A DNA stretch of 64,000 nucleotides from Camelus dromedarius (Eukaryota): NCBI RefSeq assembly GCF_036321535.1, contig NC_087436.1, positions 26,724,001 through 26,788,000 on the forward strand, read 5' to 3'. The position numbers and the translations under genes were made by a program. This document shows, piece by piece, positions 1 through 64,000 of this stretch; position 1 is the stretch's first letter, and each line of letters opens with the position of its first letter. The notes beneath the pieces are model-generated. The model had not been told where the DNA came from and searched no databases. It was given only the letters and a program-made list of their open reading frames with translations.

Positions 1-1090
1 ATAAACATTGGGATGTATATATCTTTTGAAATTAGTATTTTTGTTGTCTTTAGCTATACACTCAGGAATGGAATTGCTGGATGTTGCAGTTCGGTTTTTA
101 GTTTTTTGTGGAACCTCCATGCTTTTTTCCACAGTGACTACACCAGTTTATGTTCCCATCAACAGTGTACAAGTGTTCCCTTTTGTGTCTGCCTTTTAAT
201 ATCAACATGTCTTTTAAGGTACAACCATCCTGGTTTTCCTGGGACTGTGCTGGTTTTAGAACGGCAAGTCCCACATATCAGGAAGCACCTCAGTCCAGGT
301 AAACTGGGACTGTTGGTCACCCTATTGTGTATCCATCCATGTTCTGCATGTCGTTACAGTTTGTTCCTTTAATTGCTGAGTAGTATTTTATTGCATCCAT
401 TTTCCTTTTGAGTGCCATCTGTCTTTATTTTTTCCTTTTCACAGCTGTGAATAAGCAGCTATGGACGTTCTTATATAAGTGTTTTTGTGGATAAATATTT
501 TTTATTCCTCTTGGAAAAAATACTTCAAAGTGAAATTTCTGGGTTAAAGCATAGATAATCTTTCACTTTATTAAAAAATACTGTGTTCAAATTGGTAGTA
601 CCACTTTATATTCTACCAGTATTGTATGACTGTCCCAGGTGTGCCATGTTCTTACCAAAATTTGGTATTGTCAGGTCTTTTAAAAAAAATTTCAGCGATT
701 CTGGCGGGTACATGGGTGGTATCTAGTGGTGTCTCAATACGGTTTCAATTTGCATTTCCCTGATGACCAACTATATAAAACATCTTTTCATATTGTTATT
801 GGCCGTTCACATACCCTCTTTTGAGAAGTGTCTGTTCAAGTTTTTTCCACTTTTAAAAATAATTAAAATATTTTTCTTTATCATTAAATTATATGAGTTT
901 ATATAAATTCTGAATATAATACTTTGCCAAATATGGTTTGCTGGTATTTCCCCAGATTGATGTGCCTAGACTTTCTTAATGATGTATTTTGATGAACAAA
1001 AGTTATTTTTTATTTTGATGAAGTGTATTTTGTCAAGCTTTGATTGTATGGTTATTTCTTTTTGTGGCCTAAGAAATCTTTGCCTACGAG
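1..1090 (-). mobile_element. Old L1 (L1M-type) ORF2 3' region fragments, interrupted by a hAT MITE
   Basis: Antisense L1 hallmarks such as 'ggaattgctgga', 'catcaacagtgtacaagtgttccc', 'tttgcatttccctgatga' and 'tttgagaagtgtctgttcaag'. Part of the homology repeats after the MITE, so there are probably two fragments. Confidence 0.85.
215..324 (+). mobile_element. MER81-like hAT-Blackjack non-autonomous DNA transposon
   Basis: About 110 bp with imperfect terminal inverted repeats (taaggtacaacc...ttggtcaccta). The internal 'cctgggactgtgctggttttag...cctcagtcc..aaactgggac' matches my recollection of MER81. Confidence 0.8.
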
Positions 1091-3154
1091 ATCTGCACTT
1101 TCTATACTCTTTCCAATGTTAAATAGTATTCCTCTCCTCATATGTATTTCTCAATGCCATGCCCATCTCTCCAGCAGTGCTCTGGGACACCTGATACAAT
1201 TTCTATAAAGAATATCAACTTTCAAAAATGTCCCCAGAATGGTTTTCTTTAGACAGCTTCTGATCTTAGATATGCTAAAATTACCAAGGGATGGAGTTAT
1301 TATGAGTCATGCTAACTTCTTGGAAAAGGGGAGAGGAAAGGGAATCTCTAGGAGAAAAAGAACCACATCAGTATCTCAGCAAATTGTCCTGACCTGTTAT
1401 TCCCCTTGAATATATTTGCATGTGGGAAAGAAAATGTATTTGCCATCACTCCATCCTGGTCTTTTACTTTATGGTGGTGTTTTACAATATTCCACCGCTT
1501 GACATGAAGTCATTTTGGCTCTGTGTCTCAGTCATCTGATCTTCGTCAGGCTCTCCACAACTAGCTGAACACATATTCTGCTTTGCCTAGAACAATCCTT
1601 GTTTATACATTTTGTTATATCAATCTATGTGGATTAGCTTTTACTATTTTAAACTTTTTTATCGTAATAATTGATATTAGCAATAATCTGGGATGAGTTT
1701 GGTGGATTGGTGCTTTGTCCATCCAAGGTTTTCCATGGTCTCAGCTGGTAACATATGAAATGACTGTGCATTATGCCAAGTTCTCATTTTAATATGTAGT
1801 CAAATATGAATAACTACCAGCAATATGCCTTCTCTTTTCCCAACTCTTGGCAGAATTAGCTAGCCCTTCTCTTTTAAGGACAACATGCTGATAAAATGAA
1901 TTACAAGGGGCATGTGTGGGTAGGGTTAATCAATTATTTCTGGCTATGACATAGTAGTATTAGATGTTACATCCTGCAATTTGATAAAACAGCCAGGTGT
2001 GCCATGGTTCATGACGAGGGCTTTAACATGCAAGATTCAGTCAGTGGTGTCAGTGGGAAATATAGTGCAATATTAATATCATTTGTCAATTATGCATAGG
2101 AAATCAAGGCTGATCAGAGTATAGAGAATAGCTTGAGTGCTCAACGGTTTACATTATATTGGTGTAAAATCTCACCATTTTATATTTTCTTTTGCTTCAT
2201 AACACATTAACATTTTTTCAATATACTCTTTTTAAATACTAATCTTCAAAGAAATGTTTAAGAGGTACTGATTTTCCATTTCTTAGAAATATTAATGTTT
2301 GAAGATGTATGTGTAATCTTCAAAATGAATGGAAAGCAAAGTCTCTTCACTGACTTGGAAACCAGAACAAAATCTTAGATGAGGCATTGACCACTACTTG
2401 AAAGTAACCTTCATTTTAGAGAACCAATGCCTAATGAAGACAATTTAACACATACAGCTGCAGAAAGTGCATTTACTTATTACTCTATAAACATGACTTT
2501 TATTTCAGGTTAAACTATCCCTCTAAAGTAGTGTTACTCATTTTCAAGTCCAAATTTTTTATGCAAATACTAAAAGTGAAGCATTATCTTTATTATGTCA
2601 GCTCTTTCAGGAGAAGACAAAAGATGCAAATATCAAATGATGTTCAGTTTATACCAGTGTCATCAGATGCTTCAAATAGACATAGTTTCAATCATGATTT
2701 GAGTTATCCACTTACCTCACAGAATCAAAGTAAAATATTTGGAATTTCATCCTATCAATATGTAACATGAAACTACTGTGGATGTGATTGCAAATTTAGT
2801 TAAGATATTCTAGATAGAAGATAAAATAATTTATTTTGTAGTATAATATAAATAATATACTTACGGTAAAATAAAGAAACATGGAGAAGAAACATACTTA
2901 GGATTGGTTGTGGTGTATACAAAACTCATATTAATATATTTCTAAACAAGCATTAGTCATGTACCACTAGTAATAAGAGCTATTATTAACAAAATGTATA
3001 TATAAAATATATAAACAAAATAGCTGAACTGTAATTTTTGTGTGAAATACAGCATCAAATGTAAAATGTACATTTCAGCATGATAGTCAAATGCTTTCTG
3101 TTTTTGTGACCAATCATTAATTTAGAAGGGTCTGAATCTTTATTACAGATAAAC

Positions 3155-3186
3155 TAAATAAATAAATAAATAAATACATAAATAAA
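3155..3186. repeat. (TAAA)n microsatellite
   Basis: Direct reading. Confidence 0.9.
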
Positions 3187-4612
3187 ACAAAATGAGAGAG
3201 TCCTACTACTATTATATTTGACATTTTGAAAACAATTCCAATAAATTTTGGCTTTATTTTATTCAAAACTATTTGGAAAGCTTTAATTTAATATTCAAAT
3301 AATGGAACAAAAAAAATTTCAATTTTGAAGACAGTGTTAATATGCAGTTATTAAAAGCAATGCTAGAGGAGCATATTAAACTACACAGCTGCAAGTGCAA
3401 GGGAGGAAGAAATAAATTGAGAGAAAAATATGTGTTGCAGTTTTTTTTTCTGGAATTTTATAAATTTGCCTTGGTAAATAACTTGCCAGAATGATTTTTT
3501 GATGAAGTTTCTATATTTAATTGATTAATATTTTATTGCAGAGTAGAATAAAATATGATTTAGAAAGGTTTTGGTTCTATAAACAAAATTTGTTAAGTTA
3601 TTCTAAAGAATCATAGGCATGTTACATGATAAACTTTATTGTAATACTATTTGTCCAAGAAAGCTACTCTGAAATGAGACAAAAACAATTTTATGTATCA
3701 AAATAATTTGTAAGAAATATGTAAATTTCAATATAAAAAAAATTGAGAATATCTTTTATTTTCAGAATTTTCTCTAAGCTTACCCGAGACTTCAGCTACT
3801 GGAGAGTGGATGAAGTTCCTGTAAAAATATAAGGTATAGAATGGGGTTTATTAAAATGGTCTAGAATATTAAATTTATTATTCATTAAGTATAACTTTGG
3901 AGAGATTGTAGGTAATTTTCACAAAATTAAAAAATAATAAAACTATATGAAAAGTATAAGTAACAACTTGTTAAATACAAACATGGTGGAGAACTTTCTA
4001 TTACAGGAATAATATCAGGAAAAATTTTCTAGTAAGTTATTTTAAATGGAAAAAAGATTTCATGTATATTTTGTATATTGGTAAATCATTTCACTTGTAA
4101 GAAATAATTTAAATAAACATATTTTGTATGTCTGTCAATAAAATACAACCTACTTACTGGCCAATAAATAAGTATGTCAAAAGTTAGTTATTAGTTACTC
4201 AATGAACACACTTTTCATCTCAAAAGCAACCACATTTGCCTGCTTCTATCTCATACAAAGCTTTTGGGGTAATAGTTTCCTTATGCTCTCCAAGAAAGAA
4301 AAAGTGAACTCTCTTCCTAATTTTGAGAGATAATGCTTCTTAGAGTATATTTCTCCTCCAGAAATGAGCTCAAGCATCCAAGGTTCTAAACATTGGACAG
4401 ACTTTACTCTGAGTTTACGTAGATTTTGTATGCACTTCTCAATCTTGAGATGAGCCTTAAGGTAATGAGCTTTGTGCAAATCCCATGTGGACAAGTAATG
4501 TGAATTGGGTTTTCAACTCCTCTCCATTTATGTCCACTTGGTGCCTCAAGTCATCATTTCCCCAGTCTCGGTTTCCATGGACAGGTTCCTGCCCATATTC
4601 TCAGGGCCAGCA

Positions 4613-5059
4613 ATATTCAAGAAAAAATTATTCTGACACCATTAAAACAGTGGGGAAGACTTCATTCAGAACAGCTGTGACAGACATCAGACTTCACAAA
4701 AGGGGAGAGCGATCAGGTTCTACTCAGAGTAAAGACAACTGTGACTTACAGCCAATGAGCAGAGTGAGGGGAATCAAGGGGATGGAAAATTAAACAGCAA
4801 AGACAGTGAGGATTCCTGGTAAACCAACTTAACCTAACCAAGGTCTTGTACATCCAATGTGGGGATAAGGAATTTGATCAGATAGTAAAGGTGATGAGAC
4901 ATCAAAGGTGCAGGTTCTCCCCTAAATAACTTAGCAGGAGTCTTGCTGACGCTGGGCTGGGCAGGCCAATGACGGAGTGGAGGCTAAGACTAAAGCTTAG
5001 TTGAGAAGTGGGCTCAGAGGAGTCTGACTAGGGTTTGGTGAAGGAGCAAATCTTTGTTA
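4613..5059 (-). mobile_element. MER67/MER31-group ERV1 solo LTR
   Basis: The reverse complement begins taacaaagatttgctccttcaccaaaccctagtcagactcctctgagcc, matching the recalled MER67 5' end. It contains gcaagactcctgctaagt and repeated gatgtc/ctatctgatc motifs. Confidence 0.75.
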
Positions 5060-7990
5060 GAGGTGACCTACATGTTGATGTTTCAGCATTTGATCTTCAT
5101 TTGACCATCCCCCTTTCAGATCCTGTCTGCTTGGGTGAGTTGACCAAGTGGGAAGCCACAGAGTCCAGTTCATTCACTAGCTGAAGCTTCTCTGGTTTCC
5201 TGACACCACCTCCTGGCCCGCATGTAGACTTCCTTGGCTTCTGATTAAGTGTATGAGACTGTTCCTGCTGACATCCTCTCTGAAATGTTAATTTTTCTTA
5301 AGAGAAACTACTGAGTGTGTTGATTTCTAAAAGTCTACAATAATTGCAGTATTAGCCAACCTCTGTCAATGTTACAGTCAATGTCTCAAGTGATGAGAAT
5401 GTTATAATGAAACATATATTACTCTCATATAGCTTACATCCTGTGGTAGGATATAAAAAATCAGTATGTAAGTAAATGCATTATTAAATGTTTGACACTG
5501 GAAAAAACAAGGAGGGAAAGAACACATTAAAGAACAGATCATACATGTTATTGATGCTTGCCAGAGCCCAAAACAAAACAGATACAAATCAATTAACTTT
5601 AAAATAGAAAATTATTTTCAGGATACTTTATTAGAGGTAGATATAACACAGTAAATAGTATATTCTCCTTTCCTAAGAAGTGATACATTTAAAAAACTGA
5701 ATATTTCAAATTAATGAGTTTATGATTCAAAAATATTCTAAAACTGATCATTATGATAGGTGCAAGAAATATTTCAAGATAACTATATACCTGCTCTATG
5801 TCTAATTAAAGCACTAAATAGTTATGTGCTGGTGGCCACATTTTTCAAAATCATGCAAAAAATTGTGTATTTTGCAATGCTCAAAATATAAATCAGTGAA
5901 AGAACACTATTTTCATCACTAAATGTTAAAATAGTAAACTAATATTTATTTTCACTGTTAAATATTGAAACCAGTGTGGCTTTTATGGAAGAATTTCAGC
6001 ATTTTAAATTAGAGTGATGAGAGACCTTTATTAGCAGCAATCTTCTCCAGGCAAAGAACTTCAGGATCATAATGACATGCCCTACAATCTGCCTCCAAGC
6101 AGTAGACTGCATTCCTGAAATGCTGTTTGATGAGGGTTGAGATAAGGACAAAAGACAGGCATGAAAAACAATCCTTCATGCTACTCCCCCATCAGATTTC
6201 TGGAAAACAATTGATTACGTCAACCAAATTTCTTCATTCCCTCTCTTTCCATGGTATGAATTGTTTTCTTTCCTCTTTCTTCCTTTCTCCTTCCCCTCTT
6301 TTTTTGGTTGTTGCTGTATAGCTTTTCAGAATGGAAAGACAAACATTTATAAGTGTTAAGATAAAATATATCTCCAACATTTTCCCCTTCTCAAATACAC
6401 GCCTTTCTTCTTTGCAGGTGTGTCTAAGATGTTAACATAACTTACAACTTTAACAGAATATTATGATGTGACATACAAGATCTCCCATGAAAGTGATATC
6501 CACTCTCTCTTACCTTTACCAGACCTCAGGTTTCAGTGAGATTAGCATTTACAATTTCCAGAGGTTTCACCCAAGGAGAGCACATAAATTGGAGGAGAAA
6601 GACCCCTGAAACAAATAAAGATTATTATTACTTTCAATCTTCATGGTATCTAAATGCAAATCTGTTCTTTGCAGAGTTTATAAATTCACTTACATTAAGG
6701 TATGAATAACTGATCAGTCTAAATTTTTGCTATCACCCAAAGTAACTACATTTAATAAGCCCAGAATTCTATCCAAAAATTATTTTTAGAACATTGAGCC
6801 ATTGATGAATAGGGTGAATGGATTTATGGTGCTTTTTTGTGGATTGTAAATAGGAGTCTTTTGGGGGCTTTTGAAATAACATTATGCACATACTTAACTA
6901 TTCATAATACTGACAGTGTGTAGAAATGGAACAATTGCTCTCCTAATGGAATTGGCACTGAGAAATACATTCCATATTAATATTTGTCTTTTATGTCAGT
7001 ATCTAATATTTTCTAGGTAACCATATTTGGATTTTTATTTTTGTATCTCCTTTTTTGGAAAATAAGTTTTGTTATGATATTTCTTTGAAATGTGTAACAG
7101 TCAAAGAAGAAATGAATCCTCAAATGTTAATAAATTTTATGCTTTCTATAGATTTTGATGTTTGTAGCATCCAGTTGCCTAAATTAAACAATTATATGTA
7201 TAAAGGCATCAAACAAAAATTATCCTGCCATTACTATTGATCATTGTTATAAGAAGTGAATTAGTATATCTTATGAAAATTGAGAAAATATTTCCATTTG
7301 ATTTCTTTTTCACTTTTAGTTAACGTTTAAGGTAATAGGAATACTTATTAAAATAAAAACCTATTTTATGTTACTATTTTCTATTTTTTAACTTATATGT
7401 AATGTGAAATAGAAATTTGAAGATATTTAAGCCAGATTACTTCTATTATTTCACTATTATTTTGGGAAATTTGATCATTTCTATCTTTAGGGTTTTGAAT
7501 GTGTAGGTAAGTTTCCCCCAAAGGCATAAAACAAATTTAATTTTAGAACAAATGGTCATGCCCTCATTTTTTGACACATTATGAATTTTCACAACTCATA
7601 TGACTACCAATCCAGTATTTCCAACTTCCAAATCCAAATCAGTAAGAGACCTATTGTTCTAACACAGGGAGTTCTGCCACCTCATAATAGGAAGTCAGCA
7701 AGAATGACCACTGTGGGCTGTCAGGAGATCTTGGTCAAGGTAATGGAAAGCAGCATCATCACAGTTAATTGTAATTTTGAAATTAAAAGAGTGAGGGCTG
7801 GTGTGGGTCCCAGGGTTGGTTAGATGGTGAGAAGATCTGAGATTCAGTGAGTGACATGGACACTTCCTTGATATCTGGCAGATTACAAAGCCGAGATCTG
7901 ATTTACAAGTGCTTTCTCCTTCTTCCTTCCTTTCTACCTGTCTATCCTTTCTGTTTTTTTCTTCCTATGCTGATACATTGCCTGTGATAC

Positions 7991-8606
7991 TGTCAGTGAT
8001 AAACACAGCTAGGCATTCCTTAAAGTGGTGAAGACAGATTTTGTTCAGTAACCGCTGACAAGAAGGGAAAGAGCTGAGCTCCGTGCCCACTTGTGCAGAG
8101 GTGACTGGAAACTTTGAAGGGGGAATGAGGGAGGGGAAGTTTGGGGCTCCGGAGACTTAGAGAGGAGAAAAAGTACAAAGATTGGTCGGCATAAATGTGA
8201 TTAGGCCAGCTGTGTCTGCAGGCTGTTAGTTAGCAAGTCGGGATTCTATCCTCCCACAGAGACAGGGAGATGGAGGCCTTCTTAATCATTACATTTCAAA
8301 GGACTAGTTCCCAGGACCTTGAGAGAGACGCTTCTGCATTGCAAGAGACATATTCAAAATTGCAAGCCATTTTTAGTGAATACTCTAAGAAAGGGAGGTC
8401 AGGGCTTATTATAAGAGTTGGCTAGAACAAATAGTAAAATAATAAAATTTCTGGGCACTGTTGGGCTTTCTCAGGCAGGTATTTCAGTGGGTGGGTAGTG
8501 GCGGGTCTGCAGTATCAACCTGGAGACCCAGCCTTTTGCTGCTAGAAGCCGTTCTAGAGTTTGGTCAAGTGTCTTAGTGCAAGGGTGTGGACAGAGTTAG
8601 TTAACA
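7991..8606 (-). mobile_element. ERV1 solo LTR of the MER31/MER67-related group
   Basis: TG...CA ends (tgtcagtga...ttaaca). It shares motifs with the LTR at 4613-5059 (aaagtggtgaagacagatttt, agagtttggtcaag) and is GC-richer than its flanks. Confidence 0.65.
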
Positions 8607-10494
8607 AAGTTCTCCAGTTTTCAATCTTTCTGGTTCCCTCATTCCAAATATAGAGGGGAGCAGATTCCCTAATTTCTGCATGTGTAATAAAGGAAAGGTG
8701 TTGACTGGAATTTTAGTAAGAAGTCAGAAAAGCCTGTTGTCGACAGGCTTATCCAAAGTTTGGTCTCATTTAATCACACATTTTCTCTCATACCCAAGCC
8801 TGACTCTTACCTGTGATTATAGTTACTAATCACTGCAGTCACTTACTTTCATGGTCTTTTCTTATCTATTTCAGTGAGTTACTTTTGGGGTAGTATTTTA
8901 CTTTTCAGCTTTTTAACTCACCATTAATGTAAGTGTATATGTGTGTGTTTTAACAATATAATTATGGATAATAATGTTAAGTCATAACAAATGACATATT
9001 GTTATATTAAAATTTGTGTTTAGAGTATTTTGTTTAAATTTTAATAATGATAAGTATAAAGCATAATAGACCAAAAGGAATAAATTAGAACATTATACAT
9101 GGAATTAATAGCCCTGCTTTCTTACTCTTGAAGATAATCAATCCAGTCACTTTGTCTATTCTAAAACTTAACTTTTGAAAACTATAAATGGAGTGAGTGC
9201 ATTGATTAGTCAAACTAGGTTTTATATGGGAAAAAATTCACTTATTTTGGTATTTTTTGTGATATTGATCTGTGACATCCATCCCAGGGGAAACTATTCT
9301 ATAGTTAAAGATCAGATAACATGGAAAAGAAATTTAATATTTAAAAATTAACTGGTGCTGACTGTGAGTTTTGGATTAGATTAGAGAACAACTTCTTGAC
9401 TATTAAATAGATCTCTGTCTAGGAGGCTTTTGCTTGCCTTGGGTGGCTAGAAGAGCTCTCCCCAAGTCAACCTTCCTTAACTGAGCACATTTTGCTCTCT
9501 TCCAGATGTCATCACACATCAGTTGCTGCTTCATATTTTTCCTCAACATTGGATCGTTTCTCACTTACTCAGCAACCTGTTCCAGATCTAGTCAGCAAAT
9601 CCATATCTGTCTTTCATCTGTTCACCACTTTATCCACTAATTATTTACTTTATGAAACATCATTACTCTGATTTGATGAGTGTGGCATCACTCATTATTG
9701 TATAGTTTTAATATAAGGATTATCTTCTGAGATTTCTATGCGAATCATTTAATAATGCATGCTATTTTCTAGCTGTATTCCTCATGGAAGAATGAATTCA
9801 TCCCTTTTAAAGCCTGATGACAAATTTGCTTTTAGGTAGGCTATGAGGCAGTGAAAACAATGTGAGTCAACATCATATGTAATGCCTCTGGTTCATTAGA
9901 ATTTAGCATTGTGAGTAGTATGACTATAAGTGCTCTATGCTGCTGTTTTACCATAGCTCATTATGTCTGAGAGTTTTACAAACTCATCTTTAATGTTATA
10001 CCAAGGATGAGTATAAAGTGCATCAATATTGCATGGTATTATAAAAAAACAAGGAGCAGAGATTAGTGTGTTAAACTAAGGCAGTTATAATTAGGGAGTT
10101 TGCTTTATAATCTAGATGACATCATTTAAACTACCATATTAATTTGCAAAACCCAAAATATAATTGTCTCTTTTCTAATGTAGATAAATATCATTATGTT
10201 CAATTCAATATCTTCTTAGTTGTTAATAAGTCATAAAATTAAAACATTCCCTGCATTTTTCTTCATTGTTCATCTTAAAATATTTCAATGTTATATCTTT
10301 GTGTAATCAGTTGTAAATGGTTATATGTCTACTGGATATAACAGATAAAGATACACTCATAAACATGGCTTTTAATTCATGCGTGAACTTCAGTATGAAT
10401 ACTTGACTCGTGTTACATAGACTGAACTAAGTTGTCAAGTGTCAGGGACTTCCCATTGGCTTGAAGTCATCTGTGTGTTATACCTGATTTATAA

Positions 10495-10983
10495 CAGTGG
10501 TTCTCAGTATTTTCAGAGGCCCTGTAGAAATTCTGAAACCCTTTTGTGGCTTAGTGAGGCCAAAACTAATAATTTCATTACAATGCCATGTTATTATTTG
10601 CCTTTTCTCACCCTCATTCTCTTACAACTACCTATTTCCAGATGCTCCATCATTTGTGATATCACAATGGTTTGAATGCGAAAGTGGAGATGAGACTTCA
10701 GCTGATTTTTTTAAGCCAGATATTGAAGATTTGAAAAGATATGAAGCCATGTCACTATTCTCATCTTTTTTATTGTCTAAGACATTGTAGTTATTTTTCA
10801 TTAACTTGTAAGAGGTTTATTGTTGTTGCTTTTAATGGGTTAACAAATAAGCGGTTTTAAATTTCTCAGTTTTAACTTCTAGTATAGTAAATATTAGCCA
10901 CATGAAGACAAGCTCCTTGGTGACTTCAACAGATTTTAAGAAACAAAAGAGCTCTTCAAACTAAAAAGTTTCAGAAAAGTTGA
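10495..10983 (+). mobile_element. Charlie1-derived hAT-Charlie deletion element
   Basis: Starts cagtggttctca, contains 'gaggccaaaactaataatttcat...tatttgcctttt..ctcattctct', and ends 'agctccttggtgacttcaacagattttaag...aaaaagtttcagaa', resembling both Charlie1 termini as recalled. Confidence 0.75.
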
Positions 10984-13454
10984 TCTAGAAGACAACCATG
11001 GAAACTGATTTTTTTAATGTTTCAATTTTCTTTCAATACCTAAAATATACTAATACGAATGATAACCATAACAACTGGCTCTGTATCTGTTTTACTAAAA
11101 CACATCTCTTTTATCTCATTAAATTTTTCTTTTACCTAGTAACTTTCAAATTGAGAAGTACTCATCTTGCAACTTTTGCATATGATTTAATTGCTATTCA
11201 CAGATATTTTTTCTTGCTTGTCGTATATTTGACTCAGACAGGAAGAACGTGGAATGTTTCTCATGGACTTGAGGTCTGTTCTGGAAGTTGAAAAAAGTAA
11301 ATCTAGTTTGTAGCAAATGTCTAACAGTCTGTTTCCACAGCCTCTGTGTCTATAAGGAAAATTATAATTCATTCTTTTCTGTAATATCAGTATTTCCATT
11401 ATTAAATATTTTCTTTTTAAAGAGTAAGAGATAGCTTTAATTTTTTCAAAGGTGCTTCTATTTAATAGGCAAACTACAAATAGACTGTATGGCATTAAAC
11501 GCAGAAAGTAACCTGATTAAATATTCTGATTATATTTTATAAGTTAAAATGTAAAATATTCACTATCAATTATTCATACATAACAGAAATACTTGCTACT
11601 CACACAAATACTATAAATGGCATGTTCCCAGGATCTTGAGTTTGAAAGCCATTAAATGAGCAATTTATTCTTCTGAAAACCTTCTATGGAATTTCATTTT
11701 TTACTGGCCCTTTCAAATCAGAATAGTAAATAATTCAAGAGGAATTGGTTATGAGAGATACAGAGTAAGTATGTTCACTTTATGTTTAAATAATTTCAAT
11801 TAAAATAGAGTTTATGGTCTTTAAACATGTTTAACGTTAAAAAAATCCTAGGTGAAACAAAGAAAAGACAGCTGGGTGTATGTATGATTAAATAGTTAGA
11901 ACAGTAGGTGTAGGAGACATCTGGAGTTTGTAAGTGATGCATGAATTCTTTTTTTGTGACATCCTCCACTGCCACTCTGGGGAGTTAGGAAAGTGTTGAG
12001 TACTACTGGTGGAAAAAAAAAAAGATGAAAATTGCATTTTATATGACTACCTCATTTGCTCACAATTTGATATTGTATCCTATGATGTAGGAATTTTGCT
12101 TGAGATAGAGAATGCTGGTTGATACAAATGAAACACAAAGAAGCATTTTATAAATCCTTATTGACTAGCTAAGTATAAAGTTATGTTGAACATATCATAA
12201 ACTAATATATATTAAGATCAAGTGTATATATGTGCTTATTAAACATTTAGGTACAGATTAAAACTGAACTCCAATGAGGTTAATTTTAAAGACTTGATCA
12301 TATTTCATTTTTTTCTGTCTTAAGTATGTAAAATGCTTAAGTGTGCTAACAATGATATAAATTTTCTTATGTGGCAATTTTACTTGTTTTTATAACAGTC
12401 ATGTCTTACATTTGAAAAATAAATATCCTAATAAGCTTTCTTGTAATACTCTTTTGATTTTCCTTATTCCAGCCACAATAGCTATATACTATCCCATAAG
12501 TAGAGGAATAAACAGAGAAAGACATTATAAAATACAACCGTTTCTATCATCTGTCTTGTATTGTCCCTGATAATTCTCTTTTAAGTAAATCAGATTACAG
12601 AAATTACATTTACATGTGGATCAGAAAAAAGACACAAATTTCTGACTTTACAGATGGTTGTTTTTCTTAATTATATGGATAACAGTTTAGAAATAACTAA
12701 TTGGTCATGCCTGACAAGTAATAGCAGTTTTTCCAAGATAAACAAATGTTCACATTTTTCATACTTAATCAGAGTCTCTATGTGCAAAAATGACCAAATG
12801 TATCATCTATTCTGAGCCTCCTGTGTTGTTTTGTAATAAACGACCATCTGTACTTTGATTTGACGGAGTTTGTCTGTGTGTGATGACCAGAGAATTTGAT
12901 TACATGGCAGATGGTTTTGGGAGAAGAACTTGTCTTTTTAGAAGTAAGCAGACAAGCACTTCTCAATATTTTGTCCATACTCTCCCGACTGGCATCTGCT
13001 ACTTTTGACGCAGAAGTAAGATCCAAGATACCAGTCAGCACCTTGATGTCATTCCCTTTGCTTTCCTAAATCATAATAAAATGTGAGGAAAAGCTTGTAC
13101 ATAGCATAGCTACTGTCACAGGCATGCACATATCAGAATGTCAGGCTTATTAATAAAGGAAACAAAAGTGTGCGTCCACGTTTGTGCCCTTGATGTTATT
13201 AACATGGAAACCCATGTCTGGCTCTGCCTCTCAGTCACCAGCTGACACTCTGCATTCTCCTAGGTATCTGAGTTGTCCCTGCTGCTTACCCTCTTGTCAG
13301 GCACTCTCCAATGCAATCAGAATCAGAAGCTGTTTAGTCAAATAAAAATGTATTCATTTAATAAAATAACATACACTTTTGCACAACATCTTGACATGTT
13401 TAAAACTAATTTATACAGTCCTTTCCTTTGAGCTTCCTAGTTATCTTATGCATG

Positions 13455-13562
13455 AAGTACAGACTTTATCACTACGTTTTACAAATAGCTGAGGCTTTGA
13501 GAGACTGAGTTACTTGCCAGAGGCCATTATTTATTAACTAGCAGAGCTGTAACTACAACTGA
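13455..13562. mobile_element. MIR fragment
   Basis: 'ttttacaaatagctgaggctttgagagactgagttacttgccagaggcc...agcagagctg' resembles the MIR core. Confidence 0.6.
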
Positions 13563-15799
13563 GGATAAAAATAATTATTGTTTATTCTTATAAACTTCTC
13601 TCCCACTAAGTGATCACCTTCTTGATAAGATAGTTGGTAGTATGACTTCTGCTTATTTCAATTTTTAGCAGATGTTTTACAAAAGCAAAAATTAAAACCC
13701 CAAAGTTTTACTAGTTTTCAAAAATGATATTTTTATGTCTTAAAATAAAATTTTAGACTTCTGTCAAGATTTGTGGAGGATGACCTCATGGAAGTTCTGC
13801 TGGGCTAAGAGACTATTTCCCTTCCTGTGAATTGTGTCCTAAATCTTGAGAGAACAACATTGATGATCTGACTTAATTATGAACAAAATTTCAATAATCA
13901 GATTAAAGGAATAGAACTGTGTACCAGTTGGATTAAATGCCAAATATTAGAAAATAAGGCTGTTTCAACAAAATTCAGGCTTTATAGGCGTTAGAATATC
14001 AGGGCATTTGTACATGCCTCAGGCAATGTTTAAAACATCTAGTTTATTGGGGATAGCAATTAACAAACATCCTAGATAGTTTAAGAAAGTAAGATGTATC
14101 TGAATATATAGCGTTTTAAAGTATATTAAAAAATTATTGAGTATAAAAGATTAAGGCTTCATGTCAAGAGGGGAGTTTTGAAGTCATATGTTATCCTCCC
14201 CACCAGTATAATCAATGAAACAATTGAAAAATACAAATTAATCCATATGATCACTAGAAAAAAGCAACTGGGTCAAAGATTATAAAAAATTTTTAACAAA
14301 TTTTCAAGTTTTAAAGCAGATGGAGCAAGATCAACAAAATAAAGCAAAAATACAGAGAGGAGACAGTTAAGTTGTGTGAGATGGTTGTTGATTGATTTTT
14401 CCCTAAGAACACCAAAAATAAAACAAAAATAAATGAAAACCAAAACGAACTATCAGCAAGTGATGGAGTACTTACTGGAGTGATTAAAATGGGTAAAGAA
14501 CTATCTAGGGTTTAATTGATGCACTCCAAGGATGCAGCTGTATTTTTCACTCCAAACTGTTAGGTGTAGTTCCCTTGGTGCATTGGTGTCTGGCATGTAA
14601 GTGCCTAACACAGATATTTTGGTGATAACAAAACCAAGCAAGACCTCAGGCAGCTCCATTTCATCATAGTAGTCAAGAGTTGGATACAGATTCTAGATGC
14701 TGTGCGGAGTAGAAAATTCCTAAATTCTTCTACCATGATAACATAATTTTTTTCTTTCTCAGTTAAAGGCTACCAGTCTTTGCCCTATACAGTCAGTTTG
14801 AGGAAAACACTGTATTCAGACAAATGAAGCAGACAGAAGGGAGCTCTCCTAGAGATGCACTGACAGTCTCAGGTAGGTGCTTGCTGGTCTCCCTTTGCTC
14901 TCTTGAGCAGACATAAAAATGTAACTCATAAGATAAAATTGAGAAAACATTTAATAGAGACTCTATTAAAATACAGCATAGAGACAAGAAGAAAAGGTCT
15001 ATGATAGAAACAAGGGCAACTTCTCTGAGCTGAAGAAAATTTTATTTGGATCAACTTAGTGTTAAGAATATTAAAGGAGGAGGAAAAAAAGGGATGCATA
15101 GATATATAAAAATAAGGTCAAATTGAATATGCTCTTTTGGCAAAGTGACCATAACAAGAATTACAAAGGAAATAGCTGTATTAATGAAACTATTTTGTTC
15201 TGTATCTACAGCACTTAACATTAACAAAAGCACTGACAGACTGTCATATGTGTGCTCGTGAACTCCAATATATTAATCCTCATTAATCTGACTCAGTTTG
15301 AAGGATATTATGTTCAATTACATACTTAATAATTTTGAAATCTAGATGGAATAGTTTTGAAGAAATAAATGAATTATGCAAATGTACATAAAATTATCTT
15401 AGGCTAAATGACGAATACATGTGAAATAACAAAAAAACTAAACAAACAAAAAGCTAAAATGCCCAAGCCCTCCCACAGTCTTTTGACCTGCAAAGGCATT
15501 TGCACAAAGATTGCCTGTAAAAACTGAAGTAAAATCAAGCATAAAATGACTTCTTTGCCTCTCGAAATTTCCAACGCAGAGGTAAAAGTTACAAAAATTT
15601 CAAGTCCATTTTACCTTAGTATTACATAAACAGATATAGTTTATATACAATGCAAATCCTGAGCCAATCTTGCTTATCAGCATGGAAACAATAATTCCAA
15701 ATAAAATAGATGTGAATTACCACCAGTATGGCATTGAAATGATTAATACAGTATGATCTTAGATTTAGTTACTGATTCTACACTGCACTTTCTTTTTCC

Positions 15800-16515
15800 A
15801 GTATTTTTTTTAGCCACTTGGATCGACTCTATTCTATTTTTCCTCCCACTTCCTGAGTATAGTATAGTTCAATATTCAGTCATTAGTTTTTCCCTAGGTT
15901 GGTCTGTATTTTCTCCAGGGTGTTAAAATCTAATGTCTTGATTTCCCATATTTATCTACAGAGTTGCTATTCCTCTTAAAATTCATTCTCTAACATCAAA
16001 TTTGTTCCTGACCCCTTGTCCCATGCAAACTCCATTTGACATATTGCAAAAAGATTAGTCATTCTAGAAAATGTCTTTGCCCTTGGCACTGCTCCACATC
16101 AGAAAATTTCTACATCTCCCATTTGTTTGAAAAACAAAAAATAAAAACAAAACCCAGGCTTCTTCGCTTGACACTCAGATCTTTTCAATGTAGCCATCAC
16201 TAGCAAACTTACCTTTCCATGTTTTTGCAAAAAATATTTATTCATCCAAGCTCTTTTATTCCTATTCCTCATATGAATCTCACACATATGACACTCTCCT
16301 CTTTTGCCTACTTTCCTTCTCACTTGATATCTGCTCTCTTGCGTTTCAATTTTTTTACCTCAACTTCAAGTTCGAGTTCATGGTTGATTCCCTCTAAAAT
16401 CTTCCCAAGTTACCAAGTTCTTTATGACATTCTCTTCCTATTTTTCATAATTAATATGAAAATACTAATTATTTTGGATCATAAAAATGTCTAATAAGTA
16501 GGTATTGAATGCATG
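15800..16515 (+). mobile_element. Degraded L2 3' region
   Basis: Pyrimidine-rich L2-like tract ending in a 'taataagtaggtattgaatgcatg' L2-type tail. Confidence 0.5.
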
Positions 16516-16879
16516 TACACAAGATTTTGAAGGTATAAAATTAATCTCCATCCACAAAATGACTCAAACAAAAGCAAAGGAAAATCATAGGCAAAGGGAG
16601 GGTGTAGAGATGTTTTGGTTGTCATGGCAATATATCCTTAGGAAGCAACGCCCTGTGAAGTACTTCTTAGTAGATCAAAGAGGAAAAAAAAAAAAAACAA
16701 GGTAAAATGAGGACAGAATTATTAAAAGTAACAGCAGAATCTATTTGGAAAAAACTTTTATAATGCGCATGACTGCCATTTAGACCTTCTGAGGCAGTGT
16801 TGAGTATAGCATTCTGTCATTAGTAGATAATAATTCTCAGATATTCAAGTATACATCAGTTATCTTCATTTCATTCCTC

Positions 16880-17111
16880 TGAAGAAGTTATCTCAGCAAT
16901 GTTGATATTTTGGGTGGACAATTCTCTGTTGGTAGGGGACTTTCTTGTGCACTGTGGAATGGTATGTATCCTCTATGGCCTCAAGCCACTAGATGCCAAT
17001 AGCATCATCGTTCCCCACATTTCCACCATAGCTGTGACAACCAAACGTGTCTCCTGAGATCGCCAAATGTTCCTTGAGGGAAAAAGAAACTGACCATGTT
17101 TGAAAAATTGC
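16880..17111 (+). mobile_element. MER20 hAT-Charlie MITE
   Basis: 'ttgatattttgggtggacaattctctgttg...gtgcactgtggaatg...ccactagatgccaatagca...gtgacaaccaaacgtgtctcc..gatcgccaaatgttcc' is typical of MER20. Orientation is uncertain. Confidence 0.85.
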
Positions 17112-18591
17112 TTTAAAGGATCTTTAGGTATAAGATAGACAAAGAGGATTTTTCTAAAATACCATTGTTTAATTTGCTTAGTTAATAACTAACATGGTAA
17201 TAAAATAGTTCAGGACATTCTTTAGTATTTTTATCACTTCAAAAGAAGAATAAACTTAAACTATTAAAAATTAAATAGCAAAATTTTATACCATATTTTA
17301 AGTCCTGTAGTAGATCATGTGATCACTACAGAAATTGGAAGAAATATTTTCCTACATTTTAAAATTCATACTCTTGCTTTGATATTGAGTATAAGTGACC
17401 TACTTTTAACACTTTTGCTGCTCCATGTTGTATATAAATCCCTTTCCTATATGGTGTGTAGTCAAATCTAAATTTATATTTCTGAGAGTCTGTTCCTGTA
17501 AGAAAATGAATGTAGAGAATTGCATTTTGTATCATTTTGTAGAGGGGGAAAATTATTACAAAAAGTAGGGATAGCTTTTGCATTAGCTGGGCTTAACAGC
17601 AAATCTCCCTTTGACACAAAACTCAGAGGAAATTCTTTATTCTTATTTTCCAAGTCTACACAGCTATTTTAGGAGACATCAAAGAGATTTACTATTGGCT
17701 AGTCGGGGTGTTTAGCCCTTTGGGGATAATTTGGGTTAGATAAAGGTACACTGACTTCAACTGAGAGTCCCATTTCTTCCTATGCCAAAAAAAAAAAAAT
17801 GCTAAGAAGAAATCTTTTATATTCATACCACAGGCAACTAAGAAACATAATCTGGAGAAAAGTCTCTATTTTAAGACTCCATATTAATTTGACATACTGA
17901 CTCTCACACTACTAGCACTGGCCATAGCTAACCTGAGGGCCAACAGCAATGTCCTTCATTTCTATGATATTTCATGTCCAATTATGTGCAGAAGATCCAG
18001 TAATTATAGCAAAATGTCCACATGCTTATAAAGAAGTTCTCAAAGTTAAAACTGTGTAGAAGCTAAAACACGTTTTCTTTCCTTTTACAATTTTATGTTT
18101 TGACTGTTTTTTTACTAGAGCTCTGCTTTTTCCTCCCACTTCGAGTAACCCAGTTTTCTAGTATGTTTTTTCTACCTGAAAACTGTCTAGAATTCTACGC
18201 CATTACACTTGACAAGCTTAAATTCCTTCTCCTTATAGTGTCTCCTCCTTACAGTGTCTTATAGAATAAATATATAACACATAGTCATTGGTGAATCAAA
18301 ATAAGCATTTTATAAATAATAAACTGTAAATATAGAGACAGCAGGATGGGAGTCATATTCAGTTTGAAAAAAATGTGGACAGAAAGTTAGGATAAACCGG
18401 ACTTACAAAGGTTACCTCAAATAGTTGGTGATTATACTTGCTCTTTTGTATAATTTCTAATCTAATGGAGTGTAATGTAGAAATTCTGAAGTGATACACA
18501 GCTAGGAAAGGTTTAAAGAACATATACATAACACCTTATCTTATAAGTTAGGAAAAATCTCCAGAGATACCTAAGTTATCGTGCAAAGGTT

Positions 18592-18915
18592 ACAGTGAGT
18601 ATCAGCTGTGTGTGTCAACTTGGATAGGCTAGAGTCTCCCATTATTCAGTCAAATACTAACCTGTGCACTGTTGTGAAGACACTTTCTAGATGTTATTAA
18701 AGTGCATAATCAATTGACCTTAAGTGAAGGAGATTATCCTAGATAATAATGAATAGCTCTTATCCAACCAACTGAAAGGTCTTAAGAACAGAACAGTGGC
18801 TTCAGCTCACACTGAGAATTTCATCTTGCCTTTCCTGATGGCTTGCTTTGTGGATTTTGAATTTGCCTCCACAATTACATAAACCAATTCCCTCCAACAA
18901 ATCACTTTGTATGTA
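18592..18915 (+). mobile_element. 5' LTR (MLT2-type, 3'-truncated) of an ERV-L provirus
   Basis: 'tgtgtcaacttggataggctagagtctcccattattcagtcaaatactaa' is homologous to the 3' LTR at 22040 ('tttggataggctatagtaccccattattcagtcaaacactaa'). Confidence 0.85.
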
Positions 18916-21900
18916 ACTGGTGGGAAATAAATGCAAGGGCCTTCTATCTTAGTAAAATTTCTAGAAGTTCAGTGGTGTGAGCACGTTAGATGTCCTTTCT
19001 AAGGTAAAAGATAAGTTGTTGCATTGAGCCCAACCAAAAAAGAGACTCATGGCTTAGTGTGTGTCTTTGGATTTCGGAAGCAACGTATTCCTCCTTCAAG
19101 TATGCTACTCCAACCCGTCACCAAGGACCTGAAGAGCTGCTCCTTTAGAGTCCAGAAGAAAGGAAGGCTCTGTGATAGTGGCAAGCTTCCGGGGAGGCTG
19201 GTCTGCCACTTGGGTCATATGATCCAGCAGATGCAGTGGTGCTTGAGGTGTGAGTGGTAGTGAGATGCTGAATGGAGCCTTTGACAGGCAACAGGTAAAC
19301 TGCAGAGAAGAGTCAGGATTTTGGAGCAAAGTGCCGTCAGCCTCTGCAGATAACCACTCTCCTTTTGAGAAACACCTCTTGACCTGCTCCTGGGCCTTAG
19401 TAGAGACTGAATGCTTAAGCATCAGTCACCGAGTCACCATGCAACCTGAGCTGCCCATGATGAACTGAGTATTTTCTGACCCACCAAGCCATGAAGTTGG
19501 GCATTCTCAGCAGCATTCTAGTTTCAAATGAAAGTGATATCTATGATATTGAACTAGAAGCAAGCCCTGAGGACACAAGCAAGTTAGATGAGGAAGTGGT
19601 ACAAATGCATATGGCCCCCATTCTGCTTCAGGACCTTCCCTTTATCAGCCCACACCTATGGCCTGAGTAGCCTCCTATAATTAGTTGACTGAGCAAGAGA
19701 AAACTCAAGGATGTTTTATGGAGTGTCCTGCATAGCATGCAGGCACCACCTGAAAGTGGCTAGCTGCAGTGTTCCAGGCTCTTCCTGAGACATCACTGAA
19801 GGACGGTGGTAAAGGGAAATCTGTCCTGTGGACAGAGCTTCAAGCAGAGCACCTGGCAGTGCATTTTGCTTGGAAGGAACAAGTGCCAGAGGTATGGGTA
19901 TATATCAAATTATGGGCTGTGGCCAAAGATTTGACTGAATAGTTAAGGACTAGGAAGGAATGCAATAGGAAAATTTGTGACAGGAAGGTGCTGGGAAGAG
20001 ATGTGGTTGGACTTGCGGAATGGGCAAAGACTGTGAACATATTTGTGTCCCATGTGAATGTTCATCAAAAGGTGATCTCTGCACAGGAGTTTTATGATCA
20101 AGTGGATAGGATGACATATCAGTGGACACCAGTTAGCCTCTTTTCTCAGCCACCCCTACTATCGTTCAGTGAATTCAGGAACAAAGCAGGCATAGTGGCA
20201 GGGATGGAGGTTATTCATGGGCTCAGCAACACAAGCTTCAATTTACCAAAGAGAACTGGCTACAGCCACTGCTAGGAGCCCAATGCCAGCAGTACAGACC
20301 AACAGTGACTCCCTAATATGGCACCATTTCCCAGAGTAATCAGTCAGCTACCTGATGTCAGATTGATTACTTCGAACCATTTCTGTCATGGAAGGGGCAG
20401 CACTGTATTCTGTGAGACACTTATTCTGAATATGGATTTAACTGTCTTGCACACAATGGGCTCTGCTGAATTCCTATCCACCATTGTGGTATTCCAAATA
20501 GCACTGTTTCTGATCTATGAAGTAATGATCACTACTTAAGCAAACTGAGTTTAGCAATGGGTCCACATTCATTGACTTTATCAGTTGTACCACACACTCC
20601 ATCATCTAGTATGAGTTGGCTTGATGGAACAGAGATATGGCTTTTTGAAGATTTAGTTACAGTGTCATACAGGTGGTAATACCTTTGGGGCTGTGGCAAT
20701 CTCCATGAGGCTGTATATGCTCTAAATTAATGACCAGTATATAGTGTTATTTTTTTTCCATAGTCAGTACTCATGTCTGGGAACCAAGGGGTGGAAATGA
20801 GAGTGGTACCTTGCACTACTGTCAGTAGCAAAATTTTTACTTCTTGTCTCTGTGACTTTATGCTCTACTGGCTTAGATGTTTTGGTCCAAAGGGAGAAAT
20901 TCTTCCATCAGGAGGCACAACAATGATGCCATTGAACTAGAAGTTGAATGTGTCACTGTCTATTTTGGTCTCCTCATATCTCTGAATCAATAGGCAAAGA
21001 GAGGACTTCCTATACTGACTGGCGTCATAGATCGTGACCACCAAAGGGAAATTGGATTACTAAACTGTCAACTTCCACTACACAGTGGAGGTAAGAAAGG
21101 ATATGTCTGGAATACAGGAGATCTCTTAATTCATTTTCTAGTATCGCCATGTCTTGTAATTAAATTAATGGAAAATTACAACAACCCAACTAAGGTAGGA
21201 CTGCTAATGCACCAGATGCACCAGAAATTTCATGAATTAACATTTAGGTCACTTCAACAGGCAAAGAACTATGGCCAGCTGAGGTGCTGGGAATGATAGT
21301 GGAAACGTGGCTATAAATATTAGCTATAACCTTATGACTAGTTGCAGAAATGAGGACTATAATGTCTTTAATCATTTATTCCTTATTTTGTTATGGATAT
21401 ATTTATAGATAGAGATATATTATGCAATTAAAAAAATTTTTTTTTAAAAATACCATATGAGATCGCTCATATGTGGAATCTAAAAAAACAAAAACAAAAA
21501 CAAACAAACAAACAAAAACAAAGCGTAAATACAGGACAGAAATAGACTCACAGACAGAGAATACAGACTTGTGGTTACCAGGGGGGTGGAGGGTGGGAAG
21601 GGATAGACTGGGATTTCAAAATTGTAGAATAAATTACACTGTATAGCACAGGGAAATATACACAAAATGTTATGATAACTCAAAGAGAAAAAAATGTGAC
21701 AATGAGTGTGTATATGTCCATGAATGACTGAAAAATTGTGTTGAACACTGGAATTTGACACAACATTGTAAAATGATTATAAATCAATAAAAAATGTTAA
21801 AAAAATTTTTTTTCTTCCCATTCATCTTTTTATCATCTATTATAAGATGTATTAATGAGAGTTAGCTTTACATCACAGAATTTGATACAAGATAAAGAGA

Positions 21901-22039
21901 AGAGTAAATGCACACAATGTGTATCCTCCTCCAGGAGAATAGTGAACTGGAAAAATATGACTTTGTTATTGTTTTTATTTGGAGAGTAAACATATGTTAA
22001 GGAGATGTGTACAGGTGCCAAGCTGACATGGGTTGGACT
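18916..22039 (+). mobile_element. Degenerate ERV-L internal region (RT C-terminus, RNase H, integrase, dUTPase), with gag/pro/N-terminal RT deleted; interrupted by an L1
   Basis: Fragments translate to ERV-L motifs: AELQAEHLAVHFAWKEQVPEVWVY (RNase H, ~19835-19900), IFVSHVNVHQK...QVDRMT (~20040-20116) and dUTPase-like LTGVIDRDHQREIGLL (~21015-21062). A PPT-like 'ccaagctgacatgggttggac' precedes the 3' LTR. There are many stops and frameshifts. Confidence 0.9.
21446..21798 (+). mobile_element. Young 5'-truncated L1 3' end (camelid-like 3' UTR) inserted into the ERV-L
   Basis: L1 end 'taccatatgagatcgctcatatgtggaatcta...cacaacattgtaaaatgattataaatcaataaa', flanked by the direct repeat TTAAAAAAATTTTTTTT at 21428-21444 and 21797-21813 (TSD). 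Confidence 0.9.
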
Positions 22040-22413
22040 TTAATGGTCAGTTTTATGTATTAATTTGGATAGGCTATAGTACCCCATTATTCAGTCAAAC
22101 ACTAATCTAGGTGTTGCTGTGGAGATGTCGTAGGTGTGGTTAACATTTACAATCAGTTGCCTTTAAACAAAGGAGAGTAATCTGTGTGGGCCTGATTCAA
22201 TCAGTTGAAAGCCTTTAGAACAGAACTGAAGTTTCCTGGAAGAAATTCTGTCTGTGTGCTGCATCTTTAACTCAGCCTGAGAGCTCCACTCTTCCTTTCC
22301 TGATGGCCTACCATATAGATTTTGGACTTGACTAGGCAGCCCTCACAGTCACATAAACTAACCCCTTCATATACATCTACTACTGATTCTGTTTCTCTGG
22401 TTGGATCTTGGCT
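22040..22413 (+). mobile_element. 3' LTR (MLT2-type) of the ERV-L provirus
   Basis: Runs from 'taatggtcagttttatgt' to 'ctactactgattctgtttctctggttgga', a typical MLT2 3' end. Confidence 0.85.
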
Positions 22414-24372
22414 AAGAAGTTTCTTAAATATTTTGTAGCACATTCAGGACAAAAATAATAGCACAGGACTCTCATGAAATTAACCAAAATGTTATTTCAT
22501 AGACTAAATATCGAGCTGAGTTATATAGATTTTCTGTGGGTCTGCTCATTTAAGCTCATTTTATCATTATTTTATGCCCCCCAAAATTAACTAATTCATA
22601 GATCAAAACAAAATTAAATAAACTTGACTTAGTTAATCTGCTTTAAAAAAATCTTTCTAGAAAGGCATCTCATTTTACCTAATTATGGCAACTGAGGAAT
22701 ATTTGGAAAAGATTCACGCAAGCTAAGTGACAGTCAATCTTTAGTAGCTGAAACAAGGAATCACTTAAATGTGGTACATGTAACACTAAGAATGATAATT
22801 ATATAATAACACTCCTGAGATTAAAAAAAGACACAGCAAGAGAATGAAATTAAAAACTGAAAAGAAGAATAACACAAACAACATTGCAGATACCTATGGC
22901 ACTTTCATTAACAAAAGGACTGATGGGATAAAATATGCACAGTCATGTGCTCCTGTCTATTATTACCCATTAATTCCACTCAGTTTGAAGGGTATCACAC
23001 CAAGAAAATCTCGAGAAAGAAATGCTAATCTCCTGACAGTCAGTCTCTACATTTTCTGAAATTTATATATGAATCAACAGAGGATTCTGCCAAATGCAAT
23101 TCCATTTGCTCTTCTGATCACAATTCAATATGGAAATAAAAGAGAAAAAAGAATATAAGGAAATTGAACTAGAATAATAAATAGAAAGAAAGCAAGTATT
23201 ATCCCCAGAAACAATAAATACATCTTGAAAAGCAATATGCTGAGTCTTTATATACAATGTACCTTTTTTCCCTTAAAAACTGTGAAAGCCAAACCAAATG
23301 ATTTGCTTTATGCACCTGGCGCCAGACACAATTAGTCATTTCTGAGTATCCTTGGGAAAGCACAGCTTTTCTCAGGGATGTAAATGCTTTCAGCTCATTT
23401 CAATAAAAGACATTTCTATCCTGTAGCATTCCTTTTTGAGACGGTGGATTTGGAGCACTTAGATAAAACTAAACTCCCTGTGCTCAGAATGTGATCACAG
23501 CTGCTGTGTGGGCAGCGAGCAGAGAGCACAGGGGCCCTAGACACCAATTGGAGAGTTTTGATATGCTTTGAGTTAACAAGGGAAGCCCAGGTGATGCTCC
23601 TAGATTCCACAGGCCAGTTGGTAGAGATGGGAATCACTCAACAAACAGGGCTGGCTTCATTCTCAAAGTCAGCTCCAACCATCACATCAGGCTGCAGACC
23701 CAACTGCACTGAATTGCTAATTAAGTTATCAGCAAACAGAACCTTCAGAAACCTCAGCTGCATGGACTAAAATAGAAGAAAAATCTAATGAAAGCACAGG
23801 AGCATTTTTGTTTTGCCTTCTCTCAAAACGATGAAATTAGATTTTTTTTTTTTTTGTCTCTGCCTGCCTCTGAACTATGAAAATAGCATTCCCAATTTCA
23901 CACATTACCTCTTCAGCTACCATGAACAATGTGGCACATTTTACTCAAGTTCCTTGTCATTAGTGCCACCTTGAAACAACTTGAAATTTTGGTTGTTTTG
24001 CTTTTTTTAATTGTATTTACTTAAAACGTAACAATCTTCAGAGTAAAGCATTCTTTGAAATCTAAGATCATATTCAAATAGACAAGCTGTTTCTACTTCT
24101 TCCATAGCCAAGTATAATCTTACAATCAATAAAATAACAGGTGGTTAGTGCCTGATTACCACAGGAAAAGTGATATGTTAGCTGGCATATCTCGTTAAAT
24201 AAATCTCATTAAATAAATTTCATAGTACTTCATTAATCTAAAGCAAAAGAAGGTAGGGTGAAAGATATTATGTAAAGCAGTCATGGAGGGGAAGTAAAAT
24301 GAAAAAGGAGTGTGTTAAAATATTTAAAATTCAGAAGTACCAGGGCAGATCTTCCGAAATATAATCCCAAGA

Positions 24373-24475
24373 TTATATTTTAATCTTTCTTCTAGCTTTC
24401 CCCAAAGGGACCTGTGGACATTTACCAGGGTAACTGTGCACTGGATAAAGGAAAACAATCAGATTCTTTGGGGAT
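24373..24475 (+). mobile_element. Isolated ERV-L gag/protease-junction fragment
   Basis: Translates NLSSSFPQRDLWTFTRVTVHWIKENNQILWG, similar to the recalled ERV-L segment (PQRDLRPFTRVTVHWGKG) just before the protease LLDTG motif. Confidence 0.75.
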
Positions 24476-24879
24476 CCCCTCCCTCCACAAAAAAGAGGTA
24501 TTCTTAAATGCAACGCTTGAAATCACTCTCTTGGAGATTCATAATGTCCAGTGGCTTATTAAAGACTCTGATAGATCTTGCAATTTAAAAATAAAAAACA
24601 AAACAAACCATCAACCAAACTGTTTCAGTTTGGCTGTGTGAACCTCAAACTTACATGACTACTTATGTGACACCCTTCTTTTTTTTAATAAAAACTTATT
24701 TCATCAAACAAAAATGTTATTCTGAGCATTTGTTTGGGGAAAAGTCACTAGATTATTTACTTCGCACTCCAGCTTTATTTGAAAAATTATTTTTTATTAA
24801 ATTAGCTTTTTTAGATTATTATCATATTTGTTTGGAGACCCCTCAAATACAGTACAATTGTCACTGTCACTCCTTTACA

Positions 24880-27455
24880 GGTTTTACTCCCTAACCACTC
24901 AGATTAGTTTCTGTAGAAACTCACATTTCTATAGTCATATTATTCATTATTTTTCAAAAGACTATTTTATATCATTTTCTTTCTTCTCACACCTCTCCCG
25001 TCTCTCTCAATGCTGGTGATTTTGATTCTTATTTCACTGAGAAATTGGGAGAAATAAAATAGACCTACTCATCTTTCCATTAATAATCTATCAATCTATC
25101 TATAGTCAATATCCTGATTTCCCATGTGTTGTAATCAAATTACAAAAATGCTTTTAATCTAAAAACAAACAAAAACCTCCTTGATTCTCTGAGCCCCCAC
25201 ATAACTGGTTGTTACCACATTCATATTTGCTTGTTCTTTTTCAACACAGTCAAATACTAGTTCTGACTGAGTAGTTTACTACTACTAATAAATTATTATC
25301 ACTGATGTTACCAAACCTTCACTGGCCAACCCCAGTGATCAACTTTAACCAACATCGTACTTGAAGTTAGGAAGTATGTTATACAATACACCACTCCTTC
25401 TTTCATGAGAACTTTTCCATGTGGATTCCCAAACAAAACCCTCTGCTGGATTTCTTTCTTCTGTGACTCCTACTCAGTTTAACTAGTGACTCCTACTCCT
25501 ACTCCCAGAGTCTATGTGCTCACTCTTTGATCTTTTCTTCTCTCTTTGGAGTTGACGACACACTTTCCCATGGATTTGAATTCATTTGATAGATTTTCAA
25601 CTCTCAAATGTGTATCTTGAGTTCATAATTTGATATTTCCTCTTCTAAACACCTTCATTTAAATATCAATTTGACATGTAAAACTTAACATAGTCAAAAT
25701 GGATTTCCTGGCTCAAAAACCTGCTCCCCCAATATTCCCTGTATCGGTGGATGATACCAAAACCCCAGGACTTATTCTTGTTCTCTCACTCCCTGAAATC
25801 TTACATGCAGTCTATCAACTGCCAGGTTGCTCAGCCACCTATAACCTGGCTGCTTACTGTCTGTAAGCTTAACCATAAGCTTTTAAATATGACTTTTAAT
25901 TACTTACACTGCTGCTAGTCTAAACCATCATCATCTTTTCCAAATCACTTAAAAGCCTATTAACAAAGTGATCTCTATGATTTCACCAGATTTATTACCT
26001 ATACTCTACACAGAATCCAAAGCAGTCTTCTAGAAACATAAACCAAATCTTATCTCCATCCTGCTCAAAACTCTCCAGTAGCTTCCAATCACAGCTTAAA
26101 ACCCAAATTCTCTAGTTTATAAGGCTCTACTTAATATGACCCCAGCCTAGGTTTCTGGCCCTGTTGCCTCCCTTTTGTTTCCCTAGTATTCTGATTCATT
26201 CTGGCCTTGCTACCCTTGAAACTGCTAAGTCAAGCTTCTCTGCTTGCGAGGCCATTGCCTTCCCTGGCTTGGTCAGCTTCTCTCTTGAAGTGTATTTCTT
26301 TCCCCTAAGGTCATTTCTGTCCACACGCCTTTACAATTATTTTTCCATAAGTAATATCTTTCCTTATTTCTCTCCAAATAAAGGATAAACTTCCTACTAA
26401 TGTTAGTAGACATGAGTAGACTCAGTCAGACATGAGTGGTGAGGACAGCATCCAGGGAGGACCCAAAAGAGACTCAGTCCCACCTCTTGCGTCTTAACAC
26501 CTAACTAATAACCTACCACAGAGAATAGCCTAAAAACCACAGCGGGCAAGTCCCCCGGCAGAGCATGAGCGAAGCCTAGGCCCCCTTGTCCTCAGATGAC
26601 CCTACCACGCAGAAACACGCATCATCCGTGACATAGTCTGCCCATACATTAATTTCATTATAACAAAGCAAATTCTGGGACACACATGCACAGTTCCGGC
26701 ACCTGTTACATAATTCTCAACTGTCAATCAAGAGGTGACACAGTCTTCATGCAAATCCAAGACAAAAAGTTAAGCTTCTCTGCTTGCAGGGCCATTGCCT
26801 TCCTTGGCTTGGTCAGCTTCTCTCTTGAAGTGTATTTCGTTCCTAAATAAACTCTGCTTATGCTTTGCTACTGTTGTGGCTCCTCAATTCTTTGTTGCGC
26901 CAACAACAAAAACCGAGCCCAGGGGCGGCCCTGCCGTGGTCTGCGGTAACACTAGGACATACAAGGCCCACGGTGATCTGACCCCTATTTCCTCTCAGAT
27001 CGTATTTCTTTCTTCCGTTTATCTAGCTCACTGTCCTCCAGCCATAGTCACCTCCTTTTTGTTGTTGTTGTGACATGGCAGGTACGTTCCCACTCTGAGG
27101 TTTTGCTTATTCCTCTTCCCTCTGACACTCCTGACTGATCACTCCCACTGCTCCTCCAAACCTTTTCTTAAATGTCACCTTCTCAATGAGATGCTTTGTA
27201 TCTAACTCTTTTCAAGTTGCAGTCTCTCCCTAGAACTCACCACACTCATAAATCTGGTTTTCCCAGCACGATCAGTTTAGCACCTCATCTATTAATGTAT
27301 TATGTTTATCGCTCTCTGTCTGACATTCTACACCAGAATGTGAGCTTCACAAGGGCAAGGATGATTTTGTCTGTTTTGTTCAATGGTGTATCACCAAGGG
27401 CTGGAACACAGCTTGACAACATTGAATGGACTACTGATTAAATAATGAACAAATG
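24880..27455 (+). mobile_element. L2 fragments, interrupted by a solo LTR
   Basis: L2 motifs: 'cttatttcactgagaaa', 'aaacttaacatagtcaaaatgg', 'ctgctcaaaactctccagtagcttcc', 'aatgtcaccttctcaatgag', 'cagaatgtgagcttcacaagggcagg'. Confidence 0.75.
26401..26951 (+). mobile_element. Relatively young solo LTR (probably ERV1, lineage-specific)
   Basis: TGTTA...TAACA inverted termini, AATAAA at 26846-26851, retained CpGs, and a near-perfect 4-bp TSD (ctaa/ctag). It splits an L2. Confidence 0.85.
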
Positions 27456-28149
27456 TAATTGGGAAAAATTATTTTTAGCTCAGTCTATTTTACATGTCCC
27501 ATTGAACATCTTATTAAGTAGAATATTGTTGGAACATTAATAAGCTGTGTTTCTCAAACAGGAAAAAAATGTAAGCTTCTCTGTGTATTTGAATTTCTTA
27601 TAGAGAAATATGCCAGTAGTTATATTCCAAAATAAGGTTTTGTTTGTAGTTAAATAAAACCATGGTCAATAACACGTTTTCCCCTCATATAAACCAATCC
27701 AAAACAGAAAAAAAAATCAAGATAATTAAACTGTTAGTTTTTGATAGTTTTATGACTTTCTTTTTAGCAAGAGAAACTGAGATAGAAAAGAAAGTTCGAG
27801 AGATAGATCCTTATTCTGTTATATATTTTTTGTAAAGGTATATATAGTTTTTGTAAAATTTATAGAGGTAAATTTTTTCCTAACTTGACAATGTGTGATA
27901 AATGTATTTGCCTCTTTGTTTCTCAGAGCTGCCAGTCAAGAATTCATGAATGGTACCTAAACTTAACTATTATTCACAAAATGTTCTCCTCCATGTTAAT
28001 TAAGATAACTTGCAATTGCATCAGAAATCTTTCCTATAATGGTAGCTACAAAATAGTCATGAATATACATTTAATAGAGGGAATGGGGTACTATTATGAT
28101 GGACTTCTTCCCTCCCTGACAACTCGTGAAATCTGATCCTTTTACTCTG

Positions 28150-30440
28150 TCAATAGAGGAAAGACAAATATATACTTTATTTTCTATTCACTGCCTCTAT
28201 TCTTCTTTGTTCTTTTTGATTTTAACTGAGCATTCCATATGGTTTCACTTTTCCTCTTCTCTTATCTATTCTACTTCATTTTAAAAAAAATTCATGATTT
28301 CCCTAAGATTTGCAATATACTTTTTTGACTAATCCAAGTTCACTTTCAAATAACATGATGCCACTTTGCAAGTAGCACAAGTGCCTTATAACAGAGTATT
28401 TCAAATTCATCCCTTCCTCCCCTTACAACTTTGCTGTTATTCATTCCACTTATCCATAACCTATAAGCAATAGTCACCAAATTTATTGTTGCTATTATCA
28501 TTTTTGAACAATGCTATCTCTTAACTTAATTTCCAGAAAAACATTTTATTTTACCTTTATTTCTTCTTGTCTAAAGCTCTTCCTTCTTGATGTAGACCTG
28601 AATTTCAGAACTTTATCATTTTCCTTCTCTCTGTAGAACTTTTAAGATTTCTTGCAAGGTCTCTTGGTAACAATTCTCTCAATTTTTTCCTATCTGAAGT
28701 AGTCTTTACTTCTTCAGTTTTGGAGGATAATGTTGCTGGAAACAGAATTCTAGGTTGGCAGGGTTTTTTTTTTTAAATTCTTTAGATATTTCATTTGCTC
28801 TTGTGCTCACTTCTTGCTTGCATGTTTTCTGAAGAAAAGTCTGATGTAATTCTCCTTGTTCCTCTATTGGAAAGGTATTTTATTTTTTCAGTATTTTCTC
28901 TGTCTTTTATTTTTTGCCAAGCTATGTTTAAATACAATACGCCTAGCTGTAGTGTTCTGGTAGCTATGCTGCTTGGTGCTCTCTAATTCTATGGGTTGGT
29001 GTCTATTTTGTTTCTGTCTCTCTCTCTTCTCTTTCTGGTATCTCATCTCCCATATTGTACTGTTTTTTAAAATAATTTTCCCACAGTTCTTGGATATTAA
29101 ATTATGTTTTTTCAGTACTTTTTCTCTTTGCATTTTTGTTTTGGAAGTTTCTACTAACATATCTTAAAGCTCACTGATTCATTTTTTCCCCACCATGTTC
29201 CATGTACTGATGAACCCAACAAAGACATTCTTCATTTCTATTACAGAGGTTTTGATTTCTAGTATTTTCTTTTCACATTCCCATCCCTCGGCTTAGTTTA
29301 CCCATCAATTTTTGCATACTATCCACTTAATCCATTAGAGCCCTTAGAATATTCATCAATAGTTATTTTAATTTCTTGGTCTGATAATTCCAAAATTTCT
29401 GTCATATCCGAGTCTGGTTCTGATGTTTGGTTTATCTCCTCAGATTTTGATTACTGCCTTTTAGAATGCCTTATAATTTTTTGTTGAAAGCCAGACATGT
29501 ATCAGGTTAAAAATAATGAACTAGATAGGCCTTTAAGGTGAGGTTATATCTGGCTAGGAATAAGACTGTGGTTACTGTGGTTACTGTTTGCTATAGCTAT
29601 GAGGTCAAACACTAAAATTTCTTCAGTGTCCTTGTCGACCCCCTGCCCCACCATTGTCCTTAAGTACTCTTTTTATTTAAGGACTTATATTTAAGGATTT
29701 GAGGCTTGAAGTTCCTTTAGGTGTCATTCTTTTTATTATACCTTTACAGCCTTTATATACCTTAATAGCCTTACAACGTGGTGGTGAGGTATAGGGGAGG
29801 GATGGGAAGCATTCTCTAGAATCCTGTGAATAGGACTCAGTCTCTTAGTGAGCCTGCATTGGGTATTCCCTATGTCAATTATTGTTAAAATCCCAGCTGA
29901 TTAGGCTCTGGTAAAATAGTTCCTCTTGAGGGAAAGTCTTATGAAAAAGAACAGAGAGATCTGGGTATTTTAAAATAGTTCCTTTTCCCCTCCCTCTGCT
30001 GGAAGTATGAAGGCATTTTTCTCCAGTCTTCACAATAAAAACCAGGTAGGGATCCTGCAGGGAAAACTAATGAAAGTGTGCAAGCTCCCCTAAGAATGGG
30101 CTTCCTTGGAGTTTTTCTCTCTAAAATTAGTTCACTCTGAACTTCCAACAATTAGTCAATTAAAAAGTGTGCCTTTAACATTGATTTTCTTTTGTACTTT
30201 GTTTGATACCAGTTTTAACTGTGGGCTTCCACTTCTGGTCTTCTGCTCCAGTTAAGCTTTAATTTCCTGTAAAAACAGTTTGTCTCCAGCTTTTAGGGCA
30301 ATAAGTTTGCCCTGTGACCACAATTCTCTGATGGATCTAGGAAGAGTTACTTATTTTCAGTTTTTTCAGCTTTTTTCTCGCTGTGAGGACTGGAGTGATG
30401 TCTTCCATGCTCTCTACATGTCTGACTGGAAACTGGGAAT
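28150..30440 (-). mobile_element. Old L1M 5' UTR / ORF1 / inter-ORF region
   Basis: T-rich plus strand with antisense L1 motifs 'ggataatgttgctggaaacagaattctaggttggcag', 'tctgaagaaaagtctgatgtaattct' and 'ctgataattccaaaatttctgtcatatccgagtctgg'. Confidence 0.8.
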
Positions 30441-31634
30441 CTATAACACTACTTTGATAGTTCCTTTGAGCACAAACTGTTCATTAATTTATGGAGATGG
30501 AGGTAACACAATACATTTGAGAAAGAAGAAAGTAGTCTAAGAAGATTAAAGCTGTGGTCTTAAGATGGTGTGTCAACTCAGGAAAGTAAGTACATACTCC
30601 GGACCTTCATTAAAACACAAGAAAGTCATACCATGTAGATTTTATATTATTCCAGAGGCCATGGGGAGCCACTGAAGAGTCTCTAGAAGTGCAGTGACAA
30701 AATTCAAGTGCCCTTGTTTAAAATCACTTTGCAAACGATGTAGAGCACTAGTTTCTAAATGTTTTTGGAAGATTATAATCATGATAACTGAAAAAGAATC
30801 ACCTGAGGAGTTGAGTGAAAAAAAAAAAGTTATGTGGGCCCAGATCTGTTGAACTTTGTGTTATATTTGTGCTTACATATCTATAATTTAAATGAGACCT
30901 TCTGATGAGTATATATTTTTTTCTGCACCATCTTTATTGGAAACATTATTTACATGTTTTTTTCCACATCCTCCCTAATAGATGGTATTTTTGTAGGGGG
31001 GATTGAAAATGTTATCTCTCTTTCTTCAGCATATAGATTTTGTATTTTTTCAACATATAAAATTAATTCTAAGAATATTTATAAGTTAACATGAATGATG
31101 ACAGTAGCCTTTCCTCTGTTGTCTAGTTAAAAAATCTAAGAGGTTGATATTTTGGAGCTCAGTGAATATGGGAGTTGTCCTGAAGTGGAATAAGAAAGGA
31201 TATTTACCCAGAAAGGCCAGCATAATGGAAAAGAGGTTTTACAATTTTCTGGCCAAAGAAGGTAAGTAGAATAGAAAATGTAAGAATCTCAAACTAATTT
31301 CATTCCCTCCCATTCATATATCTCCATCCCTGGGGTGGTGGGGAGATCCTCGTTTCTCCATCCAGGTAGCATATGTTCAGGGTTTCCTTATCTGGTGTCT
31401 CCTATTTCCATACATAAATAAACAAGTACTTATATTATCCAGTGCATTTCATCTAATCTGCACTTAAAAAAAAAAAAAACCTCAATAATGTTTAGAATTT
31501 AACATTAGTATTCTGATAGACTTATTGAAAGGTATTTTACTTCAAGGTCACTTAGTACAAAGTTGGTTAGAGATGTTAGTGATTCCTTCAAACTTCAGGA
31601 TTTTTCATGCTCTTACTCCTGCAATTTATACCAT

Positions 31635-31983
31635 TCCTATGGTCTGAATGTTTGTGTCCCACCAAAATTCTTATGTTGAAATCATAAACTTCCAAGGTAA
31701 CATTGGAATGTGGGGCTTTTGGGAGATGCTTAAGTCATAAGGGTGGAACACTGATGAATGCCATTAGTGCCTTATAAAAGAGGCTGCAGAGATCCCTAAC
31801 CCTTTCTGCCATGTGAAGAGACTGTGAGAAATCTGGGACCCAGAAATCTGTGATCTTCACTCAGTCATGCTGGTATCTTGATCTCCAACTTCTAGCTTCC
31901 AGAACTGTGAGCAATACATTTCTATAGCTTGCAAGTCATCCAGTTGCAGTATTTTGCTATAGCAGCCCAAATGTAATAAGACA
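31635..31983 (+). mobile_element. MLT1A-type MaLR solo LTR
   Basis: 'ctatggtctgaatgtttgtgtcccaccaaaattcttatgttgaaatc' through 'tgctatagcagcccaaatgtaataagaca'. Confidence 0.9.
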
Positions 31984-33892
31984 TATCACACTTTGTGGGC
32001 CCTAGCCACTGCTGAAATGCTCGTAATGTCACTGGGGTATTATAGATGAAAAAACCTCAACATATATTAACAGTTTGATTCAACAGTAAGAGGAAATAAT
32101 TTCCCCAAGGGCATACGCTAATGATGGGTTGTTCTTTCTGAGCTAGTTAAGTTCCCTGACTCTGAGGCTGACAACACTACTAAACATGTTAATTAATTAT
32201 AAAATACTCAAAATCATTACTTTTGAAGATTGCAATGACATTCTAAGTAAAAAATAATGCACTCAGAGAGTATTAGAATGTTTTGACTCTTGATACAAAT
32301 AGCTTTTTTTTTTGAATGTTGAATTACAAATGAAAAATCAAACCAATTTAAGAGGCCAAAATGGGAGTTGGATTTGAGTAAAAAAATAAGTAAAATATTT
32401 ATATATTTTAATTCATTGTAAATCAATCTGTACATTTTTATCCATTGTAAATCAATCTGAGATTAGGATTCAGAGAATGTGGATCACAGTTATGTTCTAA
32501 GGCTGAATGGAATCATAATATTTATTAGTAATGAAATACTTATAATGTATAATTTTAGATTTGTCTCTAAGTTAATTGACGAATCAAAATACAATTATAA
32601 TTTTTAAATGTAAATACATGTTTTGGCCTACCTCCAAACTCTCCATTATTTTATATCAGTTTGAATTGTTCAATAACAAGAGTATCAATAATAATAATAT
32701 TTTGGACTAATGATGAGACTATTGTGATTTCTGTGATTTTTCCATAAAAGAGTCAAAATAAGCTATGCTATTCTTAGTATAAATATTCACTTCCTCAATA
32801 ACAAGTTTAAAAAAAATTTCTGACGTAAATACCATATAGTTACTTTTTATTCAATCATTATTTTGAACAAATTGCACTGAGACTAAAAAAACTCATATTT
32901 ATACCAACCATCAATCAAGATTTTAAACCAAGAGCAAGTAAAGTGTTTTTAATAAAATCTTAGAATAAGATTTTTTTAAATATGTTGCATTTACTTCTCT
33001 TATCTCCTGAAAGTATAAGCAAACAGACTGGAATATAGCAAAGAAATTGGAAAAACTCCAAGAATATTCAAAGTAAACATTTTTTTCAGAGCAGGGTTGT
33101 AATTAGCTAACACAGTAAAGAATTCCATCTAAAAGCATCTTGCAAAACTTAAGAGATTTTTCTCTTAAAGCATACTCATGCCTGCAGGTAGAGCTCTTCC
33201 TTTAGGTATTCATCTGCCTGTCTTCCATAAAAATGAAAGAAAATTAAGGCATATTTTTTTTCTAGCAGCATTTATTAACCTTCTGTCGTCTGAAAGAAAG
33301 AAGTCTTAAAGCATATGTACCTGCAGATGGGAATGCATTGGCAAGATTTTTCTGCTGAAGGCCAGTATCAGGAAAATAGACTAGACTATGTTTAAGTTGG
33401 AATAATCGGGGGGGTGGGGGGAGACGATACTAAGTGCAAATTAATAATATTGGCACTTAGAACAAAAAGCTAGAGAAGTCGTTTTTGCTTGCTTCTTTAT
33501 TCTGGTTTGTTTTGCTGTTTTTGTTTTTGCCTTTACATTTTTAAGTGCTGAATGTCTGCTGATTACCGATTTTTCCCTCAAAATAACACTAATTTGTAAG
33601 GTGAATGAATTCTCTAAAGCAGAACTCTTCCTACGGTACTAGCAGGTGTTTACAAGGGAAGTGAAGATAAAAGCACTAAACAGCTACTGTTGTGCTAAGG
33701 TGTTGATTGAGGTGGCAACACGTCTATTCCCTGGTTTTGGAATAGATAACTGGACAAAAAGGAGAGGATGTGATCTCCATGATATATTTTCATAAGACAG
33801 AGACATTATTTTCATACTACCCCAAACATATTATATCTAAATCTTATCTCCATTTTATCTTTTATATATTACTTTTTTTTTCCTGTTCTAAG

Positions 33893-34367
33893 ATTTTTTT
33901 TTTAATTGAAGTATAGTCGGTTTACAATGTTGTGTTAATTTCTGGTGTACAGCATAGTGATTCAGTTATACATATACATATATATGTTTCTTTTCATATT
34001 CTTTTTCATTATCGCCTTTCATTATAAGATACTGAATATAGTCCCCTGTGCTATACAGTAGGACCTTGTTTATCTATTTTATATATAGTAGTTAGTATCT
34101 GTAAATCCCAAACTCCCAGTTTATTCCTCCCCCTGCCTGTTTTCCCCCTGGTAACCATAAGTTTATCTTCTATGTCTGCGAGTCTGTTTCTGTTTTGTAA
34201 ATAAGTTCACTTACGACATCATTTTTAGATTCTGCATATGAGTGATATCATATGGTATTTTTCTTTCTCTTTCTGGCTTACTTCACTTACAATGACCATC
34301 TCCAGGTCCATCCATGTTGGTGCATATGGCATTATTTTATTCTTTTTTTTAATGGCTGAGTAGTATT
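33893..34367 (-). mobile_element. Young L1 3' end (cetartiodactyl-type 3' UTR)
   Basis: Poly-T followed by 'aattgaagtatagtcggtttacaatgttgtg...ctatacagtagg...tccatccatgttg...atggctgagtagtatt'. Confidence 0.9.
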
Positions 34368-34958
34368 AACTGATTTCTTTAACCTTATATTTCTCCAAAT
34401 GACTTCTAGAATGATGACCAAAAAAATTTCAGGATACCCCAAAGTATTTATATGCATTTCTGTGCTTATATCTTTTGTCTATCATGATATATATATGTCT
34501 ATATATCTATAAATCCATGGTGAAATCCTCATTCCCACATCATGCTCTTGTATTCCACATGCTTATATCTCACACATATAATCTACATGTATATCTACAG
34601 CCATAAAAATCCTACAGATACTATGTTTGTATATGTATTTCCTTAGATTTTTCAAGGAAATAAACTCTCATTGTCTTGGTCAGTTCTTAGAAGAAAAAAC
34701 CTATGAAGAGAGTTTTACTGTACTCAGTTCAGAGAAATGGAAGCTGTATTTTAAAGAAAATGAAAATTACAGAATAATATTCATGTTAAATAGCAGAACT
34801 CTGATTGCCAAATCACTTAGCAACATTTTATTGGGGAGGAATCACCACTGTTCACTCCTATTCATAGAAGCTTTGGACACTAGAGCTTGCTTTTCAAAAA
34901 TCATGTAAGTTACTTAGGAGACAAAGTGCTCTATGATTTTACTGTTGAAACATTAGTA

Positions 34959-35004
34959 TATCAGTATAAAGTGTTAGGATATCAGTATAAAATGTTAGGA
35001 TATA
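34959..35004. repeat. Tandem duplication, ~21-bp period
   Basis: tatcagtataaagtgttagga / tatcagtataaaatgttagga. Confidence 0.9.
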
Positions 35005-35580
35005 GTTAACTGGTGATGGAGCTTGGCCCAGCAGGGAAGGGGAGCATTGGGAGGCATGAATGGGCAGACAGGCAAATTGGATTGAAGGGTTCTAGGAGAT
35101 ACTCTACTTTTCTGCTTTGGCTTAAGGTCACCCCCCCCCCTTTTTTCATTTCTTTTCTTTCCTTTTCCCTATAAGTCTTTCGGGTATCCATGTTGCAGTC
35201 GGCTGGACTGAATTTTGGCTGGGACAACATCTGATTCTTATTTTTCTAGAACTAGTAAGCTTCCAAATATATGTACTTCTATGGAGAAGTCTGAAGTGCA
35301 AGAGAGAAAACTACTACACAAACATCCTTCAAGCAATTGAAGTGCCTAGTGTCACATCACCTGACGACTCATTGGCTAAATGAAGCTGCACGTGTGTGTG
35401 TGTTTTGTGTTGTGTGTCTCTATCTCAGTTTCTGTCTTTCTCTCTCTCATGTGTAAAAATGACAGAGAGAAAATGTAAAAATTCATGTCAAAATTAATTT
35501 TACAATTATAGACATCTGGGTTGTTCAGAGAATTTTACTACTATACGCAGTGTTTCTGTGCATTTCTTGTACATGTCTCC

Positions 35581-35758
35581 TAGGGCTAACTGTCTAATTT
35601 AGGGGGCCCATTGCAAAATGAAAATGCAGGGCCTCTTGTCCAAAACTATTAAGAGTTACAAGACGTTGATAGAAAGGCATTAAAATAACATGTGGAGCCC
35701 CTCTAAGCACAGGGAACAATGTGACTACACATGTTGTACACCCATGAAGCTGGCCCTG
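35581..35758 (-). mobile_element. MER45A-like hAT-Tip100 MITE within an old L1ME fragment
   Basis: The reverse complement begins cagggccagcttcatgggtgtacaac and contains gcattttcattttgcaatgggcccc, as in recalled MER45A. Confidence 0.85.
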
Positions 35759-36080
35759 TTCCTAGGACATATATACAAGATATTTCATTGGATTAATGTA
35801 GAAATGGACTTAGTGGATTGTAGGTTATGAACAACTCTGGCTTTGTTAGACAATGCCAAAATATTTTCCAAAGTGATTCTCCAAATATGTATGCCTAAAT
35901 GCAATATATAAGATTTCCTGTTCCTTGGCATTATGAGAGTTTGAAATCAGAAAACCATGGCCAACTAGAAGAAAGATCAACCTCCTTTTCAAATCTTTCC
36001 CATTTCTGTAAATGACATTTTCATTATTCCCATTACAATCTTCATTTCCTCATTTTGTATAGACCTTTCTTAAATAAATT

Positions 36081-36322
36081 CAGCCACTATGGAAAACAGT
36101 CTGGAGATTCCTTAAAAAAATAAAAATAGAACTACCATATAAATCAGCAATTCCACTCCTGGTTATTTAACCAAAGAAAACAAAAACACTAATGAAAAAA
36201 ATATGTTCCCCTATGTTCATTGCAACATTATCTACAATAGCCAAGATATGGAAGGCAATTTAAATTTCCATCAATAGATGGATGAATAAACACTTGATGT
36301 GTATATACATACACAGATACAG

Positions 36323-36353
<31 letters not shown>

Positions 36354-37220
36354 ATGGAATATTACCCAGCCATAAAAATAATAAAATCATGCCATTCGAG
36401 ACAACCTGGATGGACACAGAGGGTATTATGCTAAGTGAAATAAGCCAGATAGGGACAGACAAATACTGCATAGTTTCACTTATATGTAGAACCTACAAAA
36501 AAAACAAAACAAATGAACAAACATAAAATAGTAATAAACTTATAGATACAGAGAACCAACAGGTAGTCACCAGAGGAGAGGAAGGTGGGGGGAGGAAAGA
36601 AATAGGTGAGGAAGATTAAGAGGTATAAACTTCTGGTTGCAAAATAAATGAGCCATGGGTATGAAATGTGCACTGTGGCGAATATAGTCAATAACTATGT
36701 TATACCTTATTATGGTGATAGATTTTAACTAGACTTATCATGGAAGTCATTTAAAAATGTATAGAAATATGGAATCACTATGCTGTGTAACAGGGACTAA
36801 CACAGTGTTGCAGGTCAATTATACTTCAAAACCAACCAAACTCAAAAAACAGATCAGATTTGTGATTACTACAAGTGAGGAGGTATGGGGAAGGGGAGTT
36901 AGATGAAGGTAGTCAAAAGGTAAAAACTACCAATTACAAGATAAATAAGTACTAGGATGTATAATGCACAACATGATAAATATAATTAACATTGCTGTAT
37001 ATTGTACATGAAAGTTAAGAGAGTAAATCCTGAGTTCTCAACACAAGGAAATTTGTTTTCTTTTTCTTTAATATTGTATCTGTATGAAATGATGGATGTT
37101 AACTAAACTTGTCGTGATAATCATTTCATGATGTTTATAAGTCAAATCACTATGTTGTACACCTCAGACCTATACAGTGCTGTATGGCAATTATATCTCA
37201 ATAAAATTGGAAAAATAAAA
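36081..37220 (+). mobile_element. L1MA9-like 3' end with long or compound 3' UTR; includes a (CA)n/(TA)n microsatellite at ~36323-36352
   Basis: ORF2 C-terminal peptide (IMPFETTWMDTEGIMLSEISQ) followed by two stacked 3' UTR segments, ending 'caattatatctcaataaaattggaaaaataaaa'. Confidence 0.85.
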
Positions 37221-37540
37221 TGCTGGCACTATTTAAATTGCAATTCCCCCCATAATTTTTTCGTTCTATTTTATTTTGCTCCTAGCACATTTACCAACAT
37301 CGTAATGTTAGCTTTTTACCTGTTTATTGTCTATGAAAACTCTAATAAAATTTATGTACTATGATGATGTTTTAAATCTTTTGTTTGTTGCTTTATGTAT
37401 ATATAGTTCCTGGAAAGATGTCTAGTGCAGGCTAGGTGTTCAATGCTTATGGAGTGAATGAGCAAATAAATACATACTTAGTTAGTCAATTAGTTTAAAA
37501 TACTGATACTTGAGAACATATAATTATCTAGGATAGATGG

Positions 37541-38073
37541 TGTGATGGAATTCAGAATGATTCCAATACTTCACCACCTTATTTGCATTTTTTGCAGTGT
37601 AATTTTGTAGTGTCTACAATTTTAACTACAGTTTTAGGTGTGCAGTTTGCTTTGGTCAATAGGGTATTAGCAACTTTTTACACAAACAAGGCTTAAAAAT
37701 TACTTCTGTGATTGGATTCGCTTTCATTCATGCCCTCTACCTTTTCTGTGATAACATGTGTGAGTTAACTTGGTGGAAGATGAAAACATGTGGAATAAAA
37801 CTGGATTGCCCCAGTCATTTCAGGTGAAGTCATCATATGTCAATCAAGAGTCAGTTATGTGAGCTGATCTGGTTAATGTCAGCAGGCCTGCCATACTGAA
37901 CTACTGTTGATGATAGAAATACGGGAAAAGACAGATCAGATCAGATAAGCCCAGCCCAGAACTAATGAATCATAACTGACTCATGAGCTAAATAACTGTT
38001 TGTTGTTGTACATCACTAACACTTAATGCTTGTTTGATTTGCATCATTATTTTAGCAATAGATAGCTGTTATA
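37541..38073 (+). mobile_element. Old MLT1-type MaLR LTR
   Basis: Starts tgtgatgg and ends 'catgagctaaataactgtttgttg...cagcattatt..agcaatagatagctgttata'-like, typical of MLT1 ends. Confidence 0.7.
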
Positions 38074-38599
38074 GAAGGAAATAATTCCATCTGAGGCCGC
38101 TTTTAAGACCACAGGTCAGTGGCAGTCAAAATCAGGATTTTGAGTCTCAATTTCATGCCTTGTAAAATCAAACACAACAGAGTATTGCTATTTGTTGGTT
38201 CACATTAGTACAAAGGAGCACTTTCCTGAGCTGGTGTTGAAATGAAAAAGCATGAGCACTCCAAAACAAGTGAGCTTTCTTCCAACTAGAGGGATAAAGC
38301 ACTTGAAATATGGCCTGCTGCTTATATAGAATAGAAGTAAAGGCAAAAATAAAATTACAGATGAAAAGTTAATGCAGTATTTTTAATATATGTAAACTAT
38401 ACATGTTTCTTGTTTGTATACAAGGTCCCTGTTTGTACTTTCTACAAACTGATGAATAGGATAACTGATAACAGAGATCAATATTAAGGACCCCTTTATA
38501 TTTTTATCTCAGAGAAAATCCTTAAACATTATCCTTAGTGTACCTAGAATGGAAGACAATATATTAATCTGATAAAGTTTACACAAATAAAACCTACCA

Positions 38600-39560
38600 T
38601 ATAGCATCCTTAGAAATATTCCCTGTCAAAGTGACTAATCAAAGACTGGACCAGCGAGACTCTAATCAGAAAAGTTGTCAACAGTAGTGACCCATTGCTG
38701 ACAGTCCTGAGAAAAATGATGGAAGGTCTGAGGTAGTCAGTCTGCCAGGGGACCAGGCAAGGCCCACACTTTGCAGTGAAGCCTTCCCTCACTGCAGGAC
38801 ACCCAGGTCAACTTCAGCAGGAATCATGAGACTGGTAAGGAGTGGTAGCCCCTACATTTGAAACCGAGAGCACTTTACTTTTGGCCCAGTCTCTGATAGC
38901 GGAAATGTTGCCATTTCTGTTACAAATGGATCCAGGCAGCAACGGTGGCAATCTGAGTCCTATGGGTGCCATCCACATCTTGATTCCAGTTGATGTCTTC
39001 ACAGAAAAGGTCCACGCTGTAGGCATCTACATGAGTGACCCACACTGTTCAATCAGTGTCTGTGATTCTTTCTCCATATTTCATGGGATCCAAAATAAAG
39101 ATGTTTTTAATCATTAACTTTTAGTTTTCTAAATGGCAGACCAAGTAGCTAGTTAGGCTATCTGGCAGCATTTCAAGAGTCAGTAAAACTCTCTCCAGAT
39201 TTATCAAGAAGGGGGAACATAGATCAGTGCTAGGAGAATTGCCTGAAATCCCACCCACAGAGTAGAACAACTGCATCCCTTTTGGATCTGCATGTCTGGC
39301 ACTGAGGCTGAGTAGTCACAACAGCCTAGTGGACATGTTCAGAATTTAGGTTTTTAGTTAACCATGCCCTGATGTTTAGGGGAAAGCCCACTGAAACACA
39401 GAATTTGCTTCAGGCAGTTTAGTGAGGGATGTCTCCCCAAAGGAATAAGCTGCTACTTTTTCACGTAAAACTGACTTGCCAGCTAGGACCAGGTGGGAAT
39501 CACTCACACATTATTCAGAATAGACAGATGAGAGCAGTAAGATGTGATTGGGGCACAGTT
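38600..39560 (-). mobile_element. Degenerate class-III (ERV-L-related) pol remnant: RNase H end and integrase N-terminus
   Basis: The minus strand translates to VWVTHVDAY...NWNQDVD...AAWIH, then AIRDWAK...HDSC (HHCC-like) and PWQTDYLRP (compare WQIDYIGP). LATWSA-like RNase H text lies upstream. Confidence 0.75.
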
Positions 39561-40104
39561 GGGAGTTCAAAGACAATGGTAACAGAATATGTTTTAAACT
39601 GTTTAGATAGTATGTAATTTCATTATTTCGTAAGCTATATGCATTTATACATATAAGTGTGTGCATACATACTCACATGCATATATATACATGCACATGT
39701 GTATATGAAATAAAAATAAATCTCATTATAGTACTTGCTCTTTAAGGCTTTAGTCCCACTCAGTTTTCTTCTTTCTACTGAAGTTTAAATTTTTAAAAAT
39801 ATTTTGATAGGTTTTTTTCAAATCTAAAATACAAATAAGGCTTTTCTATTATTAGTTTGTTTTCTCAAATCATTAGCATTTCTCAAATCACGTGCTAGGT
39901 TCTGGCAATACAAAGACCAGACTAAGCCTCATCATTACCTTTACTGTATCCACTGTTTCCCCAGCCTTTTCTAATCCCCCATGGCAGGGAAGCCGTCCTG
40001 CAAACAAACATAACACTTCTTGTCTTAGCTTCTCAGTGAACCCCCAAGCTGAAGTTCCTTTACAAGCTGTTCATAGTCCCTTCAAATAGCATGAAGTTTG
40101 TTCC

Positions 40105-40181
40105 TTAGGGCATCCAAGAAATAATGCCACCTGCCCTGGCTGTTTAGGCATCCAAGAAATAATGCCACCTGCCCTGGCTGT
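40105..40181. repeat. Tandem duplication, 38-bp period, 2 copies
   Basis: ggcatccaagaaataatgccacctgccctggctgt occurs at 40109 and 40147. Confidence 0.95.
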
Positions 40182-41324
40182 CTGAGGACATTTGTCCTGT
40201 GGAATATTAGGAATGTCCTTTCACATCACCACTGTCATATTGTCTAGCACACTGTGTGGCCATTCTAGAATTCTCACGTGAACTCAAGTTACTGTCTACT
40301 AGGGAACTGGATTACTTATTTAAATCACATTGTAGCTCACTGTAGCTTAAATCTTTCATGGTTCCCATGCCTGGATTCCTCAATCAACTTTTACCTATAA
40401 GTCCCTGTAAAAAGTTACAAGCCGTTCCCATGCTGCTTTGGGCTTTGTGCACCAGTAACACATCATTCAAATTATTTTTACCCTTTGAAATTCATGATGC
40501 TTTCTACAACTGCAAACCATCAGCTAATAACTCCCCTATTTTCTCAAAAATGTTTCCAATCTTCTTTAATATTCCTTAACACAACTAAAAACTATTTTCC
40601 CCAAATTTCTGCTTCACGTGTACATTTTTCAGATGAATGTTTTTCATCCCCCATGCTACACATGTATCAGTTCATTTTGGAGGTCCCTTCTGCCCTCACT
40701 CCCACTTTAACACTTTTTCTCCTTGTCTTTTTAGCATAACCTGCTATGAGACCTTTGCTTTTCAACAGGGCCACTTTTATGTACCGTATTTTTTGATGCT
40801 CATCTCATACACTGAAACACTTGAAGATCAGCTCTCTCTACCCTAAATAAGTTATCATGCTACCTGACTTCAAAGTCCAAAGGAGTGATCCACCCAAATG
40901 CTCACCTCTCAGTTTCTTACTTCTCATCTCATATGCCATTTAACTATCCGTATTGAGGTATATTTCATTCTGAAAATATTAAATTAAGTCATTGTGTCCT
41001 CCTATTATACCTTCAAACATCTGAATTTAATATTGTAGAGGACAAATATTTCAGAATGATGGTACTGCAGTGTATCACTTGTAGGTATTAGCTACAACAC
41101 ATACTCCACACTCTGCCTTCTCCCTCTCCAGTGACCCTCCACTTTCTCTGTATTCATCAGTCAATTCCTGTACTCACTTTACTAATCTCTAGATGTTATT
41201 ACATGGAAGTTTAGGTTAACCTTCCACTCTCTGACTGCTTGTCCTTTCCACATATCTGTCTTATGAAATCTTAATTTTAGGTGAATTCAACTGTCTTCCT
41301 ACCTACACCTAGACAGATGATCCT

Positions 41325-41823
41325 TGTTCCATATGGTAGATTGGGGCCACTGGGGCCATTGCATAGCCATTTTGTGTTCACCAGTGTCATATAGGCCCAC
41401 AGCGCTACCCATCAATCTTACTGTAACAATCACCCCACAGAGAAAGGATCAACTTTCTACCACCCTACCCAAAACTTGGTTTGTATATGCCACATGGGCC
41501 ACCAAAAGGGTATGGAAGGTTTATTACTCACAAAATGACCCTTTCTGGGAGACAGCAGAGAAGGCTTCTGAAGCTGGTTCAAAAATGACTCAAGAAGTCA
41601 GGGAAAGAAAGCTAATTTGAGGTTTTATGGGGTTAGCGGGTGCATCCAGGGCGATGATTTGCCATGTATTCTGGAAGGTGCTTATATAATTTAACTTCCC
41701 CACAAAGTTAAAGGAGGAGGTACTTAGGATTCCTTAATAGCTTGACAGATGTGGGGCAAACTGGAAAGAGGGAAAGGTGTGCTTAAAAGCTATCAGTAGT
41801 TTAATGATAGTCAGACTGTCACA
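41325..41823 (-). mobile_element. Old solo LTR (family not determined)
   Basis: TG...CA ends (tgttcc...tgtcaca), a minus-strand AATAAA ('tttatt' near 41520), and a GC-richer block than its flanks. Confidence 0.5.
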
Positions 41824-41832
41824 TCTACTATT

Positions 41833-42755
41833 CTTTTTTTCTGAGTTGAGTGATTTTATTTATTTATTTATTTATATTGAAGTATAGTCAGTTTACATGT
41901 TGTATCAATTTCTGGTGTACAGCATAATGTTTCAGTCATACATATACATATATTCCTTTTAAAATTCTTTTTCATTATAGGTTACTGTAGGATATTGAAT
42001 ATAGTTGCCTGTGCTATACAGCAGAAACTTTTGTTTATCTATTTTATATATAGTAGTTAGTATCTGCAAATCTTGAACTCCTATTTTATCTCTTTCTACC
42101 CCTCTTCCCCCTGGTTAACTATGAGTTTGTTTTCTATGTCTGTGAGTCTGTTTCTGTTTTGTAAATAAGTTCATTTGTATCATTTTTTTAGATTCCACAT
42201 GTAAGTGGTGCCATATGGTATTTTTCTTTCTCTTTCTAGCTTACTTCACTTAGAATGATGATCTCCAAGTCCATCCATGTTGCGGCAAATGGCATTATTT
42301 TATTCTTTAAGGCTGAGTAGTATTTCATTGTATAAATATACCACAGCTTCTTTATCCAATCATCTGTCAATGAACATTTAGGTTGTTTCCATGTCTTGGC
42401 TATTGTAAATATTGCTGCTATGAACATTGGGGTGCATTATCTTTTTGAATTAGAGTTCCCTCTGGATATATGCTCAGGAGTGAGATTGCTGAATCATATG
42501 ATAAGTCTATTTTTAGTTTTTTGAGGAATCTTTATACTGTTTTCCATAATGACTACACCAAACATGCATTTCTGCCAACAATGTAGAAGGGTTCTCTTTT
42601 CTCCATACCCTGTCCAGCATTCATTGTTTGCGGACTTTTGAATGATACCCATTCTGACTTGTATGAGGTGATACCTCATTGTAGTTTTGATTTGCATTTC
42701 TCTGATAATTAGCAATACTGAACATTTTTTCTGTGCCTATTGGGCCATTTGTATA
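41833..42755 (-). mobile_element. Young 5'-truncated L1 (ORF2 C-terminus plus 3' UTR) with a 14-bp TSD
   Basis: ORFs [17 protein letters not shown]... and MFIAAIFTIAKTWKQPKC...EIIILSEVS. TSD tcacatctactatt at 41819-41832 and 42756-42769. Confidence 0.95.
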
Positions 42756-45700
42756 TCACATCTACTATTATTGCCTGTTACTACCTGCTTGGTTTTCTGT
42801 TCCCCATGATGATCAGACCACTTCCATTCTTTACAAATGTCACTTCCCTTTATCTGAACTTTTAACTTACTTACCTTTATCTGAACTTTTAAATTTTCTT
42901 TAGAGAAAACTGAAGTTAGAATGTGGGCACTCTTTAAAGATCTTTCGTCTCCTGTCTCCAAAAATACACCTACCTGCCTTCATAGTCAGTTTTGCTTTTT
43001 CTTTCCTGTCTCATCTTGTTCTGATTGCAGCCCCCTTCACATTCTCAGGGACCTGGTTTGATTATCTCCTCCATCCTGTTGGTAATAATAAAAAATCGAT
43101 TTTTAAAATTTCCTTCAGTTGAAGCATAAGAAAAATACAAAAGTCCAGAACAGATATTTGTAAACAATTGGGAATGTTACATTCTCCTATATTATCTTCA
43201 TTTAGTTCTATTGTTCACCTGACATTGATTTTAGAGTGTGGTCTAAGATCAGGTCATCTTTAAATGACGGAATTCTTGGTTGTTACAAAAATACATAAAC
43301 AGATTGGGAAAAAGGAAATGATTGTTCTAAAGAGGAATAAAGAGTTATAGTGAGGAGGTAATTTTTGATTTAAATCATGATTGTTCAGGAGATAGATGGC
43401 AAAAAATAATAAGGAAAGGCCCAGGGACTAGCAATAGGGAGAATCATTTCCCCCACTCTAAGTGCTACCAGAGGGAGTGGTATAATTAGAAGTGGTCACA
43501 AAATGAATCCAAAGGGCAAAATAACCAGCACAGGTTGTAAAGGAAATAATATGCAAAAGTGTAAAATTTAGAAGAGATTTCTATGTGACAGAATTAAATA
43601 AACAAGATTTCTTGAAAGAATGGCAAATGTAGTAGAGTGCATGAAATGACTGGTCTTTAAACAAAACCAGAATATCAACGTGGAAAAAGAAATTTGTAAG
43701 GGGGAATCCAGATAATGAAAGAGAACTAAAGAAGAGCTCAAACGAATAAAATCCAACTTTTATGTTTTAAGTGTTACAAATATAACATTTAGTGATACTT
43801 GTATAAATCACATTTGGGAAATTCTGATTGATATGGGCTATATTAGAAACAGGAGCAGCAGAAACACTACAAAGAACTCTAATGTGATTGTCCAGGCATG
43901 AGAAGATTACTGTCTGTCAAGGATAATGGCTAAGAAGTGAAAAGTATAAGTTAAGAAGAAATTGTGGCAGACAAAATTACTTGGTATATTTAAGATATTA
44001 ATAAGGTGGGTGAGAAAAGAGAAAGAAATAAATACATTGGAGTGAAAACGGCCAGTTTAATTTTTGGGTAAGTCACAGATGGAACTGAATATAAAATTGT
44101 GACAGAAAGATATCTGGGCTAGAGGCAGCTTTTGGAATTGTCTCTTGATAGGTATGTAGTCAGAGCTCACAGGTTCTCTAAGGGCCTTATTATAAACAAA
44201 TATCAACGGAGGGCCAGAGACTTACTTAAATGTTCACAAAGCATGGAGTCTTGAAAATCTAGTGAGATGACAGGGCAGTCAACATTATCAGATAGTTCTG
44301 GGATGATGAAAAAAATAGTGGAAATTGTAAAATTTTTAAAGTGCAATTATCGGTAACTTATTTATTAATGTATTCATAAATTAAAATAATTGTATTGAAA
44401 TTTTTAGTTGAAAAGTATTGTTTCTGGTTTAGGCCCTGCTCTTATGCAGCACAAATATAATGGCAGGAAGATTTATAGACAGATTTCAATTGTGCTTAGC
44501 ATTAAAATTAATAAACTTCTAATTTAACAAGAAGTATTTAAAAGAAATCTATATCATCTCATTTTATTTTATATGAAATTTATGATTTCCAGTAACCATT
44601 CTCATATTTATTATAGATCTCTGTGACAATAAAATAGGATCAGGTATAAATTGAAAATTCAGAGCCAACTTACCTACTTAGGAATAATTGATTATTTATG
44701 AAGTTTTTGAATAGGATTTTTAATACCATCTTGGTATTTACTAGATGGATAGTAAACCACAGCAAATCTTACAGTTTCAAAAATAAAAAAGAGAACATTG
44801 ACAATTTAAAAATTAAATGAATGTGATAAAAAATAAATTATTATTGTGTTGGCTATCATTGCAGTTATCTAAGATACAAAAGTTACAGGCATTATATGGG
44901 AACAATAGATAGCAATTGTTTAATTCAATTCATATCACAAATTATAAGTCTCAAACTATATGAAACTAATATTATCATTCATTGTCCATCATTCCAGTTT
45001 CAAAGAGATACCTTGCTTTTCTCTTGGTGGTAAAAAGCAAGAGTTTCTTTTTTTAAAATAACCCAATAGTGTACACATACTTATGGCAATACAGATTTTA
45101 ATTTAGGATTTCATAATAGGTAATAAATTACACATATTTTCATGGAAATATGATAAATAATATTATTCAAATGTTTCAAACTATGGGAACAATAAAATTA
45201 AGATCAAATATAAAAATTTTATTTTCTTAGAATGTAAACCACTGGATATAGTACCTTTTAGGCATAATTTTCTCTTCCTTAAATGTTCCTTGCTATTAAG
45301 CCATATATTAAAAATATTTGTTTAAAATTGTATTTTCTTGTCCTCTTTCCAATTTACCTATTTACAGACCTCAAAATTATTAGAAATATAAAGAACTATA
45401 CCTTAGTTAACCCCAGTAGTTTTAAAAGAATATTGCTTAGGAATGACAATTAATAAAGCCCTTTTTAATCTTTTGATAGTACAAATATAGATACAAAAAT
45501 ATTTTGTTATTTTTTGCTACACAAAGGTCAGAATTGATGAGGTTGTCCTTACTTTACTTTCATTTTTTGGCCTGCAGTGGTAGTTGGTACTTGCTTATTT
45601 TTTGCTGTATAATTTAAGAAAAGTTTGGGGAAGTTAAATGAAATTAAACAACACTATCTTAAAAATATTTCATTAAGTGGATTTAAGACAATTTTATTTA

Positions 45701-46384
45701 TTCAACCTTTGATTTTTTAACACAGATTCTTTAATGCTCAACTATAATCTGTGTCAATATACCCTCCTTTATACTCCCATTTTCCTAAAATTATTATTTT
45801 ATAAATTACTTTTCTTTGTGGTTTGTTCTTATGTGATTTCCTTTTTCCACACTGAGTTCTGGTTTCTGTGGTTTACAAAGTGTTATGCTGCTAAAGGAAG
45901 TCAGTGCTTTGATGGTTTATAAGCCTTTCACTATTAAAAATAATTTATTATCGGCTATAAGGAAAGTATTACGGTAAGGAATAAAAAGGATAGGGGATGT
46001 ATTGAAGAAAATTTCCCACCTTATTGTACTTGGGACAAACTAAAAGAGTAAGAAAAAGACAAATTCAAGAATTCAGGTTCAAGAGTGATGGCTCACAGAC
46101 AAAATGGTGGGAATGGGATTTATGCATGTAATACATACTGAGGTTGGAGTGTGGAATTTTTGCCTTATTTTGTAGGAAATCTGTATTCTTCACCATACCT
46201 AAAACAGTATGTGTAAGCTTGAAAGCATGTTCTCTTACCTCAGTCCAAGTTCTTCAGAACTCTATATCTTGTGTTTTCATAGACTATAATTTTGTGTTAT
46301 AATGTCTTTCTCTCTTCCTCTTCATCTTTGTTTCTCTGTCTTTCAATGTTTCTCTCCCTCTGAAAAAGTTTAAAATAACTCTGT

Positions 46385-47040
46385 GAACTGTTATGTGAAT
46401 GATGTGGAAAAACTGGGACTCCTTCATTGTTGGTGACATCATAATTTGATATAATCACTTGGAAACAAATGTTTGGAAGGACATACTTACAAAAATTAAA
46501 GATAGGTATATTGTATGAACTAATCTGATTCTAGATATATAACAAAAAAGTAACTGAAAGGAATTAAGTGCTTATGTCTACCAAAAATGTACAAAAATGT
46601 TCAAACATGGTTTTTTTAATAGATAAAACCTAGAAACAACCTAATAGCCATTAACATTAGATTTGGTACTTTTTTCTTTTCTTTTTTTTTTTTTTAACAA
46701 AGGAACACTACACAGCAGTACTGGCACATATAAGAGCAAATAGAAAGATAATATTCATAATATTTTCTTTAAAGGAATCAAACACAAGAGAGTATTCTGT
46801 ATGATTCTACACATAAAAAGTCAGAAACAGTCATCACTAATCTATGGTGATAGCAGTCAGAAGAGTGGTTATTTTGGGGCTAAGACTAACATATGTGAAG
46901 GGGCCTTCCAGGGGAGTGGGGATGTTCTATACCTTGACCTGTTACATAAATGTATGTGCATGTGAAAATCCAACAATTGGGACACTAAGGATTTGTGGAT
47001 TTTACTGTAAGATATATTTTTATAAAGTCAATCAAAAAAA
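46385..47040 (+). mobile_element. Old L1ME-type 3' region
   Basis: 'gatgtggaaaaactgggactcc..ttgttggtg', 'ctagaaacaacc', 'tgtatgattc', 'actaatctatggtgatagcagtcagaagagtggtt'. Confidence 0.7.
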
Positions 47041-47159
47041 TGGCACTTCTGTCAAACATAGTCTGGGAAAATTGCAGTCTTTTTAGATAAATCTATACAT
47101 AGAGCATGGTATTAGAATAAAATATTTTCCTAGTTTACTTAATGGTTCCTAGGAATGGA

Positions 47160-47705
47160 TTTTTTTATTTTGTCATTTTTTGAAAGCTATTTTTGCTGGA
47201 TACAGAATTCAAGTTGGATTTTTTTTTCTTTCAGTATTTTAAGACCGTTGTGCCTCTGTCTTCTCACTATCATTATTTCTGACAAGAAATACACTGCTAT
47301 TTTTATATTTGTTCCTGAATACATTACTTCATTTATTCTCTATCTACTCTTCAGATGATTTTTATCTGTATCCCTAATTTTGGGCAATTTCTTTATAATA
47401 TGATATGGCTTGATACAGTTTTCCTTTGTGTTTCTTGTGCTTAAGATTGAGATTCCTGGATCTGTGGGTTTACGGTTTTAATCAAATTGGGAAAAATCTG
47501 GAGCAATATTTCTTTACATACTTTTGCTCTTCCTTCTCTTTTAGGCACTTAAATTACATATATATATATATGTATACGTATATTTAGCTGCTTGGACATT
47601 TTTCAGTTCATTGAAACTCTACTAAAACTTTTGGGGGGGTGTCTTTTTTTCTTCCTGTGTTTATTTTAGATAATGTCTATTTCTGTGTCTTCAAGTTCAC
47701 TTAGT
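47160..47705 (-). mobile_element. Old L1 ORF1-region fragment
   Basis: 'tttttgctggatacagaattcaagttgg', 'ttatttctgacaagaaat', 'ggatctgtgggtttacggttt..atcaaattggg'. Confidence 0.7.
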
Positions 47706-50700
47706 TTTTAAGCCTTTAAAACCATTTGAAACTACTTCTGCCTCTTTCCATTAAACAACCTCAGCAAGAATAAGCAAGAGATTAATTTAATAAGCGTACA
47801 TGGTGAGCAGAAAACCCATTCACTTGACATTCTGAATTGACATGAGCAATGGAAATTTAAGGTACACAAATATAAAAATAATTATTATACCATTTACATT
47901 TATTGTTCCCAGCCATTTAGAAAGTCAGCAAGACATATCATAGCAATATTGTAAAAAGGAAACTAAATATGGATTAAATATGGAATTGGTTTATTAAAGT
48001 TATATAAAATTTAATACTTTTTAGCAATTGACAAAGAATTGCTAATATGCCAGTTTAATTATTTTAGCTAGTTAGCAAAAAGTGATGGATAACAGATGTG
48101 TTCAGAAAACAAAACTGGGGAAACACCTGGTCTTTTTCCTCTGATTCTGAATAAACTGAAATATGCCTTCAGCCTCATTGGGCTGCTTTCTTTGACATCT
48201 TTCAAGAAACATGTCTTTAGAAATGTAACTAAATTGTTTCCCCTGAGTCAGTTATGAGTGATTTCTGCCATGGGGGGCATTCTCTCCACTATATGAAAAA
48301 GTGGACTCTAAAAGGAAGGTCATTTACATGAGAGAAAGAATACAAATCAAAAAACGTATGCTGCTCCTAGAGTCATCACATTGGTAAACTTAACTTCAGG
48401 TGAAATTAAACCACCTTAGAAACATAAATTTCTTTCATACCTTAAGGCATCGATTGCCTAAATTAAATGTCATGGATGAGCCCAAATAAACAAACATATT
48501 TCTCTTTCTGTAGGTAGCTAGTGGACTTCCCTACATTATTTTAGTAATGTTTAGGAGAAAACTTACTGATTCCAATTCCCTCTCTTCTTTTAAAGATCTC
48601 TATTAATTACAGTGTATAGCAGTGAGTTGGGAGCTATGTCTGTAGGGGTGGGACTTCTCACCTTCTTACAATTGCAGTTATTTAAAAAATAGGTTTGAAA
48701 TACCTTGCTTTATTATTATTTTATTTTTAGTAAAAAATATCTGAAAATGTTCAGCTTCTCACTTCAATCCTGTTTTAAAAAATGCATTATAAACATAATA
48801 AAATATATGCATTTTTCTTCAACCTAGAAAAGCTTTTTGTCATAACAAGAAAATGAGGATTATATTAGGTACAACAATAAAAGGATGAACTAAGGAGCAC
48901 TCTTGGTTTTAGTTATGTAATCTCATTTTAAGTAATGGTGCTAGAATCAGAACAAAAAGTATAAGCAGGAAAACCTGTGGTATTTACTAATGACTAAGCT
49001 TCAGTCAACCTCTCAAATCATCTTGATATTAAATTGTGAACCTCTCTGATAGATGCTCCTGACCCAGCTCTGACAAAGATCCTAAAATAAAGTACAGCAG
49101 TACCACATTACTTCCTCATTGTAACCCAGTATCCTTGGCATAAACAGTCTTTATATCAAATAGAATACCAGGGCAACAAATTATGTTTATAAGGACAGAA
49201 ACAGAAAAGAGGCAAAGGTGTTTGGGGAATATGTTTCAGAGTATATTTATATGGTCCCAAACTATACTTTTATTCTTATTTTTTCTTCTAAACAGAGACA
49301 CCTAAAGATAGAAGTGTAAGGAAGTGTATTTGATACCAGTACAATATACTGTGATTGATATGTGCCCAGGTGCCTAACAGTGAACCAATGTGAGAAAGAC
49401 AATACTGCATATTTCAGGACATTGATAAGACTGGAGAATGTAGCACAACTGACCGGTGGCCTAGAACTATTAACAGTATCCTCTTGGTGACTCTAGCATT
49501 ATTAAGAGCTGGTGATAATGCGGGCACCTTCAAAAGTCATTATACCTTGTATATCAGTGTGTCCAGTAAAGTTGGCAAGGCATCATGTGATTACACATAA
49601 GAAAAGAAACAATTGTTCATGAACTCACAAGAGATCAACCAAAGACTAGTATGTAATATGGTATAGACTTGGGGAGGACCAAATGGAGTAACTTGTGCAA
49701 AAGTTCCACAGAAATTGCATTAATCTTTAAAATATTATTTGAAATATTTCTTATCATTTTAACATATACATATATAGTATGTGAATTAATGAGTATTAAT
49801 TAATATCTAGGACTTTGCTTTTAAAAAACTAATGAACTTGACAAATCCAAAAATAGAAGTGTCTTTAAAAGTCAATAATGTACATAATGAATTAGATCCT
49901 TCCTTATTCTCTTTCCTTTTCTCTTTCTTCCTTTATTTAATAAACCTTTATTGAGTATTTGTTCAGAGCTAGGCACTGGGTATAAAATCCCAAATAAGCA
50001 TGACTGATGTCATTGGGGAGATCACAGTTTAGTAAAGGAGCTGCAATAAAGTGTACCATAACTGCTATAGAAATCAAATTGCCACAGGAATACTTTTATG
50101 ACCCAGTTACAAACACAAAGTTCCTGCAGAGAACAACTAGTCTTTAAAATTTTTCTCATAATAATTTGGCTACGTTTCTTTCATAAAATATAACATTAAT
50201 CAGCAACATGTAACTATTGACCAAAGGGAATTATAAATATATCACTCAAAGATCTGGGCTAAAATTGGCTGGATACTTAGAGCAATAGGAATAATGAAGG
50301 CATGTGGGAAAGCTGACAATCAGGAGTATTTATGAGAATACTGGGTATTATTGTAAATATCTGGATAGGCAGTTTCCTTTTATGGAGGGAATGTAGTTTT
50401 ATATTGAAATCAAGAATCTTATGCTTTAATGAGATTTGGTTATACAAGATATGTGACTGAATAAATTCATACTATTTATTTATAAAAATCACTTGGTTCT
50501 TTTTTTCTGAGGTAAATTTTTAAGGGCTAATATAATTACAGAGATAGAAAAATATGTGAAATCTATGGATATTTACTCCCATGTTGTCTTTGATTGTGTT
50601 GCTCATTAAGGTACAATTTTTTCTTATTATTAAGATATGAAAAGTGCACCTTAAAATCTGAACAGTATATTACTTGTGAGTAATCTGTCAAATGGCATGG

Positions 50701-50987
50701 CATGAGACTATGCTGATAATATTGACTAATATTAGGCCTGGGAATTACAGGTTATCTTTATACATGGTTTATGTACATTACTTTGGATATTTTTAAGGTT
50801 GATGGACATAATTCCATTAAACATTCTGGTTAAAATTTTAACTATCTCAATTGAGATTTAAGATTTTAAGATTTATTATATATCTATAGTAATAGATTGT
50901 CATTTTGCCACAGAGACAGAGACACACAGATCCATGGAACAGAATAGAGAACCCAGAAATAGACCCACACAAATATGCTCAACCTAC

Positions 50988-51300
50988 TTTTTTAATGGAG
51001 TTAATTTTTTAGAGCAGTTTTAGGTTCACAGCAAAACTGGGTGCAAAGTACAGAAAGTTTCCATATACCATCTGACTGCATACATGCACAGTCTCCCTGA
51101 TTCTCAGCATCTCCCAGGAGAGTAGTACTTTTGTTACAATCAATGAATCTACCTTGACACATTATTATCAATCCATGCTGATAGTTTACATTAGGGTTCA
51201 CTTTTGATGATGCATATTCTATGGGTTTTGATGAATGTATAATGACACATATTCATTATTTTAGTGTTATACACAATAGTTTCACTACCCTAAAAATCTT
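50988..51300 (-). mobile_element. L1MC/MD-type 3' UTR end nested in the opposite orientation
   Basis: 'ttttagagcagttttaggttcacagcaaaactg...tacattagggttcact...ctatgggttttga'. Confidence 0.8.
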
Positions 51301-51962
51301 CTTGTGATCCATCTAACTTATTTTTGCCAAAAATGCAAAAGTAATTCAACTCAAGAAGAAGAGCCTTTTAAATAAATGGTACTGGAGCAATTGATATCCA
51401 CACACAAATAAAAGAAATTTGACTTGAACTTCACACCAAAAAAAAAAAAATTAATTAAAATGAATTACAGAATTAAATGTAAGATAAAAACTTTAAAACT
51501 TTCACAAGAAAATAAAGGAGAAAATCTTTGAGAACTAAGGCTTGGAGAACAGTTCTTAGATTTGATACCAAAAGCAAGAGCCTTAAGAAAAAAATCAATA
51601 CATTGGACTTTATTAAAAACAAAACAAAACACAAGTTTGTTCTGCAAAATAACCTGTTAAGAGAGGCTACAGACAGAGAGAAAACATATATATAAAACAC
51701 ATATCTGACAAGGGACTCATATTTTGAATATATGAAGAACTTTCTCAGAATTCCCAAGTAAAAATCAAACAAACAAAAAATCCAAGTCAAAAAATGGGCA
51801 AAAACATGAAAAGACATTTCACTGAGGAGGATATGTAGATGGCAAATAAGCACATGAAAAAATCCTTCACATCACTATCCATTCAGGAAATGCAAGTCAA
51901 AACCACAGGAAGATATCCTATATAGCTATTAGAAGAGATTACACAAACAGAAAAAACAGTAG

Positions 51963-53042
51963 TGGGAAACCATGAACAGGGGGGGACAACCTATGGGAGT
52001 GGGAGAGAATTTTTGCAAGCGACGTCACCCACAGGAGATTAGTTTCCAGGATATGCGGACAGCTCATACAGCTCAATGTCAAGGAAGGGGACAGCCTGGT
52101 CAAGGAATGTGCGGAGGACCTAGGTGGATATTTCTCCAGGGAGGACATGCAGATGACCAACAGGCATGTGAGGGGTGCTCAACATTGCTAATTATTGGAA
52201 AGCTTCAAATCAAAACTACAATGAGGTATCACCTCACACCTGTCAGGAGGGCAATCATCAAAATGCTTGCAAGTAGTGAATACTGGAGAGGGTGTGAAGA
52301 GGGGAAAACCCTCCTACATTGCTGGTGGGAATGTGGATTGGTGCAGCCACTGTGGAGAGCAGTATAGAGGTTCCTTGGAGAACTAGAAATGGAGTTGTCA
52401 TATGATCCAGCAATCCCACTCCTGGGCATGTATCTTGATAAAACTCTAATCTAAGGGGATATATGCACCCAGTGTTCATGGCAGTGGTGTTTGCAATGGC
52501 CAAGACATGAAGCAACCTGGGTGTCCATCGACAGATGAATGGATGAAGAAGATGTGGTGTGTAAATGCAATGGAACATTGCTCAGCCCTGAAAAAGGATG
52601 GAATAATGCCATTTGTGGCAACACAGATGGACCTAGAGATTATGATGCTAAATGAAATGGATCAGACAAAGACAAGTATCATATGATGTCACTTACATGT
52701 GGAATATACAAAAGTGATAGAAATGAACTTGTTTGCAAAACAGAAATAGACTCACAGACATAGAAGCAAACTTATGGTTGCCAAAGGGGAAAGGGGGGTG
52801 TGGGGAGGTGGAATAATTTGGAATTTGGAATTAACAGATACACACTCCCACATGTAAAGTGGATAGACAACAGGGATCTACTGTGTAGCACAGGGAACTG
52901 TGTTCAGTACCTTGTGGTAACCTGTGGTGGAGGAAAACCTGAGAAGGAATACATACATGTGTGCACATATGTGCACTTTGCTGTACAACTGAAACACTGT
53001 AAGTCAACTATACTTCAATTTTAAAAAATGGGGAGAAAAAAA
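51963..53042 (+). mobile_element. 5'-truncated young-family L1 (ORF2 C-terminus, 3' UTR, A-tail) with dense A-to-G hypermutation
   Basis: Collinear with the L1s at 41833-42755, 33893-34367 and 62742-63257 but with A replaced by G throughout. Probable TSD aaaaaacagtag (51951-51962) / aaagaacagtgg (53040-53051). Confidence 0.92.
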
Positions 53043-55129
53043 GAACAGTGGCAATACTAAATACTGGCGAGAATGTGGAGAAACTGGATCTCTCAGTGCT
53101 GGGCATGTGCAATGATACAGATATTCTGGAAAATATTGTGTAATTTCTTTAAAAAAGTAAAACATGTACAACATGGCGTGGCCATCACTTTGGTGGGGGG
53201 GCATCTATTCTAGAAAAATGAAGTCATGTCTGCACAAAAACTTGTAAATAATTGTTCATATAAGTTTTATTTGTAATAGCCCCAAAATGGAAGCAATCAA
53301 AATGTCCTACTATAGGCAAACTTAAACAAACTGGTACGTTCATCCCATCAGAAACTACTTAGCAGTAATGAAGGCTGAAGTATTGATACACATAACAACT
53401 TGAATGGATGAGTACAAAAAACCAATCACAAAATTTCAAATGCTGTATGATTCCATCCTTGTAACATTTTTCAAATGATAAAATTATAGAGATGGAGAAC
53501 AAATCAGTCATCGCCAGAATTTAGGGATAGTGGGGTAAGAGGGCAGAGGTGATCATGATGTGTAGCATGAGAGAGATCTTTGTGAGGATGAAATAGTACT
53601 GCATCTTGATTGCAGTGGTGATAACATGAATATACCCATTTGATAAAATGACTGGAACTATTCATACACATTGTACCAATGCCAACTTCCTGGTTTAGAT
53701 ATTGCACTACACAGCGATGTAACCATTGGAAGAAACTGAGTGAAGAGTACATGGGGTCTCTGAAACTTCCTATATATCTATAATTATTTTAAAACAAACA
53801 AACAAAATTTAAAATTTAAAAGTACTTAATTTTAATATTTTATTTAAACCAATGTCCAAAATATTATTTCCCTGTATAATCAAAATAATAAGTATGAATG
53901 AAGAAAACTATTTCTCACATTATTTTTAAGTCTATTTTTTATCTACTCTGTTCCATTAATCCATGTGTGGATCCTCTCACTAATACCACACTATCTTGAT
54001 TATTGTAAATTTATTGTATGTCTTAGATCAGGTAGTGGTAGGTTTTTCAACTACTGGTGGACCTATTAATTCTGCAATCAGAAAACTTCAAAGCACTCAA
54101 GGAGATTTATTATATCTACACAATTGTACTCTGTACCAAAGACTTCAAGTTCACTTTGTTTTCTATTTTCTATCTCTGATTTCATCTAGCCTAATTGTCC
54201 AAAATAGCTCATTACAAGTTCTGTTATGAGACTAAATGACACATTTACATATTACAATAGTGAACTGCAAAAAAGTTGATAAAATTATAACATGAAGATA
54301 TGCACCAAATTTTAAAACAAACTATTTCTGATGATCAAACTTGTAAGCAAAGATTAATGTGAAAAAAAGGAAAGTTAAAGGAAACTCCAAAGCTATATTA
54401 TCTTCCCTCTTGTGAGTTACATTTAAAGAAATGTGGGCAATGTGGCCATATGTACCCGGGAAAACCACTGTGATACTGCTCAGTAGAAACTGAAATTTAG
54501 TACCATATATGTAAATCTTGAATTCTATCCAAGAGAGTGTAATCACTAAAGTCCCAAAAGACTTCAATTAGACCTATAATATACTCCCAAGAAGAGAATT
54601 AAAATAGATTTTCAACTTCTTTTGAATTTAATTTTACAAAATACATCAAATAGAAGTTACGAGTAAATTGATCTGACATAAAAATTTTACGTGAGTACAA
54701 AAATAATAGTAAGAAATGATATTTTGTTTTCTTTACTGGCTTTCTCCCTTAATTTTTCAACTTCCAATCTCTGGAGACCTGGGTTAGTGATGGAATAAGA
54801 ATGCTCAGCACATAGGTATGGGAATCAATAATTATATAATTAGAACTGATTTATATCAACTATTATATAACAGCATTGTTAAAATTATAGTACCCTTTAA
54901 ATATGTTTGCCAACTTCTTTGACATTCTTTCTTTCAAAGAAGTAGCAAACTGTAGGCTCAGTAATTCCAACATGGTATACCACATCTCTGAGTAAAAACA
55001 AACAAATATGATACTGAGCCAACTGATCTTGGAATGTTAAACTTTTGGGTATCAAAGAAACTCCATATGATGTTTTGAAGAATATTTAAATACTTATTCT
55101 ATAATCTTATTACTTCATTTATTTATAGA

Positions 55130-56545
55130 TCAGTGGAAGAGAAGAGAACCCACAAGTAAAGCCTAACAAATAAGTACAACTAACTTTGACAAAGATGTTA
55201 AAGCACAGGTCAGTGGAGAAGGAATAGTAATTATTTCAACAAATAGTGCTGAAACAAATTAGATATCCGTAGACAAAGTGAAATGAAACAAAGGTTTTGA
55301 CCTAAACACTCACACCTTATACAAATGAATCACTGACATAAATGTAAAAGATAACACTATACCTTTTAGAAATAAAGATAAGAAACCTTCAGCCTGGGTC
55401 TAGGTGAAGAGTTCTTAGAATTGGCATCAAAAAGTGGCACATAAAAGAAAAAATATATATACTGGACCTCATCAAAATTAAAATTTTTGCTCTACAAAAG
55501 ACCATCTGGAGAAATTGAAAAGACAAACTAGAAATTGAGAGAAAATTTTCACAAGCCATATATATCTGACAATAGTCTTGTATCTAAAATATATAAAGAG
55601 CTCTCCACATTCAACAATTAAAGAAAGATAGAATTCAAAAATGGTCAAAAGATATGAACAGATGTTTCAACAGAGAAAATATACAGATGAAAAAGAGTTT
55701 CATCATTTATGTGCAAAATGTCAATTAAAACCACAGTGAGATGAATATACACCTTTTACAAAGTCAAAAAGGATGATAATACAAAACGCTGGTAAGGAAG
55801 CAGAGAAACGACCCCTCGTACATACATGGCTGATAGGAATGCTAAATGATGTACAGCTGCTATGGAAAAAGGTATGACAGTTTCTTACAAAACTAATTAT
55901 GTGCCTACCATGGGACTGAGCAACTGCACTCCAGTGCATTTAGCCCAGAGAAATAAAACTTATACCCACTCAATATCTGGACACAATTCACATATTTTTA
56001 AAGTAGTGAATATTTAAACTGTGGTGCATTTAAATCACGAAACACTACTCAGTAATAATTTTTTAAAAAGAGCTATCAATTCATGCACAAAAACTTTAAT
56101 GACTCTCAGGAATTATGTTAAGGGAAAAAAAGCCAATTTCAAAAGATTATATACTAAATGATTTTAATTGTGTAACAGGCTTGAAATGACAAAAGTACAA
56201 GATGGAGAACAGAGTAAGGTGATTGGTCAGGGGCAGGGTTCAAGGAGGTTGTTGTAACTATAAAACGGTTGTAGAAAGAATTCTTGTGATAGAACTCTAC
56301 TGTATCCTGACTTTGCTGGTGATCACAAGAATGTACATATATGGTAAGATTATATGGAACACACACATACACACACAGGAGTGAGTGCATATAAAACTGG
56401 TGGAATCTAAAGCAGGTCTCTGACTTATATCAATGTCAGTTTATTAGCTATAATATTATAATACAGTTACACAAGATAACATCTTTGGGGGAAACTAGGT
56501 GAAAGGTATATCTGATCTCTATTTTTTTTTTTTACAAATGCAATT
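55130..56545 (+). mobile_element. Old L1MC/MD-type ORF2 3' half and 3' UTR
   Basis: 'ctggacctcatcaaaattaaaatttttgctctacaaaagac', 'aattaaaaccacagtgagatg', 'gtttcttacaaaactaa', and a 3' UTR 'gttacacaagataacatctttgggggaaactagg'. Confidence 0.8.
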
Positions 56546-57309
56546 GAATCTAAAGTCATCTCAATGCAAAAATATTAAAATAGATGGGAATTAAAATTAC
56601 AGAGGTAAAAATCAGTATACCTTTTAAATATGTTGTCATATATCTGGTCTTTTGAAATGTGGAGAAAAGACACTTCCTTCTGTTTTAAGGTTAATGACAA
56701 TGTTTAATAAAAAATAAATTTTCTTAGTATATTACTACTAATTCTAGAAAAAAATTTTCAGTCTAAGACATACTTTTCCAACTGTTCTTTCTAACTCTAA
56801 ACATGCTTTAGCATATTTCCCAGTAATTGATTTATTTATGCCATGAGAGTATTTCCATCACATAATGTTAAATGATATAATTTAACATAGCAATATGGAA
56901 GTTCAAAAAAAGTGTCAAAATATTAGATTCCTATGCATAACAACATTTTTTGTGTTTATGGTATAATTGCCTTTTTTCAAATATATAAAGAAACTATTAA
57001 AATAACAAACTTGGCAAGTTTCTTAAAATTAAAAATACGTTCTAAACTATCATCATAATGCTAATAAAATTCAGAATTTTAATTAATAGGAATTTCAAAA
57101 TAGAAATAAATATTAGAAAGTGATTATTAAAAACTTTTGAATCATCAAGGGAATATCCATAAAAGAGCTTTAAAAATGTCAGTTAACAATTCAACTATAA
57201 ATTCCATTTGTCATTCTGGTTAGCAAAAACGTCTCTTCTTAGAATAAGTGACATTTCTTAGTTTCTTTTTAGAAGAAATGAAATTAGATGTTGAATAATG
57301 AAATTAGAT

Positions 57310-57420
57310 GTGCATTGTTGAATTGTAGGGCCTCTTTGCAAGCCAATACCCAGGTTCTACTACAGTGTCTGCGCATGGTTGGTACACAATTAATATTTGT
57401 TGACAAATGAATGAACAAGC
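57310..57420 (+). mobile_element. L2 3' end
   Basis: 'tacccaggttctactacagtgtctgcgcatggttggtacacaattaatatttgttgacaaatgaatgaa'. Confidence 0.7.
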
Positions 57421-57649
57421 TGATGTAAATATTTAGGTTCATCCTTACTGGACTGGTATTTGAGATCTTCTTCAGTTTTCCCAAAAACAATCTTCAATTT
57501 ATTGACTGTGTTTTCAGTTATTCCTTGCCCTCTTTTAAATGAATCATTCTTCTTACTTGTACCTAGTTTAACTCTTTACTTGTAACATGGTTACATTTTC
57601 TCCTACAGGAGGTATAGGTAGCAACGCTATCTGTGTTTTGATTTACTAT

Positions 57650-58080
57650 TCACTGCCAATTAGACTGCTTTCAGTAGCAACTAACAGAAAACCCAAGCAA
57701 ATCATCTCAAATAATCAAGAGGATTTAATGGGTCATTCAACTGAAAGGGCTATGTGTAGTTCAGAAAACAGGCATGATTTGATCTGGAATCTGGGTTCAT
57801 TTTCCTCCAGTTCTCATGTTGCCCCTCTGTGGATATTGGCTTCATATTCAGTTTGAATTTTCATAGTTGAAGGTATCCGGAGAGAGCATTTACCCTCAAT
57901 ACAGGGAAACAAATTCCAAAGCTTTGTGCTTACTGAACCACTATTCATTCACTGCTTAGCATCTGTGGAATTATATACAGTAATTAGATTAGTTCTGGCT
58001 ACCTTAAAAATATGATTGACTCTGATCTTGAGTGACTGGGACCCCATGTCACACTTAAAAAAGAATGTGTAGTTAATCCT
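57650..58080. mobile_element. Very old MLT1J/K-like LTR remnant
   Basis: 'aattagactgctttcagtagcaactaacagaaaaccca' start and a 'tgattgactctgatcttgagtgac' MLT1-like core. Confidence 0.5.
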
Positions 58081-58831
58081 AACTGTATGTTTTATAAGGA
58101 GGGAGTTTAGAAGTGATTGCTGTAATGGTATTTGCTGTATATTTTGTATCTGTTTCTTAATCAGAGAGACAAAGTGAGCCATGAAGTTCAAACAGATTAT
58201 TGGTGAGAATTGGTTTCAGTGTTATAGCTCTAATCCTTGAGCAACTGTTTGGGTAACAGGGTTTTCTCTGTGAAGAGTTGAGAAGATATAGATGAAAAAC
58301 AAAAAGAAAAAAGAAAATAATGTGATTGAAATTACTGTGTATCTCAGTTGCTGATGCTGTCAGGATTTTGTGACGACCGTGTTACTTTTGTTTATGAATA
58401 TTTGATGCTATATATGAAACACTACACTGAGACTCTTAGAGCAGATGAAGAGTGAATCTAACAGAAAGTGAAAAAGAAAACTTTCAACTCCTCTACGCTT
58501 CAAAAATAAACACACAAACTTCAATAAGATATCATATTCCCTCCAGACTCCAACTATGCCCCCACTAAGATATTTGGGTACAAACAAATTACCAAAAGAA
58601 ATAAGGATACATACTTTGGAATAGGCACAGAAACAAAAATGATTTTATAATTACCAGTATACAATTTTTAAACAATCAATCAGAATAGAAAATATGGAGC
58701 TAGAGCAGGGTTTAAGAACTGAATTGAACATTTCTTTCCTTCATTTTGGTGCATTAAGAAGGTAAGAATTTGGGTCATACTGTAAAGTGGGGCTCAGGAG
58801 GTAAGTCCAGAAATGGGTATTCATTTTTGGC

Positions 58832-58892
58832 AAAAAATGAAATGAGGAAAAAAAATGAAATGAGAAATGAGGGAAAAAAAATGAAATGAGAA
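58832..58892. repeat. Degenerate (A)n-ATGAAATGAG minisatellite
   Basis: Repeated aaaatgaaatgag units. Confidence 0.8.
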
Positions 58893-59184
58893 TAAATATA
58901 TGAGATCCAAAGAGGGAGAAAAGTTAGAAGGCACCAAAGAGGTCAGAGCAACCGAAAAGGCTAAAGAGAAGTCTGACCTAGAGAAATTACAGAAATACAA
59001 TTTGTTTTTGGCAGGTTTCAATGAAAAGGCACAGTGGGATCAGTGACATCTGTTTGATGATTTTTTTTTAATGGACTGAGCATGCGCAATTGAGCCCCTT
59101 CTAAACTTTAATTTGCCTGAGCCAGGAACAGATTTGTTTCCTTTCATCTCCCAGTCAACGTTCTCAGCAAGGTTTCTCTTTTCT

Positions 59185-60525
59185 AGTAGTTGATAAACTG
59201 ATTCTAAAACATACATGAAAATAATAGCTGAAAAAATTTTGAAAAAGAATAGAGTTGAAGAATTTTGCTACTGAATTTCAAGACTTCTTACAAAGCTACT
59301 GTGTACTAATGGTGAAAGCACGGACAAGTCTACTAATGGAACAGAAGGGCATCCAGAATAAACTTAATACATGGTAATTTTTTTAAACAAATGTGCTAAG
59401 CTAATTTAATAAGGAAAGATTAGACTTTCCATCAAGTGGTGATAGGTAGACTAATATCCAACATATGTAAAAAAAAAGTATGGACCAGTATTTCATATCG
59501 TTCAAAAAATTAACTTCAGATTGATCATATAGCTAAATGTATATTAAAGAGATTTCAGAAAAAATAAGGTAATATCTGGGGACACAAAAAGCACTAACAA
59601 TAAAAGAAACAGAAATAATGCATCAGACCTCATCAAAACTAAAAACTGTTTTTCAAAAGATCATTAATAAAAAGAAAAGTACAGTAGTTGCCATATAAAT
59701 ATCTGATAAAATCCTGTATCCAGAATTTATTGAAAATCATCAATAGAATGACAATCCGATAAATATACAGAATTACTTGGGGAAAAAAAAACTTCAAAAA
59801 AGAAAACTTATAAATGGCCCATGAAAAGATACTCAACATGATTAGCCTCTATGAAAATTAAAACCACAATAAGATACAACTTCCGCTCACCAGGAATATT
59901 GAAAATAATGCCAAGTATTTTAGAGGATGTAAGAGTATAAAATTATTTATAAAAATTTGGAAAGCAGTTTTATGCTTTCTTATAAAGTTAAGTATACACC
60001 TAAAAAATGACCCAGTAATTACATTCCTAAGTGTTTACTACAAAGGAATAACATACATGCACAGAAATGTTCACAGTATCTTTAAACATAGTCACTAAAA
60101 ATTGGCAAATGACTATCCATCTTCAGGTAAATGGATATATTTATACAATGGAATACTACCTAACAATTTAAAGGAGCAAACTACTACTTTTCTAGAAGCA
60201 TAAATAAAGAATATAATTTGGTTGAGTGACAGAAGTCTGACACCCAATAAAATATGCACTGCATGTTTTCTAGTTAATATTAAGTTCTGGCCAGACAGAA
60301 CTAAGATTTGATTAAAAAATATCAAATCAGTGGTTGTGTGGGTTTGAGGATTAGAAAGATAGACTTCAAAGATAGTGTAAGAAACTTTTGTGGATAACTG
60401 AAAGTTTATGTATCTTGATTAGGGTGGTGCTTAAATAAAGGCATATATTTGTCAATACACATTAATCTGTACACTTAAAAATCTATGCACTTTATTTTAC
60501 GAAAGTTCATAGCTCAATGAACTGA
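59185..60525 (+). mobile_element. Old L1ME-type ORF2 3' half and 3' UTR
   Basis: 'ttgataaactgattctaaaac', 'ttcaagacttcttacaaagctac', 'aaaagatactcaacatgattag', 'caatggaatactac', 'gtacacttaaaatctatgcactttatt'. Confidence 0.8.
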
Positions 60526-61695
60526 TTACAAGATAAACAAAAATGATTTTGTGAAACTTCGATGTTGTGAGTTACAGAGTTGTAATTCTTTGTCACACAG
60601 TAGCCTAACAGGATTTTACAAAATGCAAACAAACTGGGAAGCTTGAAAACAATGAGTATTAGAAGGAAAAGATTTTACACACTTTATAGTTTATAAATTA
60701 TTTTCAAATGCTTTAGAGTTTCAGAGGCTTCTAGGATGTCATTGTTGGCAGACAGCAGAAGCAGAAGAAAAAAGGAAAATGCATAGAATAATATGATGTA
60801 TTTTTATTTGCTTTATAAATTACTTGGGATTTGAAAACATACAAGTAATATTAATAAGAATGACTAGATCTTTTGAGTATTAAGTCAGACAGGCATTTTA
60901 CTTCAAAACATGTCATGCTTGACTAAGGATAAGTGAACTCTCTAGCTAAAAGATCAAGTTTAGTTTGAAATTATGACCCTGTAAAATTTATGAATTTTGT
61001 AAAACATCTTCTCTCAGATATACCCCTACTTCTCCTTTCACTCTCTCTCTCCCTCACTTCCTCTTTTTCTCAATAATATAAATTTTTATCCATAAATCTG
61101 TGTTCTTATTTTAGTGTAATTTATATATAATACCATGCTGCTGTTTTTTAAATTTATAATGATTCATTATTATAAAGTATAACTTTACTTGTTTCTTTGG
61201 GTTCCTGGAAATAAATTTGTGTTTGAAGTATTTTGTCCTATTTTTCCTCCTGACAAGGCGAAGCTTATAGGTGCAACTACCTATAAGCACGTATCCTGAG
61301 ATAAGTTTCTGCCTCTGGGCAGAGATCCCAGCAGCGCTGCTCTATGTACAGTTAATGGACCATATCATAAAGACACATATTTTTAGACAATAAAAACTGA
61401 TGGGTGCACAAATGTTTGCAATATTTAGGTAGAACTTTGGTCACGAGTATTCTGACCCTGGCCATCTGGGTACATAAATATGGATGTAGACCATTTTTGT
61501 AAACATATTTTGCCTTTTTGATGATGAGTAGATTTGTTTTCAGCAGGTAAGGTGTTCAGAAGCACAGTCTGCTTCCCTTAAGCGCTACCAATACAATATG
61601 CATTTAAGTTGCTTATGTGCAGTCTTGAGCAATAGACTCTAAAAGCGACACAATTTTGATTGAAATTAAAAATAACTTTAATGTTATTTTGGTGC

Positions 61696-61715
61696 TGTGT
61701 GTGTGTGTGTGTGTG
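61696..61715. repeat. (TG)n microsatellite
   Basis: Direct reading. Confidence 0.9.
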
Positions 61716-62741
61716 GTGTGATTTTAGCGTGTCAGATTTTACCTGACAATAACTTTTTTATTGAAAAAATCTGAAACTAATGCTATTGTGAGCAACACTG
61801 ACTACCATTAACTACTGCATAGTGTGTTTTCGATAATTAAATTAATAAACATGTAATCCTTTAAAGTTAAAGCATAAACAAATACTATGCTCTCTTATTC
61901 CATGCTATGACAGGCGTTTATGTTTAAGGCTGCCACTTTTGAATTTCACTGAATGTGAACAAAGCAAAACCATCAAAAGGATACTCTTCCTTTACAATTG
62001 TTAGTATCGGCTCAAAAACTATGTCTTTCATCATATTTAAATAAAACTGTCACTTTGGAAAATTAGATTATTAATTTTCACAAGGCATGAATCTCAACCT
62101 TTGTGGTACTTTTTCAATATAATCATTAAGAGAAAGTTCATGAATACTTAATGAAAAAGAGGCATTTGCATCATATAAATACCTTCAATCTCCTGTTCTG
62201 TATGCAGTGGTTGCACTACCATCTGGCAAAGGTTTCAGTTGACTGAAGCTAAAGCAATAAATTAATACAGCAAAAGATGCTACCAACAGTTTTAAGCCAA
62301 TTAAAATGCTTGAAGCTGACTCAATGCATGTTAAAATGTTATGTCTGTTTCTGCCAATAGCCATGTATAAAGAAATATAATAAGCCAACAATAGCTGAAG
62401 GAAAGTTAGCAGGAGTCAAGGGTGCTCTTCATTGTGGGCACTTAGAGCAAAGGCTCATACAATTAAAAAGTGAATACTGGCATGTGCCACCCTCCTTACC
62501 ACACCACCCTATCTCTCAGGTGAAGGGTAAAATTTCCTGTTTATTTTTATTGAACATATTAATACTTTTGTATTTCAAATAACAAAGTTTGATGTTTCAT
62601 GTCTCTGAGAAACTTGTACTGATTGGGATCTATTTGTGGAAAACAAATATTTAATTTCCCAAATTTCCAGACAGCACTACTGGATTAAACAGAAGATAGA
62701 TATCAGCTGCAAAATGACTTTGGAAAGAAAGTATTTTTTCC

Positions 62742-63257
62742 AGTTTATTTATTTTTTTTAATTTTTTAAATTGAAGTATAGATTGTTTACAACATTTCAA
62801 GTGTACAGCAGTGATTGTTATATATATATTTATTTATATATATATATAATCTTTTTCAGATTCTTCTCCATTATAGTTTATTACAAGATATTGAATATAA
62901 TTCCCTACACTATACATTAGGTCCTTGTTGTTTTATATATAGTCGTGCGTAATCCCAAATTCCAAATTCATCTCCCCTACCCCTTTTCTCTTTGGTAACC
63001 ATAAGTTTGTTTTTTGTGGCAAGTCTATTTCTGTTTTGTAAATAAGTTCATTTGTATCATTTTTTTTTAGATTCCACATATAAGTGATATCATATATTTC
63101 TCTTTTTCTGTCTGACTTACTTCACTTAGTATGGTAATATCTAGGTCCATCCATGCTGCTGCAAATGGCATTATTCCATTCTTTTTATGGTTGAGTAGTA
63201 TTCCATTGTTTGTATATACCACATCTTCTTTATCCATCCATCTGCTGATAGACATTA
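62742..63257 (-). mobile_element. Young L1 3' end
   Basis: Poly-T followed by 'ttgaagtatag'. ORF MDKEDVVY.../IMPFAAAWMDLDITILSEVSQTEKEKYMISLICGI is the ORF2 C-terminus. Confidence 0.92.
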
Positions 63258-63760
63258 ATTGCTATTGTTTTAAAGCTAGTTTTTATTTTTGAATGTAGAT
63301 GGATAAAAGCAAGCAAATGAATATTTTATTATAATCTTTCAATACATAGGTGATCCCATAAGATCATTTAAGACTGGAAAAGCAACAGATTTCTTGTGTT
63401 TCATATATGAGACAGTAAATGTTATCTCTCATTACAATTTTCATTTGTAAACATGAACAACTTTCTAAGTTCACATTTCTAAGGCTGGTAATGTGTACCT
63501 TAAATTCTGATTATAAATAAAATCCATGGGTCTTGGTGGTGGGGGGTTAGTTATATAATTTTTCTGAGAAGTGTGGTCTGTTTGATTGCTATTTATCCTT
63601 ATCATCATAATTTTCAGTTAAATATAAATATTCTTAAAGCCCAATTTGTTGATTCAGTCTTTCAATTATGTGGGCAATTTTAGAGACACTAACATAAATT
63701 AAAAGAACCAGAAATTCCTAAATACTATCTATCTATCATCTAAAAATCATCTTTTTTATA

Positions 63761-64000
63761 GAGGCATACCTCAGAGAAATTGCAAGTTCAGTTCCAGACT
63801 ACAATAAAGCAAATATTGCAATAACGTGAGTCACACAAACTTTTTGGTTTCCCAGTGCATATAAAAATTATATTTACATTACACTATTGTCTCTTAGGTG
63901 TGCAAAAGCATTGTGTCTAAAAAAATATATATGTACCTAAATTTAAAACACTTTATCACTACAAAGTGCTAACCATAAGCTGAGTCTTCAGCAAGTCAAT
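63761..64000 (-). mobile_element. Tigger1 (TcMar-Tigger) terminal region, running off the window
   Basis: TA followed by 'gaggcatacctcagagaaattgcaagttcagttccagac...gagtcacacaaacttttttggtttcccagtgcatataaaa', matching the recalled Tigger1 terminus. Confidence 0.9.

Follow-up and report, generated by a model that had tools for sequence, protein, structure and literature searches.

Characterization of the locus

The window analyzed, a stretch of 64,000 nt of Camelus dromedarius DNA, contains an interval in which the base composition departs from that of its surroundings. GC content and GC skew climb across exactly positions 51963-53042, and the G content of the + strand reaches 27.2% in this interval, compared to 14.8% and 17.5% in the two flanks and 17.0% in the whole window. 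As presented in Table 1, the interval corresponds to an insert that is collinear with the 3' end of an L1 family and that interrupts an older L1. Three further copies of the same family are located in the window, with 70-73% identity to the insert. All three are oriented opposite to the hypermutated copy, and none of them has a skewed spectrum of its own when compared with the insert. A search of the window against Rfam returned no family and Tandem Repeats Finder, applied to 50000-55000, returned no array.

Table 1. Coordinates of the insertion, of the interrupted host element and of the related L1 copies, as positions in the window.
Feature	Position	Strand	Basis
Left part of the older host L1, interrupted by the insertion	51560-51948	+	69-82% identity to old L1 copies in other parts of the genome
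Left copy of the target-site duplication, AGAAAAAACAGTAGTGG	51949-51965	+	Local alignment of the two junctions; alignment to L033
5'-truncated L1 body with A>G hypermutation, 3' ~1.06 kb of the element	51966-53022	+	Collinear with 43 paralogues, 69-78% identity
A-rich tail with a run of G's, AAAAAATGGGG	53023-53033	+	Read directly; runs on into the A-run of the right duplication
Right copy of the target-site duplication, AGAAAAAAAGAACAGTGG	53034-53051	+	Junction alignment; same stretch of L033
Right part of the older host L1	53052-53440	+	Same paralogues, directly after the left-flank match
L1 3' end of the same family	41866-42724	-	
L1 3' end of the same family	62762-63254	-	
L1 3' end of the same family	33896-34347	-	

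We analyzed the two junctions of the insert with the host element. The matches of the left and right flanks lie 3 nt apart in paralogue L033 and 5 nt apart in paralogue L042; the host element is thus unbroken at this position. The two flank ends can both be placed on a single stretch of L033, and the target-site duplication is an imperfect direct repeat of 17-18 nt that begins with an A-run. At the 5' junction, an alignment with 12 longer L1 copies showed that the homology to L1 begins inside the element, the longer copies running on upstream. Since the motif ACAG is common to the target and to the L1 at this junction, the position of the 5' boundary is uncertain by about 10 nt. At the other end, the native 3' end of the family and its tail were recovered at 53014-53033.

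The tails of the paralogues at the corresponding place are short A-runs. The tail of the insert contains a run of G's at 53029-53032, which may or may not be edited A's of the tail. If they were edited, the tail itself would have been in a duplex, one possible partner being the U-run in antisense RNA transcribed across a genomic L1 copy.

Taken together, all the marks of target-primed reverse transcription (TPRT) are present, namely a target-site duplication, an A-rich tail, the native 3' end, a 5' truncation and an A-rich target. The insert is a standard 5'-truncated L1 copy made by this process, and the TPRT integration proposed in a preliminary description of this DNA is confirmed by the duplication, the tail, the truncation and the A-rich target. 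The limits given there (51963-53042) were close to those established here, but the body itself spans 51966-53022 and is followed by the tail, up to 53033, and then by the duplication at 53034-53051.

Substitution spectrum of the insert

Paralogues were searched for in the 2.3-Gb genome assembly (171 contigs). A first control set consisted of 29 paralogues from the same genome, kept from the best 40 of 19,997 first-look candidates. The ancestral state was defined as the majority in columns covered by 10 or more copies with an agreement of 60% or more, and only homologous parts entered the main counts. Each of the 29 controls was scored likewise against the others. Against this majority, we observed A>G changes at 108 of the 432 ancestral A's of the insert (25.0%), compared to 4.2% ± 1.4% in the 29 controls (maximum 7.2%). 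This excess amounts to approximately 15 control standard deviations, far beyond chance. By contrast, T>C (15/232, 6.5%), G>A (16/176, 9.1%; control mean 8.8%), C>T (11/168), A>T (7 changes) and A>C (4 changes) were within the range of the controls, and the remaining transversions were no higher than in the controls. The odds ratio of A>G versus T>C was 4.4 (p = 1e-9).

Because similarity to the G-rich query had itself guided the choice of the first set, a possible source of bias, we used a second set of 14 other paralogues, picked solely by similarity to positions 51985-52170. With this set, A>G changes were found at 106 of 432 ancestral A's, compared to 4.7% ± 1.5% in the controls (maximum 7.6%), and at 77 of 350 A's in the 870 nt that had no role in the picking. 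A total of 105 A>G sites were common to both analyses. Pairwise comparison with the three copies of the window gave 104, 61 and 52 A>G, 24, 14 and 25 G>A, and 34, 19 and 13 T>C differences, respectively. These results are in agreement with the preliminary description, which had reported a massive strand-specific A>G change in a copy collinear with its relatives in the window, their A's being turned into G's. It had also called for a tally of the substitutions on the L1 sense strand, and this tally places A>G (25%) far above both T>C and the AT>GC transversions, which argues against GC-biased gene conversion.

When A>G changes are set aside, the divergence of the insert is 7.0%, within the 5.5-12.5% range of the family. 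Given this ordinary value, the copy is as old as its relatives and carries about 85-90 extra A>G changes. We did not observe an excess of G>A in the GG/GA context of APOBEC3, the 16 changes at 176 G's showing no context bias.

Among the 15-17 T>C differences, 4-5 clump at 52938-52997, where the 3' UTR is of low complexity, rich in TG/TA and aligned with indels. The clump corresponds to an earlier caveat about T>C differences in the 3' UTR; it is present but minor, as the T>C total is at background.

Two other copies were considered as candidates for editing and rejected. Extending truncated copies (L024, L011, L029 and others) to the full length of the query created false A>G changes in the first 180 columns, and L024, with 53 apparent A>G changes as a possible second edited copy, retained 23 once the non-homologous flank was removed. 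The control L025 (G000:C2:16666603-16670533) had the top G>A count of the control set, with 28 changes at approximately 176 G's. As an APOBEC-type candidate it was discarded, since its changes showed neither a GG/GA context bias nor an involvement of CpG.

Confinement of the changes to the insert

We compared the insert with the host element on both sides. Pairwise A>G and G>A counts were 126 and 97 in the left host-L1 flank and 73 and 50 in the right flank, i.e. ratios of 1.3 and 1.5, compared to 2974 and 685 in the insert, a ratio of 4.3. The flanking host L1 is thus not G-shifted, as had been stated before. Within the insert, the A>G changes start within about 10-15 nt of the 5' junction and the last robustly called site is at 53003. 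Apparent unedited gaps at 52207-52245 and 52737-52765 were not significant (permutation p = 0.59). The changed sites are mildly clustered (runs z = -2.26) and the whole insert is covered.

Neighbour context of the changed adenines

The counts of context and of sharing between copies were taken from the first alignment (116 A>G sites), whose majority states are little affected by the non-homologous flank. The fraction of A's that were changed depended strongly on the 5' neighbour, with 0.45 after T, 0.33 after A, 0.07 after C and 0.09 after G (chi-square p = 1.5e-10). In other words, 100 of the 267 A's preceded by T or A were changed (approximately 37%) versus 16 of the 170 preceded by C or G, corresponding to an odds ratio of 7.1 for a weak versus a strong 5' base (p = 2e-12). 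The same 5' test applied to the controls gave p > 0.05 in 24 of the 29 copies, and the smallest value (p = 0.004) came from a misaligned copy. A 5' G was present at just 6 of 112 changed sites. At the level of triplets, TAG was the most changed (6/9) and AAG was among the top, while every GAN and CAN triplet was changed at a fraction of 0.13 or less. On the 3' side, G was the neighbour with the highest fraction (0.34 versus 0.21-0.28), which is a trend (chi-square p = 0.43).

UAG is the best triplet of ADAR, and a change at around a quarter of the A's is the level expected of promiscuous ADAR1 editing of a long duplex. In the analysis of upstream bases by Zaranek et al. (2010, PMC2873906), two genuine editing sets have 7.85% and 5.8% G upstream of the site, versus 24-30% otherwise. 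Likewise, hyper-editing sites are reported to be poor in G on the upstream side and enriched in it on the downstream side (Porath et al., 2014, PMC4365171). Overall, the changed A's of the insert carry the neighbour signature of ADAR.

Probable RNA editing and alternative origins of the changes

We consider the insert to be a DNA fossil of an L1 sense RNA that was hyper-edited by ADAR and then integrated by target-primed reverse transcription, with a probability of roughly 0.8. An ADAR-edited and retrotransposed L1 RNA was the interpretation put forward in the preliminary description, and our analysis supports it; an A>G class close to the other AT>GC changes, G's shared by many copies and G's missing from the raw reads, here judged from k-mers, which had been named as contrary outcomes, were not what we found.

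Error-prone reverse transcription is the alternative that survives best, and we regard it as unlikely. In this scenario, the L1 reverse transcriptase would have placed dC repeatedly opposite template A while making the first strand, for example in the presence of a high dCTP/low dTTP pool, with no RNA editing involved. Changes of this origin would likewise be limited to the insert and specific to one strand, as observed, and reverse transcriptases are known to hypermutate under biased dNTP pools, for retroviruses in vitro. However, a biased pool does not predict an ADAR-like neighbour rule, in which 5' G and 5' C are each depleted about 5-fold and TAG is the top triplet. In addition, a misincorporation of 25% at one base, with the other errors not raised, would be extreme.

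A process acting on the DNA after integration has a still smaller chance of being correct, whether GC-biased gene conversion, a local hotspot, transcription asymmetry or repair by polymerase eta at WA sites. Polymerase eta has its hotspot at WA, which fits the context of the changed A's, and A>G slightly exceeds T>C on one strand of transcribed mammalian DNA. Nevertheless, the skew ends at the boundaries of the insertion while the flanks are symmetric, and these sharp boundaries already largely refute a DNA-level origin. GC-biased gene conversion is further contradicted by T>C, A>C, T>G and C>G, which are all at background. Polymerase eta produces A>T and A>C alongside A>G, with many transversions at A, whereas the 7 A>T and 4 A>C changes of the insert are at the level of the controls. 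The ordinary divergence of the insert outside A>G also speaks against such a process.

An action of ADAR on the RNA:DNA hybrid of the integration intermediate, with deamination of deoxyadenosine in the DNA strand, appears highly improbable. In work by Zheng, Lorenzo and Beal from 2017, ADARs reportedly edited the DNA strand of DNA/RNA hybrids. The DNA strand of the hybrid is here the antisense cDNA, so that a deamination there would be read as T>C in the sense orientation of the L1, a class that is at background (15/232). The strand observed already contradicts this reading, which would require a hybrid with the sense DNA strand over exactly the insert.

Uniqueness and reality of the copy

We investigated whether the G's of the insert are shared with other copies. 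Among the 116 sites, G was found in none of the 29 copies at 28 sites and in at most 4 of the 29 at 112 sites; the G's are thus not shared by many copies, the possibility against which the preliminary description had cautioned. With the whole insert as query, the top non-self match had 78% identity (best 40 of 19,997 candidates scored). The most G-rich 186 nt, used as bait, gave nothing above 75% identity among the best 40 of 948 candidates scored, a search of weak power. No parent copy of the insert was found among the best 40 of 19,997 and the best 40 of 948 candidates.

The insert and the paralogues L002, L004 and L018 are without a 9-nt segment near the 3' end (52990-53000) that the other paralogues carry. 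This deletion looks like a sub-lineage marker of the L1 family.

Inheritance of the G's from a master copy, in a G-rich L1 subfamily or a duplicated segment, would agree with the membership in a sub-lineage that the shared deletion indicates. L002, L004 and L018, however, have ordinary A>G counts (25, 14 and 13, respectively). Because these copies share the deletion and yet are ordinary in A>G, we conclude that one molecule was hypermutated, and a G-rich subfamily, with private G's at nearly all sites and the best of the 40 scored candidates of each search at no more than 78% identity, is most improbable.

An assembly or sequencing artefact had also been raised earlier. Contigs of 20 runs, from 11 studies and under two organism labels, contain 86-92% of the 31-mers sampled from 51700-53300; this result represents k-mer presence and not a read pile-up, and one of the runs may be the source of the assembly itself. 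Since the insert constitutes two thirds of this interval, most of its words must be present in independent samples. With the support for the G's lying at the level of k-mers rather than of single bases, an artefact retains a very slight probability, and at this level (20 runs, 11 studies) the G's do not behave as one.

Proposed mechanism

The reading of the insert as a copy of ADAR-edited L1 RNA implies the following sequence of events. A polyadenylated L1 sense RNA would have been base-paired, with few interruptions, over a long stretch that took in at least its 3' 1.06 kb. The putative partner could be an inverted L1 carried by the same transcript, or else antisense RNA transcribed across an L1 copy. 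About a quarter of the adenosines, and approximately 37% of those preceded by U or A, would have been deaminated to inosine by an ADAR enzyme. This edited and polyadenylated transcript would then have undergone target-primed reverse transcription at the A-rich site within the older L1. During this step, the reverse transcriptase of ORF2p would have read inosine as G and placed C opposite to it, giving a new 5'-truncated copy with G where the family has A. The event would have occurred in the germline or the early embryo, and the copy would now be widespread.

How an RNA edited at a quarter of its A's was mobilized, despite the cis-preference of L1, is a puzzle. If editing took place before translation, working proteins could not have been made from this RNA, in conflict with cis-preference. 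A non-coding edited RNA would therefore point to an editing step after assembly of the ribonucleoprotein, or to a mobilization of the RNA in trans.

Several points weigh against the ADAR reading. The insert is a single case, the enrichment of G on the 3' side is at the level of a trend, and a 5' A/T preference is also known as the hotspot of polymerase eta. Moreover, in the reporter experiments described in cell-culture work, no editing of L1 RNA by ADAR1 or ADAR2 was seen (PMC5224506, PMC8677026).

Significance of the insert

The insert is a single, old and non-functional copy. Its novelty would lie in editing stored by reverse transcription, here for ADAR and on a germline-fixed non-LTR element; the same principle is known for retroviruses. 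Genomic fossils of deaminases have so far been those of APOBEC (G>A), and the insert would represent their ADAR counterpart. As a clean genomic example, it would provide a proof of principle that a hyper-edited L1 RNA is able to complete germline integration. It also offers a template for a genome-wide screen, in the form of a sense-strand A>G cluster with depletion of 5' G and C, bounded by target-site duplications.

We suggest, tentatively and with more doubt than confidence, that the insert could be the first recognized member of a class, that of germline-fixed non-LTR insertions templated by ADAR hyper-edited RNA. If this class were real, ADAR editing would be a genuine, mutagenic and editing-dependent arm of L1 control in vivo, and inosine-rich L1 RNA would evade retention and cleavage at a frequency sufficient for its use by ORF2p. 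RNA editing would then, at times, introduce A>G changes by the dozen into the germline in a single event. A screen for sense-strand A>G clusters in L1, SINE and processed pseudogenes should, in that case, yield many more examples.

Comparison with known systems

A close genomic parallel is that of the G>A fossils left by APOBEC3 in retroelements, which were reportedly described by Carmi et al. in 2011. G>A DNA editing by APOBEC3 in genomic retroelements has been documented (Zaranek et al., 2010, PMC2873906; Knisbacher and Levanon, 2015, PMC4866542). As proposed for the insert, a deaminase acts on a replication intermediate of a retroelement, leaving a dense strand-specific cluster of a single transition in one genomic copy, which is detected by comparison with its paralogues. 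In contrast, the changes of the insert are A>G and not G>A, their context is ADAR-like, and the substrate would be the RNA before reverse transcription instead of the minus-strand cDNA. In PMC4866542, the word ADAR is absent and the sole passage on A-to-G deals with the filtering of alignments by G-to-A direction; in PMC2873906, A>G clusters are handled as RNA editing seen in cDNA traces. No genomic L1 copy with A>G hypermutation of the ADAR type was found to be reported in the literature searched, a body from which subscription journals are mostly absent and which therefore does not prove that such a report is lacking. A 2016 review describes the roles of editing in how Alu subfamilies evolved and in the suppression of retrotransposition by mutation as having "not yet been determined" (PMC4982230).

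Ultra-edited cellular RNAs are said to have been described by Carmi et al. in PLoS Genet in 2011. Hyper- and ultra-edited cellular RNAs resemble the insert in their density of A>G, in the depletion of G upstream and in their origin from repeats able to pair with an inverted copy. In the hyper-edited RNAs as presented by Porath et al. (2014, PMC4365171), however, the signature is found in RNA only and the genome is unchanged, whereas in the insert it is found in DNA.

The restriction of L1 by ADAR1 and ADAR2 studied by Orecchini et al. similarly brings ADARs together with L1 RNA and its ribonucleoprotein. According to the reporter data in these papers, no editing was observed across a length exceeding 2.5 kb and across upwards of 50% of the reporter L1 RNA, and an editing-independent mechanism was proposed (PMC5224506, PMC8677026). 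The insert, in contrast, would indicate a heavy in vivo editing of an L1 RNA that later integrated.

Finally, ADAR-type proviruses of exogenous retroviruses would share with the insert the reverse transcription of an edited genomic RNA, with the edits stored as G in the integrated DNA. Cases of A>G hypermutation are known from the 1990s for avian virus and spleen necrosis virus. Among the proviruses described for BLV, three carry at least 7 A>G changes in about 70 bp (PMC8025556), and A>G cases in HTLV-2/STLV-3 were reported by Ko et al. (2012, as cited in PMC8025556). These are somatic LTR proviruses, whereas the insert combines about 105 changes in 1.06 kb with a non-LTR L1 element, target-primed reverse transcription and fixation in the germline.

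What the first reader, a model, noticed from the sequence alone, without database searches (positions are those of the whole stretch)
52040..52600. Neighbour context of the A>G changes follows the ADAR preference, and the changes are patchy
Seen: the changed A's mostly follow T or A (tAg>tGg, tAc>tGc, tAAAt>tGGGt). A's directly after G tend to survive (gcAgaAgacc>gcGgaGgacc; gatAaagaagatg>gatGaagaagatg). The A-rich stretch 52205-52240 (caaatcaaaactacaatgaggtatcacctcacacc) is untouched. Established: ADARs disfavour a 5' G and favour UAG-like contexts, and hyper-editing clusters along duplexed segments. Inference: edited and unedited patches may map paired and unpaired parts of the ancestral duplex.
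Basis: partly seen in the sequence, partly recalled or inferred. Interest (0 to 1): 0.7.

Follow-up and report, generated by a model that had tools for sequence, protein, structure and literature searches.

The report
ADAR-edited L1 RNA fossilised in genome
This is an old, truncated copy of the L1 jumping gene in which about a quarter of the A's have become G's on one strand only, with the sequence preference of the RNA-editing enzyme ADAR, so it most likely preserves an edited L1 RNA that was copied back into the inherited genome.

Summary
The stretch lies in a 5'-truncated L1 (end of ORF2 plus 3' UTR, about 51961-53039) inserted into an older L1 of a mammal. Against 39 sister copies, 108 of 427 A's read G (25%; sisters 4.1%, maximum 7.1%); all other changes are ordinary. 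The 5' neighbour rule holds: T 39/91, A 56/165, C 7/87, G 6/72 (p 9e-10), repeated on 29 further copies. It matches ADAR's published U>A>C>G. The 3'-G (UAG) preference is only a weak trend. Patchiness is modest: the runs test fails (p 0.08-0.10), but 100-nt heterogeneity and a 4-5 segment fit are significant (p 0.003-0.013), with a cold patch at 52182-52263. No self-fold explains the patches, so 'patches map the duplex' is unshown. The excess stops at the insertion's ends, and the edited form is held by many public runs listed or guessed as DNA. Best reading (0.85): an L1 RNA was hyper-edited in a long duplex with antisense L1 RNA, then retrotransposed in the germ line. Three of 82 other copies carry sense-strand A>G clusters, against 0 of 81 for T>C: possibly an unsurveyed class.

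The parts
51961..53039 (+). 5'-truncated L1 insertion (about 1.08 kb) carrying the A>G excess from end to end
   Evidence: 73-79% identity to 39 copies elsewhere in the genome; 108/427 A>G; junctions
51997..52671 (+). Remnant of the L1 ORF2p C-terminal region, broken by frameshifts and stops
   Evidence: Read with X at stops, two frames match human ORF2p residues 1035-1103, 1091-1194 (E 2e-35) and 1208-1262; Pfam found nothing in three frames
52690..53039 (+). L1 3' UTR and A-rich tail; whether the G's in the tail are edits cannot be called, since sister tails vary; the start is approximate
   Evidence: Alignments
51951..51960 (+). Left copy of the probable target-site duplication
   Evidence: 9 of 10 bases match 53040-53049; decayed and A-rich, so probable only
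53040..53049 (+). Right copy of the probable target-site duplication
51989..52173 (+). Most heavily edited segment (27 of 49 A's after T or A); dense edits continue to the 5' junction
52182..52263 (+).
   Evidence: 5-segment fit, p 0.007 uncorrected; 0/15
52269..52590 (+). Edited segment (35 of 72 favoured A's)
52591..52858 (+). Weakly edited segment (11 of 66 favoured A's)
52859..52933 (+). Heavily edited 3' UTR segment (15 of 24 favoured A's)
   Evidence: 4-segment fit
51300..51950 (+). Older host L1, left part, same orientation, no A>G excess (control)
   Evidence: A>G 3/172 in 51300-51780 and 2/18 in 51870-51959
53050..53800 (+). Older host L1, right part, no A>G excess (control); joins the left part across the insertion
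   Evidence: A>G 18/248 vs T>C 11/183; of 29 host sisters 7 hit both flanks and 4 of these are collinear within 8 bases

Best explanation
An L1 transcript was paired over at least 1 kb with a complementary RNA, most likely an antisense transcript of another L1 copy, in trans or inside one long transcript. ADAR deaminated roughly a fifth of its adenosines (about 90 above background) to inosine, mainly those after U or A. [quoted passage not shown] The reverse transcriptase read inosine as G, stopped after about 1.08 kb, and the copy integrated into an older L1 and became inherited. It has since aged like its sisters. Shown: the excess, its strand, context and limits, and the L1 identity. Supported by word sharing with public runs, not by laid reads: that it is in DNA. 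Inferred: that the enzyme was ADAR, that editing came before insertion, and what the partner strand was.
For: One substitution class on one strand, six times the sisters' mean, with the others normal; non-A divergence 10.5% vs sisters 9.5+/-1.3%. 5' context T>A>>C~G, replicated, as published for ADAR (PMC3113232; 5'G depletion in hyper-edited RNA, PMC4365171). At majority CA sites 4 of the 7 changed ones now read TG, as expected if the edits made CpG that later decayed; this suggests old edits and a true 5'C rate above the 5'G rate (small numbers). The excess starts at the 5' junction and is absent from the host L1 on both sides. The inverted L1 at 41940-42743 shows no mirror T>C excess beyond its generally higher divergence (18/200, with C>T 21/138). 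Fourteen runs listed or guessed as DNA, from 8 studies and 2 organism codes, hold 0.90-0.94 of the words of a 2.2-kb stretch of which the element is half. The route is shown in cells: 3 of 235 new pseudogene insertions carried ADAR-type clusters (PMC11702581, passages). Three of 82 other copies have sense A>G clusters past Bonferroni, 0 of 81 have T>C clusters.
Against: No partner strand was found and the sequence does not fold on itself. The 3'G preference is not significant overall. A cell study saw no editing in more than 2.5 kb of expressed L1 RNA, though it allowed for a rare edited fraction (PMC5224506). No reads were laid on the locus, the DNA labels of the runs are guesses, and one run may be the assembly's source. 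The reference is a majority of copies chosen for likeness to the edited copy, not the true source element.
Confidence: 0.85

Rival explanations
1. Error burst of the L1 reverse transcriptase (dCTP put opposite A under skewed nucleotide pools), with no deaminase involved.
For: It would also be confined to the insertion and to one strand. A-to-G hypermutation during retroviral reverse transcription is recalled from the literature, not checked here.
Against: Slippage-type misinsertion should favour A's whose next template base (the 5' neighbour) is G (inference from the dislocation model, recalled); these are the least changed, 6/72. A pure 25% single-class error with ADAR's 5' order has no obvious polymerase basis.
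Confidence: 0.05
2. Editing in place after insertion: ADAR acting on the DNA strand of an RNA:DNA hybrid, or RNA-templated repair from an edited host transcript in which this L1 paired with the inverted L1 9.4 kb away.
For: An inverted related L1 lies at 41940-42743. RNA runs hold 0.82-0.84 of the stretch's words, so the locus may be transcribed. ADAR action on DNA/RNA hybrids is in print (title seen in a reference list).
Against: The neighbour has no mirror excess and does not cover 51961-52155, which holds most of the most edited segment. The host L1 flanks are clean. Editing begins at the junction.
Confidence: 0.04
3. The G's are not a one-off event: a G-rich L1 subfamily, gene conversion from another copy, or GC-biased conversion.
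For: L102 shares 11 of the element's 16 G's in the part they overlap (7.3 expected with triplets held, p 0.023).
Against: No close relative: best hits are 78% over the element and 76% over the most edited 111 nt, and a 28-base edited word occurs once in 2.3 Gb at up to 3 mismatches. Only 3 of 108 sites have G in 20% or more of sisters. L102 is not among the element's 8 nearest on non-A columns, and outside the segment used to pick it the sharing is 5 of 7 (p 0.05-0.15). GC-biased conversion would raise T>C, A>C and T>G too; they are 15/231, 5/427 and 1/231.
Confidence: 0.03
4. Transcription-coupled strand asymmetry or a local mutation hot zone.
For: A>G over T>C asymmetry in transcribed DNA is established knowledge (recalled).
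Against: It would not stop at the insertion's ends; five other L1 pieces in the window give 5-14% A>G, the high value in a copy with 19-25% at G and C as well.
Confidence: 0.02
5. Assembly artefact, such as edited RNA reads leaking into the consensus.
Against: Runs from 8 studies hold 0.90-0.94 of sampled 31-letter words; an unedited element would break most words over half the stretch. CpG decay on top of the edits points to age.
Confidence: 0.01

Closest known systems
ADAR-edited inverted Alus fixed in new L1-made processed pseudogenes (PMC11702581, preprint; passages read, its Fig. S8 not seen)
   Same: Edited RNA copied into DNA by the L1 machinery, leaving clustered single-class changes.
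   Different: There: cultured cells, mRNA 3' UTRs, edits limited to intramolecular inverted Alus. Here: an old inherited insertion, the L1 body itself, edits over the whole 1.08 kb, no self-fold.
A-to-G hyperedited avian retroviruses, HTLV-2 and STLV-3 (as summarised in PMC12925331, passages; the 1994 and 1995 originals were not read)
   Same: ADAR-type A>G in a retroelement RNA, fixed by reverse transcription; up to about 50% of A's.
   Different: Exogenous LTR viruses, U3 or inverted-repeat regions, not germ-line fossils of a non-LTR element.
APOBEC G-to-A 'DNA editing' of LTR retrotransposons in vertebrate genomes (PMC4866542, passages)
   Same: A single hypermutated copy, strand-biased, context-dependent, fixed in the genome, which distorts age estimates.
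   Different: Opposite change (G>A), acts on cDNA, LTR elements; that screen kept only G-to-A-dominated alignments, so A>G cases were filtered out.
Hyper-edited RNA in transcriptomes (PMC4365171, passages)
   Same: Dense A>G clusters in repeats, 5'G depletion.
   Different: RNA only; there 3'G is enriched, here only as a trend; this one is in the genome.
Earlier scan finding e1-7810917 (ADAR-edited transposon hairpin inside a LINE, another genome; unchecked AI note)
   Same: Sense-strand A>G fossil written back by a LINE.
   Different: There the substrate is an embedded inverted repeat; here there is no hairpin and the L1 sequence itself is edited.

Membership tests
L1 (LINE-1) retrotransposon copy | Homology to ORF2p | tested here: met
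   E 2e-35 and 2e-17 to ORF2p chains
L1 (LINE-1) retrotransposon copy | Dispersed family, 3' UTR, A-rich tail, 5' truncation | tested here: met
L1 (LINE-1) retrotransposon copy | Target-site duplication | tested here: inconclusive
   9/10 match in A-rich DNA; host flanks collinear in 4 of the 7 sisters that hit both
ADAR hyper-editing product | A>G only, on the RNA strand | tested here: met
   108/427 vs T>C 15/231, p 6e-10
ADAR hyper-editing product | 5' neighbour preference U>A>C>G | tested here: met
   C and G not separable in the raw counts
ADAR hyper-editing product | 3' G preference | tested here: inconclusive
   p 0.43 overall; p 0.058 and 0.027 among favoured sites
ADAR hyper-editing product | Level below the 50-60% ceiling for long duplexes | tested here: met
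   25% overall, 37% of A's after T/A; ceiling from PMC3113232
ADAR hyper-editing product | A double-stranded substrate | tested here: inconclusive
   No self-fold; a partner in trans or outside the copied part cannot be seen
ADAR hyper-editing product | Dependence on ADAR activity | not testable with these tools
   Needs knock-out or in vitro editing
APOBEC DNA-edited retroelement | G>A on the sense strand | tested here: not met
   G>A 18/175, ordinary
GC-biased gene conversion tract | All weak-to-strong changes raised on both strands | tested here: not met
   T>C, A>C and T>G ordinary

The most novel reading that the evidence does not exclude
Mammalian genomes hold an overlooked class of ADAR fossils: on the order of a percent of old L1 copies came from RNAs caught in sense-antisense duplexes in the germ line, and the ends of each A>G tract record how far the duplex reached (whole element here, a 200-nt 3' UTR patch in L102). 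Editing would then be a real, heritable mutagen of L1, the A>G counterpart of APOBEC editing of endogenous retroviruses, and a dated record of germ-line ADAR activity and of its sequence preference in extinct ancestors.
Probability: 0.45. Interest if true: 0.78.

Novelty: new variant of a known kind. Interest (0 to 1): 0.62.

Why it matters
Cell work concluded that ADAR1 restrains L1 without editing its RNA (PMC5224506). An inherited L1 copy with about 90 ADAR-type edits, and a few more in a small sample, shows that edited L1 RNA can be mobilised and can reach the germ line. It makes three questions countable from genomes alone: how often L1 RNA passes through a duplex before insertion, whether tract ends mark the partner, and whether ADAR's preference changed across lineages. 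It also warns that such copies look twice as old as they are. The mechanism itself is known from retroviruses and from new insertions in cultured cells, and this copy has no sign of function, so the value is in the class rather than the locus.

Tried and rejected
Pfam scan of three frames: 0 families; the identity came from solved ORF2p chains. Self-folding as the source of the duplex or of the patches: no link. Conservation among sisters as a stand-in for how well a paralogous partner would pair: no link. The nearby inverted L1 as an in-place partner: no mirror excess. Runs test, longest gap and longest unedited run: not significant over all A's. Effects at -2 and +2: none (p 1.0, 0.34), although PMC3113232 reports a -2 effect for hADAR1. 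A daughter or parent copy: none among the best 40 scored in each of six DNA searches with parts of the element (only 40 candidates are scored, out of up to 19,992) or by a genome-wide 28-base pattern. L106 as a further edited copy: rejected, as its T>C is raised too (16/161) and it keeps CpG. L079: real A>G excess (43/412 outside the selecting segment) but weak context (p 0.16) and T>C 17/205, so doubtful. Edits in the A-rich tail: cannot be called. Small-share runs (0.05-0.39) were not used. Searches listed 156 further places, of which only the 14 top-ranked or recurring ones were fetched, so the 82 copies are a biased sample and give no frequency. Literature: eight searches found no report of inherited ADAR-hyperedited L1 copies. 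The library lacks most subscription papers; the 2011 retrotransposon DNA-editing paper and the 1995 avian retrovirus paper were not held, and no supplements were read, so earlier notice cannot be excluded.

Full report
Setting. The window is G000:C1:26724001-26788000 of a 2.3-Gb mammalian assembly. Earlier notes of this scan call the genome camelid (e1-7791955; not tested here). The finding lies in a purine-rich island (GC 0.44, GC skew 0.23 in 52001-53000) that aligns with several L1 3' ends in the window. Read with X at stops, two frames match human L1 ORF2p residues 1035-1103, 1091-1194 and 1208-1262. The match to sister copies starts near 51961 and ends in an A-rich tail near 53039. A 10-base probable target-site duplication (9/10) flanks it, and the flanks join into one older L1 in 4 of the 7 host sisters that hit both sides (29 tried). 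So this is a 1.08-kb, 5'-truncated L1 inserted into an older L1.

The excess. I aligned 39 copies from elsewhere in the genome and called the majority base where at least 10 copies covered a column and 60% agreed (999 columns). The element has G at 108 of 427 majority-A sites (25.3%); sisters, each left out in turn, have 4.1+/-1.2%, at most 7.1%. T>C (15/231), G>A (18/175), C>T (10/166) and transversions (28/999) are ordinary, and divergence at non-A columns is 10.5% against 9.5+/-1.3%. About 90 changes are therefore extra. A second set of 29 copies gave 112/422 and extended the calls to the 5' junction. The copies were picked for likeness to the edited element, which can only lower the contrast.

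Context. By the majority base on the 5' side: T 39/91, A 56/165, C 7/87, G 6/72 (p 8.9e-10); after taking off background, 0.37, 0.30, 0.06, 0.05. Ordinary A>G drift in the sisters has a much flatter and different profile (p 0.007). PMC3113232 (parts 1-2 of 6 read) gives hADAR1 5' U>A>C>G and 3' G>C~A>U, with the 5' base most influential. PMC4365171 (passages) reports G depleted upstream and enriched downstream of hyper-edited sites. The 5' rule is met. The 3' rule is not significant overall (p 0.67) and shows only as a trend among favoured sites (p 0.058 and 0.027). No -2 effect was seen. Of the 7 changes after C, 4 now read TG, which fits new CpG decaying after the event and suggests that some C-context edits have reverted unseen (inference from small numbers).

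Patchiness. The proposed runs test does not reach significance (p 0.10 in range, 0.08 overall; 0.04 for favoured sites or with triplets held). The untouched stretch is real (0/15) but no longer than the longest run chance gives. At a coarser scale the element is uneven: 100-nt chi2 p 0.012 (0.003 for favoured sites), and residuals correlate at 1 nt and at 26-60 nt. Segment fits give 27/49, 2/20, 35/72, 11/66, 20/49 (five segments, p 0.007), while two- and three-segment fits give p 0.053. With this many tests the evidence is moderate. Whether patches map pairing could be tested only for self-folding, and failed: pairing probability is no higher at edited sites and no window folds better than shuffles. 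Local conservation among sisters does not predict editing either.

Limits of the tract and reality of the DNA. The host L1, same strand, shows 18/248 A>G to the right and 3/172 and 2/18 to the left. The inverted L1 at 41940-42743 has no mirror excess and does not reach the most edited 5' part. Fourteen of 24 listed runs, from 8 studies and 2 organism codes, hold 0.90-0.94 of the sampled words of 51400-53600; their DNA labels are guesses and one may be the assembly's source. A 28-base heavily edited word occurs once in the genome, and no close relative turned up, so the event left a single copy as far as these searches reach.

Other copies. Among 82 other copies (39 + 29 + 14; biased towards sharing G's with this one), a scan for clusters against a context-matched null gave 3 past Bonferroni for sense A>G (L007, L102, L079; 7 at p<0.01) and 0 of 81 for T>C (2 at p<0.01). 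L102 is the clearest: 25/87 in a 200-nt 3' UTR patch with 5' T 10/21, A 14/35, C 1/17, G 0/13, against 6/146 and 2/55 on either side (clustering p 2e-4). L007 has a denser, shorter patch (T 6/17, A 6/25, C 3/15, G 1/13). L079 is diffuse with weak context and is doubtful. L102 shares more G's with this element than triplets predict (11 of 16, p 0.023), but it was picked for such sharing, it is not a near relative on non-A columns, and 15 of its 26 G's there are its own. Independent editing of preferred sites is the simpler reading; shared ancestry is not fully excluded.

Mechanism. Best reading (0.85): ADAR edited an L1 RNA held in a duplex of 1 kb or more, and the L1 reverse transcriptase wrote inosine as G into a germ-line insertion. 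With no self-fold, the partner was probably antisense RNA from another L1, in trans or in a part of the transcript that was not copied (inference). Editing of the cDNA strand in the RNA:DNA hybrid would have given T>C on the sense strand, which is not seen. Rivals are a polymerase error burst (0.05), editing in place (0.04), a G-rich subfamily or conversion (0.03), transcription-linked drift (0.02) and artefact (0.01). That patches map pairing I put at about 0.3.

Comparison. The route is known in pieces: clustered ADAR-type changes in 3 of 235 new pseudogene insertions, limited to inverted Alus (PMC11702581, passages; its supplementary figure not seen), and A-to-G hyperedited avian retroviruses and HTLV-2 (PMC12925331, passages). 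An A>G-rich part of an endogenous mouse provirus was considered and set aside for lacking the ADAR context (PMC12548423, passages). The large genome screen for edited retroelements covered LTR elements and kept only G-to-A (PMC4866542, passages). PMC5224506 (passages and Discussion) found no editing in expressed L1 RNA but allowed for a rare fraction. Eight searches found no report of inherited ADAR-edited L1 copies, within a library that lacks most subscription papers. An unchecked note of this scan describes a related fossil in another genome, there in an embedded hairpin (e1-7810917).

Verdict. The context claim is confirmed, the patchiness is modest, and the pairing map is unshown. It works like ADAR hyper-editing and meets the strand and 5' tests, while substrate and enzyme are not shown. 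New variant of a known kind; interest 0.62.

Noticed in passing
L102 (G000:C26:13383560-13384500, minus strand), oriented positions 606-803: Second L1 copy with a sharply bounded 200-nt A>G patch in the 3' UTR and a clean ADAR-type 5' context; just upstream sits a short piece that looks like more 5' L1 sequence (recalled likeness, not tested).
   Followed up: partly
L007 (G000:C3:107196885-107198547), about 1075-1223: Dense A>G patch in the same part of the L1 3' UTR (15 of 60 A's).
   Followed up: partly
L079 (G000:C14:20278311-20281514), about 1058-2375: L1 copy with diffuse A>G excess (59/525) but weak context; what looks like a clear target-site duplication flanks it.
   Followed up: partly
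L106 (G000:C25:373400-374400): L1 copy with both A>G and T>C raised and many CpG kept; two more hits on the same contig at 411 kb and 750 kb suggest duplicated, GC-biased sequence near a chromosome end.
   Followed up: partly
window 52844-52910 equivalent, in the element, L102, L007 and L108: The same AT-rich part of the L1 3' UTR is A>G-rich in several copies; it may be the part most often caught in a duplex, or simply rich in favoured sites.
   Followed up: partly
window 51961-52173: The 5' truncation falls at the end of the most heavily edited segment; inosine-rich template might have helped stop the reverse transcriptase (speculation).
   Followed up: no
window 26227-26303 and 26767-26843: Direct repeat of 77 nt at 94% identity, 540 nt apart, in a C-rich, GC-raised stretch.
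   Followed up: no
window 40109-40181: Exact tandem duplication of a 38-nt unit (1.9 copies).
   Followed up: no
window 51400-53600: Two RNA runs hold 0.82-0.84 of the stretch's words, so the locus may lie in a transcribed intron, or the runs hold DNA.
   Followed up: no
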